Below the pieces are notes generated by a model that was given only the letters and a program-made list of their open reading frames with translations, was not told where the DNA came from and did not search any database. This document shows positions 1 to 64,000 of a stretch of DNA of 64,000 nucleotides, piece after piece (positions within the stretch are counted from its first letter, which is position 1; the number at the start of each line of letters is the position of its first letter). Source of the DNA: Bacteriovoracaceae bacterium (GTDB taxonomy: Bacteria > Bdellovibrionota > Bacteriovoracia > Bacteriovoracales > Bacteriovoracaceae); NCBI GenBank assembly GCA_048270185.1, contig JBLWTJ010000002.1:352001-416000 (forward strand), written 5' to 3'. Both the position numbers and the translations under genes were made by a program.

Positions 1-87
1 ACTTTTCGCTTGCAAAGATGTGGCATAAAGATTATAAAAAGTGGCTTAATAAATAGTTGTTGAACAAGTTAAACGTAGGAGTCGATT

Positions 88-348
88 GTGGCAAACCACA
101 AATCTGCAAAGAAAAGATCAAGACAAGCAATTGTTAGAAACGAAAGAAATACAGCAAGAAAATCAATGGTTAAGACTGCTGTTAAGAAAGTTAGAAGTGC
201 TATTGAAGCAGGTTCAAAAGAAGAAGCATCAACTCTTCTAGTAACTGCACAAAAGCTTCTTGGACGTCTTGCTAAGCACGGAGTTATCAAAAATAACGCT
301 GCTGCAAGAAAGACATCTAGACTTGCTAGCCAAATTAATAAACTTTAA
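88..348 (+). CDS. rpsT: 30S ribosomal protein S20
   Basis: MANHKSAKKR...N..ARK.SRL signature; GTG start after AGGAG. Confidence 0.98.
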   Translation: MANHKSAKKRSRQAIVRNERNTARKSMVKTAVKKVRSAIEAGSKEEASTLLVTAQKLLGRLAKHGVIKNNAAARKTSRLASQINKL

Positions 349-373
349 TTCTAATTAATAGTTTGAATATATT

Positions 374-400
374 AAAAGCGGAGTGTAAGCTCCGCTTTTT
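374..400. terminator. Bidirectional intrinsic terminator between rpsT and holA
   Basis: AAAAGCGGAG-tgtaag-CTCCGCTTTTT inverted repeat. Confidence 0.85.
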
Positions 401-427
401 GTGTTTTTTAAATTAAAGTTTTTTTAA

Positions 428-1351
428 CTAGAGAGCTAGAAACTCACGTCTTAACTGATCTCTTAGCCAGAAGTCTTTCGACTTTGCCATTATTTCAAAA
501 TCAATTATTTTCTGCTGAAAAGCGACTAACTCCTCAATATCCCATTTACGAGAAGCTAACTGAATCCCACGATCATACTTGCTTGGAGACTTCTTAGCTT
601 TTAAATAGGATGGATCAATCACTTTTGAGATATGTCCCTGGAAAGAGCGGAAGAAGTCCATATAGAGGCCAAAGTCATCTTCAATTAAGAGTAGATTCAA
701 GAAGAACCTCTTTAAATTTCCCTGATTAAATAGATCTGTTTGATCAAAGAAGTCTAGCTTCTTAACTTTAATTAAGCTCTTGGCCTTCTCAATTGAAACT
801 GTTCCCGATTCATTCACATAGTGAGAAAGAATATGGCAGCTATTAAAGTATTCACTCGCAGTTGCCTCAACAGACTTCTCAATGAAATTCTTTAACTGAG
901 GCGTCATCTTGAATCCAAAGTAATCAGCAAAGAGATCTAAGTATTGACCAAAATGCCATGTCTTAGGTGCTGTTAAAGCAAGAGAATTTAGATCTTTAGG
1001 AAAGTGCTTTAAAACCCTACCTTTAGTTATAAATACTACTGAATCACTAATTAATTCACGGTTATTTTCAAAGGCTTCAAAAATATTAGCTTTGATTTCT
1101 TGAGCATCGATAACAATGAATGGGCCATTGCTTCCAAATAGTCCACCGCCGGCCAGTAGCTCTTGTTCGATAAAGTCGAGATTAAACTCATTTGGCCAAA
1201 GTTTCTTAGCGTTTTTTGAGAGCTTGTCACAAATAATTTTCGAGCTAAATTCATCAGGTATACTTAAGTGATAAAAACCTTCAAACTTAGATAGTATATC
1301 AGTAATTTTTTTGATTTCAGATAATTCAAAACTTTGTTTCTTAGAAGGCAT
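428..1351 (-). CDS. holA: Probable DNA polymerase III delta subunit (divergent)
   Basis: Conserved lptE-holA><rpsT context; GGLFG motif; C-terminal 'DFEIMAKS'. Start trimmed to ATG (MPSKK) at 1351; the ORF track starts at 1396. Confidence 0.65.
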   Translation of the reverse strand: MPSKKQSFELSEIKKITDILSKFEGFYHLSIPDEFSSKIICDKLSKNAKKLWPNEFNLDFIEQELLAGGGLFGSNGPFIVIDAQEIKANIFEAFENNRELISDSVVFITKGRVLKHFPKDLNSLALTAPKTWHFGQYLDLFADYFGFKMTPQLKNFIEKSVEATASEYFNSCHILSHYVNESGTVSIEKAKSLIKVKKLDFFDQTDLFNQGNLKRFFLNLLLIEDDFGLYMDFFRSFQGHISKVIDPSYLKAKKSPSKYDRGIQLASRKWDIEELVAFQQKIIDFEIMAKSKDFWLRDQLRREFLAL

Positions 1352-1997
1352 AGAGTAATACCTCTCTAAAGTCTTCACCGAAGTTCTTAGCACCATCGGC
1401 CAGCGACTTTTTAAAAGTTCCGCGGTTTTTTACACTTCGAAGAGGGGCCGCACTATCAATGCCTCCTACTGTATTTTCAATAATGTATGAGTCAGTAATA
1501 CTAAACTCTTTTGAGAAAATACTGCGTGGAAATTGTGAGTGGTCTAATTTATAGAATGATTCATAGAACTTAATCTCATCATCATTAGGTTTTTTGAATA
1601 CATTGATATTGATTTTAAATTGATAATCACCGCTCGTAGAAAGATAGAATGCATTACGATTACCAATTTGGTTTTGTTGATCTTCACTCATAAGTGTATC
1701 ACCTGTTTCCGTGATCTCTTCACCGGCCTTCTTAAGGCTTGTGATTTCAGCAAGTAAGATCGCATCACTTTCATAATTCTTCCCTGTTCTAACCCTAAGG
1801 CCACTAAAGGAAGATAGTGTTTCAACGATTTGATCGGTATAGATTTGAGATAACCCCGATATTCCAGTGTGATTCTTAACAATAAATACTGTTACACTTC
1901 TAACACCCTGTGCCTCAAATGGGTTATTTGAATCACTAAAACGGTAACCTGCACAAGAAATGAGAAGTAAAAATGACGTAATGAAAAGAAGTCTCAT
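1341..1997 (-). CDS. lptE: LPS assembly lipoprotein LptE-like
   Basis: Lipobox LISC followed by AGYRF (C-GY-F pattern); directly upstream of holA. Confidence 0.7.
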   Translation of the reverse strand: MRLLFITSFLLLISCAGYRFSDSNNPFEAQGVRSVTVFIVKNHTGISGLSQIYTDQIVETLSSFSGLRVRTGKNYESDAILLAEITSLKKAGEEITETGDTLMSEDQQNQIGNRNAFYLSTSGDYQFKININVFKKPNDDEIKFYESFYKLDHSQFPRSIFSKEFSITDSYIIENTVGGIDSAAPLRSVKNRGTFKKSLADGAKNFGEDFREVLLYAF

Positions 1998-2062
1998 ATT
2001 TATACTATGCCTAGTATTAATAGGATCGTCTATTATTTTGACTGGTCCAAATAACTTAATAT

Positions 2063-2602
2063 ATGATGCGTATTGTGAAAGACCTTAAGAGTATTTTAAA
2101 AGACTATGACAAAGACACGAACTTGTCTCGCTACAAGAATTATGCCCCAAAGAAGGGCCTTGGTAGCGTTGACCTTTTCGACTTCTTGGACTTAGTAAAC
2201 TCTTGGGATCAAGTGGTTGGCCCACGACTTTCTCAATTTACAATTCCGCTTAAACTTAAGAGTAAATCACTAACCATTCTCACTTCTCACCCAGTCTATG
2301 CTCAACAGCTTAAGTACATGGAAAGTGAAATTATCAAGTCTATTGGCAATGTGCTCCCTGCAACACTAGGTCATATTTCAAAGGTCTTCTTTCAAGTTGA
2401 TAATAAGTATTTCACAGAGAAGAAAGCAAAAAGTATTCAAAAAGAAGTCGTGAAAAAAGAAGTTGAAAATAGACTTCATCCACAATCTCCTGAATACAAG
2501 GCCATTATGCAACAAGCAGCTGTAGAGTTTCATGATATTGAAGATGAAGAATTAAAGCAGTCTTTAATGTCGATTTTCTTTCAATTACGCACGAAGAAGT
2601 GA
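2063..2602 (+). CDS. DciA/DUF721 family protein
   Basis: W..VVG..L....P......L.I.....YAQQL pattern. Confidence 0.75.
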   Translation: MMRIVKDLKSILKDYDKDTNLSRYKNYAPKKGLGSVDLFDFLDLVNSWDQVVGPRLSQFTIPLKLKSKSLTILTSHPVYAQQLKYMESEIIKSIGNVLPATLGHISKVFFQVDNKYFTEKKAKSIQKEVVKKEVENRLHPQSPEYKAIMQQAAVEFHDIEDEELKQSLMSIFFQLRTKK

Positions 2603-3190
2603 GTAGATACTAAATTTATCTGACTTAAGCTCAAGCCTAATTAAATCTTTAAACTCTAAATTTGCGAATTCACTCGTTAAGTCATTTGTTTCTCTGCAAA
2701 CAAAGAATAGATGTCCACCTTTTTTAAGTGCACTATGAGCACAGCGAATAAGGCCCGTTAACTCTGTGTCTTGATACTCACGACAAAGACGAGTGTTCTT
2801 ATTCACAGATGATCGACTGTGGTTAGCATTAAAATAAGGAGGGTTCATTACAATAAGATCAAATTCACCTATTAATTGAGTCTGTAGCAAATTTCCTTGG
2901 TGGATATTAAATATCGTCTCATTAAAGTGATCTTTTAATACATTAATATTAGATTCTAAATGTTTAAGGTATTCTTTTTGAAGTTCATAAAAATCAACTG
3001 ATTCAAATCTGACTTGAGACTTCTGCATAATTTCTAAAAGAATGACACCACAACCAGCGCAGAAATCAGCCCCCTTAACTACTGAAAGATTTAATTCCTT
3101 TAGGTAGCTTGCAACAAAATTGGCCAATTCAATTGAATCACGTGAAAAGCGATAAAACTCGGGTTGACTGTAATTAGAAATTAATTCCAT
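2585..3190 (-). CDS. SAM-dependent methyltransferase, TrmN6/YfiC-like (tRNA m6A37)
   Basis: Q...YRFS.DS..LA N-terminus, DFCAGCG SAM motif, NPPYF. Confidence 0.75.
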   Translation of the reverse strand: MELISNYSQPEFYRFSRDSIELANFVASYLKELNLSVVKGADFCAGCGVILLEIMQKSQVRFESVDFYELQKEYLKHLESNINVLKDHFNETIFNIHQGNLLQTQLIGEFDLIVMNPPYFNANHSRSSVNKNTRLCREYQDTELTGLIRCAHSALKKGGHLFFVCRETNDLTSEFANLEFKDLIRLELKSDKFSIYSLLRA

Positions 3191-3761
3191 GCTTTCTTAA
3201 TGCTTGGGAAATTCCATCAAGATCTTCGCCTTCTCTTACAATCTTTGCAGAAAGGCCTGAAAGAAGAATTATTGTTGATGAGCTTCCACTTGGCTCTAAA
3301 TAATCGGAGCTAATAAAATTACTTTCAGGGCAATATTTTTGCCAAAACTCATTGGCCTCTTGAGTTGAACTAATCGGCTCAGACCCAGTTAGGTTAAGAC
3401 TTGTTGAAGTGATGAACCCAGGAAAATCCCTAATACATTCGTCAATTATCTCATTCTTTATAACTCGAAAACAGATAAATTCTGTTTCCTTAAATGGCTC
3501 ATTAGGTAGATTCAGTTCAAGACTTACCTTAGGCAAACCAACTGTGATTTGGAATTTAAAAAGGTCTTCAAATAACTCTGAAAGATTTTGAGAGCCTTTG
3601 AAATTATCAATAATATTTTCAACATTATTAGTTAAAATACTTAAGGGCTTACTAAGTGAAGTTCCCTTGATTTTGGCTATTAGCTCATAAGTCTCAAGGA
3701 GAAATGGATCACCTCCAATTCCCCACACTGTATCTGTCGGATAAACAAAAATCTTTTTCAT
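3174..3761 (-). CDS. tsaC: L-threonylcarbamoyladenylate synthase (TsaC/Sua5/YrdC)
   Basis: YPTDTVWG, K.T...KPL, STSLNLTG, SSTI motifs. Confidence 0.85.
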   Translation of the reverse strand: MKKIFVYPTDTVWGIGGDPFLLETYELIAKIKGTSLSKPLSILTNNVENIIDNFKGSQNLSELFEDLFKFQITVGLPKVSLELNLPNEPFKETEFICFRVIKNEIIDECIRDFPGFITSTSLNLTGSEPISSTQEANEFWQKYCPESNFISSDYLEPSGSSSTIILLSGLSAKIVREGEDLDGISQALRKHGINF

Positions 3762-4867
3762 AGATCAACCATTAAATTTTTAATAATTAACTCATCCCTT
3801 TGTCCGAGATAGAGTAATTGAAAAGCCACCCAACTATTTGGAGACTCTTCTAATTGTGAATTTAGGTATGCTCTTTCTATACTAAAAACAGGTCTTTCAA
3901 AAGACTTATCTTTTTTCACAAGCTCTCTTTTAAAGACAGGATTCTTTAGAGCTGAAATAAGGGCCATCATTTCGTCAAAATTATACTTCTTATAATTGCT
4001 AATAACTTGGTCGATAAGCTTCTGTCTTAACTTACCTACATTCGGCAATCCATACTCAAAAATCAAGTTATTATATGAATTAAAACTTTCAACTGCAGGT
4101 GATGAGAAATACTTAAAAATTAAGTCTTGTTTTACTTTATAATTATCCAGCTCCTGTGACCAGAAGGGTGCTAACTTAACTCCATACTTATAACTATTTA
4201 TATCAAACTCGAGTACTGCACCAAAGGTCTGATTCAGAAGCTGAGTCAACTTAAGGCGGCTATCACCTTTTGAAATATGAGTAAATTTTTTAAAGAACAT
4301 TAGCTTATAGACTTCTTCAATACTCGACTCATTTACGATTTCAAAAACTCGATTAATATACTTGGCATATATTGCTTTCTTATCCTTTGGTATATTTTGA
4401 TTAATCCAAATTGGATAACCAATAATATCTCTACCTAAAAGTTCAATAACAACATCTGTTAACCACTCATTCTTATTAATAGAAGACGAAATAATAATCT
4501 CAAGAAGTAGATCATGAAATGTTTTACGAGATAGCTTCTTTAAGAAATTTCGATGCATCTTATTCTTACTATCAAATTTTGTTTTTAAGGCCGTTTCAAT
4601 TTCAGAAATATAATCTTTTTGATACTGACGAGTTTCATTATTAATAACGATATCTGGGTAAAAGAGATTTTGACACTTAGCCTGAAATTCTATCCATGGA
4701 TTTGTATCACCTTTATTAGTAGTAAAAGCATAGATCAGATTAAATTCAAAAGGTGAAACTTGTGAACACTCACTAGGTGGGGCCTTAACATAGTCAGCAA
4801 TATATTCAATACCAGTTAAAGAGACGTTAAAATTAATATTAACGTAGTTTAAAAATATCTTTTTTTT
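3758..4867 (-). CDS. Hypothetical helical protein, probably the C-terminal part of a frameshifted gene
   Basis: ORF track gives 3758..4558, but manual reading shows the frame open up to 4867, bounded by TAA at 4868-4870 at the A10 tract. Confidence 0.6.
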   Translation of the reverse strand, partial: KKKIFLNYVNINFNVSLTGIEYIADYVKAPPSECSQVSPFEFNLIYAFTTNKGDTNPWIEFQAKCQNLFYPDIVINNETRQYQKDYISEIETALKTKFDSKNKMHRNFLKKLSRKTFHDLLLEIIISSSINKNEWLTDVVIELLGRDIIGYPIWINQNIPKDKKAIYAKYINRVFEIVNESSIEEVYKLMFFKKFTHISKGDSRLKLTQLLNQTFGAVLEFDINSYKYGVKLAPFWSQELDNYKVKQDLIFKYFSSPAVESFNSYNNLIFEYGLPNVGKLRQKLIDQVISNYKKYNFDEMMALISALKNPVFKRELVKKDKSFERPVFSIERAYLNSQLEESPNSWVAFQLLYLGQRDELIIKNLMVDL

Positions 4868-5976
4868 TTATCGGCTTGGAACTCTTGCGCCAGTACAGTT
4901 GTCGTTGGCATTTTGAAGTTTATAGTAGAGAGAATATCCTTACCTACAAGTTTAGAATAGAACTTTGAAATGAAAAATAAAAGAACAGCTAAGACAACAA
5001 TGGCGATATAAACAAAGCTATAATCATTTTTTCTTTTTTTCTTTTTGCCGACCTTCTTTTTTTTACCAACTTTCTTCTTTTTTGAAGGCTTTGGCATTTC
5101 AACGGCCTGCATCGGCTCAATAGGCTCATCTTCTTCATCTTCAACTTGAGATAAATCAGCGACTGTTTGCTTCTTTTTTTCTTCTTCAAGCGCCATCTTT
5201 GCTTTTAATGCAACATCATCTTGAACTTTTGAAGATTCACTTTCTTCAAGCTCTCTTGCAAGTAAATCAATTTCACTTTCTACTGATTCAACAGCAGGAG
5301 CAACATCACAATGTCCTCCCATATCTGCAATATCAGGAAAGTCTAAGTCTGAAGCGTCAGGAAGAACAACCTCTTCCTCCCCTTCAGCATCCATTGCCTG
5401 AGCAGCTTCAGCTAAGCTTACACCGTTGTCCTCTTCAATCGAAATTGCGTCAAGAGGACTACTTGTCTGTGCACTAGTCACAGGAGCTGGGACAGGATCA
5501 GGCAGCTTATTATTTGAATAATCAATAGGTTCAGGAAAATCGAGATCGTCTTCAGCTGGAAGAAGAATTTCTTCCTCACCGTTTGCATCGACAGAACTAG
5601 CAGCTTCATTAACTTGGATAGTCTGGGTAGCAGGCCCTTTTGGAGCTTCTTCAGTCGGTACTGCAGGTGTTGCAGGGATATTAGATGACTCTTGGTATTT
5701 CTGTTCAATACCAGTCGTTCGAACAAGTCCACCTAACTTATTCGCAATTTTAGTTTCAGCTTCTGCTACAGGGTTAAAGTCTTGTTCTTCACTACCAAAT
5801 AAGTACTTATTAAGAAGTTGATCTTCTTTAATCCAAATCCAAAAACCATTACCACTACAGATTTCATCTTCGTCAGTTAGAGTACCATCTTGAACAAACT
5901 CAATCACTTTCTCCTTGGAAAGTGGGCCGAGTATTTTATTTGCTTTTGTACGAATTAACCAATTTCTTTCATTCAT
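4849..5976 (-). CDS. Membrane protein with N-terminal GYF_2-like domain, acidic linker, Lys-rich segment and one TM helix
   Basis: W.I.......GP.S...V......G.L...DE.......W pattern; TM FVYIAIVVLAVLLFFI. Confidence 0.65.
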   Translation of the reverse strand: MNERNWLIRTKANKILGPLSKEKVIEFVQDGTLTDEDEICSGNGFWIWIKEDQLLNKYLFGSEEQDFNPVAEAETKIANKLGGLVRTTGIEQKYQESSNIPATPAVPTEEAPKGPATQTIQVNEAASSVDANGEEEILLPAEDDLDFPEPIDYSNNKLPDPVPAPVTSAQTSSPLDAISIEEDNGVSLAEAAQAMDAEGEEEVVLPDASDLDFPDIADMGGHCDVAPAVESVESEIDLLARELEESESSKVQDDVALKAKMALEEEKKKQTVADLSQVEDEEDEPIEPMQAVEMPKPSKKKKVGKKKKVGKKKKRKNDYSFVYIAIVVLAVLLFFISKFYSKLVGKDILSTINFKMPTTTVLAQEFQADKKKRYF

Positions 5977-6043
5977 CTATAGTAAGTCTTTTATCTTTTT
6001 TATAAATTTTTTAGAAGTCTTTATATTTTTTATTTATTATACC

Positions 6044-7414
6044 CTATAGGAAGATTCCGATAAAGCCTTTAAGATCTTCATCGTTAAATTTTAATCCTAA
6101 ACTATATACGAAGTGAGGGTCATTAATTAGATCTTCACCTTCGATTTTTCCATAAAGAACATTCCATAGCTGAAGATCAAGTCCTAATCTAATATTTGGT
6201 CCGATATCTTCACGATAATCAAAAATTTCTGCAGTTGTAACAAGTCCCCAATCGTCGATATTATAATCAACACCGAAACCACCGTAAGACTCTATTAAAC
6301 CACCTCTAAAAGTCCAATTATCAATACGACGTCCTAATTGTACATTTAGTAGAACATCATTGTACTCTCTCGATTTTGTTTCAACTGTTGTCGTCGTTCC
6401 ACCTACCGTTGTTTCAGTGATCGAGCGATCTTCTGGACCAAACTCACTAGTCGTTGCCCCTATAAGATAGAAGCGACCAGGTGAAGGAAAGATTCTTAAT
6501 TCAATATTTGTATCAGTTTGATCTGTTCCAGTATTGGCACCAGTATAAACAGAGAACTGAGTCCTAATTCGATCAACTCGTCCAATTACTTTTTGAACAC
6601 TAGCAAGAGTGGACTTTACTTCATCGGCAATTTCTTCTTCAACAAGAAGCTTACCAACAGTACCCTTTCCGTCCTTAACATCTTGAACAAGGTCTTGAAG
6701 ATCGGCCATCATCTCATCCGTTTTCTTTAAGATTGCTTTTACATCGGCAAGAGCACTTTGAGGCTCATTCGCATCCGTTTGAAAGGCAATTTGATCTGAA
6801 AAAGTCTCAAGATTATTAATAATATTTTGAATTTTTTCATTATTTCGCCCAACCATATCATTAAGTTGAGTTGTCATTTCACGAGTATTTTCTAAAGTCT
6901 TTTGAACATCGCTAATAATTTTCTTCATTGCTGGCTCGTCCCCTTCAGGAACGAATGATTCTTTAATACTTCCCACAAGTGTTTTTACATCTTGCATAAC
7001 TTCACTAGCGTCTTTTAGAAGTGTTTCGATACCAGCTTTTTCTTCTGAAATAATTGTTGAGCCATCAGGTAGAATTTCATCACTATTGGCAACATAGATC
7101 TCAAGATACTTATCACCAAGAAAACCAACAGAGCGGATTCTTAGTTTAGAGCCTTTTGTTACCCCTACTCTTTCTAGAACTTCAAAAGTGATCTCGGCCT
7201 TATTACCAATAAGACGGATATCTTTGATGCGACCGGCATTAATACCAGCTACTTTAATTGGAGTTTTTGGGAAAATCCCTGAGGCATCATTGATTACTGT
7301 TGAGTACTCATTATATGCACCAAATCCTGACTGATTTGAAGTGACAACAAGTGACATCACAACAACCACAATCATTGCAGTAAGGGCCATTAGCCCTACT
7401 TTAAATTCATTCAT
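6044..7414 (-). CDS. mlaD: MCE/MlaD protein, long form
   Basis: E.KVG TM anchor, DASG..P.TPI..AGI..G.I MCE motif, GFLGDKYLEI; in operon with mlaE and mlaF. Confidence 0.9.
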   Translation of the reverse strand: MNEFKVGLMALTAMIVVVVMSLVVTSNQSGFGAYNEYSTVINDASGIFPKTPIKVAGINAGRIKDIRLIGNKAEITFEVLERVGVTKGSKLRIRSVGFLGDKYLEIYVANSDEILPDGSTIISEEKAGIETLLKDASEVMQDVKTLVGSIKESFVPEGDEPAMKKIISDVQKTLENTREMTTQLNDMVGRNNEKIQNIINNLETFSDQIAFQTDANEPQSALADVKAILKKTDEMMADLQDLVQDVKDGKGTVGKLLVEEEIADEVKSTLASVQKVIGRVDRIRTQFSVYTGANTGTDQTDTNIELRIFPSPGRFYLIGATTSEFGPEDRSITETTVGGTTTTVETKSREYNDVLLNVQLGRRIDNWTFRGGLIESYGGFGVDYNIDDWGLVTTAEIFDYREDIGPNIRLGLDLQLWNVLYGKIEGEDLINDPHFVYSLGLKFNDEDLKGFIGIFL

Positions 7415-7463
7415 TCTATCCCTCTTCCCTAAGACTTACCAAAAATTAAACTCTTCTTTAAGT

Positions 7464-8216
7464 TTATAAGTTTATAAATTCCTGAACCAATGGATGGTCA
7501 GAATTTCTAAAATCTTTGGCGGATAAGTACTCAACAATATTACCACGATTAAGAAATGCGACGTAGTCGGAAATTTCCAACGTCGCTCTAACATCGTGTG
7601 AAATAATAATTGACGTTAATCCTATATCTTTATGTTTTTTACTTGTTTCAACGATAAGATCGTTGACCATTTTAGTCGTAATTGGATCCAGTCCAGTTGT
7701 AGGCTCATCATAGAGCATAATTTGTGGACTCAATGCTAGAGCGCGGGCCAAACCTACCCTCTTTCTCATCCCACCAGATAATTCACTTGGTAACTTATAA
7801 AAAGAAATCTCTTGTAGGCCCACTGATTTTAAAAGGCCAAAAACTTTCTCTTCAATTTCTTCCTTCTTTAATTTAGTAAATTCAATAAGAGGAAAGGCAA
7901 CATTATCAAAAGTCGACATTGAATCAAATAAGGCCGCATATTGAAAAAGCATTCCATAATTTTGGCGAAACTCTCTAAGCTTATCTTCTTCTAATTCAGA
8001 CAGATTATTTCCTAGGACTTCAACACTTCCAGAAGTTGGTTGGTGAAGACCAAGAATATGTTTCATTAGAGTTGATTTACCAGCACCTGAAAAACCTAAT
8101 ATTGAAGTGATACTTCCTTTCTCAATATCAAAGTTTAGATTATTTAAAACTGTGTGGTTTCCAAATATTTTTGTAAGGTTCCTAATACGAATCGATGGGT
8201 TATCAAAATGAATCAT
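7464..8216 (-). CDS. mlaF: ABC ATPase MlaF
   Basis: GFSGAGKST, FQYAALFDSM, LSGGMRKRVGLARA, YDEPTTGLDP. Confidence 0.92.
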   Translation of the reverse strand: MIHFDNPSIRIRNLTKIFGNHTVLNNLNFDIEKGSITSILGFSGAGKSTLMKHILGLHQPTSGSVEVLGNNLSELEEDKLREFRQNYGMLFQYAALFDSMSTFDNVAFPLIEFTKLKKEEIEEKVFGLLKSVGLQEISFYKLPSELSGGMRKRVGLARALALSPQIMLYDEPTTGLDPITTKMVNDLIVETSKKHKDIGLTSIIISHDVRATLEISDYVAFLNRGNIVEYLSAKDFRNSDHPLVQEFINL

Positions 8217-8218
8217 AA

Positions 8219-9019
8219 CTACATCACCTGCACTAAGAAGCTTGTTAAGAAATAATCGAGAACGAGAACAGAAATCATTCCCCAGACAACGGCAAGGTTT
8301 GTTCCCTTCCCTACTCCCTGAGCTCCCTTAGTTACAGAGAAGCCAAAGTATGTTCCAATGACAGAAATGACAAAGCCAAAGACAGTTGCCTTAATTACAC
8401 CTTGAAAAATATCCGAAACGTACATGAATTGCCCAAGCTTTGATAGATAAATAGCATCATCTATTTTTAATGCATAAGTACCAACAATAAATGATCCAAT
8501 ATTTCCGACAAATAGAAAGAAAATAGAAAGAAGTGGAAGAGATAGAGTTCCTGCAATAATTCGAGGAACAGCAAGATATTGAACACTACTGATACCCATT
8601 ACTTCAAGGGCATCAATTTGCTCCGTTACTTTCATCGTTCCAATTTGCGCGGCCATCGCAGCACCTGCTCGCCCCGCAACAATTAGCCCAGTAAGAACAG
8701 GTGCTAATTCTTTTGCAAGAGTAATTGCAACAACAGGACCAACAAGAGAATCAACATTGATCAACTTGAAACCAAAGTATGTTTGGTAGGCCATAACCAT
8801 TCCAGTAAATGCACCGGCCAGGAAAATAATGAATAAACTCTTATTTCCTATGAAGTCCATTTGCTCAAAAAATAATTTGAATCGATATGGACGACGAGTT
8901 GCCCAGTAGAAAAAACTGACGATATAATTCATGACGGTCCCAAGACCGGCAATATTCTTTATAAGAATTCGCCCTAAGTTTTCATTAAAGGCAACAAAAC
9001 TATTTATTAGTAAATTCAT
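8219..9019 (-). CDS. mlaE: ABC permease MlaE
   Basis: ELAPVLT.L..AGRAGAAMAAQIGTMKVTEQIDALEVM. Confidence 0.95.
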   Translation of the reverse strand: MNLLINSFVAFNENLGRILIKNIAGLGTVMNYIVSFFYWATRRPYRFKLFFEQMDFIGNKSLFIIFLAGAFTGMVMAYQTYFGFKLINVDSLVGPVVAITLAKELAPVLTGLIVAGRAGAAMAAQIGTMKVTEQIDALEVMGISSVQYLAVPRIIAGTLSLPLLSIFFLFVGNIGSFIVGTYALKIDDAIYLSKLGQFMYVSDIFQGVIKATVFGFVISVIGTYFGFSVTKGAQGVGKGTNLAVVWGMISVLVLDYFLTSFLVQVM

Positions 9020-9056
9020 TGCTTAAATTTTAAAGGAAAAATAATGAACTTGCTAC

Positions 9057-10184
9057 TTACTGACGATATATTTTTGGAATTCTTTCAGTTAAGTGAATAA
9101 ACACTTCGTACGGTATAGTCATTGATTCGGAGCAAATATTAGAAAAGTTTTGACCACTTTGGTCCCAGACCGTAAATTTCTCACCATTTCTAATAACTAG
9201 GTCTTGATTTTCAAAAAGAATTTGGGCCATATCCATATTGACTCGCCCTACAATCTTTCCAATCTCATTGCCGTGTTTTAGGTGAACATTCTGATAGCGA
9301 GTGGAAAAACCATCACCATATCCAAGAGCAAATATCCCTACAACACCATCTGTCGGGCATGGAGTAGCACCATAGCCAACAGGTGTTCCTCGATCAACCT
9401 TAAAGCTATCAATAAAAGTCGTTTCGAGTTTTGAAATAAGTTTTCCATTCCAACAACTAAGTGAACTTAGTTGCGGCAAAAGTGATGAAGGCCCATACAT
9501 CATAAGACCAGGCCTCACATGAGTTTCTTCAAGTCCTACCTTTTGTTCAATGGCACCAGAGTTTGCAAGGGATGACTTATCAATTAGGATTCCACTGGCC
9601 TTAATTTGTGACTTTAACTCTTTCCAATTCTCTTTTTGGGCCAAATTTCTCTTATTCTTATTCATTGAAAGACTTGAGCTCGAAAAATGCGACATCAAAT
9701 GATAAATCGAGTTTCTTCCAGACTGTTTAATTGATTTAATGACGTGATCAATGCGATCCAATCTTAAACCCAATCTATTCATTCCCGTATTAAATTTTAA
9801 ACACAGTGGAAAGTAGCGAAACTCTTCATGAGACAGAAAGTACTCAAGATTTGACTCATTTGAAATCACTGGAATAATTCGATTATTTAAATAGATATCA
9901 GTTGCCTCACGTAAATCTAAGTTTACATCAGAAAAAACATAGACTTCAAATTCACCGTTTGGAATTTCTTCACGAAGACGTAAGGCCTCACCAATACTGG
10001 CACAACCAAACTCTTTAATTCCAAGCTCGAGGTAAGCAAACTTTACGATAGGTACCATTCCATGCCCATAGGCATTGGCCTTAACCATAAAAAGTGCTTC
10101 ATTATTTGGACAAATTTCTTTTAGAAGTTGATAGTTATTTGCAAGCGTGGAAACATTTATTTCCATGCAACTTTTAATTCTCAT
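9057..10184 (-). CDS. alr: Alanine racemase
   Basis: VKANAYGHG, NTGMNRLG, VRPG, GYGDG, GRVNMD, IPYE. Confidence 0.95.
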   Translation of the reverse strand: MRIKSCMEINVSTLANNYQLLKEICPNNEALFMVKANAYGHGMVPIVKFAYLELGIKEFGCASIGEALRLREEIPNGEFEVYVFSDVNLDLREATDIYLNNRIIPVISNESNLEYFLSHEEFRYFPLCLKFNTGMNRLGLRLDRIDHVIKSIKQSGRNSIYHLMSHFSSSSLSMNKNKRNLAQKENWKELKSQIKASGILIDKSSLANSGAIEQKVGLEETHVRPGLMMYGPSSLLPQLSSLSCWNGKLISKLETTFIDSFKVDRGTPVGYGATPCPTDGVVGIFALGYGDGFSTRYQNVHLKHGNEIGKIVGRVNMDMAQILFENQDLVIRNGEKFTVWDQSGQNFSNICSESMTIPYEVFIHLTERIPKIYRQ

Positions 10185-11533
10185 ATCGTACTATCTTGAA
10201 ATAATCTCTTATCCTTCATTTTTCTAGCTGCTGATACCATTGAGTATTGAGAGTAAGGAATCTCAGATACGTTTAACGACATCGATAAAAGAAGACTCTT
10301 ATCTTTTCCGCTAAAATATTTTGCAAGACGAACGTTCTTACATAGATCTTGTGTAGCTGCATAACTTTCATCGAAGAAGTCATTCTCCACATCTAAGACA
10401 ATTGATTCAAAAGAGATATTATAAATATTGTTAATACTAGTAATTTGAGAAAGGTAGACTTTCATATCTTTCCAGAAAGTTTCCCAATCAAACTCGAAAT
10501 CGGCACGTAATTCTAAGAGATCTGTGATCTCTGAAGTATCAACGCTAATAAGATTTCTTCCATGAGTCACTTGTGAAATATTTCCAAGTAATTCATAAGG
10601 TCCCTTTGCAGCTGCATTGGCAGAGACATGAGTTTGAGAACTTAAGTTTTGAGCATAGATACCACTTAGAAGTGATTCTATAATTTGCCAATTAAAGTTA
10701 AAAAGGTAATCACGATCAACCTCTAAAGCGATAACGGCCGTTGTATCTGTTGTATTCGCTTTTAAAGAAAGAGTGACAACAGGATTACTAACAAGGTTAG
10801 AAACGATATTCTTAACCATGTTCATGCCATTCTCATTCACACCTTTTAACTTGATATGCCCCAGCCAAATATCTGGAACCTTAATATTCTTTAGTCCATC
10901 TAAGTTCACAGGACATAGTTTATTTATCTTTGAGTTTAATTCAAAAAGTGTATAAGAATTCACAAACTCAAGTTGATCAAAGAGATTTGTCACAAGCTCA
11001 GTAAAGCTTGATTCATCTTGATTAAAATTAATAATGTCACAAACTTCAAAGAAGTCTTTTCCATAAAGAGTTTTTGTTCTTTCACTCTCCAAGCTTGCCA
11101 CAAGTGCTTCTTGCTTATGACGATACTTATCGTGGAAGCTCTCTAATTGTGTTAGTTGGAGGTTTAATGATGTACGCTGATTAAATTGTTCTAAAATATT
11201 TCTAATCTGTGCAAGCAGATCAAGCTCTGGGTAGATAACTCCTAAGCTATTAATCTTTGCAACTGATTTTAATTCATTATTATTTGAAACAATGAATGCA
11301 CGATTTGTTTTCTTTAATTCATAGCGATTAAAAAGAGGCTCGCCTTCGTAGATGGCATCCTTTGCTCGAATGATAACAAGATCATATTTTACTTGAAGAT
11401 GTGAGATTAAAAATAGGTCAACGCTATCGAATGAATCGATAACCGTATTGATATTTTTAAAAATTTTCGAGAATGCTTTACAGTCACCAATCATTGATGA
11501 AACGACAGCTACTTTTGGACTATTAATTGTCAT
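10181..11533 (-). CDS. Hypothetical protein, possibly a degenerate receiver/coiled-coil signalling protein
   Basis: 450-aa ORF with AAGGAG RBS, overlapping alr start; receiver-like alpha/beta N-terminus lacking conserved acidic residues. Confidence 0.5.
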   Translation of the reverse strand: MTINSPKVAVVSSMIGDCKAFSKIFKNINTVIDSFDSVDLFLISHLQVKYDLVIIRAKDAIYEGEPLFNRYELKKTNRAFIVSNNNELKSVAKINSLGVIYPELDLLAQIRNILEQFNQRTSLNLQLTQLESFHDKYRHKQEALVASLESERTKTLYGKDFFEVCDIINFNQDESSFTELVTNLFDQLEFVNSYTLFELNSKINKLCPVNLDGLKNIKVPDIWLGHIKLKGVNENGMNMVKNIVSNLVSNPVVTLSLKANTTDTTAVIALEVDRDYLFNFNWQIIESLLSGIYAQNLSSQTHVSANAAAKGPYELLGNISQVTHGRNLISVDTSEITDLLELRADFEFDWETFWKDMKVYLSQITSINNIYNISFESIVLDVENDFFDESYAATQDLCKNVRLAKYFSGKDKSLLLSMSLNVSEIPYSQYSMVSAARKMKDKRLFQDSTI

Positions 11534-11592
11534 GGCGCAAAAACTCCTTCTAAGGACACAACATCTGATAAAATCGTATCAAAAGAGTAAGG

Positions 11593-12099
11593 CTATAGCA
11601 ATTCTATGAGTTGCTCTATTGTATTTATTTCTTGAATTTGGGCCTGATTTAGAATTAGATCACTCTTTTCATAGGTTGGAACTCTCTTTTCATAGAGATT
11701 TCTCATGAAATCTTGTCCGTATTTGGCCAAAGGACGATTTCCATCCTTATTAATACGATCCCAACATTCTTCAAAAGAAGCTTCAAGATAAACTAATTTG
11801 CAATCAATTGACGAAACGAACTCTCGAAAATCATCTTCATCCAAGGCCCCGGCCCCAAGAGTTATAAGATAATTATCCTTCATGTTCTGATGTAAGAGCT
11901 TGGCCATATCCAGCTCATCTTTTCTAAATTCCTCAATGCCAATTTCTTGAATATATTCGCTTAGGCTGTCATAACCAGTGCCCATGCGGTTGAAGATCTC
12001 TTCATCGAGGTCAAATACCTGAAATTTATCGTGCTTAGATAACTTCTCACCAAATGTTGTTTTACCGGCTCCTGAAAAGCCTGTTAGAAAGATTCTCAT
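11593..12099 (-). CDS. aroK: Shikimate kinase
   Basis: IFLTGFSGAGKTT, DLD, FR..E, RPL, R...Y; start trimmed to MRIFLTG. Confidence 0.9.
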   Translation of the reverse strand: MRIFLTGFSGAGKTTFGEKLSKHDKFQVFDLDEEIFNRMGTGYDSLSEYIQEIGIEEFRKDELDMAKLLHQNMKDNYLITLGAGALDEDDFREFVSSIDCKLVYLEASFEECWDRINKDGNRPLAKYGQDFMRNLYEKRVPTYEKSDLILNQAQIQEINTIEQLIELL

Positions 12100-12198
12100 A
12101 AGGAAAAAGTACATGATAACGCTCATAATGTCTTAATTTTCTTGCATTTTGGCCAGTCGCAATATAAACATGGTCATTCAAGAAAATAAGTAGGTAAA

Positions 12199-12765
12199 AT
12201 GCAAATAGTTAATAAAGACAATTCATTCTTAAAAGAGCCAACGATTCTCATTTCGCGAGTCGGTGATGACTTTGAAACTTATGAACTAACAGATAAAGAT
12301 AATGACTGGGTTAAGGCCATTTTCGACAATATCACAAAAGACTTTGAGCCAGAGGTAAAACCTGAAGGATTTGAAGGACTTAGCATTGAATTACAACTTA
12401 AGAATGCTAGAGATTTTACTTTTGGTGAGCACCTTATCCTAAAAGGCAAGGCCCGCGGATCATACACGGCAACTTGTGTAAGATGCCTAATTGATACACC
12501 TCAAGAATTTGAAACTGAATTTACATGTGCCTATGTAAATAAGAGATATGAAGACGATCCAGAATACGAAGAAATTGATGAGATCTACATTTCTGACGAA
12601 ATGGCCGACATGTTCTTCCACGAAAGAGGAAAAGCTGACCTTAAAGAAGCTGTAGCTGAGAACTGCTTTATCGCAATTAATCACTACCCTCTTCATGACG
12701 CAGATTGCAAAGGTCTATGTCAAACATGTGGCGTTGACCTAAACTCGGATAGTTGTGGCCACTAG
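12199..12765 (+). CDS. yceD: YceD/DUF177 family protein
   Basis: C.RCL and CKGLC..CG.DLN...C motifs; upstream of rpmF. Confidence 0.9.
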   Translation: MQIVNKDNSFLKEPTILISRVGDDFETYELTDKDNDWVKAIFDNITKDFEPEVKPEGFEGLSIELQLKNARDFTFGEHLILKGKARGSYTATCVRCLIDTPQEFETEFTCAYVNKRYEDDPEYEEIDEIYISDEMADMFFHERGKADLKEAVAENCFIAINHYPLHDADCKGLCQTCGVDLNSDSCGH

Positions 12766-12887
12766 AGAAATCTTAGTGTAGAATCTTGGCTTATTTAAGC
12801 TTGTAATAGTGACGTGAGTGAGGTATTAACATAGGCTCATTCGTGAAATAAAAATTAATATAGAAGTTGAATATAACGGAGTAGAAA

Positions 12888-13097
12888 ATGGCAGTACCTA
12901 AGAAGAAGACAAGTGTTTCAAGAAAAGGCCTAAGAAGAGCAGGTCAAACACATAAGCTTTACGCGAATAATGTAGTTGTAGCTGATTCAACAACTGGTGA
13001 ATTAACTAAGAAAGGATGTATCTCTCCATCTGGTTACTGGAAAGGTAAGAAAGTTTTCGCTACAAAAGCGGACAGAGAAGAAACTACAGAAGAATAA
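12888..13097 (+). CDS. rpmF: 50S ribosomal protein L32 (no CxxC Zn ribbon)
   Basis: MAVPKKKTS.SR...RR and GYWKGKKV. Confidence 0.95.
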   Translation: MAVPKKKTSVSRKGLRRAGQTHKLYANNVVVADSTTGELTKKGCISPSGYWKGKKVFATKADREETTEE

Positions 13098-13123
13098 TCT
13101 TTAAAATTATTTTTTAAGATATT

Positions 13124-13152
13124 AAAAGGCCCACTCACTGAGTGGGCTTTTT
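13124..13152 (+). terminator. Intrinsic terminator after rpmF
   Basis: GCCCACTC-act-GAGTGGGC followed by T-tract. Confidence 0.85.
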
Positions 13153-13254
13153 GCGTTTAACTTAGTTTTAAACTCAATTGATAATAATCAGTTTGACCCA
13201 TCAAACTCTTTTCTAGTATAAACAAAGCACATATTTAAAGAGAGAGAGACGATC

Positions 13255-14568
13255 GTGGGAAAAATTCTAATTTTAATTTTATTCACTCAATTATCCTTTG
13301 CACTATCACCTCTTGATGAGGCCCTTGCAAAATTAATTCAAAAGCATCAATTAACATCATTACCTGAGTCTGAGCTTCAAAATCAAAATGAAGTTATTCT
13401 TGGCTCAAGGCTTTTTGCAGAAGTTCGCTTAAGTGGCGACCAAGATATTACCTGTATGCATTGCCACCACCCTAGACTTGGAACAAGTGACAATATCCCT
13501 TTTTCCATTGGAACTGGAGGTAAGGGACTAGGCTCTGCTCGAGTACAAGACGGCAAAGGAAAAATTATTAAGCGCCACTCTCCGGCACTTATTAACCTAG
13601 GCTATAGCGATATTAAAGATATGTTCTGGGATGGACGAGTTCATGTGGACTGGGATAAAGACGAGTTTAAAACGCCAAGTGCAGAATTAAATGCTAATAA
13701 GGAAGTTAATCGAAAAATTAGAAGCGCCCTTGCTGCACAGGTTATCTTCCCTCTCCTATCTCCAGAAGAAATGCTAGGAACAGATAATGAGATTGCAAAG
13801 CTTTCAAGCGATTTTGCCAAATGGAATGCTCTTATTGATCGACTTTTAAATGGTTCAAAAAATGCCATGTATCAAAACTTATTCAAAAGGGCCTATCCTA
13901 AAGACTTTGCAGCAGGAAAAATCGATATCTCTCACGTGGCCAATGCACTCGCTGCTTTTATTACAAGAAACTTCAACCTTGTTGATACACCATATGATGC
14001 TTACTTAAATGGAGACTTAAGTGCTCTTAATGAAGTTGAAAAAAGAGGACTTAAAGTCTTCCTCGATAAAGGTGCATGTATCAATTGTCACAGTGGCCGT
14101 CATCTTACTAACTGGGATTATAAATCAATCGGACTACCACAAATTGGCCCAATTAGCGCACAAGCTACACTTAATGATAAAGGACGTTTTGAAGTAACAG
14201 GAATGAAAGCAGATCAGTACAACTTTAGAACACCTCCTCTGCGCAATATTGAACTAACCGCTCCTTATATGCACAATGGAGTTTATAAGACCTTAGAAGA
14301 AGTTGTGGATCACTACAACCACACTCGTCCAGCGATTAGAAACTTCATTGTGACAGAAGATATTCAAGGACTTTACGAAGAAAAAATTATTAAGGATGAA
14401 ACTTTTATTAACAATAAATTGCGATATCAGTTAATAAGTGATGACGATATCAGAAGACCTCTAAATCTTACAGATGATGAGAAAGCTGATCTTGTCCAAT
14501 TTTTAAAGTCTGGACTCTCAGATCGTCGCCTACAAAGGCTTGAAGAGCTTCCAACAATAATTGAATGA
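13255..14568 (+). CDS. Di-heme cytochrome c peroxidase / MauG family, exported
   Basis: Signal peptide; LG..LF...RLS; CMHCH and CINCH; FWDGR; FRTPPLRN...TAPYMHNG. Confidence 0.9.
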   Translation: MGKILILILFTQLSFALSPLDEALAKLIQKHQLTSLPESELQNQNEVILGSRLFAEVRLSGDQDITCMHCHHPRLGTSDNIPFSIGTGGKGLGSARVQDGKGKIIKRHSPALINLGYSDIKDMFWDGRVHVDWDKDEFKTPSAELNANKEVNRKIRSALAAQVIFPLLSPEEMLGTDNEIAKLSSDFAKWNALIDRLLNGSKNAMYQNLFKRAYPKDFAAGKIDISHVANALAAFITRNFNLVDTPYDAYLNGDLSALNEVEKRGLKVFLDKGACINCHSGRHLTNWDYKSIGLPQIGPISAQATLNDKGRFEVTGMKADQYNFRTPPLRNIELTAPYMHNGVYKTLEEVVDHYNHTRPAIRNFIVTEDIQGLYEEKIIKDETFINNKLRYQLISDDDIRRPLNLTDDEKADLVQFLKSGLSDRRLQRLEELPTIIE

Positions 14569-14572
14569 ACAC

Positions 14573-14597
14573 AGGGCCACATTTGTGGCCTTTTTTT
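14573..14597 (+). terminator. Intrinsic terminator
   Basis: GGCCACA-tt-TGTGGCC followed by T7. Confidence 0.8.
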
Positions 14598-14711
14598 GTA
14601 AGACTTACCCAGATACACAACGTGTCAAAGTATAACGCTCCAGACCTTACTCATCGTTGCTATACTGCCTAAAATAACCGCAAATTTTTTATAATACTTA
14701 GGAATGATTAA

Positions 14712-15710
14712 ATGGATATTAAAGTAAAAATTAAAGGAACAGGAATCTACGCTCCAAAAGAAGTTCGCACAAATGTCGATCTTGAAAGCATGGTTGAAAC
14801 TAGTGATGAATGGATTTACGAGAGAACGGGAATTCGTCAACGTCATATCTGTTCAACAGAAGGTGGTGAATGGCCAAGTGATATGGCCTATCATGCAACA
14901 GTTGATGCACTAAAAGCCGCAAACCTTGAACCAAATGATATCGATATGATTATCTTTGCTTCAGTAACTCCTGATTACAAACTTCCAAACACAGCATGTA
15001 TTCTGCAACAAAAACTTGGAATAACAAATAAGTGTGCGGCCATTGATATTGCGGCAGCTTGTTCTGGATTTGTTTACGGACTAAATATGGTTACTGGATT
15101 GATTAAAATAGGAGCGATTAAAAACGCTCTTGTTGTTGGCTCAGAAATGTTATCAAGAGAAGTAAACTGGGAAGACCGAAACACTTGTATTCTCTTTGGA
15201 GATGGTTGTGGTGTCGCTATCGTTGGAGCTAATGAAGATGGAGATGATTCAGATATCCTATCTCTAGAATTAGGAGCTGATGGTGCCGGTAAAGAATTCT
15301 TTGACCAACCAGTTGGTGGAGCCGTTGACCCAATTACACCAGAGCATATAAAAGAGAGAACTCACTATATGCAAATGAAAGGAAAAGAGATGTTTCGTGT
15401 TGCCACGAGAACTCTTGCCGAAAATGCAAAAATTGTTTTAGAAAAAGCAGGTAAAGAGCTAGAAGAAGTTGATTGGTTAATTCCTCACCAAGCAAATGTG
15501 AGAATTATTGAAACAACAGGAAAGCTTCTAGGAATCAATCCTGAAAAAGTAATTATTAACATTGATAAGTATGCCAACACTTCTGCTGCAACAGTTCCAA
15601 TCGCAATGCACGAAGCGATTACTGACGGAAGAATTAAGAGAGGACAACTAATCCTTCTTGATGCTTTTGGAGCTGGTCTAACAAGTGGTGCGACCCTACT
15701 CAGATACTAA
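14712..15710 (+). CDS. fabH: 3-oxoacyl-ACP synthase III
   Basis: AACSGF, HQAN, NTSAA, FGAGLT. Confidence 0.97.
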   Translation: MDIKVKIKGTGIYAPKEVRTNVDLESMVETSDEWIYERTGIRQRHICSTEGGEWPSDMAYHATVDALKAANLEPNDIDMIIFASVTPDYKLPNTACILQQKLGITNKCAAIDIAAACSGFVYGLNMVTGLIKIGAIKNALVVGSEMLSREVNWEDRNTCILFGDGCGVAIVGANEDGDDSDILSLELGADGAGKEFFDQPVGGAVDPITPEHIKERTHYMQMKGKEMFRVATRTLAENAKIVLEKAGKELEEVDWLIPHQANVRIIETTGKLLGINPEKVIINIDKYANTSAATVPIAMHEAITDGRIKRGQLILLDAFGAGLTSGATLLRY

Positions 15711-15736
15711 ATTACAAAGTTACTAAGGTTTAAATT

Positions 15737-16693
15737 ATGAAAAAAGTTGTTTTAATTTTCCCTGGCCAGGGATCACAATACGTAGGAATGGGAAAGAGCC
15801 TTGAAGGTCATTCTTCATTTCAATTACTAGAAAAAGCAAATGAAGCTCTTGGGTATAATCTTTCAACAATTATGCTGGAAGGTCCTGAGCAAGACCTAAC
15901 TCTAACTCAAAATACTCAACCAGCAATTTTAACTTACTCAATAGGCCTATTTCAAAAAGCAAAAGAAGTTCTTGATGAAGCAGGCGTTGAAATATCATGT
16001 GTACTTGGGCACTCTGTTGGAGAATACCCTGCTCTAGTTGCAGCAGGAGCTTTAAGCTTTGAAGATGCTCTTCGCAGTGTTCACAACCGCGGAAAATATA
16101 TGCAAGAAGCTGTTCCAGCAGGAATGGGTAAGATGTATGCAGTCATGAGAGTTCCTGAAGAAATTGTTATCAAAGCATGTAAAGAAGTTTCAATCGAAGG
16201 TAACGAAGTAATGCCAGCAAACTTTAATGAGCCAGGTCAGATCGTCATCTCAGGTCATGCCGATGCTTGTGACAAGGCCGTTGCCTGGATTTCTGAAAAC
16301 TTCTCTGAACCACATAAAACAGTTGAGCTAAAAGTTAGTGCTCCATTCCACTCAAGCCTTATGAAACCGGCAAGAGAGAATATGGCAGCATTTTTTAATG
16401 ACGTAACTTTCAATAAAACGACAATTCCTTATATTGCCAATATTGACGCCAAAAAGTATCAAATTGGTACAGACGGTGAAACGGTAAAAGAGAATTTAAT
16501 CAAACAAATTGATGGTTCTGTTTTATGGACACAGAGTTTCTCATCACTTGATGATGATACTCTTTGTATTGAAGTTGGTCCGGGTCGAGTTCTCATGGGA
16601 CTTGCTCGAAAAATTAACCGTAATATTAAAGTAATTTCACTTGATAAAGATGGTGCCCTAGAAGAGCTTAGAGAAGTACTTAAAGAAGCATAA
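15737..16693 (+). CDS. fabD: Malonyl-CoA-ACP transacylase
   Basis: FPGQGSQ, GHSVGE, APFHS. Confidence 0.97.
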   Translation: MKKVVLIFPGQGSQYVGMGKSLEGHSSFQLLEKANEALGYNLSTIMLEGPEQDLTLTQNTQPAILTYSIGLFQKAKEVLDEAGVEISCVLGHSVGEYPALVAAGALSFEDALRSVHNRGKYMQEAVPAGMGKMYAVMRVPEEIVIKACKEVSIEGNEVMPANFNEPGQIVISGHADACDKAVAWISENFSEPHKTVELKVSAPFHSSLMKPARENMAAFFNDVTFNKTTIPYIANIDAKKYQIGTDGETVKENLIKQIDGSVLWTQSFSSLDDDTLCIEVGPGRVLMGLARKINRNIKVISLDKDGALEELREVLKEA

Positions 16694-16716
16694 TCTTAAT
16701 CAAAGAGGATAAAAAT

Positions 16717-17481
16717 ATGATTGCAACTTATAATGACTTAAAAGCTAAAAGAGTTCTCGTTACAGGTGCAAGCCGTGGAATTGGACTAGAGATTGCAAAA
16801 TCACTTGCCGCCCAAGGAGCACACGTTATCTTCAATTACCGAGAAGGCAAAGAAGACCTTGCAAAAGAAGTTGAAGCCCAGCTAAAAGAGCTTGGTGCAA
16901 CAGATGTTACAGGACTGATGTTTGATCTCAACAATGAAGAGCAAATGAAGACAGCCGTAAACGACTTTGTAAAAGAGTATGGTCCAGTAGAAGGACTCGT
17001 TAATAATGCTGGTGTTTCAAAAGACACACTACTTCTTAGAACAAGAAAAGCCGATCTTGATGCCGTTATTGATACAAACCTTAAGGGTGCTATCATGCTA
17101 ACAAGTATTTGTTCACGTGGCTTCCTTAAAGCTGAAAATGTATCAATTGTTAATATGAGCTCAGTTGTAGGACTTATGGGAAATGTTTCTCAAACAGCAT
17201 ATGCAGCTTCAAAAGCAGGACTAATTGGTGCGACAAAATCAATTGCGAAAGAATTAGCTAGCCGCAACATTCGTTGTAATGCAATTTGTCCAGGATTTAT
17301 CCAAACGGATATGACTGATGCCCTTGAAGAAAAGGCGAAAGAGGCATATATAGCTTCAATCCCAACTTCACGCTTTGGGTCAACAGAAGATGTATCGAAC
17401 CTTGTTTGCTTCTTACTTAGCCAAGCGTCAGGCTATATTACTGGAGAAGTTATTAAAATTGACGGTGGACTTTATATCTAG
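16717..17481 (+). CDS. fabG: 3-oxoacyl-ACP reductase
   Basis: TGASRGIG, NNAG, YAASK; fab operon context. Confidence 0.95.
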   Translation: MIATYNDLKAKRVLVTGASRGIGLEIAKSLAAQGAHVIFNYREGKEDLAKEVEAQLKELGATDVTGLMFDLNNEEQMKTAVNDFVKEYGPVEGLVNNAGVSKDTLLLRTRKADLDAVIDTNLKGAIMLTSICSRGFLKAENVSIVNMSSVVGLMGNVSQTAYAASKAGLIGATKSIAKELASRNIRCNAICPGFIQTDMTDALEEKAKEAYIASIPTSRFGSTEDVSNLVCFLLSQASGYITGEVIKIDGGLYI

Positions 17482-17564
17482 AAAAATATTAATATACTGA
17501 AATCAAAAAATTAATAGAGAGAGAAATTGAGTTTATAACTTAATATATTTATTAGGAGACAAAT

Positions 17565-17789
17565 ATGGAACAAAAAGTAATTCAATTAGTAGCGGATCAA
17601 ACAAAAATCGATATCGCAAAAATCAACGCTTCAACTTCATTCGTAGATGATCTAAACCTAGATTCACTAGATATCGTTGAACTAATGATGAAAATGGAAG
17701 ATGAATTTGATATTCAAATTCCAGAAGAAGATGCAGAAGGACTTAAGTCTGTATCTGATGTTGTTAAGTACCTAGAGTCTAAGCAATAA
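17565..17789 (+). CDS. acpP: Acyl carrier protein
   Basis: DDL.LDSLD.VEL.M. Confidence 0.97.
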   Translation: MEQKVIQLVADQTKIDIAKINASTSFVDDLNLDSLDIVELMMKMEDEFDIQIPEEDAEGLKSVSDVVKYLESKQ

Positions 17790-17808
17790 TCTAATTTAAT
17801 TTTTAGAT

Positions 17809-17843
17809 AAAAAAAGAGCCTGCAAAATTGCAGGCTTTTTTTT
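17809..17843. terminator. Bidirectional intrinsic terminator after acpP
   Basis: A-tract, AGCCTGCAA-aa-TTGCAGGCT, T-tract. Confidence 0.85.
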
Positions 17844-18105
17844 ACTTATTTTTACAACTTATTATTTCAAAATTCTTATAATTATATTTCACTTCAACTT
17901 TTGATTTATTCTTAATTCCTTTTTGAATACAAGGAAGTATTTTTCGACTCCCCTTATAAAGCGGAGCTGATTCATTAAAGTGTATGATGACATTTTCTTT
18001 GTCGACGTTTAATCGATTTATGGTAAATTCAGACGTCGCCACAGGCTCTTTTGCGAGAGTACATAAAGATAAGAGCACAAGGATACATATTTTTAAAGCT
18101 CTCAT
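17842..18105 (-). CDS. Small secreted protein, candidate protein-glutaminase inhibitor (pro-domain-like)
   Basis: Signal peptide; 4-nt ATGA overlap with upstream enzyme; F.ESAPLY...Q..IKN...V......EI pattern. Confidence 0.6.
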   Translation of the reverse strand: MRALKICILVLLSLCTLAKEPVATSEFTINRLNVDKENVIIHFNESAPLYKGSRKILPCIQKGIKNKSKVEVKYNYKNFEIISCKNK

Positions 18106-19709
18106 TGTTTTAACCTCTTCTCATATTCACTTAGTGTATATTTAGCATGTTTCATTCTATCTTCTTTCGTCATCGTATCTTTTGCTGTTGGCATATATGA
18201 ATTACTATTGGCAATTCCAAATGATGATTTACCAACACTAATAGTGTTTAAGCTCGGAGGAAAGCCAACTTGGTCAACATTGTCGCCATTTACTTTCATC
18301 TTATTTAGCCATTCTTTTGTCGTTAAAGGTTTATCTGAGATAGCTGGATCAATGACCATTTTCTCAACTGCTCCATTCTTTCCTTCCACATAAACAACTG
18401 GAGCAACATGATATCCCCAAGTAAGATCGGAACGACTAGGCACACTCAATTTTCCTGAAGCCCATGCTTTATCTGCACTAACACCTTCTTTTTCAAACAT
18501 ATCAACCATTAATTCAGCACGAGCATAACAACCATCTTCAGCATAGTCCCAGGCCATCCCCTTCATCTTCTTTGCCTTTTCAAAAAGTTCATTTGCTTTC
18601 TTTTCTGAAATAGTTGCATTCGAACGAGGAGCAAATAACTCTTGTTCAACAACACGGCCGGCTTGAGTATAGAAGGCATCACCTTCACGACAAGCAACCT
18701 TTGGAAGAAATTGACTATTAATATACTGACTATTGATTTGTCCATTGACCACATCCACTAAGTGAACATAATCAATATTTTCCCTCTCTCGGTGCGCTTG
18801 TGCTGTCAAAGACTTAAAGTCACTAACTATCTCCTCTTCACAGCCATCTAAGACATGATCTAAGTACCCAACAAAACTATTATCCTGAAGATAGAAGTAG
18901 GCAGTTGAGTTTTTTTGCATATTCTTAGGGGCCATACGATAATTGGAAAGCTTTGAATTATCGTAACCATCATTGTAGGTAATCACTGCTCCAGCGAGCG
19001 TGCGTACTTCTTTGACCCTTTTATTATCAGGGCCAAAATAAGCTTTCCCTTTTTTATCTTTTGAAAAACTTATTGGGAGAAATTTAGATGAATCAGGATC
19101 GTAGATGACATAGTGGTTATCACCACATTTTTTTATATCACAACTTGATTTACGATCACAGCCAATATTCTTTCCGCTTTCGTCAACGATCCACATATCT
19201 CTAGTTGCCTGAAAAATATTATTTTGAAATTGACTCACTTCCTTTTGAAGACCCGTTAACATTTTTTCAAGATGTGGCCTAAAAGATGTATCAGACTCAG
19301 GTAACTGACTAAACGCTGAGGCTAGAGCATTTCTCATTTCAACCAATTCCATGGCCTTTTCATTAGGTGTATCAAATTCTTGAATGGCCTTATCTCGATT
19401 ATTCATCCTTTCACTTTCAGCATTAAAGAAAGTGACTTGACCATCTTCATTAATTTTCTTTACTGCAAATGATTCAAGTTTGCCCGATTTCTTATTAAAG
19501 AGTGTTCCAAAAAGGTGTCCTTTCTGATTTGGCCTTAGTGCAACTTGCGTCCCATTGTTATCACAAAAAATAATCGTGACGACTTTTGAGTAGCTACATG
19601 ATTTAAATTTTAGATTATCAGAAAATTCGACAGTGATGGACGGCCCAGTGTTGGCCGATGTAACTAAACAAAAAACTGATAAGAAAAGTAGGTTAAAAAA
19701 TTCTCTCAT
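18102..19709 (-). CDS. Secreted protein with C-terminal protein-glutamine glutaminase (deamidase) domain
   Basis: DGCYARA, WGYHVAP and VIDP give the Cys-His-Asp triad; signal peptide if started at MREFF (19709). Confidence 0.85.
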   Translation of the reverse strand: MREFFNLLFLSVFCLVTSANTGPSITVEFSDNLKFKSCSYSKVVTIIFCDNNGTQVALRPNQKGHLFGTLFNKKSGKLESFAVKKINEDGQVTFFNAESERMNNRDKAIQEFDTPNEKAMELVEMRNALASAFSQLPESDTSFRPHLEKMLTGLQKEVSQFQNNIFQATRDMWIVDESGKNIGCDRKSSCDIKKCGDNHYVIYDPDSSKFLPISFSKDKKGKAYFGPDNKRVKEVRTLAGAVITYNDGYDNSKLSNYRMAPKNMQKNSTAYFYLQDNSFVGYLDHVLDGCEEEIVSDFKSLTAQAHRERENIDYVHLVDVVNGQINSQYINSQFLPKVACREGDAFYTQAGRVVEQELFAPRSNATISEKKANELFEKAKKMKGMAWDYAEDGCYARAELMVDMFEKEGVSADKAWASGKLSVPSRSDLTWGYHVAPVVYVEGKNGAVEKMVIDPAISDKPLTTKEWLNKMKVNGDNVDQVGFPPSLNTISVGKSSFGIANSNSYMPTAKDTMTKEDRMKHAKYTLSEYEKRLKQ

Positions 19710-19716
19710 AGCTTGA

Positions 19717-19743
19717 TTATCGACTAAGTCACTATAAATATTA
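19717..19743 (-). promoter_or_regulatory. Candidate sigma-28 (FliA) promoter
   Basis: TAAT-N15-GTCGATAA versus consensus TAAA-N15-GCCGATAA. Confidence 0.5.
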
Positions 19744-19904
19744 AATTTATTAAGAAATTTCTCCATATTTTTAAAGAACAGTAACTAAAACATCCGTAAT
19801 TTCTAACACTTAGGGATCATTTGTGTAAATTTTAAGACCCTTTATGCCTTGTCAAAAGGTGCCAAGAATTATCAAATATCAGGAAAAAAACGAGGAATAT
19901 AAAT

Positions 19905-21158
19905 ATGATTAATCGAAATAATCGCCGAGTAGTTATCACTGGTCTAGGAACAATTTGTGGCCTTGGACAAAATACCAAAGATGTATGGAATGGACTAATT
20001 GAAGGAAAGTCAGGAATCTCTGAAGTTGAATCCTACCCTGTTCCAGATCTTTCAATCAAGATTGCAGGGGAAGTAAAAAACTTCGAACTAGATGAAAGTA
20101 TTATGGAAGCTCGTGAGGCCAAGAAGTATGACCGCTTCATCCATTTTGCACTTCATGCAACAGAAGAAGCATTAAAAGATTCAAAAGTTAACCTATCAGA
20201 TTACGATAAATATAAAGTTGGTGCCATTCTTGGTGTCGGTATCGGAGGTTTTCCCATTACTGAAACTCAGGCCGTCACTTTTGCCAATCGTGGTCCACGT
20301 CGTATCTCACCTTTCTTTATTCCTGGAATCATTCCAAATATGGCAACAGGTGTACTAAGTATTAAACACGGTTTCATGGGAATTAACTACACTGTATCAA
20401 GTGCCTGTGCATCTTCATGCCATGCAATTTCAAATGCAGTTGAAGAAATTCGCTCAGGACGTCATGATCTAATGATTACAGGTGGAACCGAAGCAGTTCT
20501 TTGTAACCTTGGTATGGCAGGCTTCATTAATATGAAAGCATTCTCAAAAAGAGTTGATGAACCACAAAAAGCTTCTCGTCCATTTGATGTTGATCGTGAT
20601 GGATTTGTTATTGGAGAAGGTGCCGGTGTCCTTATTCTTGAAGACTATGAAAGTGCAGTTAAGAGAGGCGCTACAATTTATGCAGAAATTGCAGGTTATG
20701 GTGCAACTTCTGACGCTTACCATATTACAGCTCCTCATCCAGAAGGAGACGGTGCTTATGGTTGTATGAAGAAGGCCATAGAAGATGCAGGTATTACTCC
20801 AGAAGAGATCGACTATGTTAATGCTCACGGAACTTCAACTCCACTTGGAGATGTTGCTGAAACAGGAGCTATCAAAAGAGTCCTAGGAGAAGAACATGCT
20901 AAGACGATTAACGTTTCTTCAACAAAATCAATGACAGGTCACTTACTAGGAGCTGCTGGTGGTATTGAGACAATATTCACGGCACTAGCTCTTTATAATG
21001 GAATAATTCCTCCAACGATTAACCTCGACAATCAAGACCCTGAATGCGATCTTAACTATACGGCCAACAAAGCTCAAAAGAGAGATATCAAGTACGCTAT
21101 CAATAACTCTTTTGGATTTGGTTCGACAAACTCATCACTTGTTTTAAAGAAAGTATAA
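19905..21158 (+). CDS. fabF: 3-oxoacyl-ACP synthase II
   Basis: [34 protein letters not shown]. Confidence 0.97.
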
Positions 21159-21178
21159 ATAGATCACAAGGAAGAACT

Positions 21179-22429
21179 ATGTTTCATAAGAACGCCACAA
21201 GCTTAGAAAAAATGGATGAAGAAATCTTCAACCTAACAAACAAAGAACTAGCAAGACAAGAAGAAGGTTTAGAACTAATTGCTTCTGAAAACTATGCTTC
21301 TAAAGCGGTAATGGAAGCTCAGGGAACAATTCTAACAAATAAATACGCTGAAGGCTTACCTAACAAGCGTTACTACGGTGGTTGTGAAGTTGTTGATTCG
21401 GTTGAACAACTTGCCATAAATCGTGTTTGTGAAATCTTTGGCTGTAAGTTTGCAAACGTTCAGCCACACTCAGGATCAAGTGCAAATATGGCAGCCTACT
21501 ACTCGATGATTGGTCCAGGGGATAAGATCCTTGGAATGAATTTATCAGAAGGTGGTCACCTTACACATGGTTCTCCTGTTAACTTCTCTGGAAAATACTT
21601 TGATGTTCAGTTCTACGGACTGAATCCAGATACAGAAGTTATCGATTATGAAGATGTTGCCAGAGTAGCAAGAGAACATAAACCTAAGGTGATTGTTGCG
21701 GGAGCAAGTGCATATCCTCGTACAATTGACTTTGCCAAGTTTAGAGAAATTGCCGATGAAGTTGGTGCCTACTTAATGGTTGATATGGCCCATATTGCAG
21801 GACTTGTTGCTGCAGGTGTTCACCCTTCACCATTTCCTCACGCACATATCGTCACTTCAACAACTCACAAAACACTACGTGGGCCACGTGGCGGAATCAT
21901 TTTAACGAATGATGAAGAACTTGCTAAGAAAATCAACTTCAATGTTTTCCCAGGTATTCAGGGTGGACCTCTTGAGCATGTGATTGCAGCTAAAGCTGTT
22001 TCCTTTAAAGAAGCACTACAACCTGAGTATAAAGTATATCAACAACAAGTTATCACAAATGCACAGGCCTTATCTGCTCAGTTAATTGAGCTTGGTCTTG
22101 AAATCGTTTCGGGTGGAACAGATAACCACCTTATTCTCGTGAAGACTGATTCAGCAGGTGTAACAGGAAAGGTTGCAGAAAAAGCACTAGAAGAAGCAGG
22201 TATTACTTGTAATAAGAATATGATCCCAGGAGATAAAAGATCCCCATTTGTTACAAGTGGAATTCGACTTGGAACTCCGGCCCTAACGACAAGAGGAATG
22301 GGAGTTGATCAAATGAAACAAATTGGTTCTTGGATCGTTGAAGCACTAAAGAATGCTGAAAATCCACAGGCCTTAAAAGATATCAAATTACAGGTTGAAA
22401 AACTCTGCAAAGATTTTCCAGTTTACTAA
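21179..22429 (+). CDS. glyA: Serine hydroxymethyltransferase
   Basis: [24 protein letters not shown]. Confidence 0.98.
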
Positions 22430-22441
22430 TTTCAATACATT

Positions 22442-22471
22442 ATCGGGCCTTAAACTCTATTAAGGCCCGAT
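22442..22471 (+). terminator. Hairpin after glyA, probable terminator
   Basis: ATCGGGCCTTAA-actcta-TTAAGGCCCGAT, perfect 12-bp stem; weak U-tract. Confidence 0.65.
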
Positions 22472-22473
22472 TC

Positions 22474-22501
22474 TAAATTTTTTCCCTTAAATAACCGATA
22501 A
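22474..22501 (+). promoter_or_regulatory. Candidate sigma-28 promoter
   Basis: TAAA-N16-ACCGATAA (spacer one base longer than consensus). Confidence 0.45.
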
Positions 22502-22538
22502 GAAAAGTAGCTTGAATGGTTTAAGTTTGGGGAAAAGT

Positions 22539-24119
22539 GTGAAGTTTAAAAATTCAAAATTCATTACTTCATTTCTAACGTTGGCAACACTAACTTCGTG
22601 TAGCAGTATTGAACAGATTGAAATGAGCTATGATAACTACAAAGATAGTATCAAGCGCTTTATTGCTTCAAACCAATCCGACTACAACCCTTCTGACTTT
22701 GTCATCGATAAAGATAATCTATATAAGCTACAAGAAGCTGTTGAGAAGAATCTCGTCTGGAGAAAGAATTTTTCAATGGCCAAAAAGACAACAGATCAAG
22801 AGTCATTGAAATTTATCTCACCGTATTTCAATCAGAATCAAGACATCACAAAGCAATTCAATAAGTATCTTAAAAATATAGCATGGGTAACAGACCCAAC
22901 GACACGCTTTGAAATTCGAACTGATCGCACATCTCAGATAGAAAAGAGACGTGAAATATATTTTACGGGAACAAAGAGATTCAAAAGACATGAACGCGAT
23001 GTTGAGTTTGCGATTATCAACCCATATGATGAAATTGGAAAAGATATCATCAAGGCCATTAAAGTCGGTCTAATTGCAAATATTGCAATTTATGAAAATC
23101 ACCTACTTCTAAAAAATAAAATCCATGAAGTTATGGCCAGTGAAAATACATACGAAGTAAAAAAAGGTCTTGAAAATTATTACAATACTCTTGTAAGAAA
23201 GCTAACTGTATCGCCTTCACATCGAGTGATGGCAAACCTTTCTTCTCTCTATCGAGATATTAAAATATTTGAAAAAGTTAAGACCCATACAAAACTAACT
23301 TTTTATATCGATCCTCTCATTGAAGATACGATAGTTTTTAATCACATCACTAAGAAGTTTAATCCTCAAAAAAGGTGGAATGAAGATATTGAAGCAATTA
23401 CAAAAACAATTGCAGAGATGGCCAAGACTGATACTTTTCAATATTCAAACTATTTTCAAAAATCCATTAAATTTGAAAATATCACAAATGGTGCAGTAAC
23501 AAAGATTCATAAGAATGAAAAAGAGCATTTAAAGTATCAGCTAATGCCTCTTGATATTGTTTTCACTCATAATCGAAATAGTTTCAATAACGCAATCGTT
23601 GAAAACTTTTGGGATAATATTGGTATCTGGATTGGTTCTTGGGATGAGATCGTTCAACTAGGATTATCCGAGCACCCAGAGATTGCAAAGTATCGAGATC
23701 AAATTGAAAACCAAAAGCTAAGTTTCTTAACAACAACAAGACAAGGTGTTGTTCTTAAACCACTAGCAAGTGTCATCAATCAAGATGATATGGCCGTCAT
23801 TAGAAAAAGAGATCTCAACTATCAGCAAAAAGCTCAGGCCCTTATTCTGGCCATGAAGAATATTGGTAAACCTTATGACTATAAGATGGACCCAGAGGAT
23901 AAGAGCAAAATTTCTTTTGCGCAGCTCGTCTTTGATACCTTCCCTGCCACAAATTGGGACAAGTCCTTTATTTATAAGCAAGAAGCTGTGTCCCCTTACA
24001 AAGTTACACAGCGCACCGGAGAAAATCAAGAATTCTTCACTGTCCTTCTCTATAAAAATGGGGAAGAAGTTCTTGAAGACCTCGAGGATAATTTCCGCCA
24101 AATCTCATCCGAACAATAG
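22539..24119 (+). CDS. Lipoprotein with permuted papain-like (YiiX/YebB NlpC/P60) domain, catalytic residues apparently lost
   Basis: Lipobox LTSC; L.PLDI, DD.AV.R, IGKPYDY motifs; expected His and Cys positions read DN and SF. Confidence 0.7.
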   Translation: MKFKNSKFITSFLTLATLTSCSSIEQIEMSYDNYKDSIKRFIASNQSDYNPSDFVIDKDNLYKLQEAVEKNLVWRKNFSMAKKTTDQESLKFISPYFNQNQDITKQFNKYLKNIAWVTDPTTRFEIRTDRTSQIEKRREIYFTGTKRFKRHERDVEFAIINPYDEIGKDIIKAIKVGLIANIAIYENHLLLKNKIHEVMASENTYEVKKGLENYYNTLVRKLTVSPSHRVMANLSSLYRDIKIFEKVKTHTKLTFYIDPLIEDTIVFNHITKKFNPQKRWNEDIEAITKTIAEMAKTDTFQYSNYFQKSIKFENITNGAVTKIHKNEKEHLKYQLMPLDIVFTHNRNSFNNAIVENFWDNIGIWIGSWDEIVQLGLSEHPEIAKYRDQIENQKLSFLTTTRQGVVLKPLASVINQDDMAVIRKRDLNYQQKAQALILAMKNIGKPYDYKMDPEDKSKISFAQLVFDTFPATNWDKSFIYKQEAVSPYKVTQRTGENQEFFTVLLYKNGEEVLEDLEDNFRQISSEQ

Positions 24120-24172
24120 AATTGGGCCCAAATCTAAATATGCAACGCGTATCTCTTATGATAAAAATAGGT

Positions 24173-24694
24173 ATGTATTGTCCAAGCTGCCAAACACCAA
24201 ACACAAAAGTTATTGATTCAAGACATCTCTCTGATGGCCTTGCAGTTAGGCGCAGACGTTCATGCCCGAATTGTGACTTTCGTTATACAACATACGAAAA
24301 ACTTCAACTACAAGTCCCTGCACTTGTAAAAAATGACAAGCGTCGTGAGCCTTATAACCGTGAGAAAATTTCTAAAGGAATCAATAAGGCCTGTCAAAAA
24401 AGACCTTTAACAACGGCGCAAATCAACCGATTAATTGATGATGTTGAAATGACACTATCACAAATGAATAATAGTGAGGTTAGTGCCAAGATCGTTGGTG
24501 AAGTTGTGATGGAAAAACTTTACGAACTTGATCCTGTGGCATACGTACGTTACGCATCTTTTTATTGGAACTTCAAAGATATCGATGGATTCATTGAAAG
24601 TTTACAAAAAAGTATCGGTCAATTTGGAAACATAAAAGAAAAGATTTTAATAAATAAGGAATTACTAAGTGAAAAACCAAGCATTCAACAATAA
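24173..24694 (+). CDS. nrdR: Transcriptional repressor NrdR
   Basis: M.CP.C, VIDSR, RRRR.C..C..R.TTYE, D.VAYVRYAS; start trimmed to 24173. Confidence 0.97.
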   Translation: MYCPSCQTPNTKVIDSRHLSDGLAVRRRRSCPNCDFRYTTYEKLQLQVPALVKNDKRREPYNREKISKGINKACQKRPLTTAQINRLIDDVEMTLSQMNNSEVSAKIVGEVVMEKLYELDPVAYVRYASFYWNFKDIDGFIESLQKSIGQFGNIKEKILINKELLSEKPSIQQ

Positions 24695-25145
24695 GACATC
24701 AGCAAGAAGCTTTGCTTTTAAATTTATCTATAAGCTATTTCTAAAGGACTTCAAATCTGAGCTGGCCTCTTATCAGTCAGATCTTGAAAACTTACAAGCT
24801 GATATTGAAGTGTTTGAAGAGTCGTATATTAAAGAGGATGAAGAACATATTGATAATGAACTAAACCCTAGTGTTCAGTCATATGGTCATAAATTAATTA
24901 AAGGTGTGATGACTAATTTTCCTCAAATTAAAGAGATCGCATCTGCTCATATTCTAAAGAGAAGTTTTGACTCTGTTGATGCAATTGAAAGAGCTGTTAT
25001 CAGCCTTGGTATCTATGAACTTAATTTTGAAGATACTCCGAATACAGTTGTTATTAATGAGTATATTAATCTCGTAAAAGCTTATGGAAAAGAAGAGTCA
25101 AAGAACTTTGTAAATGGTGTCCTTGATAAAGTTAGCAAGTCTTAA
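24669..25145 (+). CDS. nusB: Transcription antitermination factor NusB
   Basis: AR..A, IER, VVINE.I.L.K.YG, FVNGVLD. Confidence 0.92.
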   Translation: MKNQAFNNKTSARSFAFKFIYKLFLKDFKSELASYQSDLENLQADIEVFEESYIKEDEEHIDNELNPSVQSYGHKLIKGVMTNFPQIKEIASAHILKRSFDSVDAIERAVISLGIYELNFEDTPNTVVINEYINLVKAYGKEESKNFVNGVLDKVSKS

Positions 25146-25153
25146 GAATAACG

Positions 25154-25567
25154 ATGCAATTAAAAGATAATCTTTTCACATTAATCAACTCGAGTATTTC
25201 TGCAGTCATCTGCTTATACGACGAGACCAGAGAGAACTCTACAGAATTAATAGAAGTCATTGATTACCTTGTTGATGGTGCCCTTGAAGATCGTATTGTG
25301 AAAAGTAAAAACTCTTCTTTAATCAAGCAAGATGCTAGTCATTTCTTCTTCACTAAAAATTTTGGAAAAACCCTTAATATTATTTTCACGAAACTGCCAA
25401 ACACTCCATCAAATAACGAGGTTTCTCAATTTATAAAAGTAATTGATGCTCAAGATGCGCAAAAAGAAGAGTTTAATGAAGGTAATGGCGTTGTTGTTAT
25501 CAAACCTAAGGGGAACTCTTTTAAGTTTAATCACCCAGTTCTACAAATCCACCACGTCGAATACTAG
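25154..25567 (+). CDS. Hypothetical protein
   Basis: 137-aa ORF 8 nt after nusB. Confidence 0.6.
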   Translation: MQLKDNLFTLINSSISAVICLYDETRENSTELIEVIDYLVDGALEDRIVKSKNSSLIKQDASHFFFTKNFGKTLNIIFTKLPNTPSNNEVSQFIKVIDAQDAQKEEFNEGNGVVVIKPKGNSFKFNHPVLQIHHVEY

Positions 25568-26328
25568 CGAATAACAATAGAAGCTTGTGCGTACTTTGCC
25601 CAAAACTGCTTCTTATCTTTAAGAGACTTTGTTGGTGCTTTTCTACCTGTGATTTTTTCAAGTGTTTTAGAAATCTCTGAGTGAATATCAGAATATTTTT
25701 CTTTTTGAATCATTGTCAGAAGAGGCTTCTTTGCCTTTTCAAACTTTAGATCACCCACCGTTGCAATAATTTCTTTTACAATATGAGCACGTTTTGATGA
25801 CTTAAGTTTTTCATTCACGTGATAATTTCTTTTATCATAGAGCATGGCCCAAATATTTGGTGCAAGTGATTGAAGGTTTAGCTTCTTCACATTCTCTAGT
25901 GCCTGGTAGCGAACAATAAGTGAATTATCTTTTAAAGACTTCTTATAAATATCAGAATACTGAGTTTCGCCAAGAGCAAGGAGAGACTTAAGAGAAGCCA
26001 TTCTCATAACCCAATTTGGATGTTGAGAGAATTTCGAAATGAATGGAGCTGACTTCTTCCCCATTACCCTTCCTAGTAAGAATGTTGCCATCCAACGATT
26101 CTTATCAGGGTACTTATCATTTTTCATGACGTTTATAAGTGCAGCAACGGATTTCCCTTTAAGCTTTAAGACTTGTTGCTTAAGCTTCTCCATATCCTTG
26201 CCTTTTAGATTGTACTTAAATTGTCTTTCTAATTTAGTTGTTAGAACAGATTGATTAGCTTTCGTATTAACAGATGCACTAATATTTATACTAAAGAATA
26301 ATGATGTTATTACTAATAGCTTTTTCAA
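25564..26328 (-). CDS. Exported HEAT-repeat protein
   Basis: Signal peptide; RWMA..LLG, R.A....L, L.D....VR..A repeats. Confidence 0.75.
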   Translation of the reverse strand: MKKLLVITSLFFSINISASVNTKANQSVLTTKLERQFKYNLKGKDMEKLKQQVLKLKGKSVAALINVMKNDKYPDKNRWMATFLLGRVMGKKSAPFISKFSQHPNWVMRMASLKSLLALGETQYSDIYKKSLKDNSLIVRYQALENVKKLNLQSLAPNIWAMLYDKRNYHVNEKLKSSKRAHIVKEIIATVGDLKFEKAKKPLLTMIQKEKYSDIHSEISKTLEKITGRKAPTKSLKDKKQFWAKYAQASIVIR

Positions 26329-26364
26329 TTGACGTCCTTGTCTTTGATAAGTTTTATATGAATT

Positions 26365-27369
26365 TTATCCTAACATTTTTTCAAATTCGCTCAGTAGCTC
26401 TTCTGCAGACTTTTGATCAGCAGCAGACTCTCCGGCTGACTCCTCAGGTACACCTTCTGCAGTAGAACTAGCTTCTAACGCAGGTTCTGCAATCGGCTCT
26501 TCTTCAGCAACTGGCTCAGGAGCAGCAACAGCTTCTTCTTCAACTGGTTCCGGTTCCGGCTCTGGTGCGACTTCAGCAACAGGCTCTTCCATTATCTCTG
26601 GTTCTGGAGTAGGCTCAGGCTCAGGTATCGCTTCAACTTCAGCTTGAGCTTCAGCTGCAACCTCTTCAACGACAGCTTCAGGAGTAACACCGGCTTGCTC
26701 AAGTTGGGCTTTTAGCTGTTCATTTTCTTGCTTAAACTTTCTAAGGTCAGCAAGATCACCTTCGATCATTTCGTATTCTTTAAGACGGTTTTTTAATTCA
26801 TCTCTTTCATCTTTAAGCCCATCGAGTTCTGCACTATCACCAGCTGATGATTGAGGAGCACTCTTTAGTGCTTCTATTTGCGCTTTTAGTTGTGCAATCT
26901 CAGAATTTAAATTTGTGATAATTTGAGCAGAGTCTGAATCATCTCCTCCACTTCTTTGAGCGGAATCTAGTTGTGCTTCAAGATCTCTAATAAGAGAATC
27001 TTTATTTGCAATCTGGCCATTTAAGGCAGCAATTTCGGCATTTTTACTAGCAAGTTGAGCTCCATCAACATTGCCTGTTGGCAAACTTCCACCAGGGACC
27101 ACAGAAGGAATACCATCACCTGTGTCTAATCCCCCACCTCTAAATAGTGAAGACTTTAAAGCATTTGAGTTTTGAATCACTGAATCAAGGTAGCTCTTAA
27201 GTACATCTGCGGGAATTTGATGTTGTAATTCTTGCATACGTTTTCTTGTATAAAACCAGTAAACGATGATCATACAAACAATTAACAATAATAGAGAGAG
27301 AGCGATATAAAATGCATTATCGTCGACATACAATAATTCTCTTATAAATCTCTTAGCTATATCCGCCAC
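26365..27369 (-). CDS. Single-TM coiled-coil protein with Glu/Pro-rich disordered tail
   Basis: N-terminal TM, heptad-like centre, (PE)n tail. Confidence 0.7.
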   Translation of the reverse strand: MADIAKRFIRELLYVDDNAFYIALSLLLLIVCMIIVYWFYTRKRMQELQHQIPADVLKSYLDSVIQNSNALKSSLFRGGGLDTGDGIPSVVPGGSLPTGNVDGAQLASKNAEIAALNGQIANKDSLIRDLEAQLDSAQRSGGDDSDSAQIITNLNSEIAQLKAQIEALKSAPQSSAGDSAELDGLKDERDELKNRLKEYEMIEGDLADLRKFKQENEQLKAQLEQAGVTPEAVVEEVAAEAQAEVEAIPEPEPTPEPEIMEEPVAEVAPEPEPEPVEEEAVAAPEPVAEEEPIAEPALEASSTAEGVPEESAGESAADQKSAEELLSEFEKMLG

Positions 27370-27484
27370 TTTTTATCCTTTTTAATTTATAAACCTTTGA
27401 ATATTTTAACATATTCATCAGTAATTAAAAGATGTGAAAAATAAGCAAATATGAACATATAAAGAAGGCAGTAATTCGAGTAAT

Positions 27485-28327
27485 TTAGTCAGAAACCATT
27501 TCACTTAATTTCTTAAAAAGAGGATTTCTGCCAACAATTATGGTCTCAGAAAATATATTGTGTTCATTACCATTATACTCAGTTATTTTTGTACCGGCCT
27601 CACTACAAATGATTGAAGCGGCGGCGACATCCCAGGGAGCAAGGCCCTTTTCCCAGAAGCCATCAAAAATACCACGAGCAACATAGCAAAGATCAATGGC
27701 CGCCGAGCCTAGTCTTCTTACTGCTGAGATATTGACCATAACTTTTTTAAATTTTTTAAATTCATCATTGAACGGCTTGCCTTTTTCAGTAGCAAAACCT
27801 GTTGCCAATAAGAAACCTCTTTCACGAGAGCGTGTTTGCTTAAGTTTTGTCTTTGTCCTGCCCTTTAAAAGATAGGCTCCATTCCCCTTTGTCGCGCAGA
27901 AGAATTCGCCTCTTTCAGGAATATAAATAACTCCTACAAGAGGTTTGAGTTTATAAGTCAATGATAAGCATACACAGTAGTGTTCAAGGCCGTGAACAAA
28001 ATTATTCGTTCCATCAAGTGGATCAATCACCCATAAGTAATCACTTCCTAGGTATTCCTTAAGATGCTTATAATCCCCTTGATATTTTTGATAGAAATCC
28101 TCTTCAGCAAGTACAGGAATTTCGGGATTAATCGCCTTTAATTTTTTAATAATGTATTCTTCGCTAGCGTGATCTGCCGCTGAAACAGCACCTTGGGCTT
28201 CTTTATAATTGATTACAAGATTTTTAAGATTATTCTGATAAGGCTTTAGCACTTTTCCTGCACCACGGGCCACACTGATAAGCTTTTCTTCAATCGCAAT
28301 TAATTCATTCTTAGTAATCTTCTTCAT
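27485..28327 (-). CDS. suhB: Inositol monophosphatase family protein
   Basis: WVIDPLDGTNNF, RRLGSAA, WDVAA. Confidence 0.9.
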   Translation of the reverse strand: MKKITKNELIAIEEKLISVARGAGKVLKPYQNNLKNLVINYKEAQGAVSAADHASEEYIIKKLKAINPEIPVLAEEDFYQKYQGDYKHLKEYLGSDYLWVIDPLDGTNNFVHGLEHYCVCLSLTYKLKPLVGVIYIPERGEFFCATKGNGAYLLKGRTKTKLKQTRSRERGFLLATGFATEKGKPFNDEFKKFKKVMVNISAVRRLGSAAIDLCYVARGIFDGFWEKGLAPWDVAAASIICSEAGTKITEYNGNEHNIFSETIIVGRNPLFKKLSEMVSD

Positions 28328-28526
28328 CCTGTCTCTTTCTAATTACTGCCTCGAGGTCCGACTCTTTTAAAGGCTCATTGCTGGCCACAGCATAATTTTC
28401 TGTTAACCACATTCCCAAGTCCACCATCTTGCATTTTTCGCAGCAGAATGGGCGGAATTCGCTGGCATAATAATTGAATTCTTTTGAGCATTCAGGACAT
28501 TTAACCATTAACTTCTTTGTCACCAA
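28311..28526 (-). CDS. yacG: DNA gyrase inhibitor YacG
   Basis: CP.C...RPFC..KC..VDLG.W..E.Y. Confidence 0.92.
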   Translation of the reverse strand: MVTKKLMVKCPECSKEFNYYASEFRPFCCEKCKMVDLGMWLTENYAVASNEPLKESDLEAVIRKRQDEEDY

Positions 28527-29320
28527 ATTTCTCCATAATAATCGAGCATGAGTTTTTTTATTTCCTTGTCCTCATTATAAGATATTTCATCGATAGAGCA
28601 AATAGGCCTGATACCATTAAATGAACTCGTCGAAAAACAATGATCAAATTCTCTTAACTCACTCGCATGAATTTTCTCATAACGAATTCTTCGACCGTGG
28701 TTAGCAAGCATCGCTTCAATCTTTTTCAGAGTTATTCCCTCTAAAATCCCCTTCTCAATTCTTGGAGAATAATACTCGTCAGCTTTTTTAAGAATCAGAT
28801 TGGCCGTGGGTAACTCTAATAAATATGAGTTGAGATCTAGCAAGAGTGCATCGGAAGCGCCTTGTGCTATTGCCTCACGTCGAAGCTTGAACTGGTATTG
28901 ATAATCACTTCTTTTAAAATATGTTGGAAAGTTTCGATTGGGATCATAACATTTGGCCCTCAAGCTTAGGGCACTGAATTGCTGCTCTTTTTCTAAGGCC
29001 CATAACCAAAAGTTAATTTCACCACTTAATTCTCGAAAGAATGTAATTCGAAAATAAGCATGCTCGATTTCTTCATACTCTTCGATTATATTGGCCGCTG
29101 CGTGCTGAACTTCATTTAAGTATTTTTCACTATCTTCTTCTGGCCAGCAATAATCAAAACACTTCTTGAGGCGATCTCGATGCTCATCCCAGAAGATAAA
29201 CTTTCCCCTCTTAACTAATGCTGTTGAAAAGAATGTATTTCCCCATAACATGGCCTCATTAATGAGGGCATCTCTGGTTTGCAGATTTTTCTTAGAGAAA
29301 TATAAAACTTCTTTGGCCAT
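28520..29320 (-). CDS. Class IV PLP aminotransferase family (PabC/IlvE/Dat-like)
   Basis: H..RL, catalytic-position Lys (YFKRSDY), E...AN, LEGIT. Confidence 0.8.
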   Translation of the reverse strand: MAKEVLYFSKKNLQTRDALINEAMLWGNTFFSTALVKRGKFIFWDEHRDRLKKCFDYCWPEEDSEKYLNEVQHAAANIIEEYEEIEHAYFRITFFRELSGEINFWLWALEKEQQFSALSLRAKCYDPNRNFPTYFKRSDYQYQFKLRREAIAQGASDALLLDLNSYLLELPTANLILKKADEYYSPRIEKGILEGITLKKIEAMLANHGRRIRYEKIHASELREFDHCFSTSSFNGIRPICSIDEISYNEDKEIKKLMLDYYGEIW

Positions 29321-29359
29321 AACTTTCCTTATCCATGGTTTCCATGATATCTAAATTCT

Positions 29360-30316
29360 ATGACGATAAGTAGTAATAAGAAAGATATTCTAATCATTGG
29401 ACTTGGTTCTCAAGCAAAATCTTGGGCCCTAAACCTTAGAGATTCTTCTCGCTGTGTTGAAATTGGGCTTAGAGATAATAGTTCCTCTAAAGAGCTTGCT
29501 AATAGAATGGGATTTCCTGTCGTTGCCTATGATTCAACTCCTCTTGAAAATTACAATTTCATTATCATCCTTACACCAGATGATACCCATAAAGAGATCC
29601 TTAACTCACTTAAATTTTTGGATAATGAATATTCACAAAACTTTATCTACGGACATGGCTATAGCGTAACATACGATGGAGTAAAGAAGCTCTTAAATGG
29701 ACATAACCACTTTCTACTCGCTCCAAAGGCTATTGCAAGTGAACTACGCTTTGGTTATGAAACGAAGGCACCTCTAACGGCCGTCGTTGACTGTGAGGAT
29801 GAAAATCTCCTAGAGCTTGCAAGAGATCTAGGTATTTCAGTTGGACCTGTGGTTGGAAGTTTTGAAGAGGAAACAATTTGTGATCTCTTCTCAGAGCAAT
29901 CACTTCTTTGTTCAGTCATCCCTCATGCGGCCAGGCTATCATTTGAGACTCTCATTGCCAGGGGCCATGATCCAAAAATAGCCTATATCGAATGCTGGCA
30001 TGAGGTTAAACTCATTGCTGATGCCATGATAAAATTTGGCCCTAGTGCCTTCCACGGTCTCATCTCCCCTAATGCTTTTATGGGCGGAGAAAAAGCTAAG
30101 TCATTGATTTTTGATAGCGAATACCAGAACAAGCTCGATAAAATTTATGACGAGGTGAAATCTGGCCAATTTGCTCGTGAAATTCTTCATACTGATTTCC
30201 AAAAGCTGCTCTCTCAGGTTATAAGTGAGAGTGACAAACTTGAAATTACTAAGGTTTATAAGAGCTTTGGAAAGAATCTGGTAAAGAATGAAGAAACTAA
30301 CGACAAGAAAAATTAG
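29360..30316 (+). CDS. ilvC: Ketol-acid reductoisomerase (divergent)
   Basis: IIG.GSQ...WALNLRDS, GLR, PD, HG, APK, F.EET..DLF.EQ..LC, AY.EC.HE.KLI.D. Confidence 0.88.
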   Translation: MTISSNKKDILIIGLGSQAKSWALNLRDSSRCVEIGLRDNSSSKELANRMGFPVVAYDSTPLENYNFIIILTPDDTHKEILNSLKFLDNEYSQNFIYGHGYSVTYDGVKKLLNGHNHFLLAPKAIASELRFGYETKAPLTAVVDCEDENLLELARDLGISVGPVVGSFEEETICDLFSEQSLLCSVIPHAARLSFETLIARGHDPKIAYIECWHEVKLIADAMIKFGPSAFHGLISPNAFMGGEKAKSLIFDSEYQNKLDKIYDEVKSGQFAREILHTDFQKLLSQVISESDKLEITKVYKSFGKNLVKNEETNDKKN

Positions 30317-31094
30317 AAAGGCCAAAATCGCCACAACAAAGACTTCACTGCAAGTCCTAACTTGCTATGACTATCAAACAGCTCAAATGCTCGATCAAAC
30401 TGAGCTTGATATGATCCTTGTCGGAGATAGCCTTGGAAATGTTGTTCTTGGATACGATACGACTGTTCAAGTTAGCTTAACTGAAATGTCGATTTTTGGC
30501 GGTGCTGTCAGAAGAGGTGCTCCAAATAAATTTCTAATCGTCGATATGCCATTTGGTTCCTACACAACTTTTGAAAACGCTTGTGAAAATGCCACCAAAC
30601 TTTTTCAAGAAACAAAGGCCGAGGCCCTGAAACTTGAAGGTGCCTTCCCTCACCAAATTGAAATAATAAGACGACTTACTCAAAGTGGAATCCCTGTTAT
30701 GGGACATATTGGATTGACACCACAAAGTGTTCACGAGCAAGGTGGTTACTATACGCACGGTAAAGACGATTCAGATAAAGCGAGGCTTCTTGCTGAAGCA
30801 AAGCTTCTTGAAGAAGCCGGGTGTTTTTCAATCGTACTAGAATGTGTCACAGATGAAATCGCGACAATCATTACTGAACAAATCTCAATTCCTACAATCG
30901 GAATTGGAGCAGGAAAGAATACTGACGGCCAAGTGCTAGTTATCAACGACCTTCTTAAAATGGGTCCTGGAAAATATCCTAATTTCTGTAAACCAATCGC
31001 TAACTTGTACGACGAAAAGCTAAAACTAATCAGTGAATATATTCTAAAGAATAAAAAAGCGGATAATTCAGACGATGCTGACCTACACCATTGA
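30288..31094 (+). CDS. panB: Ketopantoate hydroxymethyltransferase
   Basis: YD, LVGDSLG, DMPF, KLEG, GHIGLTPQ, IGIGAG. Confidence 0.97.
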   Translation: MKKLTTRKIRKAKIATTKTSLQVLTCYDYQTAQMLDQTELDMILVGDSLGNVVLGYDTTVQVSLTEMSIFGGAVRRGAPNKFLIVDMPFGSYTTFENACENATKLFQETKAEALKLEGAFPHQIEIIRRLTQSGIPVMGHIGLTPQSVHEQGGYYTHGKDDSDKARLLAEAKLLEEAGCFSIVLECVTDEIATIITEQISIPTIGIGAGKNTDGQVLVINDLLKMGPGKYPNFCKPIANLYDEKLKLISEYILKNKKADNSDDADLHH

Positions 31095-31722
31095 TAGTGG
31101 CAATACATTCGTCAAAATTGCAATCTTCAAAGATTCAGATTTAATCGATATAAAAAGATTAAATACCCATGACTTTCATTTTGAGTTTGAAAGAGATTCA
31201 AGAATTATCATTTCTAATGTATCTCACGATATTATTTCAAAGCTACCAGCTCAAGCTGTTGATGCTTCAAAATTAATCAAAGACTTCAAATCAACTTATG
31301 ATCAATCAACTCTTGGTATTGATCGAAAAGTTATCTCTTACTACTTACAGAGAAAAGGGATTGAGAATGCATTAATTGTCGATGCTGGAAGTTTTATTAC
31401 TTTTGATGAAATAAGAAATGGTATTCATAAAGGTGGCGCTATCTATTTAGGACTTCAAAACTACCTAAAGTCCTACCCAACTTTTTCGGCCAATCTTCCC
31501 CTACTTGAAAGTGAAAATATAGAAGAAGGTTGCGCCAATACTAAGCAGGCCATAAGCTTCGCCTACAAGGCTTACCTTTTAATGATTCAAAATGAATTAC
31601 AAAGATTTGATCAACACGAAGTGTATCTAACAGGAGGTGATGCCAAACTCATCTCAAGTGGTCAATCGATCAAAGACAATCTCATTCACGAAGCTCTATT
31701 TAGCCTACAAGATTTGATTTAA
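31075..31722 (+). CDS. coaX: Type III pantothenate kinase
   Basis: D.GNT..K, LG.DR, VDAG...T.D, GG.I, TGGDA. Confidence 0.88.
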   Translation: MLTYTIDSGNTFVKIAIFKDSDLIDIKRLNTHDFHFEFERDSRIIISNVSHDIISKLPAQAVDASKLIKDFKSTYDQSTLGIDRKVISYYLQRKGIENALIVDAGSFITFDEIRNGIHKGGAIYLGLQNYLKSYPTFSANLPLLESENIEEGCANTKQAISFAYKAYLLMIQNELQRFDQHEVYLTGGDAKLISSGQSIKDNLIHEALFSLQDLI

Positions 31723-31924
31723 AGTTTTCAGGAATATCAATGGCGCGATACTTCTTTCCATTAGAAAGACGAATCCAGTAGCCTTCTTTAACATCCCCAT
31801 CCATGACGATATTGATCGGCTTCATTGAGACTATATGGTCGTAATTTATGTAAATCAGTTCACAAGTATCACCAAGGGCCTGAACGTCACGTTGTGAGAT
31901 GATTGAGAACTTACCAAATTTCAT
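31700..31924 (-). CDS. Small hypothetical protein (weak FlbD-like pattern)
   Basis: 74 aa with AAAGGT RBS; IN.D.I...L.NGKKY. Confidence 0.55.
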   Translation of the reverse strand: MKFGKFSIISQRDVQALGDTCELIYINYDHIVSMKPINIVMDGDVKEGYWIRLSNGKKYRAIDIPENFKSNLVG

Positions 31925-32052
31925 AAACTTACCTTTGTTACTTATTACATAGGACGGCCGAATACCTTCAGATATTTCAAATATAATGGCCTAAATCCTT
32001 TAAAACATATATAAGATAGACACATTGTATTAACAACCAGAAAGTTAAATAT

Positions 32053-33282
32053 ATGAAAATATTAGTAGGTGTATGTGGCTCTGTTTCCGCATATAAGTCA
32101 ATTGAGTTTATTCGCGGTCTTGTCAAGAAAGACCATGAAGTTCGTGTGCTCTTAACGAAAGGGGCCCAAGAATTCGTTAATTCAAACCTCTACACTTACC
32201 TTGGTGCCAATGAAGTTTATGGGGCCCAAGAAGACTTTTCAGGCTCAGTTGAAACAAAGTCAGTCTTACATATTGAATTAGCAAAGTGGGCCGATGAGCT
32301 TCATATCTATCCAGCAAGTGCTAACACTATTGCCAAGCTTGCGATGGGAATGAGTGATGATCTTCTAAGCTCTGTCTTTCTTGCTGGTTGGGATAAGTTC
32401 AAAACGGTGATCTATCCGGCCATGAATACATCAATGTGGACTAATCCTATTACTCAAGAAAATATTGATCTCATGAAACGTCTTGCTCACCAAGAGCAAG
32501 TCTATATTTATGAACCACAAGTTGGAACACTTGCTTGTGGCGATACAGGTGCAGGAAAAATCCCTGATGTCGAAGAAGTTCTCGCAAATTTTGATGCTAT
32601 TAATTCTTCAATTAATGAAAAATCAAAACATGTAGTTATTACTGCAGGCGCAACAGTTGCACCTATTGATCCAGTTCGCTTTGTAACAAATCCTTCATCA
32701 GGAAAGACCGGTTATGAAATTGCCAAAGAGGCTCTCCGCTTAGGAAACCGAGTGACGATTCTTCTCGGTGTTAATTCATGTCCAGGCTTTACTTACCTTG
32801 CCAAACTTCCAGGTGTGCGAATTATCAATGTAAGAACAACCGATGAAATGTATGAAGCTGCTAAGTCCCTTGAGAATCAATTTGATGCTTATATTTCAAC
32901 TGCGGCTATTAGTGATCTTAAGTTTAAAACATCTGACTGTAAGTTAAAGAAGGAAGCTCTCTCTTCTTCAAATCTTGAATTTGAAAAAGCTCCAGACGTT
33001 CTTTCATATATTGTTTCAAATAAACTCGATCATCAGGTCATTGTAGGATTTGCTGCTGAGACTGACTTAACAAAAGAAATCCTCGAATCCAAATATAACC
33101 GTAAGCCAACGAAGCTTTTAATTGGAACTCACGTTGATAGTGGGCTTTGTAAGAGCGAAAGAAAAGGCTTTGGGAATAATGAAGCTAATTATACGATCCT
33201 AACTGATGGGTCGATTGACTTTAGTGGTGAGCTTTCAAAAGTAGAACTAGCTAAAGAGATTTTTAAAAGGATCAAGCTTTGA
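32053..33282 (+). CDS. coaBC: Phosphopantothenoylcysteine decarboxylase/ligase
   Basis: GSVSAYK, HIELAKWAD, PAMN, LACGD.G.G, DPVRF.TN.SSGK.G, GFAAET. Confidence 0.96.
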   Translation: MKILVGVCGSVSAYKSIEFIRGLVKKDHEVRVLLTKGAQEFVNSNLYTYLGANEVYGAQEDFSGSVETKSVLHIELAKWADELHIYPASANTIAKLAMGMSDDLLSSVFLAGWDKFKTVIYPAMNTSMWTNPITQENIDLMKRLAHQEQVYIYEPQVGTLACGDTGAGKIPDVEEVLANFDAINSSINEKSKHVVITAGATVAPIDPVRFVTNPSSGKTGYEIAKEALRLGNRVTILLGVNSCPGFTYLAKLPGVRIINVRTTDEMYEAAKSLENQFDAYISTAAISDLKFKTSDCKLKKEALSSSNLEFEKAPDVLSYIVSNKLDHQVIVGFAAETDLTKEILESKYNRKPTKLLIGTHVDSGLCKSERKGFGNNEANYTILTDGSIDFSGELSKVELAKEIFKRIKL

Positions 33283-34148
33283 AGATCATTGAACACAGAA
33301 GTGAATTAATTTCGACAATGAAAGAAATCTCACATGAGGAGCTTGGACTTGTTCCAACAATGGGAAATCTTCATGCAGGCCACATGAGCCTCGTTCAAGA
33401 AGCTCTTGATACTTGCGATAAAGTAGTGGTGACGATTTTTGTTAATCCAAAACAATTTGGACCAAATGAAGACCTCGCAACATATCCACGTACACCTCAA
33501 GAAGATACCGAACTGATTAAAGAACTTGCCGGAGAACGCCACGAAGATATTATTGTCTTCATGCCACGTGGAAACGAAGAAGTTTACCCTCCGGGATTTA
33601 ATACCGAAGTAACGGTTTTAGGTCTTACTGCAAAACTTTGTGGAAAGAGCCGTCCTACTCATTTTAGTGGTGTAACAACTGTTGTTTATCAACTCTTTTC
33701 ACTAGTAAAGCCTGCTCGTGCATACTTTGGTCAAAAAGACTTTCAACAAGTTTGTGTTATAAAAAAAATGGTTAATGATCTCAATCTTGAAGTTGATATT
33801 AAAACCGTACCAATTAAAAGAGAAGACTCAGGCCTTGCCCTATCTTCACGCAACGGTTATTTAAAAAATGAAGAAAAAGAAATCGCACTTACTCTCCCTA
33901 AGAAATTAGATGAGATCGAAGAGCTTCTTCGCTTTAATACTTGGGTTGATGCTCAAGCTGAACTAAATAATTTACTAGAAGAAACATTAAAAGATTCAAA
34001 CTGGGATTATCTTGAAGTCCTCGACAGTAAGAATCTTGAAGATGTTGAATTAAATACTAAAGAGATTGTCATTGCTGGTGCATACTTTGTAGGAGATCGC
34101 CCTACTCGCCTTATCGACAACAGAGTTTTGGAAATTACATATGCTTGA
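33279..34148 (+). CDS. panC: Pantoate-beta-alanine ligase
   Basis: VPTMGNLHAGH, FVNP.QF, FGQKD.QQ, GLALSSRN, RLIDN. Confidence 0.97.
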   Translation: MKIIEHRSELISTMKEISHEELGLVPTMGNLHAGHMSLVQEALDTCDKVVVTIFVNPKQFGPNEDLATYPRTPQEDTELIKELAGERHEDIIVFMPRGNEEVYPPGFNTEVTVLGLTAKLCGKSRPTHFSGVTTVVYQLFSLVKPARAYFGQKDFQQVCVIKKMVNDLNLEVDIKTVPIKREDSGLALSSRNGYLKNEEKEIALTLPKKLDEIEELLRFNTWVDAQAELNNLLEETLKDSNWDYLEVLDSKNLEDVELNTKEIVIAGAYFVGDRPTRLIDNRVLEITYA

Positions 34149-35460
34149 TAATGAATTTTATATTTCAAGAGAAGCAAAAGCTTCTCTCGTTTCACTTATT
34201 TGTCCTCGCTTAGAAGAGCATGCAACTGAAAAAGATACGATGCGAAGCTTAGACGAGCTACGAGAGCTAATGCGAACTCTAAATATTGAAACTGGTGAAC
34301 AATATATTCAAAATAAAAAAACTGTTGATGCTGGAACAATTTTAGGAACAGGAAAACTTGAAGAAATTGCGGCGGCCGCTCAAGCAGAAGGTTCATCTCT
34401 ACTCGTATTTGACTGTGAGCTAACATCAAGTCAAATTAGAAATATCAAAAAGCTTACAGGAATGTCTGTTGTTGACCGTTGTCACATCATTCTTGAAATT
34501 TTCTCTGAACACGCACGTACAAAAGAAGCACGAATCCAAATTGAAATCTCACGTCTACAATACATCCTTCCACGACTTGCTGGTTTTTGGTCTCACTTAG
34601 GCCGCCAAAAAGGTGGTATTGGAGTACGAGGAGGAGAGGGTGAGCAACAAATTGAGCTTGACCGTCGTATCATTCGAGAAAGAATTGAATTCTATAAGAA
34701 AGAACTTAAAGAAGTTGCCAAGTCTCGTATAGAACAAAAAAAGAAACGTTCACAAAAGGCCATCACGACAGCACTCGTAGGATATACAAATGCAGGAAAG
34801 TCTTCACTGATGAATCGCCTTTGTCGTGTCAATGTACTAGAAGAAGACAAACTCTTTGCGACACTTGATTCGACATTTAGGATGTTAAATCCTGATACAA
34901 AACCTCCAATGATTCTCATCGATACAGTTGGATTCTTATCAAACCTTCCAAACACACTAATTGATGGTTTCAAGACGACTCTTGAATCGGCCCTTGAAGC
35001 TGATCTACTTATAATTGTTTGTGATATTAGTGATCCTAACTATGAAAAGCACTTAGAGGTTACAAATAACGTACTCAATGAGCTTGGTCTTAAAGATAAG
35101 GATCGTTTCATTGTTTTTAATAAGAAAGATAAATTAAATGACAAAATAACTGAAAATATTATTAAGAGAAAGCATCCAGATAGCTTTGTTATCTCAAGTT
35201 TTGATAAGCAAAATATTGATGATCTTCGTGAATATATTGTTCAGTACTTTCTTGATCAACAGACAAATTACGATCTCTTTATTCCATATGATGCCGGAGC
35301 GGCCCACGCAGTCGTCGTTTCAAAAACTAACGTAATTAAGACAAGTAATCATGAGAAAGGAATCTACTATCAAGTTAGAGTACCTGACTTTATTTATAAC
35401 CCATTAGGGTTACAGAAATTTGAGCTAGGTCCTCACGACCCTCTCCTAGAAGAACTATAA
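34141..35460 (+). CDS. hflX: GTPase HflX
   Basis: GYTNAGKS, LFATLD, DTVGF, NKKD. Confidence 0.96.
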   Translation: MLDNEFYISREAKASLVSLICPRLEEHATEKDTMRSLDELRELMRTLNIETGEQYIQNKKTVDAGTILGTGKLEEIAAAAQAEGSSLLVFDCELTSSQIRNIKKLTGMSVVDRCHIILEIFSEHARTKEARIQIEISRLQYILPRLAGFWSHLGRQKGGIGVRGGEGEQQIELDRRIIRERIEFYKKELKEVAKSRIEQKKKRSQKAITTALVGYTNAGKSSLMNRLCRVNVLEEDKLFATLDSTFRMLNPDTKPPMILIDTVGFLSNLPNTLIDGFKTTLESALEADLLIIVCDISDPNYEKHLEVTNNVLNELGLKDKDRFIVFNKKDKLNDKITENIIKRKHPDSFVISSFDKQNIDDLREYIVQYFLDQQTNYDLFIPYDAGAAHAVVVSKTNVIKTSNHEKGIYYQVRVPDFIYNPLGLQKFELGPHDPLLEEL

Positions 35461-35498
35461 AGAAGAATTATAAAGTAGAGCTATAAGTCGAACTATAA
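35448..35498 (+). repeat. Four degenerate tandem copies of a ~13-bp unit from the hflX 3' end
   Basis: AGAAGAACTATAA AGAAGAATTATAA AGTAGAGCTATAA GTCGAACTATAA. Confidence 0.8.
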
Positions 35499-35522
35499 AC
35501 TTATTTCTAAATAGTCCGATGA
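35496..35522 (+). promoter_or_regulatory. Candidate sigma-28 promoter
   Basis: TAAA-N15-TCCGATGA. Confidence 0.5.
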
Positions 35523-35528
35523 GCGAGT

Positions 35529-35882
35529 ATGAAAAAAATCACACTCGCACTTCTTCTGACTCTAATGTCTTTTACTACTCAAGCAGGCATCATTGCTATT
35601 GATGTTGAATCCTATCACCGTACGGATATGGACTTCATGTTTATCATCAAAAACAAAAGCTATGATAAGGTTGTTCTGGACTGTCAGGGTTTTATTAATG
35701 CGCTAAACCTCTATAGTACTCGTGGACATGATATATTTACTATTCCAGGCTATGGACAGTGCATGGCCATCCATAACGAAATCATTAAAAATATTCGTGT
35801 GAAGAAAGATTCATGTGTTGCAATTAATGACGAAGTTGGTGAAATTCTAGTTTTAGATAGTAAGTGTCCCCAGGCCAAATAA
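35529..35882 (+). CDS. Small secreted hypothetical protein (4 Cys)
   Basis: Signal peptide MKKITLALLLTLMSFTTQA. Confidence 0.75.
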   Translation: MKKITLALLLTLMSFTTQAGIIAIDVESYHRTDMDFMFIIKNKSYDKVVLDCQGFINALNLYSTRGHDIFTIPGYGQCMAIHNEIIKNIRVKKDSCVAINDEVGEILVLDSKCPQAK

Positions 35883-35898
35883 TTGACCTGGGTATAAA

Positions 35899-36171
35899 TT
35901 AAGATATTCTTTTGATTAAGTGATATCCAAACTGAGTGCGAACGATTGGAGATAGCTCTCCTACTTCAAGAGCGAATGCTGCCTTTTCAAAAGGTGCAAC
36001 CATCATTCCCTTTCCAAATTCACCAAGATCCCCACCTTGCTGACCAGAAGGACAATTAGAATAATCTTTTGCTAATTCTTCAAAAGTTTTTCCATCTTCA
36101 ATTTTCTTTAGTAAATCTTTTGCTTCAAATTCTTGATCAACAAGAATATGAGCACAACGAATCTTTGCCAT
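35899..36171 (-). CDS. ppiC: Parvulin-type peptidyl-prolyl isomerase
   Basis: HILV, F..LA..YS.CPS...GGDLG.F, TQFGYH; start trimmed to MAKIRC after AAAGGA. Confidence 0.92.
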   Translation of the reverse strand: MAKIRCAHILVDQEFEAKDLLKKIEDGKTFEELAKDYSNCPSGQQGGDLGEFGKGMMVAPFEKAAFALEVGELSPIVRTQFGYHLIKRIS

Positions 36172-36270
36172 AGTATTTCCTTTGAATAATTTTTTTATGA
36201 ATGAAAGCGCCAATAGTACGTCCCTATAATAACGAGTAAAATGATAACTAACCCAATGTACATGTATAAC

Positions 36271-36618
36271 TCATCCTTCTCCATTAAAGTCTCCACAAAT
36301 ACGATTCAGATTGGTCATAAGATTCGCTATATCGACAGGAGCCTCTAGTGTTCGTTTTGAACTTCCTGCTCCGTTTGTAACGATTTGAACGACTGGGATA
36401 TTCTCACAGAATTCTTCTTCAATTTTTGAAATAGTATCAGCCGTCACAGTTGAGAGATCAACAAGAATTACTTCAGGTTTTATATCACGAATGAAATGAA
36501 AGGCGTCATTCTCATCACTTAGAGTGAAGAAATCCCCGCCTATCTCCTTACCAAGGGCCTCAATAGCAGTAATCATCATTTGGTTATTACTTAAAAAGAA
36601 TAGTTTTTTAATTTTCAC
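36271..36618 (-). CDS. Degenerate receiver-like single-domain protein
   Basis: P.VILVDL and IPVV pattern; lacks N-terminal DD and conserved Lys. Confidence 0.5.
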   Translation of the reverse strand: MKIKKLFFLSNNQMMITAIEALGKEIGGDFFTLSDENDAFHFIRDIKPEVILVDLSTVTADTISKIEEEFCENIPVVQIVTNGAGSSKRTLEAPVDIANLMTNLNRICGDFNGEG

Positions 36619-36668
36619 GCTTACGCCTTCATGTTACATTTAATTATAATCAAAACGAGGACCTGGAC

Positions 36669-36956
36669 ATGCCAAGCCGCATTAAAATTATAGATAACTT
36701 ATCTAATTCTACCTTATATGAGTACTCAATGGAAGAAGCGGATAAAGCCTATGAAAAATCGGAAGAACTAGAGGCCATGGGACTAGATATTAAGCTCGTT
36801 ATTCCCTCTGTATCTGAAACCCTAATTAGATCACTTGGCGCTGATTCCGACGCAGTTAATAAGTTAAGAGAAATGCTTGATGAAGAGATTGCCTCTCATA
36901 TTGAAGAAGAAGGTAGCTGTTCAATCTGTCTTCCTGACGGAAAGCTTAAACAGTAA
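36669..36956 (+). CDS. Hypothetical protein
   Basis: 95 aa with GAGGA RBS; C-terminal CxxC. Confidence 0.7.
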   Translation: MPSRIKIIDNLSNSTLYEYSMEEADKAYEKSEELEAMGLDIKLVIPSVSETLIRSLGADSDAVNKLREMLDEEIASHIEEEGSCSICLPDGKLKQ

Positions 36957-36957
36957 T

Positions 36958-37725
36958 TTATTGACTAAATTCTTGCTCCATCGCTTTTGTTTGCTCTTGA
37001 ATTAACTTTAGTGACTTCATCGCCTCTTTAAGTTCAGGACTATTCTCAATGGCCTTTTTAATATCTGACTGATCAATATCTTGACCAGTCTTCTGACTCG
37101 CCTTCTTGATATTTTCCTCAAAGGCCTTATCTAAATCTGAAGAATCACCTAGTCCAATATCTGAACCCTCGACTTTTTCAATACTACTAAGAGGCAAATA
37201 GAGACCCCCTAGAACACCACAATCAACTAAACTTCCATTTGGTTCAACAATTATATCGAGCTCAATTTTCTTAGTGTGCTTCTTTCCGCCATAGGCATTA
37301 TTATTATACATCTGCATCTCTAGTATGACTGAAGCTTCACCACGATACTCTTGCGCACCATCTTTCTTATCTAAATAGAGATCCGCCACTTTAATTGATA
37401 CTAAGGCGAAGTTTGTCCCAGCAATCTTCTGCCCAATCTTGTATTTCACTTTACCATCTGGTCGCTTAATTGATTCAATTTCCAGCCCATCACTTAAGTT
37501 CCCATAATCTTGTAAACTCGATTTACAGATACCAGGCTTTCCAAGATAGGCTTTAAATGCCTGATAGAAATTATTGACCTCTGCTTGGTTGATGACTGAT
37601 TTCGTTGACTTCATTTGTGTCTGTTGAAACTTCATGAAGCCCAAGGCAACAACGGCCAAAAGGCCTGCGGCGATTGTGACCTCTAATAGTGAAAAACCGG
37701 CATTATTCTTTAGTAATTTCTTCAT
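36958..37725 (-). CDS. Type IV pilin/pseudopilin-like protein
   Basis: Class III signal KNNAG|FSLLEV followed by a hydrophobic helix. Confidence 0.85.
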   Translation of the reverse strand: MKKLLKNNAGFSLLEVTIAAGLLAVVALGFMKFQQTQMKSTKSVINQAEVNNFYQAFKAYLGKPGICKSSLQDYGNLSDGLEIESIKRPDGKVKYKIGQKIAGTNFALVSIKVADLYLDKKDGAQEYRGEASVILEMQMYNNNAYGGKKHTKKIELDIIVEPNGSLVDCGVLGGLYLPLSSIEKVEGSDIGLGDSSDLDKAFEENIKKASQKTGQDIDQSDIKKAIENSPELKEAMKSLKLIQEQTKAMEQEFSQ

Positions 37726-37798
37726 AAATATATTTTAGGGGAATTTGTGATTTGAAGGAAGTGGGTATTTTGGTTTTATTTCTAGGGAGTTATGGGCC

Positions 37799-37834
37799 GG
37801 TTGGTTGATTGGCTGGTTGGCTGGTTGGCTGGCT
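37799..37834 (+). repeat. (YTGG)n tetranucleotide microsatellite, about 8 units
   Basis: GG TTGG TTGA TTGG CTGG TTGG CTGG TTGG CTGG CT. Confidence 0.85.
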
Positions 37835-37867
37835 AACTTTAGCTTCGCTAAAGTGTCGCTTGGGAAT

Positions 37868-37894
37868 AAAAAAAGGCTACCTTTCGGTAGCCTT
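37868..37894 (-). terminator. Intrinsic terminator for rpsA
   Basis: Minus strand AAGGCTACC-GAAA-GGTAGCC followed by T7. Confidence 0.85.
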
Positions 37895-37924
37895 ATATAT
37901 CTTTTTTATGAAGATATTCTTTTT

Positions 37925-38066
37925 GCAATCACTTCGTGATTGCGTTGCTCCTGAGACGAACCGTCGTGCATAAATGCACTCCTCTCGACCAGTTGCTTGC
38001 TCCTTTCGAGGGGAGCTAGCACCGCAAACAATAGACTGGCCTTAGCCAGTCAATTTTGCGGGTGCT
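37925..38066. other. Cluster of GC-rich hairpins in the rpsA 3' UTR
   Basis: Inverted repeats at 37925-37943, 37966-37979, 37999-38016 and 38018-38066. Confidence 0.7.
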
Positions 38067-39799
38067 TACTCGTCATTTCCTAAGTTGAAACCCTTAAGAA
38101 CATCACCAAGAGTTGCAGACTTAACTACATCTTGTTGCATTCCTTGAGTATCAGAGTTTAGAGCAGACTTGATAGAAAGAGCGATTTTCTTCGCATCTTT
38201 ATCAAGAGAGATAACCATAGCTTTAACTACGTCACCTTTCTTAACTACGTCTTCTGGCTTCTCAACTCTATCTTCAGAAAGTTCAGAGATATGAACTAGA
38301 CCTTCAATACCAGTTTCAAGTTCAACGAAAGCACCAAAGTCAGTTACTCTAACGATTTGAGCTTCAACAATTGTACCAACTGGAAGTCTTGTTTCAATTT
38401 TCTTCCATGGATCTTCTTTAAGTTGCTTAACACCTAGACAGAATTTTTGGTTTTCTTTATCAACTGAAACTACAGCAGCTTCAATCTCGTCACCAACTTT
38501 GTATTCGTCATTTAGGTTGATGTTCTTCTTAGTCCAAGAGAAATCAGATACGTGAATTAGAGCATCTACTTCTTCACCTAGGTCAACGAAGATACCAAAT
38601 TCAACGATTGATTTGATTTTTCCGTTAACTTTTGAACCAACAGGGAACTTAGCTTCTAGAGCATCCCATGGGTTTTCTTGAAGTTGCTTGATACCAAGAG
38701 AAATTCTCTTGTTTTCAACGTCAACTTCTAGAACTTGAGCTTCAACGATCTCACCAACTGTGAAGTGCTTAGTTGGGTTTTTGATTGAGTTAGTCCAAGA
38801 CATTTCAGAAACGTGGATTAGACCTTCGATTCCGTCATCAAGTTCAATGAAGATACCGTAATCTTTAACAGATACGATTTCACCTTTAACTTTAGTTCCT
38901 GCAACGTATTTCTCGTTAGCAGTTTCCCATGGATTATCTTGAACTTGCTTAAGACCAAGAGATACTCTTTCTTTTTCTTTATCAAACTTAAGAATCTTAA
39001 CTTCGATTTCGTCACCAAGAGTTAGGATATTAGATGGGTGCTTAACACGTCCCCATGACATATCAGTGATGTGTAGAAGACCGTCAATTCCACCTAGATC
39101 GATGAATGCACCGTAATCAGTGATGTTTTTAACGATACCTTTAACAACCATTCCTTCTTCAATTTGAGAAAGAACTTCACCACGTAGTTTACCTCTTTCT
39201 TCTGCAAGAATTGCTCTTCTTGAAAGAACGATGTTTCCACGTTTCTTGTTAAACTTGATAACTTTGAATTCCATCTTTTTACCGATGAATTTATCAAGGT
39301 TTCTAGTTGGTCTAACATCAATTTGTGAACCAGGTAAGAAAGCCTTAACACCGATATCAACAGAAAGACCACCCTTAACTTTTGCTACAACTGTACCAGT
39401 AACTGGAGTACCGTCTTCACATGCTTCAGAAATTTTATCCCAAGCTTTAAGGATTTGAGCTTTGTCCATTGAAAGAACAAGGTTACCCATGTGTGACTCA
39501 AGTTTATCAAGATAAACTTCAATTTCATCACCAAGTGCAACTTTTAGAGAACCATCGTAATTAGTGAATTCTCTTTTTGGAACAAGACCTTCTTGCTTGT
39601 ATCCAATGTCAACAAGTACGAAATCTGGTGAGATGTTTACAATTTTACCTTTGAAAACTTCACCTTCTGTAAATGTTGGAGTTTCTGTCGAATCTAATAG
39701 TTTCGAAAACTCTGTTTCATCTCTTGTCTCGATGTCTTCACCAAGTACAACTTCATAACCTTGCATCCAAGATTGTTTTAGATTGTTTAAATCTGTCAT
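38066..39799 (-). CDS. rpsA: 30S ribosomal protein S1
   Basis: Six S1 repeats (DIGYKQEG, AFLPGSQID, DGLLHITDMSW, EGLIHVSE, LIHVSD, EGLVHISE). Confidence 0.98.
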   Translation of the reverse strand: MTDLNNLKQSWMQGYEVVLGEDIETRDETEFSKLLDSTETPTFTEGEVFKGKIVNISPDFVLVDIGYKQEGLVPKREFTNYDGSLKVALGDEIEVYLDKLESHMGNLVLSMDKAQILKAWDKISEACEDGTPVTGTVVAKVKGGLSVDIGVKAFLPGSQIDVRPTRNLDKFIGKKMEFKVIKFNKKRGNIVLSRRAILAEERGKLRGEVLSQIEEGMVVKGIVKNITDYGAFIDLGGIDGLLHITDMSWGRVKHPSNILTLGDEIEVKILKFDKEKERVSLGLKQVQDNPWETANEKYVAGTKVKGEIVSVKDYGIFIELDDGIEGLIHVSEMSWTNSIKNPTKHFTVGEIVEAQVLEVDVENKRISLGIKQLQENPWDALEAKFPVGSKVNGKIKSIVEFGIFVDLGEEVDALIHVSDFSWTKKNINLNDEYKVGDEIEAAVVSVDKENQKFCLGVKQLKEDPWKKIETRLPVGTIVEAQIVRVTDFGAFVELETGIEGLVHISELSEDRVEKPEDVVKKGDVVKAMVISLDKDAKKIALSIKSALNSDTQGMQQDVVKSATLGDVLKGFNLGNDE

Positions 39800-39963
39800 A
39801 ATTTACCTCACGGTAGACAACTGAAAGTGTCCAATCAGTGCCTTAATTTTTGATATCTAAAGGCAAGGCCTTTAGTGTAAATCTCTTCTACTGAAGACAA
39901 TTTACTTTAAATGATTTTGCGAATCTTATGATTTTCGGGGCCCTATGTCAATCAAGTTTTTGT

Positions 39964-41109
39964 TTAATTATAGAACCTTAGGCGCTTGTTGAGGTGCTTT
40001 TCATAGAGTTTAAAGAGATTATATTTATAACCATCGATTCCATGCTCATTCCATAACTCATCGCGTGACCTTTCACATGAATTCTTATATTCACCTAAGT
40101 TCATCACAATATCCTTTACCTTAGCGCGTAACTCACGAGAATCACCTTGGCGGTAAGTCTCAAGTGCCCCTTGATAGATACGATGAAGCTCTTGGGTCGT
40201 AGCATTTCGAGGAACAGCAGTCGGAATCCCCTTTAAGATGGCCAAAAGTGCATAGTCTTCAATTGGCGACTTAGATGTATAAGAAATCCAAATATCAGAC
40301 TTCACCTCGTAAATATTATCTCTTTCATGAAATTCAACATGATTTTCCAACTTATATTCGGCCACTCGATCTTGAATCGGCTGGTATAAAATATTTCGTT
40401 CCCACTTACGATTTGAAAAAATATGTAACTTAAATCTCTTGGACATAGATGAGTCGAGATTTAGGGCCCACAGAGACTCGAGACAAACAGTTAAATCATC
40501 CAACTCAACTTCATGATCATTCACCCAACATGAAAGATGAATGACTTCCTCCTCATCGAAAGTGAACTTCTTTTCAAAGCCAATTTTTTGAACCCCAAGT
40601 CCAGAAGAATAAATCTTTCGAATTGGAACATCCATGTGGGTGTTAATTGATTCAATCATTTCTCTAAATGGTATAAAGATCAGATCAATTCTTCTAATCA
40701 ATGGACGATACCAAAATTGTTTATAGAATTTAGTTACTTCAAAATTTATCGTAAAAAAGAGTGCCGTTAGATTTCTTTTCCTAAGATATGAAGCTAGCGG
40801 CCAAAGAAAGTTCAATTGGTAACAGTGAACAATATTAATGTCATATCTTTTAATAATACTCTTAAGTTTTCCAAGCTTATACCAGTTCCAAACTCGAAGC
40901 TTTGTCGTACCAGTATGAAAGATACAATCAATACCCACTTTCTTACACTCACGATGAAGAAAAGAATCTTTTAAGCAATAAATGAAAATATTATGACCGA
41001 TTTCTTTTAATAATAAACAATCTCTCAAAAGCATACGTTCTCTTGAACCTGAACTATAGGTTGGAGAAACATAGAGAATATTTTGTTGCTTCCTAAAGAG
41101 ATTAACCAT
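39964..41109 (-). CDS. Divergent GT-B glycosyltransferase (family 4-like)
   Basis: NILYV.....G.RE, GH.I, DINIVH, A...G.P patterns; in LPS cluster. Confidence 0.55.
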   Translation of the reverse strand: MVNLFRKQQNILYVSPTYSSGSRERMLLRDCLLLKEIGHNIFIYCLKDSFLHRECKKVGIDCIFHTGTTKLRVWNWYKLGKLKSIIKRYDINIVHCYQLNFLWPLASYLRKRNLTALFFTINFEVTKFYKQFWYRPLIRRIDLIFIPFREMIESINTHMDVPIRKIYSSGLGVQKIGFEKKFTFDEEEVIHLSCWVNDHEVELDDLTVCLESLWALNLDSSMSKRFKLHIFSNRKWERNILYQPIQDRVAEYKLENHVEFHERDNIYEVKSDIWISYTSKSPIEDYALLAILKGIPTAVPRNATTQELHRIYQGALETYRQGDSRELRAKVKDIVMNLGEYKNSCERSRDELWNEHGIDGYKYNLFKLYEKHLNKRLRFYN

Positions 41110-41111
41110 AA

Positions 41112-42173
41112 TTACTTCTGTGCAGACTTCCCTGGGTTATGATGGATTAACTCACCTTTAACACTTCCGATTTTAACTTTAGCAGCAAACTTTAATAGAG
41201 TTCTAGACTCATCAGTTGAGACCCAAAAGTTAATATCACCTGACTTCTTTAGGACACCAGGAAATTCTGTTTGCGCTGTAATCTTATAAGCTTGATAGAC
41301 AGTATTCATTAATTCAACTTCTTCAATTTCATCAACGCTGGCCTTAAGTAACCAAACTTTCCCTCGTGTGATAATTGGAAATTCGAAGTTTGCCCCAACT
41401 TTAATAGGGAGACCTCTCAAGAAATAAAGCGCTGAAAAAGAATCAGTAAAATACTTTGGAATAAAGTCATCTTTCTTAATCTTCTTTGTTTTGCCTTTCT
41501 TGATGCGGTTGTAGAAGAAGTAAGTCTTTAATTCATCATGATCAAATAGTTGAAGATCATCAACGATCTGTCCTGACTCTCTTTGTTTCATTTCATATTT
41601 TAAAGAAGAGTATTCACCATCATCTGCTTTTACATAAACATCAAGAGAGTCTTTAAGTTTATATATTCCTTCAAAATATTCGGCCGACTCTAAAAGTGCA
41701 TTGATATGAAGGACTTCTTTATCACCAATTTTTGCCATTGGCTGAGTACTAATTGTCGCAGTACCTGCTTTAAAAATAGACCAACTAACTTCGTAGCGGA
41801 ATTCTTCACCAATATTATAAACAGGCTTATAGCTATCCCAAAGACGCTTTGCCTCTTTATCGAAGGCCAAGAACTCCTTTGGATAATCCTCTAGTGTTTG
41901 AGGATCAATTTTCTTTACTTCCTTCTTCTTTTCAACTTTCTTAGTCTTTGGTTCAACCTTAGATACTTTCTGCTCGACGACAATCGTCTCTTTTTTCACT
42001 GGATCTGGAGACACTTCTGTTGTCTTGAATTTATCGAGAGTTTCAGCTTCTTCCTTACTAAATATCTCGACAAGATCCTTATCATCACTATCACTCTTCA
42101 TAAGAGTTCCAGCACAACTAACAAAGAGGGCAGAAATTAAAATATATAAGTAGAGAGATTTTTTATTCTTCAC
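41112..42173 (-). CDS. Lipoprotein with DUF3108-like domain
   Basis: Lipobox FVSC; GE...Y.VSW...AG, D.FSALYFLR, W.S.D patterns; start trimmed to GTG. Confidence 0.7.
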   Translation of the reverse strand: MKNKKSLYLYILISALFVSCAGTLMKSDSDDKDLVEIFSKEEAETLDKFKTTEVSPDPVKKETIVVEQKVSKVEPKTKKVEKKKEVKKIDPQTLEDYPKEFLAFDKEAKRLWDSYKPVYNIGEEFRYEVSWSIFKAGTATISTQPMAKIGDKEVLHINALLESAEYFEGIYKLKDSLDVYVKADDGEYSSLKYEMKQRESGQIVDDLQLFDHDELKTYFFYNRIKKGKTKKIKKDDFIPKYFTDSFSALYFLRGLPIKVGANFEFPIITRGKVWLLKASVDEIEEVELMNTVYQAYKITAQTEFPGVLKKSGDINFWVSTDESRTLLKFAAKVKIGSVKGELIHHNPGKSAQK

Positions 42174-43248
42174 GATTTCCCCTAACAACTGATTTAATTT
42201 TATCTTTCACAAGTTCTTCGCCTTTTAAGAATTCAATACCAATCTGTAGGTAATGAATACAGTCACTACTTGAACACCTCTTCATTTTAACAATATCTTT
42301 TTCAGTTGTTAGAATGATGGCATCCTTTTCTTGTGCAAGCTCAACCAAACCTTCTAACTCACTGACTTTATATAGGTGGTGATCAGGAAAATTAAAATCA
42401 TCAACTATATTGGCATTTAATTGTTTTACTAATTTAATAAATGCTTCTGGCGAAGCAAGTCCTGAGACACAAATAACATTCTTGCCATTTAGCTCCTCAA
42501 GTTTAATATCTTCTTCATGTAAGAGATTTTTAATTGCACTAGGAGCATACTTAAATTGGCCTGTTGGAGTATTTGGACGACAATGAGATGAAATAAACTC
42601 TTCTAACTCGACAAGATCATCTTTTGCAACAAGATCAGCTCGTCCAAAAAGAACGATATCAGCTTCTTTTAAAGCACTCACACCTTCTCTCAAGTAACCT
42701 CGAGGTGGACAGTGATACTTCGATAGTGGAAGGAGTGAATCAAAAAGTACAACATTTAGATTTCTTTGAATTTTTAAATGCTGAAAACCGTCATCCAACA
42801 AAACAACATCTGACTTTTCTTCTTCATAGTAGCGTCTTAAATTGTCACTTCTATCTGCTCCAACAACAACACTTGCATTCTTTAGATTACGACTTAGTAC
42901 TAGAGCTTCATCGCCAAAGACGAAAGGATTTTCACTTATTTTTTTACCCGTTCTTATAACACCACTAGATTTTTCAAGTTCACCTTTATAACCACGAGTA
43001 AGAACCATCACTTTCTTCTTTAATTCATCGTTTAAAAGATTACCAATCCAAAGAGTGAAAGGAGTTTTACCTGTACCTCCAAGTGAAAGGTTACCAATAC
43101 TAATAATAGGTACTTCAAAGCGAGAGGATTTAAAAACTCCCATTTTAAAAGCAAAGCGGCGAAGGCGATATATCCACTCCCATAAAAAGCTCACAGGAGT
43201 AAGTGCAATTGAAATAAAATTGATAAGTTTTATATTTAAACTATTCAT
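42163..43248 (-). CDS. lpxK: Tetraacyldisaccharide 4'-kinase
   Basis: GNLSLGGTGKTP, RGY, GDEA, LDDGFQH, FPDHH, TTEKD. Confidence 0.96.
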   Translation of the reverse strand: MNSLNIKLINFISIALTPVSFLWEWIYRLRRFAFKMGVFKSSRFEVPIISIGNLSLGGTGKTPFTLWIGNLLNDELKKKVMVLTRGYKGELEKSSGVIRTGKKISENPFVFGDEALVLSRNLKNASVVVGADRSDNLRRYYEEEKSDVVLLDDGFQHLKIQRNLNVVLFDSLLPLSKYHCPPRGYLREGVSALKEADIVLFGRADLVAKDDLVELEEFISSHCRPNTPTGQFKYAPSAIKNLLHEEDIKLEELNGKNVICVSGLASPEAFIKLVKQLNANIVDDFNFPDHHLYKVSELEGLVELAQEKDAIILTTEKDIVKMKRCSSSDCIHYLQIGIEFLKGEELVKDKIKSVVRGNREE

Positions 43249-44371
43249 AAGCTTCTTTAATTTTCTCTAATAAGTAAGAAGATACTTCAATATCTTCTCC
43301 CTCAGTCAACTTTCTTAATTTTTCTAATTCGTTTAAAACAAGCTCATAACGATTTGAATCGTTAAAAAGATCCTTTGCTTTACGTGTTAAATTATAATTA
43401 CTAAAGCCTTCTCCTAATAACTCTGGATAGACTTCATGACCTAATATTAAATTTGGAATTGAAACAAAACCAGTGTATTTGACGATAGTCTCTGCAATAA
43501 ATTTATTAAAGAGATTTAGATCATAGGCGATCACACTTGGAACTTGATATAGGGCCAAAGAAAGGTTCACTGTACCACTTGTTGCAAATGAAAAGTCAGC
43601 CTCTTTTAATGCCTTATCTAATTGATCATCATTATATATCTTGTCAAACTTACTCTCATACTTAGAAAAGAGCTCTTGATCAACTGAACTCGACTTTACA
43701 ATAGTAAGATCAAAGTCATAATTCTGCCTTAGAGTTTCACAAGATTTTAAAAACTCAGGCAACATGAATTCAATCTCAAAGCGACGACTCCCTGGAAGCA
43801 ATAAGAGATTAAAGCGTTCATTCTTAAAATCAACTTTCCTTCTTTTAAATCCTTCAAGTAGTGGCTTAGTCTTTTTAAGAAGAGGATGCTCTATTGTTAT
43901 GGCCTTAGAGACTCCACGGTCCATAAACCATTTTTTTTCAAAAGGCAGAATACAAAAGAGCGTATCAACAGATTGCTGTAAATACTTTGTTCTCCACTCT
44001 TTCCAAACCCAAGCTTGAGGGGCCACGTAGTAGAGGACCTTTACACCAAGCTTTTCAAGTTTCATCGCAAGCTTAAGATTAAAAGTTTGAAAATCAATTA
44101 AAATTGCAACTTTTGTCTCTCTCTTAATGACCTCGTTAACGATATACTTATAAGCTTTATAATAATAAGGAACCTTCTTAACTGCTTCAGTTATTCCCCA
44201 AGTTGAAAAATCCTTTAAATTATAAAGAAGCTCAACTCCCGCCTCTTCCATAAGCTTGCCCCCTACTCCATAAAATTGAGTATCGGGAGCCTCTTTAGTA
44301 AGAGTCTCAAGGAAAGTCATTGCATGTTCTTCACCAGATTTTTCACCAGCGATGATTAGACAACTTTTCAA
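43241..44371 (-). CDS. lpxB: Lipid-A-disaccharide synthase
   Basis: AGE.SG, YYVAPQ.W.W, ILPFE, LLPGSR, SGT. Confidence 0.94.
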   Translation of the reverse strand: MKSCLIIAGEKSGEEHAMTFLETLTKEAPDTQFYGVGGKLMEEAGVELLYNLKDFSTWGITEAVKKVPYYYKAYKYIVNEVIKRETKVAILIDFQTFNLKLAMKLEKLGVKVLYYVAPQAWVWKEWRTKYLQQSVDTLFCILPFEKKWFMDRGVSKAITIEHPLLKKTKPLLEGFKRRKVDFKNERFNLLLLPGSRRFEIEFMLPEFLKSCETLRQNYDFDLTIVKSSSVDQELFSKYESKFDKIYNDDQLDKALKEADFSFATSGTVNLSLALYQVPSVIAYDLNLFNKFIAETIVKYTGFVSIPNLILGHEVYPELLGEGFSNYNLTRKAKDLFNDSNRYELVLNELEKLRKLTEGEDIEVSSYLLEKIKEAYE

Positions 44372-45315
44372 TTAAGAACTACCTCTTTATTATCATTTAA
44401 CGATTTATTAACTGCTTCAATTAATTCCATTGCTGCAATTCCGTCATCAATCGAAACAAATACTTCTGTGTCATTTAAAATTGATCGATAGAACTTATCT
44501 TGCTCAATTAATAAGTGATCTCTTTTTTCATATTCAAATTCATTAATAACCTGTTCTTCACCGGCTTTAATATCTTTTGAAAAAGATGCTTTATTATTTA
44601 GAAGATCAACACGAAGAATTCCACTCTTTGAGTTCACTTGTACACTTCTTTCAGTTTTTACGTCATTACGTGAGTTTTCAATAGTCACGAGGTGATTACC
44701 ATAATTAAGTATGGCCTTAACATGATCAAATTTATCAGTAAGAATTTTCATCCCGAAAGCTTGAATTGTCTTCGGACGGCCAAATAACATGAGGGCCAGG
44801 TCAAGATCGTGAATCATTAAGTCTTCGACGACACCAACATCTGCCGCTCTTCCTTTGAAAGGAGAATTACGAACAATAGTTGCAACTGATGATTCTTTAA
44901 CAATGGCATCAAATTCACCAAGTCTTTCCCAAACCTGATGGCATCTTTCACTGTGTCCTACCTGTAGCTTTACATTCTTTGCTTCAGCAATTTCTTTTAA
45001 CTTCTTTGCTTCCTCAACTGTAACTGTTACTGGTTTTTCACAAAAGACATGTTTTGAGTTCTCTAATAAGTACTTAGCAATCTCAAAGTGATAACTCGTT
45101 GGCGTCGCAATAACGGCAGCCTCAATCTCATCAATGACATCTTTAATATCAGAGACAATCTTCACATTAGGAAATTTCTCTCGTGCTTTTTCTTGATTCG
45201 GGGCAAATGGTTCGACAATAGCAATTAATTCACTACTTTCAAGGCCAGCTGCCTTTTGAGCATGCCACTGACCAAGGTGACCAAAACCAATTGAAGCGAC
45301 TTTCACTTTATTCAT
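44368..45315 (-). CDS. Gfo/Idh/MocA oxidoreductase, probable GnnA (UDP-GlcNAc 3-dehydrogenase)
   Basis: G.GHLG.WH, CEKP, QVGH.ER, DLMIHDLD; lies between lpxA and lpxB. Confidence 0.8.
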   Translation of the reverse strand: MNKVKVASIGFGHLGQWHAQKAAGLESSELIAIVEPFAPNQEKAREKFPNVKIVSDIKDVIDEIEAAVIATPTSYHFEIAKYLLENSKHVFCEKPVTVTVEEAKKLKEIAEAKNVKLQVGHSERCHQVWERLGEFDAIVKESSVATIVRNSPFKGRAADVGVVEDLMIHDLDLALMLFGRPKTIQAFGMKILTDKFDHVKAILNYGNHLVTIENSRNDVKTERSVQVNSKSGILRVDLLNNKASFSKDIKAGEEQVINEFEYEKRDHLLIEQDKFYRSILNDTEVFVSIDDGIAAMELIEAVNKSLNDNKEVVLN

Positions 45316-45327
45316 AATAATACCTTA

Positions 45328-46122
45328 TTAACTTAAGAAAGGTGCAATCCCCATCTTTGTCGTCGTAATATGTTCTTTAATTTGTTTGATGATTTCATTA
45401 TTAGCGTATGGCTCCATTAGCTCATCTGTTTCAACAAATGTGCGTGGAGAATATGTCGAAGCTTCCATATCTCTAAAGAAATCAACAATTTCAGAAATTG
45501 CATTTCTCTCAACGCCTGCTCGACGAAGACCAATAATATTGATTCCACGAAGCTTTGCGCGATTCCCGTAAGCAGTACAGTAAAGTGGAATATCTTTATC
45601 GATTGCCGAAGCACCACCAATATATGCACCCTCAGCAATTTTTACGAATTGAGAAATATTTGTTCCACCACCGATGATTACTTTATTTCCAACTTTTACG
45701 TGACCAGCAAGGTTTGTTGAGTTTGCCATAATAACACGGTCACCAACAACAACATCATGCCCTAAGTGTACCTTGGCCATCAGTAGACAATTACTTCCAA
45801 GAGACGTCTTTTGACGATCCTTCATTGTTCCTCTGTGAATTGAAACATATTCACGAAGAACATTATCATTACCTATTTCAACTTCTGTTGCATCATCCTT
45901 ATATGTAAGATCCTGTGGTTCTTCACCAATTGAACAAAATTGATAAATTTTATTATTATTTCCAATTCTTGTTATACCGTTGATGATAACGTGATTTCGA
46001 ATATCACAATCTTTTCCAATTTTTACATTTGGGCCGATAATACAGTATGCTCCAACTGTTGTTCCTTCACCAATTTCTGCTGATTCGTGAATAATTGCTG
46101 TTGGGTGAAATCTATCGCTCAT
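45328..46122 (-). CDS. lpxA: UDP-GlcNAc acyltransferase
   Basis: HPTAII, PQDL, REYV.IHRGT, H.GHD, LAGHV, N.IGLRR. Confidence 0.95.
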   Translation of the reverse strand: MSDRFHPTAIIHESAEIGEGTTVGAYCIIGPNVKIGKDCDIRNHVIINGITRIGNNNKIYQFCSIGEEPQDLTYKDDATEVEIGNDNVLREYVSIHRGTMKDRQKTSLGSNCLLMAKVHLGHDVVVGDRVIMANSTNLAGHVKVGNKVIIGGGTNISQFVKIAEGAYIGGASAIDKDIPLYCTAYGNRAKLRGINIIGLRRAGVERNAISEIVDFFRDMEASTYSPRTFVETDELMEPYANNEIIKQIKEHITTTKMGIAPFLS

Positions 46123-46133
46123 AGAAACTCCTT

Positions 46134-46610
46134 CTATTCCTTAACTTTGAAAGTTGCTAATACCTGACACTGACTCATTAACTCGCCTTCGTGAAAGATT
46201 TTGCAGTCATTTTGTAGAAACCCTGTACGCATTTTTGTACACACAGTTTCAACTTCTAACTTCATATTTGGGTAAACAGGCTTTCTAAACTTTGCGCCTT
46301 CAATAGATAATAGCGCAACTTCGAACTCACCTTCTTCTAAATTTTTGTAATAAAGCTTTAACTGAAATGAAGTAAACTGTGCCATCATTTCAACCTGAAC
46401 AACACCAGGTAGAATTGGATTACCAGGGAAGTGACCTGCAAAGATCGGGTGATCCTCACGAGTAGTATAAGTTCCCTTTACAACAGCTCCTACAAGATCT
46501 GTTATCTTTTCAATTTCACCTTGAGCTTCAACACTTGTAATCTCATCCACGAATAAAAATGGCTCGCGGTGAGGTAGAATATTCATTACTTCTTCTTTAT
46601 TTAATTTCAT
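46134..46610 (-). CDS. fabZ: 3-hydroxyacyl-ACP dehydratase
   Basis: LPHR.PFL.VD, GHFP..P..PGV...E. Confidence 0.95.
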   Translation of the reverse strand: MKLNKEEVMNILPHREPFLFVDEITSVEAQGEIEKITDLVGAVVKGTYTTREDHPIFAGHFPGNPILPGVVQVEMMAQFTSFQLKLYYKNLEEGEFEVALLSIEGAKFRKPVYPNMKLEVETVCTKMRTGFLQNDCKIFHEGELMSQCQVLATFKVKE

Positions 46611-46622
46611 AAAACCTTCCGT

Positions 46623-47639
46623 TTATATATTCTTTCTTAAAAAAGCTATTCCTCTTAAAAATTCGCGCATCGGTCTTGCAGGATACCCTCCCACAATTTC
46701 CTTAGGCTTTACATTACCAATTACAATTGACCCTCCAGAAACCTGAGCGGCCATACCAACATCTAAATTGTCAGCAACTGCAGATTTTCCACCGAGAACT
46801 GCATAGTCACCAATTTTAGTACTTCCTCCAAGGGCTACATGACCACAAAGGATAACTCCATTTCCAATTTGAACGTTATGAGCAACTTGAACTAAGTTAT
46901 CGATCTTGACTCCATTACCAATACGGGTTGGACTAAAAGTACCTTGATCAACACAAGTGTTGGCACCAATTTCAACATCGTTTCCAATTTCAACACCACC
47001 AAAGTGCCAAATTTTATGATGAACACCCTGATGAAAGTTATAACCAAAGCCGTCACTTCCGATTGATGTTCCACTATGAATTCGACAATTATTTCCAATC
47101 GACGTTCCAGGATTAATTGTTACATTTGCATAAATGGTACATGACTCACCAATTGATACATTTGGCATAATCACACAGCCAGGCATGATAATGCAGTCTG
47201 CAGCGATCTTTACATTTTCACCAATGAATACATTTTCAGCAATTCTTACTGATGGGTGAATTTCCACAAGACCACTTTTGCGGCCATCTAATTCGTAACT
47301 TAGTTCTGCAAAGATTTCATCATAGAAAATCTTTGAAGCTTTTGTAATAGAAATTGGGATGTTCTTTGAACTTAAAATTGCCTTAGAATTTTTCTTAAGC
47401 TCATCTAAGTCTGTTTCTTCTAATTCATTTAATAGGGACTCTCCAAGAACTAGAGCGATACTAGAAGGAGCACCTGCTTCTTTATATTTTGTTAGAAACT
47501 TCTTAGAGCCTAAGAATAGTAATTCTTCTTCATTAATTTCTTCAATTGAAGCGATACTTTTTAGTTTAAGATCTGAACTACCTTCAACTAATGTAAGATC
47601 ACTATCATTTTCAACAATATTTTTAATTAGAATGGACAT
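46623..47639 (-). CDS. lpxD: UDP-3-O-acylglucosamine N-acyltransferase
   Basis: [25 protein letters not shown]; hexapeptide repeats. Confidence 0.95.
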
Positions 47640-47663
47640 TTTCAGACCCTCCTTTAAAACGAC

Positions 47664-47689
47664 AAAAGGGAATACTAGTGTATTCCCTT
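47664..47689 (-). terminator. Probable intrinsic terminator after skp
   Basis: AAGGGAATAC-tagt-GTATTCCCTT with a short U-tract on the minus strand. Confidence 0.7.
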
Positions 47690-47713
47690 CGCGAGTCTAT
47701 TTTATCAAACTAA

Positions 47714-48214
47714 TTACTTATGTTTTTTGTTGTATGCCTTAATAACATCAGTTGTAATATCTGTTACTTTATTGATGTATAGAATTGGCGTTGTTGAAGT
47801 TTCATAAGTCCAGTCAAGGCCTTTACTCTTTGATACTTCTTCTACAACTGCTTTAATCTTATTTAAGATAGGACCTTTAGCTGATTGTTCCATCTTTGCA
47901 AGTTCACCTTGGTATTTTTGCATTTTCTGTTGGAAGCCAAAGAACTTCTTTTGTAGTTCTTGTCCTTTTTGCTGTTTAGTCTTCTCATTCATTACCATTG
48001 CTTGTTTTTCAAATTTTTCTTTTTCTTTAACAAGCGCTTCTTCTTCTTTCTTCAGTTCTGCTTGCTTCTTATCAATTTCTTTTTGAAGCTTATCTTTAAC
48101 TTTCTTAGATTCATTTACTTCTAAAAGAACCTTTTGAACGTCAACACGACCAATTGTCATGGCAGATGCAGTTAATGAAGAAAATAATAAACCAATCAGT
48201 AATAAATTTTTCAT
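47714..48214 (-). CDS. skp: Periplasmic chaperone Skp/OmpH
   Basis: Signal peptide, IG.VD, coiled coil, DIT..VI; between bamA and lpxD. Confidence 0.92.
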   Translation of the reverse strand: MKNLLLIGLLFSSLTASAMTIGRVDVQKVLLEVNESKKVKDKLQKEIDKKQAELKKEEEALVKEKEKFEKQAMVMNEKTKQQKGQELQKKFFGFQQKMQKYQGELAKMEQSAKGPILNKIKAVVEEVSKSKGLDWTYETSTTPILYINKVTDITTDVIKAYNKKHK

Positions 48215-48230
48215 ATCGTCTCCTTACGAA

Positions 48231-50522
48231 TTAGAATAATTGTCCAATATCAAAATGGAATTTCGTTCCTGCGTTCATGTCTGGGTCAGGGTTGATAGGT
48301 ATCCCCCACTCAAACCTTAGTACACCAATTGGTGAGAACCAGCGGAAACCAAATCCATAGTCCATATATATCTTATCGATATCTTCTAACTTCTTTGCAG
48401 TACCTGCATCAAAGAAAGTAACAAATTTTAAACCAGCTTCTTTTGCTAGAGGGTGTTCGAACTCAAGTGTTGTAAAAATCGTAAATGGTGCACCTGTGTT
48501 GAAAGTTTCAGTCACATCAGGAGTACCTGGATCATTATCATCGTCATAAGTTACAGTTTCTTTCGGTCCAATATCTTCAATATCATAACCGCGTAAATTT
48601 CTTGCACCACCAAGAGAGAATTTTTCATTTCTTGGAACAGGTACACCTTCATCTTCAATCTTTCCAGTATAGAAGCGACTTCTAAAGACTAAATCATTCC
48701 AAACAGGATAGAAGTAACGTAGATCGATTTCATTCTTCCACCACTCCTTATCACCACCAAGGCCTGCATATTCTGTTGCAATATTCCAGTAATAACCATC
48801 TGTTGGTTCAAAACGGTTGTTTCTCTTATCTTTTACGACAGCAAGTCTAATGGAAGACGTTACACCGTCTTCATTTTCGTCAACTGTTGGGTCTTTAATT
48901 TCAGTAAGTTCAGTTGTCTCTAATTTATAAGTCGTAAAGAGTCTTGTGTACTCAAATATAGGGTAACCAATACGAGCAGCAAATCCATATTTCTTATAAT
49001 CATATGAATCAAGTTGAGTATCAACCGTTCTAAAAACCTCACCACCGAGAGTCCATTTTGAATCCATGAAGTATGGTTCAGTAAATGATAGCGAGAAGTT
49101 TTGTTGTTCTTTTGCAATATTCGTTGAGAATGATAATTGTTGCCCTAGACCTCTAAAGTTATTTTGTGAGATCGAAGCTTGAAAGAATCCACCTGTTGCT
49201 GTTGAATAACCTGCTCCAAGAGATATCTGTCCAGTACTCTTTTCTTTAACACTAATTTCAACATCAAGAACATCATCTTGTCCTGGAGAAGAGACAGTAT
49301 TGAAAATAACACTTCCTGGCTCAAAGAATCCTAATCTGTTTACATTCTCTTTCGACTCGCGAAGGCCTGTACCAGAGTATTTTCCACCTTCTTGAATCTT
49401 AAGCTCACGGCGAACAACTTTATCTCGTGTTTTTGAGTTACCAGTAATAGAAATTCGACCAAACTTAGCAAGTTTCCCTTTTTCAAAAGAGTACTGAACA
49501 TCGACCTTATTTTCACCAGGTACTAGTTGGATATTACGAATAACGTTAGCAAAGGCATAACCTAAGTCTTGATATGACTCTGTTAGTGCTTGTATGTCTT
49601 TTCTAAGTAACTCTTCAGAGTATACTTCGCCGGCCCTAAGCTTAGTCTTCTCTCTTAATTCGTCTTCAGTAAAGAGTAGCTCACCTTGGAAATAAACATC
49701 GCGAACATCGAATTTCGGACCTTCCTTAATTTTAACAGTGATAAATACCCACTTCTTATCTTCTGATACTGTAACCTCAGGAACGGCCACATTTACTTGT
49801 AGATAACCCTTCGTTGAATAGAAGTACTTAATACGTTCAATATCAGTTTTGAAGTTTAGCTCTTTGAAGTTTCCTGATCCTGATAAGAAAGAAAAGAGAC
49901 TCTCTTCTCTCGTTTCCATGATCGATTGAACTTCTTCTGGAGCAAAGGCAGTAAGTCCTAAGAAAGTAATTTTCTTAACACGGACTTTATCGTACTCACT
50001 GATATGATAGATTAGATGGACGTTTTCGTTATTAACTCTTTTAACTTCGTATGAAACATTGGCGAGATAGAAACCTTTTTCTTCGTAGGTCTTCTCCATC
50101 TTACGGACATCAGCTTGAATCGAATTAACATCGAGAATTGAATATTCACGAGTCTTAAGGCCTTCACTTAAGTCATCCTTATCAACTTCATCATTTCCTT
50201 GAAAGATAATCTTGGCAACAATAGGCTTTTCAACAACTTTAAAAATTAGCTTATTACCTTCTTGATGGGCCTCTACAGATTCAAAGTACTTTAGATCATA
50301 AATTGTTTTGATATCTTCAAAGAGAATTTGATTCGTTAGAACGAGATCTTTTCTTGAACGTAGCTTATCAAGTACCGCCTCTTTTTCTACTTTCTTTAAA
50401 CCTTGAATTTCAACATTTGAGATTTTGAAATAGCGAACTCTTGGTCCAATTTCACTTGCAAAAATATTAAGTGTTATTGAAATAAAAAATAAATATATAA
50501 AACTCTTCCAAGAGTTGATCAT
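48231..50522 (-). CDS. bamA: Outer membrane protein assembly factor BamA
   Basis: POTRA repeats (V.EKP, GN.KTRDKV.RRE), LRGY, W.SP.G.LRF, C-terminal F. Confidence 0.97.
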   Translation of the reverse strand: MINSWKSFIYLFFISITLNIFASEIGPRVRYFKISNVEIQGLKKVEKEAVLDKLRSRKDLVLTNQILFEDIKTIYDLKYFESVEAHQEGNKLIFKVVEKPIVAKIIFQGNDEVDKDDLSEGLKTREYSILDVNSIQADVRKMEKTYEEKGFYLANVSYEVKRVNNENVHLIYHISEYDKVRVKKITFLGLTAFAPEEVQSIMETREESLFSFLSGSGNFKELNFKTDIERIKYFYSTKGYLQVNVAVPEVTVSEDKKWVFITVKIKEGPKFDVRDVYFQGELLFTEDELREKTKLRAGEVYSEELLRKDIQALTESYQDLGYAFANVIRNIQLVPGENKVDVQYSFEKGKLAKFGRISITGNSKTRDKVVRRELKIQEGGKYSGTGLRESKENVNRLGFFEPGSVIFNTVSSPGQDDVLDVEISVKEKSTGQISLGAGYSTATGGFFQASISQNNFRGLGQQLSFSTNIAKEQQNFSLSFTEPYFMDSKWTLGGEVFRTVDTQLDSYDYKKYGFAARIGYPIFEYTRLFTTYKLETTELTEIKDPTVDENEDGVTSSIRLAVVKDKRNNRFEPTDGYYWNIATEYAGLGGDKEWWKNEIDLRYFYPVWNDLVFRSRFYTGKIEDEGVPVPRNEKFSLGGARNLRGYDIEDIGPKETVTYDDDNDPGTPDVTETFNTGAPFTIFTTLEFEHPLAKEAGLKFVTFFDAGTAKKLEDIDKIYMDYGFGFRWFSPIGVLRFEWGIPINPDPDMNAGTKFHFDIGQLF

Positions 50523-50633
50523 TCAGTCTCCGTGATCTTGTCATGTGTGTGTATGCAGACAAAAAATACTTGAGTAAAAAAATATCAATAATCTTACAAA
50601 CTTACAAAAAGAAAAACGAACATGGTGCGCAAA

Positions 50634-51290
50634 TTAATGCAGAATCCCATCCACCATCGTATGGACTTTACTAAACTTTTGAGACATTCCCTCGTCGTGC
50701 GTCACAACAAGAAGCGTTGTTCCAAGTTCACGGGAAAGCTTAAAAATTAGATCCGCCACAATAGAAGAATTTTTAGAATCGAGGTTCCCTGTAGGCTCAT
50801 CACAAAGAAGAAGCTTAGGACGCAGTGATAGAGCGCGAATGAGGTTAATTCTTTGCTGTTGCCCACCTGAAATCTCGTAAGGATAGCGAGTTAAGCAAGC
50901 ATCAACTCCAAGTGTCTTAGCAAGTGATGTTATATAATCTTTTACTTTTGACACGTCGTGACCACCAAGTCGGGCCGGTAGTAGAATATTTTCAAGACAA
51001 GTTAGTGACGATAATAAAAAGTGAAATTGGAAAACAAATCCTATTTTGGAGTTTCGGTATTTTGCTAACTTTGCGTCATTTAATTTACTTAGATTGAGTT
51101 TATCAACTGTAATATCACCTGAAGTAATATCTTCAAGTCCACCAATCAAATATAAAAGAGTTGATTTACCACAGCCAGATGCACCTTTAATTACACATTG
51201 TTCACCTTGTTCAAGCGTAAGGTTCACACCTTTTAAAATGTGTGAATTTCCAAAGTCTTTATAAACATTTGATACATTTAATATGCTCAT
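50634..51290 (-). CDS. lolD: Lipoprotein-releasing ABC ATPase LolD
   Basis: GASGCGKST, RN.KIGFVFQFH.L, DEPTGNLD; next to lolC/E and bamA. Confidence 0.85.
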   Translation of the reverse strand: MSILNVSNVYKDFGNSHILKGVNLTLEQGEQCVIKGASGCGKSTLLYLIGGLEDITSGDITVDKLNLSKLNDAKLAKYRNSKIGFVFQFHFLLSSLTCLENILLPARLGGHDVSKVKDYITSLAKTLGVDACLTRYPYEISGGQQQRINLIRALSLRPKLLLCDEPTGNLDSKNSSIVADLIFKLSRELGTTLLVVTHDEGMSQKFSKVHTMVDGILH

Positions 51291-52484
51291 TTAAGAAAAC
51301 TCCTCTCTTAGACCTTGTGCCATTGACTTCGAATCAAGTCGCTTAAGAACTACCAGTGTTAAGAATAGAATAAATATAAGTGATAGACAGCCAACAATTA
51401 AAATATCTTTAAAAGATAAATAGAGCTCAATACGATTGAGATGATAGACGTCTGTTGGCAGTGAAAAAATATCAAGTGTCTGTAGTAAGTAATCAAAGAT
51501 TTCAACGCAGATAAGTGAGCCGATAAAGGCAATGAACCAAATACCAATATTTTGAATAAGCCAGAGGCTCCTAAACTTACGCGGAGAAAGGCCGATGGCA
51601 TAGAGTAGAAAAATTTCTTGAGATCTTCTTTCCTTTGAAAAAATTATGAAGGCCAGGCAATTAAAGATTGCTAGGATTACAACAATTGAAAAGACAATTG
51701 AGATCATATATTTTTCAAATTCGACGGCCTTTAAGAAAGTCTCAAAATCACTCCAGTAAGGAGCAATACTATAATTATAATAGAAGATACTTCTCATATC
51801 AGAGACGACTTCACTAATCTTATCAATTGAACGATGATCCTGATCTAGTCTTAGGCTCATCATATTAATCTTCTTATCCACCCCTAAAAGGGTTTGAAGA
51901 TTCTTTAGATTTACATATACAAATCGATTTCGATATTCATGAATTTTAAACGGAACAACTGCAGTAACTTTGAGAACAGAGCTGGTTGGCAGATAGCGCT
52001 CCCCTAGCTTTCCAGCAGAGAAACTAAATCTTAATGTATCGCCTTTTCTCACACCAAGAGTGTTAGCAAGTAGATCACCAATAATGACTTCGTTTGCTTT
52101 AGGTGCAAAAAGTTCATTCTTAAGTTTTAATACTGATTCATCAATACCAACAACAAAAACAGCCTTTCCTTTATCATTGAAATTTACAAATGACTGTGTT
52201 CGAAGCATTGGAATTTTTGATTCAATCGGAAAATTTGCAAGATCCTTTTCTTCATTTTCGTTGAGATTAAAGAAGCCATTTGTGGCCGTCATAATAACCT
52301 CACCACTTCCTGCATTTAGTGACTTCTTAAGAGTTACCCCAAAGCCATCCATTAGGGCGAGGCTACACAAAATGACTGCAAGAGAGAACATAAGTCCTAA
52401 TATAGTCGCACCAATAAAGTAACGTGAAGATCGATCACGAAAAAAAAGTAATTGGAAATCTTTTAATAGATAAAAGAAGCTCAA
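51291..52484 (-). CDS. LolC/LolE-like ABC permease
   Basis: 4-TM MacB/FtsX topology, MDGF...L, EK, EI..L.AIG, DVY. Confidence 0.85.
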   Translation of the reverse strand: MSFFYLLKDFQLLFFRDRSSRYFIGATILGLMFSLAVILCSLALMDGFGVTLKKSLNAGSGEVIMTATNGFFNLNENEEKDLANFPIESKIPMLRTQSFVNFNDKGKAVFVVGIDESVLKLKNELFAPKANEVIIGDLLANTLGVRKGDTLRFSFSAGKLGERYLPTSSVLKVTAVVPFKIHEYRNRFVYVNLKNLQTLLGVDKKINMMSLRLDQDHRSIDKISEVVSDMRSIFYYNYSIAPYWSDFETFLKAVEFEKYMISIVFSIVVILAIFNCLAFIIFSKERRSQEIFLLYAIGLSPRKFRSLWLIQNIGIWFIAFIGSLICVEIFDYLLQTLDIFSLPTDVYHLNRIELYLSFKDILIVGCLSLIFILFLTLVVLKRLDSKSMAQGLREEFS

Positions 52485-52487
52485 GCT

Positions 52488-53619
52488 CTAGTTTTCCTTT
52501 TTGCCATCAACCGACCAACGAAGGTAAGCATCCATAAAGCCATCAACATCTCCATCTAAAACTTTTTCAGCTTGTGATGATTCAAAGTTAGTACGATGAT
52601 CTTTAACCATTTTATATGGATGAAGAACATAAGAGCGAATCTGTGCACCCCAACCAATCTCTTTCTTATTGGCCTCTTCTTCAGCAGCCGCTTCTCTTTG
52701 CTTTTCAAGCTCTAATTCATAAAGTCTCGACTTTAGAACTTTCATGGCCTGAATTTTATTTTGTAATTGTGACCTTTCGTTCTGACATGTTACAACCAAT
52801 CCTGTCGGATGGTGAGTAATCCTAACTGCAGAGTCCGTTGTATTAACAGACTGTCCACCTGCTCCACCAGAGCGGTATACATCAATTCGAATATCTTTAT
52901 CTGCTACTTCAATTTCAATATCATCATCAACTTCAGGTGAAACAAAAATTGAAGCAAAAGAAGTGTGTCTTCTACTAGCTGAATCAAAAGGAGAGATGCG
53001 AACTAGACGGTGCACACCTGTTTCTGATTTTAAATTTCCGTAAGCGTAATTACCTTCGATTAACATCGTTGCAGATTTAATTCCGGCACTATCTCCATCT
53101 TGCACGTCGAGAACCTGTACTTTAAATTTCTTGTGTTCGGCCCATCGATTAATCATACGAAAGAGCATACTTGCCCAGTCACATGATTCTGTACCACCAG
53201 CACCTGCATTAATACTAACGATAGCATTATTTTGGTCGGCATCATCTGAAAGAAGAACCTTCAATTCGGCCTTATTAAAAGCTTCTAGAAATTGTTGTGT
53301 TAATTCAATTGCAGATACTGCAGACTCTTCATCCCCTTCACTTGCGTATTCAAGAAGGATTTCAAATTCATCATAGAGATCTTTTAACTTTGTATAAGTT
53401 CCTACAACGTCTTCTAATAAGTTTTTTTCTTTCTGAACTTTGGCGGCGTTTTGGTTATCATCCCAGAATCCAGGGAGGGCCTCCATATCTTGAATTTCAC
53501 TTATACGTGCTGACTTTTGGTCAACATCAAAGTGACCTCCTAAGGCTTGCTAATTTATCCTTATAGTCGGCCATTAATGATTTCTTCTCACCTAATTGTA
53601 TGCGAATACTTTCTTCCAT
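52488..53619 (-). CDS. prfB: Peptide chain release factor 2 with programmed +1 frameshift
   Basis: SPF and GGQ motifs. First 30 codons run from ATG at 53619 (MEESIRIQ...SLRRSL) to CTT-TGA at 53532-53527, then continue DVDQKSARISEIQDMEAL in the +1 frame. Confidence 0.96.
53526..53541 (-). promoter_or_regulatory. prfB +1 frameshift cassette
   Basis: AGGAGG-TCA-CTT-TGA-T: internal SD, 3-nt spacer, slippery codon and stop. Confidence 0.93.
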
Positions 53620-54161
53620 TATTTCCTAGCCTTTTTAATTTTTAAAAGTATCTCTTTTTCAAGAGCTTCCATAATATCTTCTTCTTTTTGAGAAATTTCG
53701 TGATCATATCCTAACAAATGCAGGAGTCCATGACAAAACAAGTGAATAACCTCTTGTTCGAGATTTAGATCAAATTCCTTTGCTTGCTTGGCCGCGACAT
53801 TACGACTGATAATGATGTCCCCTAACATAACCGGTCCAGGCAGAACGAAATCCGTACTATCAGGTCTAAGAGAATCATACATAGGGAATGAAAGAACATC
53901 TGTCGTCTTATTTTTACCTCGATGATCGCGGTTAATTTGCTTCATACGAGTATCACCGCAAAAATGGAGATCGACTTCAATCTCAACGTGAGTTTTCTTA
54001 TTTAAACAAGTATTTCTTGAGTAAAGAAAATTGCTTAAGACAATCAGTGAGTCTTTTATGATTTTTTCGCACTTGCTTAGCCCCCAAGTCGAGCGTGCGT
54101 TATCTGTAATATTCACAGATAAACGAGAGTTATTCACAGAAATGGATTTGCGTTGAGTCAT
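53619..54161 (-). CDS. ybeY: rRNA maturation endoribonuclease YbeY
   Basis: N...R.KN.TTDVLSFP, LGDI.IS, HGLLHLLGYDH. Confidence 0.96.
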   Translation of the reverse strand: MTQRKSISVNNSRLSVNITDNARSTWGLSKCEKIIKDSLIVLSNFLYSRNTCLNKKTHVEIEVDLHFCGDTRMKQINRDHRGKNKTTDVLSFPMYDSLRPDSTDFVLPGPVMLGDIIISRNVAAKQAKEFDLNLEQEVIHLFCHGLLHLLGYDHEISQKEEDIMEALEKEILLKIKKARK

Positions 54162-54225
54162 TATTTCTTTTCTCTTTGCTTGGGTGTAGTATTAATTCAT
54201 TAGATTATATTACTAAGGCCAAGTT

Positions 54226-55029
54226 ATGTCACTAAGCGAGATGGAAAGATTAAGAGAAGTTGTCGCCAAATTAAGAGATCCAAAGGATGGTTGTCCTTGG
54301 GACTTAAAGCAGACACATCGATCTCTTCTAAAGTATTTAATGGAAGAATCTTATGAGTACATGCATGCTGTCGAAGAGAATAATTTCTCAAAGATGGAAG
54401 ATGAACTAGGAGACGTACTCTTACAAGTTGTCCTCCACTCTCAGCTAGCGAGTGAAGTTGGTAAGTTTGATTTAAACTCGGTTGCTAAAACTATCGCAGA
54501 CAAAATGGTTCGTCGCCACCCCCATGTTTTTACGGAAAATAAGGCCCGCGATATCAAAGAAATTAAAGACAACTGGGAAGCTATCAAGAAAGCCGAAAAG
54601 GCAAATGAAGATAGTCTTAAGAAGTACGAAATTTGTGATGAACTCCTTTCTTTTCCTGCCCTAACAAGCTCGGCCAAGATCGGTAAGAAAACTAACAAAA
54701 TAAACTTTGACTGGGAAGATTACACACAAGTAATGTATAAAGTCGAAGAAGAGTGGCAAGAGTTAAAAGAAGAAATTACTCCAGGACGTGAAATGAATAA
54801 AGAGCGCGTTCAAGAAGAATTAGGAGATCTTCTCTTCTCTGTTGCTCAACTTGCAAGACATCTGGAACTTGATCCAGAAGTAACGCTTCGAGAAGCAAAC
54901 CTTAAGTTTAAGAGAAGGTTTAATCAACTTGAAGATATTGCAAGAGATGAAGGAATAAGTATTCGCGAAAGTTCTCAATCTGAACTTGAAACCCTTTGGT
55001 CGCGTGTCAAAGAAATAGAAAAAAGTTAA
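54226..55029 (+). CDS. mazG: Nucleoside triphosphate pyrophosphohydrolase MazG
   Basis: LRDP..GCPWD..QT, EE.YE, ELGD.L.QVV.H, RRHPHVF. Confidence 0.96.
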   Translation: MSLSEMERLREVVAKLRDPKDGCPWDLKQTHRSLLKYLMEESYEYMHAVEENNFSKMEDELGDVLLQVVLHSQLASEVGKFDLNSVAKTIADKMVRRHPHVFTENKARDIKEIKDNWEAIKKAEKANEDSLKKYEICDELLSFPALTSSAKIGKKTNKINFDWEDYTQVMYKVEEEWQELKEEITPGREMNKERVQEELGDLLFSVAQLARHLELDPEVTLREANLKFKRRFNQLEDIARDEGISIRESSQSELETLWSRVKEIEKS

Positions 55030-55033
55030 CGGT

Positions 55034-55684
55034 ATGAAAGCATCACCAATCAAACTTAAAAAGAATTTTGTAACATTAAAACAAGAAAAGCGTCTTTATC
55101 AAATGCCTTGTCCCATTGTTGGACTAACGGGTGGTATCGCCACAGGTAAATCAACAGTCAGTAAGAGATTACATGAATTAAATTTCCCAATTGTTGATGC
55201 CGATGTACTTGTCAAAGAGGTTTATAAATCAAAAGAGTCTCTAGAGCATTTGAGAAAATATTATTCACAAGTTGTTAATGAAGATAACTCAATTAATTTT
55301 AAGTTATTAAGAGAATATTTCTTTCAAGATATTCAGATTCAAAATGATATTGAAAGTTTAATATATCGCCAATTACCTGATGTTTTTCTAAAAGCGTATA
55401 AAGAGCTAGGTTCACCAAAAGTTCTTATCTATGATGTACCTCTTCTCTTCGAAAAGAATTTAGATTCATTTATCGACTTCAAGGCCGTCGTCTATTGTCC
55501 TCGTGCAAAGCAGATGGAGCGTTTAATGGAAAGAGATGGGATAACAAAAGATCTAGCCTGTAAGATTCTCTCTAAGCAAATCGATATTGAAGAAAAGGCA
55601 AAGAGTGCTGACTTTGTTATCGATAACTCAGGAAAGCCAGAAGAGCTTAACTTGAATATGTTCTTAGAACACTTTGACTTATAG
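55034..55684 (+). CDS. coaE: Dephospho-CoA kinase
   Basis: GLTGGIATGKSTV, DAD, DVPLLFE, RL..RD, DFVIDN. Confidence 0.95.
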   Translation: MKASPIKLKKNFVTLKQEKRLYQMPCPIVGLTGGIATGKSTVSKRLHELNFPIVDADVLVKEVYKSKESLEHLRKYYSQVVNEDNSINFKLLREYFFQDIQIQNDIESLIYRQLPDVFLKAYKELGSPKVLIYDVPLLFEKNLDSFIDFKAVVYCPRAKQMERLMERDGITKDLACKILSKQIDIEEKAKSADFVIDNSGKPEELNLNMFLEHFDL

Positions 55685-55686
55685 TT

Positions 55687-56526
55687 TTAAAATTTAAAAA
55701 TATTAACGTGATCAGAATGAGCGATATCAGGACAATCAAATACGCTTCTGTAAACATTGGTGTATTTACTCCATGGCCCTTTCACTTCTTGGCATAGTAC
55801 TAGATTTGCAGTCTTGTTCTTAGAGGGTGACTTTTGAATCTTATTCATTACACTTTGAAATCCTTCAGGACTTGCAAAGTGCAGTAATCTTCTTTCTCCA
55901 AGATGAAGCTTATCAATCTCATATTCCATCTTAGACAATGATTTTATTGTTTTAAAATTTCGATAACATTCTATTCGAGATGAATAAATTGCATCTTTTA
56001 AGTTATGAGAAGCTGAAAAACCATAAATATATTTTGAGTCTTGTTTATCAAAGACAATCGTAAAATATAAACCTAGTTCATTATCAAAATAAATAGCCGT
56101 CTTACTCTCTTCACTATAAGTGAGTTTTATATCGCCATTCCAAAAGGAAAGAAGTGCCCATCGTTCAAAAGCTTCTTGTATTGAGTTTCTCCTAGCAATA
56201 TTTCGAAGAATATTTGGATAAGCACTAAAACCAGAAGAATCGTTAATAATATCGTAGCCGAGATTGTTGTCTCCTTTAGTCTGAGAATAGGCCCATCTTT
56301 CTAGCGCCTCAGAAATAGATTTCATTAAAGCAACGACTTTATTTGAAGAACTCCCCATCCCGGCGGCATTAGAATGTATTTCATAATGAGGTTTGTATTT
56401 TAAGAGATCTTCATTCAGATATGCTAAGGCCTCAAAGCCTAACTCATCTTGAAGAATTTCTCTCTTCCGAACAATAATTCTTTCAAAAACTTCTTTATTA
56501 GAAAGTAGCTTGAAGTATTGAAGCAT
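55687..56526 (-). CDS. Short stand-alone YcaO-like protein
   Basis: G.G......A..S..EALERW, DSSGFSA, QEAFERW and YG.SA......A.....E..R, in the order of the YcaO ATP-binding motifs; ATG at 56526 is 1 nt after the upstream stop. Confidence 0.75.
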   Translation of the reverse strand: MLQYFKLLSNKEVFERIIVRKREILQDELGFEALAYLNEDLLKYKPHYEIHSNAAGMGSSSNKVVALMKSISEALERWAYSQTKGDNNLGYDIINDSSGFSAYPNILRNIARRNSIQEAFERWALLSFWNGDIKLTYSEESKTAIYFDNELGLYFTIVFDKQDSKYIYGFSASHNLKDAIYSSRIECYRNFKTIKSLSKMEYEIDKLHLGERRLLHFASPEGFQSVMNKIQKSPSKNKTANLVLCQEVKGPWSKYTNVYRSVFDCPDIAHSDHVNIFKF

Positions 56527-56527
56527 A

Positions 56528-57997
56528 TTAATTTGAGCCAAGCCAATTGAAGTCTACAGGTGGTTGTAGCAAATTTATCTTACTAATATCAATAAAGGAT
56601 TTATAGAGTAAGCCATTTGAGAAATTAGCAATTGGCCAAATAACGGCTTGATCCCACAATTTTTGATTTACCTTTTGAATATCGATCTTTCCTTCTAGTA
56701 GAGGAGAAATACTTCCATCGATATCAGGTAAGCGAATTCCCTTAGATGATCGAAACATGAATCGAATATCATCATCTGGTTCTTCCACATGAACGCCGGT
56801 ATGGATGCCACATAGATCTAATTCATATTCTTTTAAACCTGATGCAAACTCCTTTCCTACAGTTTTTAGTGGTACGTCTTTACGTTCTGGTTTTGCCCCG
56901 ACTAAATTAGTGTTTAAGATGGCACTATCTAAGCTTTTCCAAAACTTGAAGTCACTATTGGTAAAATTTCTAAAATTTAATCGTGCGTTTTTAGTTTTTA
57001 ATTCATTTTCATTTGATACACTTGAATCAACAATCGACACTCCTTTAATTGAGCGTGGAAAGAAAGTTCGAAGAACGGCCATACCATCTTCTTCCATTTT
57101 CTTGTAAATGTGATCACGTATAATTCGACGATTTTCAATATTGTAGCAGATGCTATCAGGATGACTCCAAGACTGACATCTTAGGTACGCAATCCCTGTC
57201 TCGACACCACCAGAGAATTGATAAGCAGAACTCGCATCGACATTAATTGAAGTCCCTCGCTTTAAATCAACATTGTCTTTTTGACTTGAATCCCAAGTAA
57301 TAAGAATTTTTTCAAATCTACTTGAGTGACCAAAAGAATCAATATCTTGTCGTAACTTTAAAGTCAGCTTTTTATCCTCAAGACTTGGTTCCGCTACAAT
57401 ATATGATCCAGATGAAATTGGAGATAAATTTGCGATCCACTTTCCACTTTCATCATAATCTTTAGAGTTAGTTATTCCATAAATGCCAAAACTAGCGAAA
57501 TTAGTAAATCTCTCAACAGGCTTTATAAAATTGAATGTAACGCTTTCATTATCGTACACAAGACCTGCAATTTCCGAATTAATAGAATTTATATTTTCAT
57601 AACCTACAAGGAGATCTAGAAACTCATCTTTTGATTTCTTCTCTTTTAGTAAAAGAGCAATACGAGTGAAAGATTTAACAACCTCTTTTGGTCCTAGTAC
57701 ATCTCCATTAGAGAATTTTAGATTAGGCTTTATCTTAATTATCCACTTTGTCTTATCTTGATTAGTTGTCCAAGATTCAGCAATGTGCCCTACTGGACCT
57801 TCTGCAGAATAAAGTGTTGTTAAGCTAGCAAAAACCGAACGATAAACAGCATGGTGAGCTGAGTAGTCATACTCAAGCGGGTCACTGGAATAGGGAGCTG
57901 TTGGATAGAAGAATGTAATTTCTTTATTTTTTATTGTCATACAACCCGTTAATAAAAGTACAAAGAAACACAGTAAGGAATTTTTAACCCCATTCAT
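56528..57997 (-). CDS. Family 5 (OppA/DppA-like) solute-binding lipoprotein
   Basis: Lipobox LTGC; DP, IAESW..N.D...W...I.PNLKFSNG..L....V..SF, PI.SG.Y. Confidence 0.85.
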   Translation of the reverse strand: MNGVKNSLLCFFVLLLTGCMTIKNKEITFFYPTAPYSSDPLEYDYSAHHAVYRSVFASLTTLYSAEGPVGHIAESWTTNQDKTKWIIKIKPNLKFSNGDVLGPKEVVKSFTRIALLLKEKKSKDEFLDLLVGYENINSINSEIAGLVYDNESVTFNFIKPVERFTNFASFGIYGITNSKDYDESGKWIANLSPISSGSYIVAEPSLEDKKLTLKLRQDIDSFGHSSRFEKILITWDSSQKDNVDLKRGTSINVDASSAYQFSGGVETGIAYLRCQSWSHPDSICYNIENRRIIRDHIYKKMEEDGMAVLRTFFPRSIKGVSIVDSSVSNENELKTKNARLNFRNFTNSDFKFWKSLDSAILNTNLVGAKPERKDVPLKTVGKEFASGLKEYELDLCGIHTGVHVEEPDDDIRFMFRSSKGIRLPDIDGSISPLLEGKIDIQKVNQKLWDQAVIWPIANFSNGLLYKSFIDISKINLLQPPVDFNWLGSN

Positions 57998-58250
57998 TTG
58001 TTGTATTTCTCTCTAGAATATCTTTAAGAGGAATTTTAATTCTATCAGACATTTCCTTCAACTGGTCAATAGTCATCTGATCAATTTCCATTTGAATGTC
58101 TTTTAAATCTTTAATTTCTTTCGCTTCTTTATCTTTATGCTTATTCAAGTAATCTTTTAAAGCTTCATCAAGATCAGTTAAAACCACTTCTTGGGCCAGT
58201 GAAGTTAAAGACAATAGCAGAAATAGAATTGAACTAAATAATTTACACAT
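57984..58250 (-). CDS. 88-aa secreted peptide, candidate precursor
   Basis: AGAAGG RBS; signal MCKLFSSILFLLLSLTSLA|; helical K/D/E body; C-terminus ERNTTNEWG; overlaps SBP start by 14 nt. Confidence 0.75.
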   Translation of the reverse strand: MCKLFSSILFLLLSLTSLAQEVVLTDLDEALKDYLNKHKDKEAKEIKDLKDIQMEIDQMTIDQLKEMSDRIKIPLKDILERNTTNEWG

Positions 58251-58332
58251 AATACCTTCTCTCTTTATTAGCGATTCTTGGTGTGATAACAAAACCTAAG
58301 TAGTTGATCAATACAACAAGAAAACTTTACAC

Positions 58333-59703
58333 ATGAAAAAACAAGTAAAATCCAATATTTATCCGTTTTTTGGAATCTTTCTAGTATTCTTTACACTACT
58401 ATCCTTCCAATTTACCTTAAATGAATATGCTAAAAATCAAGCCAATAACGTCAAACAACTTATATCCTATGATCTTGCTATTAACGATTCACTATCGGCT
58501 TCAAAGAAGCTTGCAAATATAGCGGCCAGCTCTCATGCTATCTGTATCATTGCAAAAAATAACAATCATAAATTTTATACTTATGGTAATGAGTGTAAAA
58601 CTAGCTTCTTTTCTAGAACTCTAAATATACAACAAAAAGAAAACCCAAATTACCTTATTACATTAACTGTAAGATTACCTTTTTCTATTGAAATTATCTT
58701 TACCCTGCTTGTAATAGTTGTTGTTATTTCAACTTTCCTACTTTCAAAATACGCACGTAAACTAAACCTACAAATAATTGAAGCTGAACTTGAGAAAAAA
58801 TCGGCCCTCATCAAGCTTTCATCTAAAATAGCTCATGATATTAGAAGCCCTATTATTGCCTTAAGACAGTCTTTGAAAAATAATAGTAAAGAACTTGCAT
58901 TAAGTTCATTAGAAATGATTGAAGGGATTGCAGACCAACTTTTAGATGAAAGAAAGAAAGGCATTAACTCAGTCATTGAAGTTTCTAAAGTTGTTACTGA
59001 AGTTATCTCTGAGAAGTCATTAACTCATAAGAATATCACTATCATTAATAGTATTAAGAATAATCCAAAAGTCATAGCTAATCGAATCAAGATTAAATCT
59101 ATCCTATCTAATCTTCTAAATAACTCGATTGAAGCTGGAGCGACAAAGATTGAGATCGAAACGTCCGAATCAACGACTATTAACTTAGAAATTAGAGATA
59201 ATGGACCAGGCTTTCCCGATTCAGTACTAAAGTCTTTTACAACAAATACTCCACTTGGAACAAAGAAAGGAAGTAATGCAATAGGACTGTTTACTGCAAA
59301 AGAGTACGCAGAGAGTATTGGCGCAAAGGTTAATATCTCAAATAATAAAGGCCACGCTCTAGTAGAATTTAGCTTTCAAATCGTTCCTAACGAAAATAAG
59401 CAAACTGTACTTATCGATGATGATCGAATCAACCGAGCAACCTGGGAAATGTCCTTCAAAAAAGAAAATTTAAAGCTGATTACATTTGGATCCACAAAAG
59501 AGTTCTTACAATCTCCACCAGATAAAGACAGTATTATCTATATCGATTCAGATCTTGGAGAAAGTATTTCAGGCCAAGATTTCGCTAAGAAACTATTCAA
59601 TGACGGCTACAAGAATCTTCATCTAGCAACAGGCTACTCTTCTGATGATTTTAAAGAATATACATTTTTAAAGTCGATAATTGGTAAAACACCACCGATA
59701 TAA
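58333..59703 (+). CDS. Membrane hybrid histidine kinase with C-terminal receiver domain
   Basis: Two TMs; H-box IAHDIRSP, N-box NLLNNSIEA, DNGPG, IGL; receiver LIDDD...IYIDSDL...ATG...K. Confidence 0.9.
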   Translation: MKKQVKSNIYPFFGIFLVFFTLLSFQFTLNEYAKNQANNVKQLISYDLAINDSLSASKKLANIAASSHAICIIAKNNNHKFYTYGNECKTSFFSRTLNIQQKENPNYLITLTVRLPFSIEIIFTLLVIVVVISTFLLSKYARKLNLQIIEAELEKKSALIKLSSKIAHDIRSPIIALRQSLKNNSKELALSSLEMIEGIADQLLDERKKGINSVIEVSKVVTEVISEKSLTHKNITIINSIKNNPKVIANRIKIKSILSNLLNNSIEAGATKIEIETSESTTINLEIRDNGPGFPDSVLKSFTTNTPLGTKKGSNAIGLFTAKEYAESIGAKVNISNNKGHALVEFSFQIVPNENKQTVLIDDDRINRATWEMSFKKENLKLITFGSTKEFLQSPPDKDSIIYIDSDLGESISGQDFAKKLFNDGYKNLHLATGYSSDDFKEYTFLKSIIGKTPPI

Positions 59704-59728
59704 AAAAGGCTCCATTAGGAGCCTTTTT
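59702..59728. terminator. Bidirectional intrinsic terminator
   Basis: AAAAAGGCTCC-atta-GGAGCCTTTTT. Confidence 0.85.
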
Positions 59729-59731
59729 ATT

Positions 59732-62032
59732 TTATAAAATTGGATTATTATCTGCGACGGTTTCTTCAATCTCTCCATTTTGAGAGCGAAGATTTTGGAA
59801 GCTTCCATACAGTCCCTTAAGAGACATAATTAGTTCCTCATCTTCTTCCTGAGCAAAGCGTGATAGATGCTGAGATTCAGAAGCAACTTCATTCATTTCA
59901 CTTCTTATGGCCTTAAACGTATCTTTTATTTGTGATACATTTGGCACCTCTTTACTATCCATGATGATTTGTACTTTTGACAGTCCGACATCTAGTTGTG
60001 TTGAAACTTTTGAGAAGTGGCTTAGTGTTGAGTTAAAGTCTCTAAGCTCTCCCGCAAATTTATCAAGAGTTGCACTTGAAGCGGTCCCTCTTTGCATTTG
60101 ATCGACAACCTGTGAACTTCTTGCTCTAAAGAGCTCAACCTGTGACTTAAGAGATTTAAATTGATCTCTCGATTTTACAAGTCCGGCAAAGGCCATTTTA
60201 TTTTCATTGATAATCTCAACGATTTCACCTGAGCGAGTTGCAAGTTCAACTTCTTCATTAAAGAGACGATTACTCATCTCAATCATATAGCGATTCATTT
60301 CTTCGAATTTCGCTCTCATTTCAACAACAGAGATGATTTTATCTTTTGCTACCTTGAAACGATTAATAGCATCTTTTTGAAGATCTTTTTGTCCTTCAAA
60401 AATAATTCTTACATCATCAATAATCTTATATTGTTCAAAAAGATTATTCTCAAGAAGCTCTATTTCTTTTAAGAAAGATGCTTTTTGCCCAAGGAAGTGA
60501 TCATTTACATTTGTGAACTTAGCGTAGACGTGATCAATACCTGCGGATGTAAAATCTTGCTGTAACTTCTCTCTTATTTCACCAGAGAAATTTCCATCGA
60601 TTAGAGATTCAAGAGACTTCACAACAGGAGAGACAACGGCTTTCATTTGGTTTGAAAGTGTTTCTTCTAAACTTCTTAGAGGATAGAAGATAACCATAAT
60701 TCTCTTTTGGTCAGCGTATTCAACAGGCGAAACATACATTTCAAAAGGTGCTGCTTCACTAGAGCTTTCTGTTTTAACTTGAATTTGATAGATTCCAGCA
60801 ATCCCATCTCTTACAGCACTAATAACAGGATCATTCTCTCCAAGATTCGTAAAAGTACTTAGATAATCCCAAGTGATACTTAGATCTTTCTTTGAGCTAT
60901 CAAGACTCCAGTGCTCATAGAATAATGAGTTGGCCCAAACAGCATTTAGATTTGAATCGAGAAGTAATGAAGAAAAAGGCATCGCATCCTGGAAGATTGA
61001 ACCAAAACTCATACGCTTATGAATATATCCACGATACTTCTCAATTTCTTCTTTGAATGGATGTGACCACTCACCTTCTAAACTTGCTCTTACTGGAATT
61101 AGACCATCTTTAATTAGATCAAGAGAGGCCGTCTCCATTATCTTCTTTGCACGTTTCTCGTTTGAATTTACCACAACAATTCCACCTGCAAGAACAAGAG
61201 TTAACATACCGACGATTGCAATTAGGCCGTATAAAGTTGTTTGAGAAGTTTGATTAAGCTCAATTTTCTGATAAGTAAGTTTTGGACCAAATTTCTCACT
61301 CCAAACTTGATAACTTTTATTCGTACTTTCCCAAAGACTTCCAAAATCACGAAGAGAGTTAAGAGATTTTTCTAATAGATCTAATTCTGTTTTAAGAGTT
61401 CCAAGTCGTATAACAATTAAGTTCTTATCTTCATCAGATAGAACTGATCTCATTGTAACTTTTTCCATATATTCAACGTCACCAACAATTGAAGAATGCA
61501 AGCGCTTCAAATTTCCATAACTATAGAAATTAGAACTCTTCGTTGTGCCGACCGAGATTTTAGTTTTAATCTTATTAGAAACTCTTGTTAGAGTACGCCA
61601 TTGGTTATGAACAACAAAGTTTTGAAACCCAATCATCTTCGTTCTAAGAACATTGATAAGAGTTGATTTATTAGCTGTAGCTGTAATGTCATTAAGCTTT
61701 TTTCTCAACTCTTTAAAATTTTCTTCAAGTTGGTCATACTCACTAATTGCAACGATATTATTTAGTTCACTTACTGAAGATTCAAACCTTTCAAATTCAG
61801 AAATAGCTTCTTTCGTGCGATCAACACTTACAAGTTCCTTGATATTTTCAAGTGCATTTGAATTCTTAACTTCATCAAATTTTGAAGTCGACTCATAGAC
61901 AAGAGTCATTCTTTCAAAATTTGCAGGTCCCTTCTTCCAAAAAGTCCATACACCAAATGAAACTAGCGCAATAGTAATAACGAGAGAGATAGAAAAATAG
62001 ATAAACAGCGGCTTACTGAAACGAAGTTTCAT
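59732..62032 (-). CDS. Two-TM protein with periplasmic helical region, PAS-like segment and long coiled coil (chemoreceptor-like architecture)
   Basis: TMs near residues 9-31 and 267-288; IFQDAMP...LLD.....VWAN..F PAS-like; no canonical MCP hairpin motif. Confidence 0.55.
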   Translation of the reverse strand: MKLRFSKPLFIYFSISLVITIALVSFGVWTFWKKGPANFERMTLVYESTSKFDEVKNSNALENIKELVSVDRTKEAISEFERFESSVSELNNIVAISEYDQLEENFKELRKKLNDITATANKSTLINVLRTKMIGFQNFVVHNQWRTLTRVSNKIKTKISVGTTKSSNFYSYGNLKRLHSSIVGDVEYMEKVTMRSVLSDEDKNLIVIRLGTLKTELDLLEKSLNSLRDFGSLWESTNKSYQVWSEKFGPKLTYQKIELNQTSQTTLYGLIAIVGMLTLVLAGGIVVVNSNEKRAKKIMETASLDLIKDGLIPVRASLEGEWSHPFKEEIEKYRGYIHKRMSFGSIFQDAMPFSSLLLDSNLNAVWANSLFYEHWSLDSSKKDLSITWDYLSTFTNLGENDPVISAVRDGIAGIYQIQVKTESSSEAAPFEMYVSPVEYADQKRIMVIFYPLRSLEETLSNQMKAVVSPVVKSLESLIDGNFSGEIREKLQQDFTSAGIDHVYAKFTNVNDHFLGQKASFLKEIELLENNLFEQYKIIDDVRIIFEGQKDLQKDAINRFKVAKDKIISVVEMRAKFEEMNRYMIEMSNRLFNEEVELATRSGEIVEIINENKMAFAGLVKSRDQFKSLKSQVELFRARSSQVVDQMQRGTASSATLDKFAGELRDFNSTLSHFSKVSTQLDVGLSKVQIIMDSKEVPNVSQIKDTFKAIRSEMNEVASESQHLSRFAQEEDEELIMSLKGLYGSFQNLRSQNGEIEETVADNNPIL

Positions 62033-62182
62033 ACTATAGGTCTCCTAAATGTCGGATAGGGAAAAAAATCACATCCATATGTTAACGGTCCTTCACATCC
62101 TGTGAACGTCATCAGAATTTCTTCCTATATTATGCTATTTTTTGGACGATTTTTAAAGGGGAAATTCATTTAATTTAGAGGT

Positions 62183-62210
62183 AAAAAAACCCTCTAGAAG
62201 TAGAGGGTTT
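62183..62210 (-). terminator. Intrinsic terminator after fliA
   Basis: AAACCCTCTA-gaag-TAGAGGGTTT with U-tract on the minus strand. Confidence 0.85.
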
Positions 62211-62245
62211 GAGTTATTTAATCTATTATTATTGATTTAAATTGA

Positions 62246-63040
62246 TTAGCTAACAAGTTCTTCATAACCTTCAAACATCGTTTGTAGTTTAGCTTTTAGC
62301 TTCATTACGGCCTGTGTGTGAAGTTGTGATACACGTGACTCTGTTACATCTAATACTTGACCGATTTCTTTAAGATTTAGGTCTTCATAATAGTAAAGAG
62401 AAAGAACTAGTCTTTGCTTTTCAGGAAGCTGTTCGATTCCTTCTTTAATTTTATCTCTGAAGTTTTTATTAGAAACAGCAGTAAATGGATTCATTGCCTT
62501 GCTATCTTCATTAAGACCGGCCATTGCACGCTTGTCATTACGATTAAAAGTAGCTGAATCATCGATATTAAGGATTGAAACAGACTTAGCTTTATTAAGC
62601 ATTGCGTGGAAATCTTCTTTAGAACATTCTAGCTCAGCACACATTTCATCATCAGTAGCTGGACGTCCAAGTTCAGCTTCTAACTTAGAATACGCGCGAT
62701 CAATTAACTTGGCCTTCTCTCTTACAGAACGAGGTACCCAGTCTTGTGAACGAAGTTCATCAAGAATTGCTCCTCTAATTCTGAATTCGGCATAAGTTTT
62801 AAATTTATTATCTCTTGATGGATCAAACTTCTCGATAGCATCCATTAAGCCAATAACACCACAAGAAATAAGATCATCTAATTCGATATTAGATGGAAGA
62901 CGTGATGCAATTTTCTGTGCAATATATTTAATAAGTGGAGCGTACTCTACTACGATCTCATCTTTTACTCTTGGATCCACTGTTGAACGGTAATCTTTTA
63001 AATTCTTTAATTTTTTGGCCAACGATGACATCTCTCTCAC
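62246..63040 (-). CDS. fliA: RNA polymerase sigma-28 factor
   Basis: F.TYA..RIRGAILDELR..DW.PRS; LYYYEDLNLKEIG.VL.VTESRVSQLH. Confidence 0.97.
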   Translation of the reverse strand: MREMSSLAKKLKNLKDYRSTVDPRVKDEIVVEYAPLIKYIAQKIASRLPSNIELDDLISCGVIGLMDAIEKFDPSRDNKFKTYAEFRIRGAILDELRSQDWVPRSVREKAKLIDRAYSKLEAELGRPATDDEMCAELECSKEDFHAMLNKAKSVSILNIDDSATFNRNDKRAMAGLNEDSKAMNPFTAVSNKNFRDKIKEGIEQLPEKQRLVLSLYYYEDLNLKEIGQVLDVTESRVSQLHTQAVMKLKAKLQTMFEGYEELVS

Positions 63041-63047
63041 TCCTTGA

Positions 63048-63944
63048 TTAGGCTAACTGTTGTGGATTACTACCGGCATTATTGATTCCATTCAATAAAG
63101 CTGGCGCTACTCGACTACTAGTGTCCTCGTCGGTAAATTTATTAATGATCTTAGTGTAATATTTCGAAAGGGAATTCTTTTCCGTTTTTAAAAGTGCATG
63201 ATCGAATTTGTCAGATGGAACTTCGATATTCTTAACTCCACCTAGAACACTTAAGTTAGCTTGCATAAAGCTAGAAACCGTATCAACAAGAGATCTAACA
63301 ACTTTCAAATACTGCTTATTTGAGTCAACGCGATTTACGATTAAATGGTTATCTTTGATTTGATATTTTTGATTTAAAATTTTAATTAGGGCATAGGTAT
63401 CTGTAATTGATGAGCGGTCAGGGTTAACTACCATAAAACGATAATCAGCATAAGCTTGGAGATTAATCGTTTCCCTATTAACACCTGCAGGGCAATCAAG
63501 AATGATATGATCGTAATCACTCTTATGTTCAGCAATGATATCCACAATAAATTTATCGTGCTCAAAGCTATGATCAAAGAGATCACTATTTCCATTACAT
63601 CCACTTAGAAGATGGATATTCCCTAATTTATAAAGACACTCATCAAATGATTTTTCAAGAGATAGAAGTGAATAGAAATTATCATTTAGAGGAAGTCCAA
63701 GCTTTACTGCCGTATTAGAAAGATTATAATCACAATCGATTAATAAAACTCTCTTACCTGTTGAACTTAATTCATTGGCAATCATTAAAGCAGTTGTAGT
63801 TTTTCCTACACCACCCTTTCCGGAGCCAACGGCGATGATTTTACACTCATCATCAAAAGAAATTAATGGGCTTGTAACGTTTGATTCACATTGATCGTCA
63901 CTACGGTGTGACAACAACCAAGTTGAAAGATCGTTTCTGGACAT
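63048..63944 (-). CDS. flhG: MinD/ParA-like flagellar number regulator
   Basis: SGKGGVGKT, D.D..L.N, P..SSITD.YALIK; directly upstream of fliA. Confidence 0.88.
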   Translation of the reverse strand: MSRNDLSTWLLSHRSDDQCESNVTSPLISFDDECKIIAVGSGKGGVGKTTTALMIANELSSTGKRVLLIDCDYNLSNTAVKLGLPLNDNFYSLLSLEKSFDECLYKLGNIHLLSGCNGNSDLFDHSFEHDKFIVDIIAEHKSDYDHIILDCPAGVNRETINLQAYADYRFMVVNPDRSSITDTYALIKILNQKYQIKDNHLIVNRVDSNKQYLKVVRSLVDTVSSFMQANLSVLGGVKNIEVPSDKFDHALLKTEKNSLSKYYTKIINKFTDEDTSSRVAPALLNGINNAGSNPQQLA

Positions 63945-64000
63945 CCTGTCTCCTAAACAAAACTTAAAATTAATCTAAATTTTACTGCTATCTTATAATT

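Follow-up and report, generated by a model that had tools for sequence, protein, structure and literature searches.

The window, a stretch of 64,000 nucleotides from a marine, predatory-type Bacteriovoracaceae bacterium, harbours a four-gene cassette that is best explained as a mobile make-and-sense peptide signalling module (Table 1). Its YcaO enzyme probably modifies a Sec-exported peptide that is sensed by the cassette's own kinase, here via a solute-binding protein (SBP); modification, binding and kinase control are the parts that we infer, and that the peptide acts between cells, as a pheromone, we likewise infer. The constant core of the cassette consists of precursor, YcaO and sensor kinase.

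Table 1. Features of the cassette and its flanks, in positions of the window
Feature	Position	Strand	Details
coaE, left flank	55034-55684	+	PF01121 E 3e-41
YcaO	55687-56526	-	279 aa from ATG
SBP	56528-57997	-	489 aa
Precursor	57984-58250	-	88 aa, start ATG 58250
Divergent promoter spacer precursor/kinase	58251-58332	.	82 nt
Hybrid sensor kinase	58333-59703	+	456 aa
Intrinsic terminator of the host, now behind the kinase	59703-59728	+	hairpin scan

The tight packing described in the first-pass annotation was reproduced exactly by the ORF calls, with a 14-nt overlap of precursor and SBP, a 1-nt gap between the SBP stop and the YcaO ATG, and the same length of the divergent spacer. The block also lies between coaE and a terminator, as annotated, but this terminator is not the cassette's own, as it follows coaE in four of five cassette-free relatives. 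It is the sole terminator-like hairpin within 55500-59900 and formerly served coaE. The four genes form a cleanly bounded 4-kb insertion that begins directly after the coaE stop and precedes this pre-existing terminator; the site is empty in 5/5 of the closest relatives. The AT bias noted by eye is real, yet modest: GC content is 33.1% in the block and 36.6% genome-wide, a value of 33.1% or less occurs in 3.8% of 3,247 4-kb windows, and coaE itself has 33.2% GC. Contigs of public runs cover 54000-58326 and 58322-60173 (X3) as well as 55337-56319 and 57185-59905 (X1), and bridge both insertion junctions. Chance adjacency or an assembly artefact was ruled out by these contigs and the comparison with relatives. 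Run X1 may stem from the same source sample as the window; no RNA run carrying the locus was listed among the 13 public runs. A sigma-70 scan of the cassette region gave 14 sites against 15.6 expected. The 21 SBP-type spacers share no motif and no enriched word, and the sigma-54 pattern was absent from the forward strand of 21 SBP-type and 79 Opitutae-type promoters. Neither the window nor the SBP-type loci that were checked contain a response regulator.

The first-pass annotation had read the 279-aa gene as YcaO-like. The search with PF02624 stayed below the cut-off (E 0.012, 15.4 bits vs 25.7), and it was structure comparison that confirmed the fold; many relatives carry the domain. Foldseek with the AF2 model (pLDDT 94) returned YcaO proteins at all of ranks 1-12. 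The model superposes on McbD with VIA Z 16.4 (rmsd 4.0 over 249 residues), on LynD/TruD structures with Z 14.2 and on MusD (7u58) with Z 13.6. The first match in the ESM Atlas scored 0.96, with PF02624 on 47% of members. Against PDB sequences, the single sequence found nothing relevant, and the profile hit MusD and YcaO no better than at E 0.6-0.9. With residues numbered from the TTG at 56541, S77, E78, E81, E123, E191 and R194 are invariant in 69/69 alignment rows, and R82, E126, R127 and S/T102 are present in 68/69. The Mg-ATP motifs S-E-x-x-E-R, E-x-x-E-R and E-x-x-R, which we take to be those of characterised YcaOs, as the alignments support, are found in 68-69 of 69 rows. At the position equivalent to the C-terminal PxP, which occurs in 0/205 family proteins, 197/205 end in hydrophobic-x-F/W. 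The last residue aligns in the superposition with McbD Pro396, the proposed general base according to the available text of PMC6395948. No signal peptide was seen by eye, and the enzyme is cytoplasmic. Judged from its structure match and ATP motifs, the gene encodes a genuine stand-alone YcaO of unusually small size, with a C-terminal F-x-F/W replacing PxP; ATP-dependent amide activation would be its predicted activity.

McbD (microcin B17), LynD/TruD and MusD share with the cassette enzyme the fold, the Mg-ATP glutamates, a Thr148-like S/T and the C-terminus at the Pro396 position. Azoline synthetases differ in length (roughly 360-400 aa in stand-alone structures vs ~295 aa in the cassette) and in the C-terminus, which in the cassette family is never PxP. 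Azoline RiPP clusters also differ, as the cassette has no nearby E1/RRE partner, exporter or TfuA, and its precursor carries a signal peptide and, in the window, no Cys. An E1-like C protein or RRE partner was found neither in the window, nor in the 75 downstream genes, nor among recurring neighbours. TfuA (PF07812) was not found in the genome of the window (G000, 95.9% complete), which sets the cassette apart from TfuA-YcaO thioamide systems, though thioamidation independent of TfuA may still occur.

The precursor start has the ribosome site GAGAAGG, and the longest ORF begins at TTG 58292. A Sec-type signal peptide spans about residues 1-19, with S-L-A before Q20; its heuristic signal score is 3.5, and 0.7% of 12,562 small control ORFs score at least as high. 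The middle is an acidic/basic helical spacer, followed by the short tail N82-T83-T84-N85-E86-W87-G88. The mature peptide is without Cys and has two Thr in its tail, as compared with the Cys/Ser/Thr-rich core of classical TOMM/LAP systems. The positional counterpart in genome G286 (L199:4300-4557; 29% identity over 69 aa, pairwise E 0.01) keeps Asn and Trp/Gly in a tail without Ser, Thr or Cys. The search with the window precursor returned only the self-match, with no relative beyond this counterpart, and the Opitutae leader profile did not match it.

Across the family, precursor tails are short and highly variable, with no single S/T/C residue common to all. Asn is present in 21/21 SBP-type tails (shuffle mean 16.6, p 0.005) and in 11/13 of a control window, so the Asn signal is modest. 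Cys is present in 4/21 SBP-type precursors. Given a window precursor without Cys and Asn in every such tail, the chemistry may be new. Opitutae-type precursors contain Cys in 78/84 cases (6/84 are without), Pro-Cys in 63/84, and Cys within the last 15 residues in 61/84 vs a shuffle mean of 40.8. The motif [ST]-Q-D is shared by seven precursors of a distant group, several precursors have repeated cores (L030, L042, L081, L156, L180), and a clear A-x-A cleavage site is missing from the leaders of L002, L004 and L102.

The annotation of the lipoprotein as a family 5 SBP was borne out by PF00496 (E 9e-14, 51.8 bits vs cut-off 32.4); it is among the two weakest of the genome's seven PF00496 matches. 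It possesses a lipobox, L-T-G-C19, by eye. The single sequence best matches NikA (E 2e-4), while a profile of 26 cassette SBPs best matches OppA/MppA (E 3e-29 to 1e-25) and puts peptide binders above NikA. No permease lies beside the SBP, and the 11 ABC permease matches of the genome are all elsewhere; an Opp/Dpp ABC importer was therefore rejected. We propose the SBP as receptor or co-receptor.

Domain matches, AF2 model (pLDDT 93) and structure comparison agree with the annotated membrane hybrid histidine kinase. It consists of TM1, a periplasmic domain of ~85 aa, TM2, H168 (AHDIRSP), HATPase (HATPase_c E 1e-12) and receiver (Response_reg E 0.13; D405, T433 and K452 by eye), with no output domain. 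The periplasmic domain is PAS/Cache-like with C71/C88 conserved in the alignment, and its VIA Z scores are 9.7 for CqsR, 9.1 for the PAS sensor 3cwf, 8.1 for WalK and 7.5 for CitA; Foldseek with the sensor model gave no match at E 0.001. A complex prediction of SBP 22-489 with kinase 28-118 scored 0.00, which is uninformative either way.

The four-gene neighbourhood recurs among homologues: all four genes are present in 11/19 informative close Bdellovibrionota loci and the kinase in 17/19, counts in which related loci are not independent of one another. The computable checks called for in the first-pass annotation all turned out favourably. The SBP adjoins YcaO in 17 of 21 strong Bdellovibrionota matches. 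An adjacent precursor is missing at L009, L059, L061, L192, L197, L200, L202 and L203, of which L009 has one of the two YcaOs nearest the window's; genome G124 has precursor and SBP elsewhere, and G179 has no precursor before the SBP. Distances of YcaO, SBP and kinase sensor correlate over 18 loci (rho 0.38-0.61), which shows co-inheritance only. Signalling domains are encoded by 33 of the 75 genes directly 3' of YcaO, and no match to E1/ThiF, TfuA or an ABC exporter was found among the 75 at 1e-8; likewise, no dedicated exporter, E1 or TfuA recurs among cassette neighbours. A nitroreductase-family gene lies behind YcaO at four loci. The family profile matches in 79/401 sampled genomes of the window's phylum, and the distribution is patchy, mobile and not limited to predators.

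Opitutae have the same YcaO, and the precursor with its signal peptide, next to a sensor of another kind; the loci L060, L072 and L081 come from cultured hosts. Among 65 Opitutae/Verrucomicrobia loci, the precursor leader is present in 54 of 58 and the SBP in 0 of 65. A divergent kinase is found in 46/50 Opitutae loci, 36 of them of the beta-propeller type, and a LuxR/NarL regulator in 32/32 loci with enough flank. The NarL-type palindrome TAC-N10-GTA occurs before 32/75 precursors vs 1/699 control genes, a pattern that points to control of the operon by the regulator; that the peptide is a signal does not follow from it. A quick tree search groups the YcaOs of Opitutae in a single clade (SH-aLRT 96) nested among the SBP-type ones, which suggests a change of sensor with the coupling to a kinase retained. 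The YcaO columns 37, 74, 103, 175 and 284 differ between the two types; since they coincide with one clade, they are no proof of a substrate switch.

According to the proposed mechanism, the precursor is synthesised with its Sec signal peptide, and the co-transcribed mini-YcaO would O-phosphorylate, with ATP/Mg, a backbone amide of the short tail at the C-terminus. A side chain would then close a ring with loss of water, as the fold and catalytic residues suggest. The probable nucleophile in Opitutae is Cys, giving a thiazoline. In the window, a methyloxazoline from Thr83/84 and other outcomes (thioamide, amidine, cleavage) are possible to an equal degree; a cyclic amidine with a six-membered ring, closed by the side chain of Asn, is only slightly less likely. 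The modified precursor would be exported by Sec, so that a dedicated exporter would not be needed, and host proteases would trim the tail. The orphan OppA-like lipoprotein may bind the modified tail and contact the PAS-like domain of the kinase, altering H168 autophosphorylation with relay through D405. In Bdellovibrionota the output would reach a regulator encoded elsewhere in the genome; in Opitutae it would reach the adjacent NarL/LuxR regulator, whose probable binding to the palindrome before the precursor would form a feedback loop of presumed sign. A more far-reaching version is doubtful: a widespread Gram-negative peptide pheromone family with Sec export and an SBP-gated kinase, in which the minimal YcaO of Bdellovibrionota carries out an undescribed reaction, ring closure by Asn through its side chain onto the backbone carbonyl before it, and in which the enzyme-precursor pair, once transferred to Opitutae, came to rely on Cys and acquired the NarL loop along with a beta-propeller kinase of unrelated origin.

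Alternatively, the kinase could sense an outside cue (metal, envelope stress or foreign peptide) and induce a periplasmic effector that YcaO has modified, for example a metallophore or scavenger; the peptide would then be the output and not the signal. Bufferins, in the available part of PMC11626156, bind metal, have modified Cys, are exported by Sec and respond to stress control; the frequent Cys of Opitutae-type precursors and the NikA match of the single SBP sequence fit such an output, and the regulator site before the precursor is equally compatible with it. This explanation is nonetheless unlikely, as few SBP-type precursors have Cys and Gly/Asn tails are poor metal ligands, variable short tails suit address labels over a fixed chelator, the SBP profile favours peptide binders, and the SBP is co-transcribed with the precursor and not with the kinase.

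S/T102 and the fixed C-terminus are the elements that McbD uses in ring closure, and together with the Pro-Cys and C-terminal Cys of Opitutae-type precursors, the recurring [ST]-Q-D motif and the nitroreductase-family genes they argue for a ring-maker. It is quite unlikely, then, that the YcaO cuts the small peptide, modifies the SBP, the kinase or another protein, or merely binds, with the signal unmodified or trimmed, even though no peptidase recurs in the cassette, MusD is titled an ATP-dependent peptidase, the YcaO of E. coli has a folded protein as its substrate (PMC13063428, as far as its available text goes), some loci have no adjacent precursor and the tails share no S/T/C residue. Very improbable is a private circuit, in which the modified peptide is kept in the cell's own periplasm or in a confined space, for example a prey cell, and the kinase reads retention as envelope integrity or confinement. 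Sec delivers to the periplasm only, no outer-membrane exporter is encoded and three leaders are without a clear A-x-A site, but patchy, mobile spread and variable tails are unexpected of a housekeeping sensor, and Opitutae are not known to be predators.

The make-and-sense module looks like a Gram-negative counterpart of the signalling by modified peptides that has been described mainly in Gram-positives. ComQXPA and AgrBDCA likewise combine precursor, modifying enzyme and membrane histidine kinase, and the NarL-family regulator of Opitutae cassettes parallels ComA. They differ in that the cassette hosts are diderm, YcaO replaces ComQ/AgrB, the precursor has a Sec signal peptide, and sensing involves SBP5 with a small PAS kinase or a beta-propeller hybrid kinase; Pfam and NCBIfam scans named no ComQ, AgrB or ComP homologues. 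As in peptide quorum sensing, precursor, modifier and sensor kinase share one locus; the regulator and promoter site of such circuits are present in Opitutae; neither was found in the SBP-type loci, the window's included. The accessible portion of PMC8895600 assigns modified peptides with membrane histidine kinases to Gram-positives and AHL/AI-2 to Gram-negatives. YcaO products in the literature searched are antibiotics, other natural products and protein thioamides. No description of the cassette was found in that literature, outside of which lie subscription journals and supplements (those of PMC13063428 could list the family), nor do the available sections of PMC4603692, PMC12452194, PMC7794033 and PMC13063428 contain one. 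If the proposed reading is true, a YcaO-made signal exists in two diderm phyla, and the ways in which predatory bacteria might perceive kin, density or confinement become open to testing. The enzyme would also rank among the smaller YcaOs that stand alone, with an altered catalytic C-terminus, Cys-free substrates and a score below the Pfam cut-off.

Bufferins, as presented in the part of PMC11626156 available, are similar in that a signal-peptide precursor is modified before Sec export with no dedicated exporter, and differ in their MNIO enzyme, DUF2063 partner, metal-binding product and SigF control; no SBP or kinase is described there. An SBP encoded near the kinase is also found in CBP-ChiS, LuxP-LuxQ and TorT-TorS, which resemble the window's kinase in its PAS/Cache-like sensor domain as well, and in CBP-ChiS a family-5 SBP (SBP_bac_5) controls the kinase (PMC8050422). 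The ligands of these three systems are sugars or small molecules, unlike a peptide from the same operon.

Four ORFs beside coaE encode a small signal-peptide precursor, an SBP, a YcaO and a divergent hybrid kinase, and they match the first-pass annotation in arrangement and spacing once ATG starts are applied. The AT-richness that had been noted by eye also held, with a cassette GC of 33.1% versus 36.6% for the genome; only 3.8% of 3,247 4-kb windows are equally low or lower. The cassette is real, and both of its junctions are spanned by contigs from public runs. In the five closest same-genus genomes, where coaE is 81-84% identical, the cassette is absent and a gene for a 766-aa protein comes next. 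The terminator lies directly 3′ of coaE in 4/5 of these cassette-free relatives, which places the insertion point between the stop codon of coaE and this terminator. No target duplication was seen by eye at the insertion. The profile of mini-YcaO proteins matches 3/41 relatives, the window's own genome counted, one of the three weakly.

Coordinates and properties of the genes in the two cassettes of the window's genome; L001:5838-12800 is the span of the whole second cassette
Feature	Location	Strand	Remarks
Precursor	57984-58250	minus	ATG start
SBP	56528-57997	minus	ATG start
YcaO	55687-56526	minus	ATG start
Kinase	58333-59703	plus	ATG start
Second cassette, signal-peptide protein	L001:5838-12800		136 aa, two Cys
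Second cassette, YcaO	L001:5838-12800		389 aa, PF02624 E 8e-10
Second cassette, 281-aa protein	L001:5838-12800		no Pfam match
Second cassette, remaining genes	L001:5838-12800		SBP5, nitroreductase-domain protein, hybrid kinase

In the related genome G002 the same coaE site (locus L101:2315-2519) is occupied by about 200 nt of hairpin-rich sequence, and the site may therefore be a recurrent insertion point. The 766-aa membrane protein (window 59732-62032), located 3′ of a fliA-like gene and kept in 5/5 relatives, has no match in a Pfam scan and looks by eye like a chemoreceptor.

The window YcaO stays under the Pfam cut-off (E 0.012). Nonetheless, the YcaO fold claimed for it is borne out by the predicted structure (pLDDT 94), whose top structural matches are exclusively YcaO proteins, led by the microcin B17 enzyme McbD (Z 16.4, rmsd 4.0, 249 residues). 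Seventy-one family proteins were recovered, the window's own among them, mostly of about 295 aa, and a profile from 69 of them matched 968 representatives with a threshold of E 0.001, or 324 when the threshold was 1e-30. ATP-site residues are conserved in 68-69 of 69 alignment rows. According to PMC6395948, McbD relies on Thr148 together with the C-terminal carboxylate that Pro396 leaves free. Judged by the motif, S/T102, conserved in 68/69 family YcaOs, would be the equivalent of Thr148, and in the structural comparison the final residue of the window YcaO aligns with McbD position 396. The C-terminus is hydrophobic-x-F/W in 197 of 205 family proteins, and PxP in none of the 205. Mini-YcaO is thus probably an active YcaO with an altered catalytic tail. 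No match to TfuA turned up in the window's genome; the enzyme is a YcaO, but the cluster is not a classical TOMM.

The SBP belongs to PF00496, with a family profile closest to OppA/MppA, and no permease gene adjoins it. In the kinase, two membrane helices flank an 85-residue domain carrying two conserved Cys, which gave middling Z scores of 7.5-9.7 against PAS/Cache sensor domains, with several independent sensors. H168, D405, T433 and K452 are all present, as read by eye. The cassette has neither an output domain nor a response regulator.

Among 401 Bdellovibrionota genomes, 79 match the family profile at 1e-5; strong matches number 22, the window's own genome among them. The SBP adjoins YcaO in 17 of the other 21 strong matches. 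Two of the 21 contigs stop too early; in the remaining 19 loci, which like the Opitutae loci include non-independent kin, the kinase was found in 17 (in two only as fragments). The predicted four-gene neighbourhood recurs, all four genes being present in 11/19 loci and in one more with a probably broken precursor start. Genomes G124, G179 and G370 possess only kinase and YcaO at the locus, G218 has YcaO alone, and the G309 locus is decayed. G124 encodes precursor and SBP at another genomic location, and G179 has no clear precursor ahead of its SBP. Twenty weaker matches were sampled (L204-L223), with SBP and kinase in 17 each and genes co-directional; seven of their precursors share [ST]-Q-D. 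This distant mini-YcaO group has precursor-SBP-YcaO-kinase operons, and several of its YcaOs end R-x-C-L/I.

The genome scan confirmed 230 relatives, of which 80 were kept (15 Bdellovibrionota-type and 65 Opitutae/Verrucomicrobia); of 291 from the metagenome scan, 80 were likewise retained. No SBP adjoins YcaO in the 65 Opitutae/Verrucomicrobia loci. A divergent kinase was present in 46/50 Opitutae-type loci with enough flank; 36 match a propeller profile built from eight of the kinases, and Pfam finds Reg_prop or Y_Y_Y in 7 of these eight. A leader profile from 43 precursors matched 124 ORFs at the precursor position (seeds counted) and three elsewhere among 27,217. It reaches 54/58 informative loci and also SBP-type precursors such as those of loci L010, L138 and L173; the window's precursor is unmatched by it. 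A LuxR/NarL regulator was found in 32/32 loci whose flank reaches 5.5 kb. TAC-N10-GTA, spaced like the NarL 7-2-7 site given in PMC4549865, lies upstream of 32/75 precursors versus 1/699 control genes, in most cases between -87 and -84 or between -65 and -63. In a quick YcaO tree of 84 rows, with 38 Opitutae-type rows left out at random, the 46 Opitutae-type YcaOs form a single clade (SH-aLRT 96) nested among SBP-type sequences, and the window YcaO clusters with L199 and L009. The simplest reading of the tree would be a single transfer, in either direction, with sensor change. Many Opitutae loci also possess a small HATPase kinase-like protein (about 260-285 aa) after YcaO, e.g. L013:7052-7855.

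After four wrong automatic picks and near-duplicates were removed, two precursors re-picked by hand and five added, the set held 21 SBP-type and 84 Opitutae-type precursors. Cys occurs in 78 of the latter (Pro-Cys in 63) and in four of the former. The last 15 residues of the SBP-type precursors contain Ser in 15, Thr in 16, Gly in 20 and Asn in 21. For Asn, shuffled sequences gave a mean of 16.6 (p 0.005) and the host background is 58%, but a control window gave 11/13. The nearest counterpart of the window's precursor (L199:4300-4557) retains Asn and Trp/Gly and neither Thr, which makes Asn a candidate modification site rather than an established one. The literature search found no paper on YcaO chemistry giving pyrimidinone from asparagine. 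Repeated cores in five precursors suggest that short pieces could be excised. Cys-free Opitutae-type precursors, several Asp-rich, were found in L030, L074, L080, L159, L179 and L183; the L030 precursor contains repeated core units, even though the YcaO of this locus closely resembles one paired with a Cys precursor.

Among 135 loci with downstream flank, 75 have a same-strand ORF directly after YcaO, with HATPase in 20 of these ORFs, a receiver in 8, PAS alone in 5, a nitroreductase in 4 and trypsin in 1; no match to E1/ThiF, to TfuA or to ABC exporters came from any of the 75. The genes that accompany YcaO are of the signalling kind rather than ones for delivery or immunity. In L059, L061, L160 and L200 a nitroreductase of 190-200 aa directly follows YcaO, with no adjoining SBP or precursor, and is possibly an oxidase for the ring.

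Building on the observed parts, fold, linkage and insertion, and on the Opitutae regulator and its site, we consider it rather probable that a YcaO-modified, Sec-exported peptide is sensed by the cassette's own kinase, here via the SBP. YcaO would modify the precursor, which would be exported by Sec, with bufferins as precedent (PMC11626156); the SBP would bind the peptide and control the kinase, with CBP-ChiS as precedent (PMC8050422), and the peptide may be released between cells. An outside cue that induces the peptide as effector or metallophore appears unlikely, and a YcaO that cuts the peptide or acts on something else more unlikely still; a private periplasmic sensor circuit is the least probable of these. 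The peptide-sensing cassette shares its logic with ComQXPA/Agr, as outlined in PMC8895600, but the parts differ. No description of the cassette was found in the open-access literature searched.

The window's genome, in which the window itself occupies G000:C2:352001-416000, also possesses a second cassette of the same plan (G000:C2, about 237800-244800), with all genes co-directional, and a third, canonical YcaO (G000:C1:1004841-1005836, PF02624 E 1e-67) within a 731-aa frame. The same-genus genome G009 harbours a different cassette (L103:4848-10960) with a response regulator-like gene, a 171-aa signal-peptide protein, SBP and kinase; its YcaO is distant and ends HPIG.
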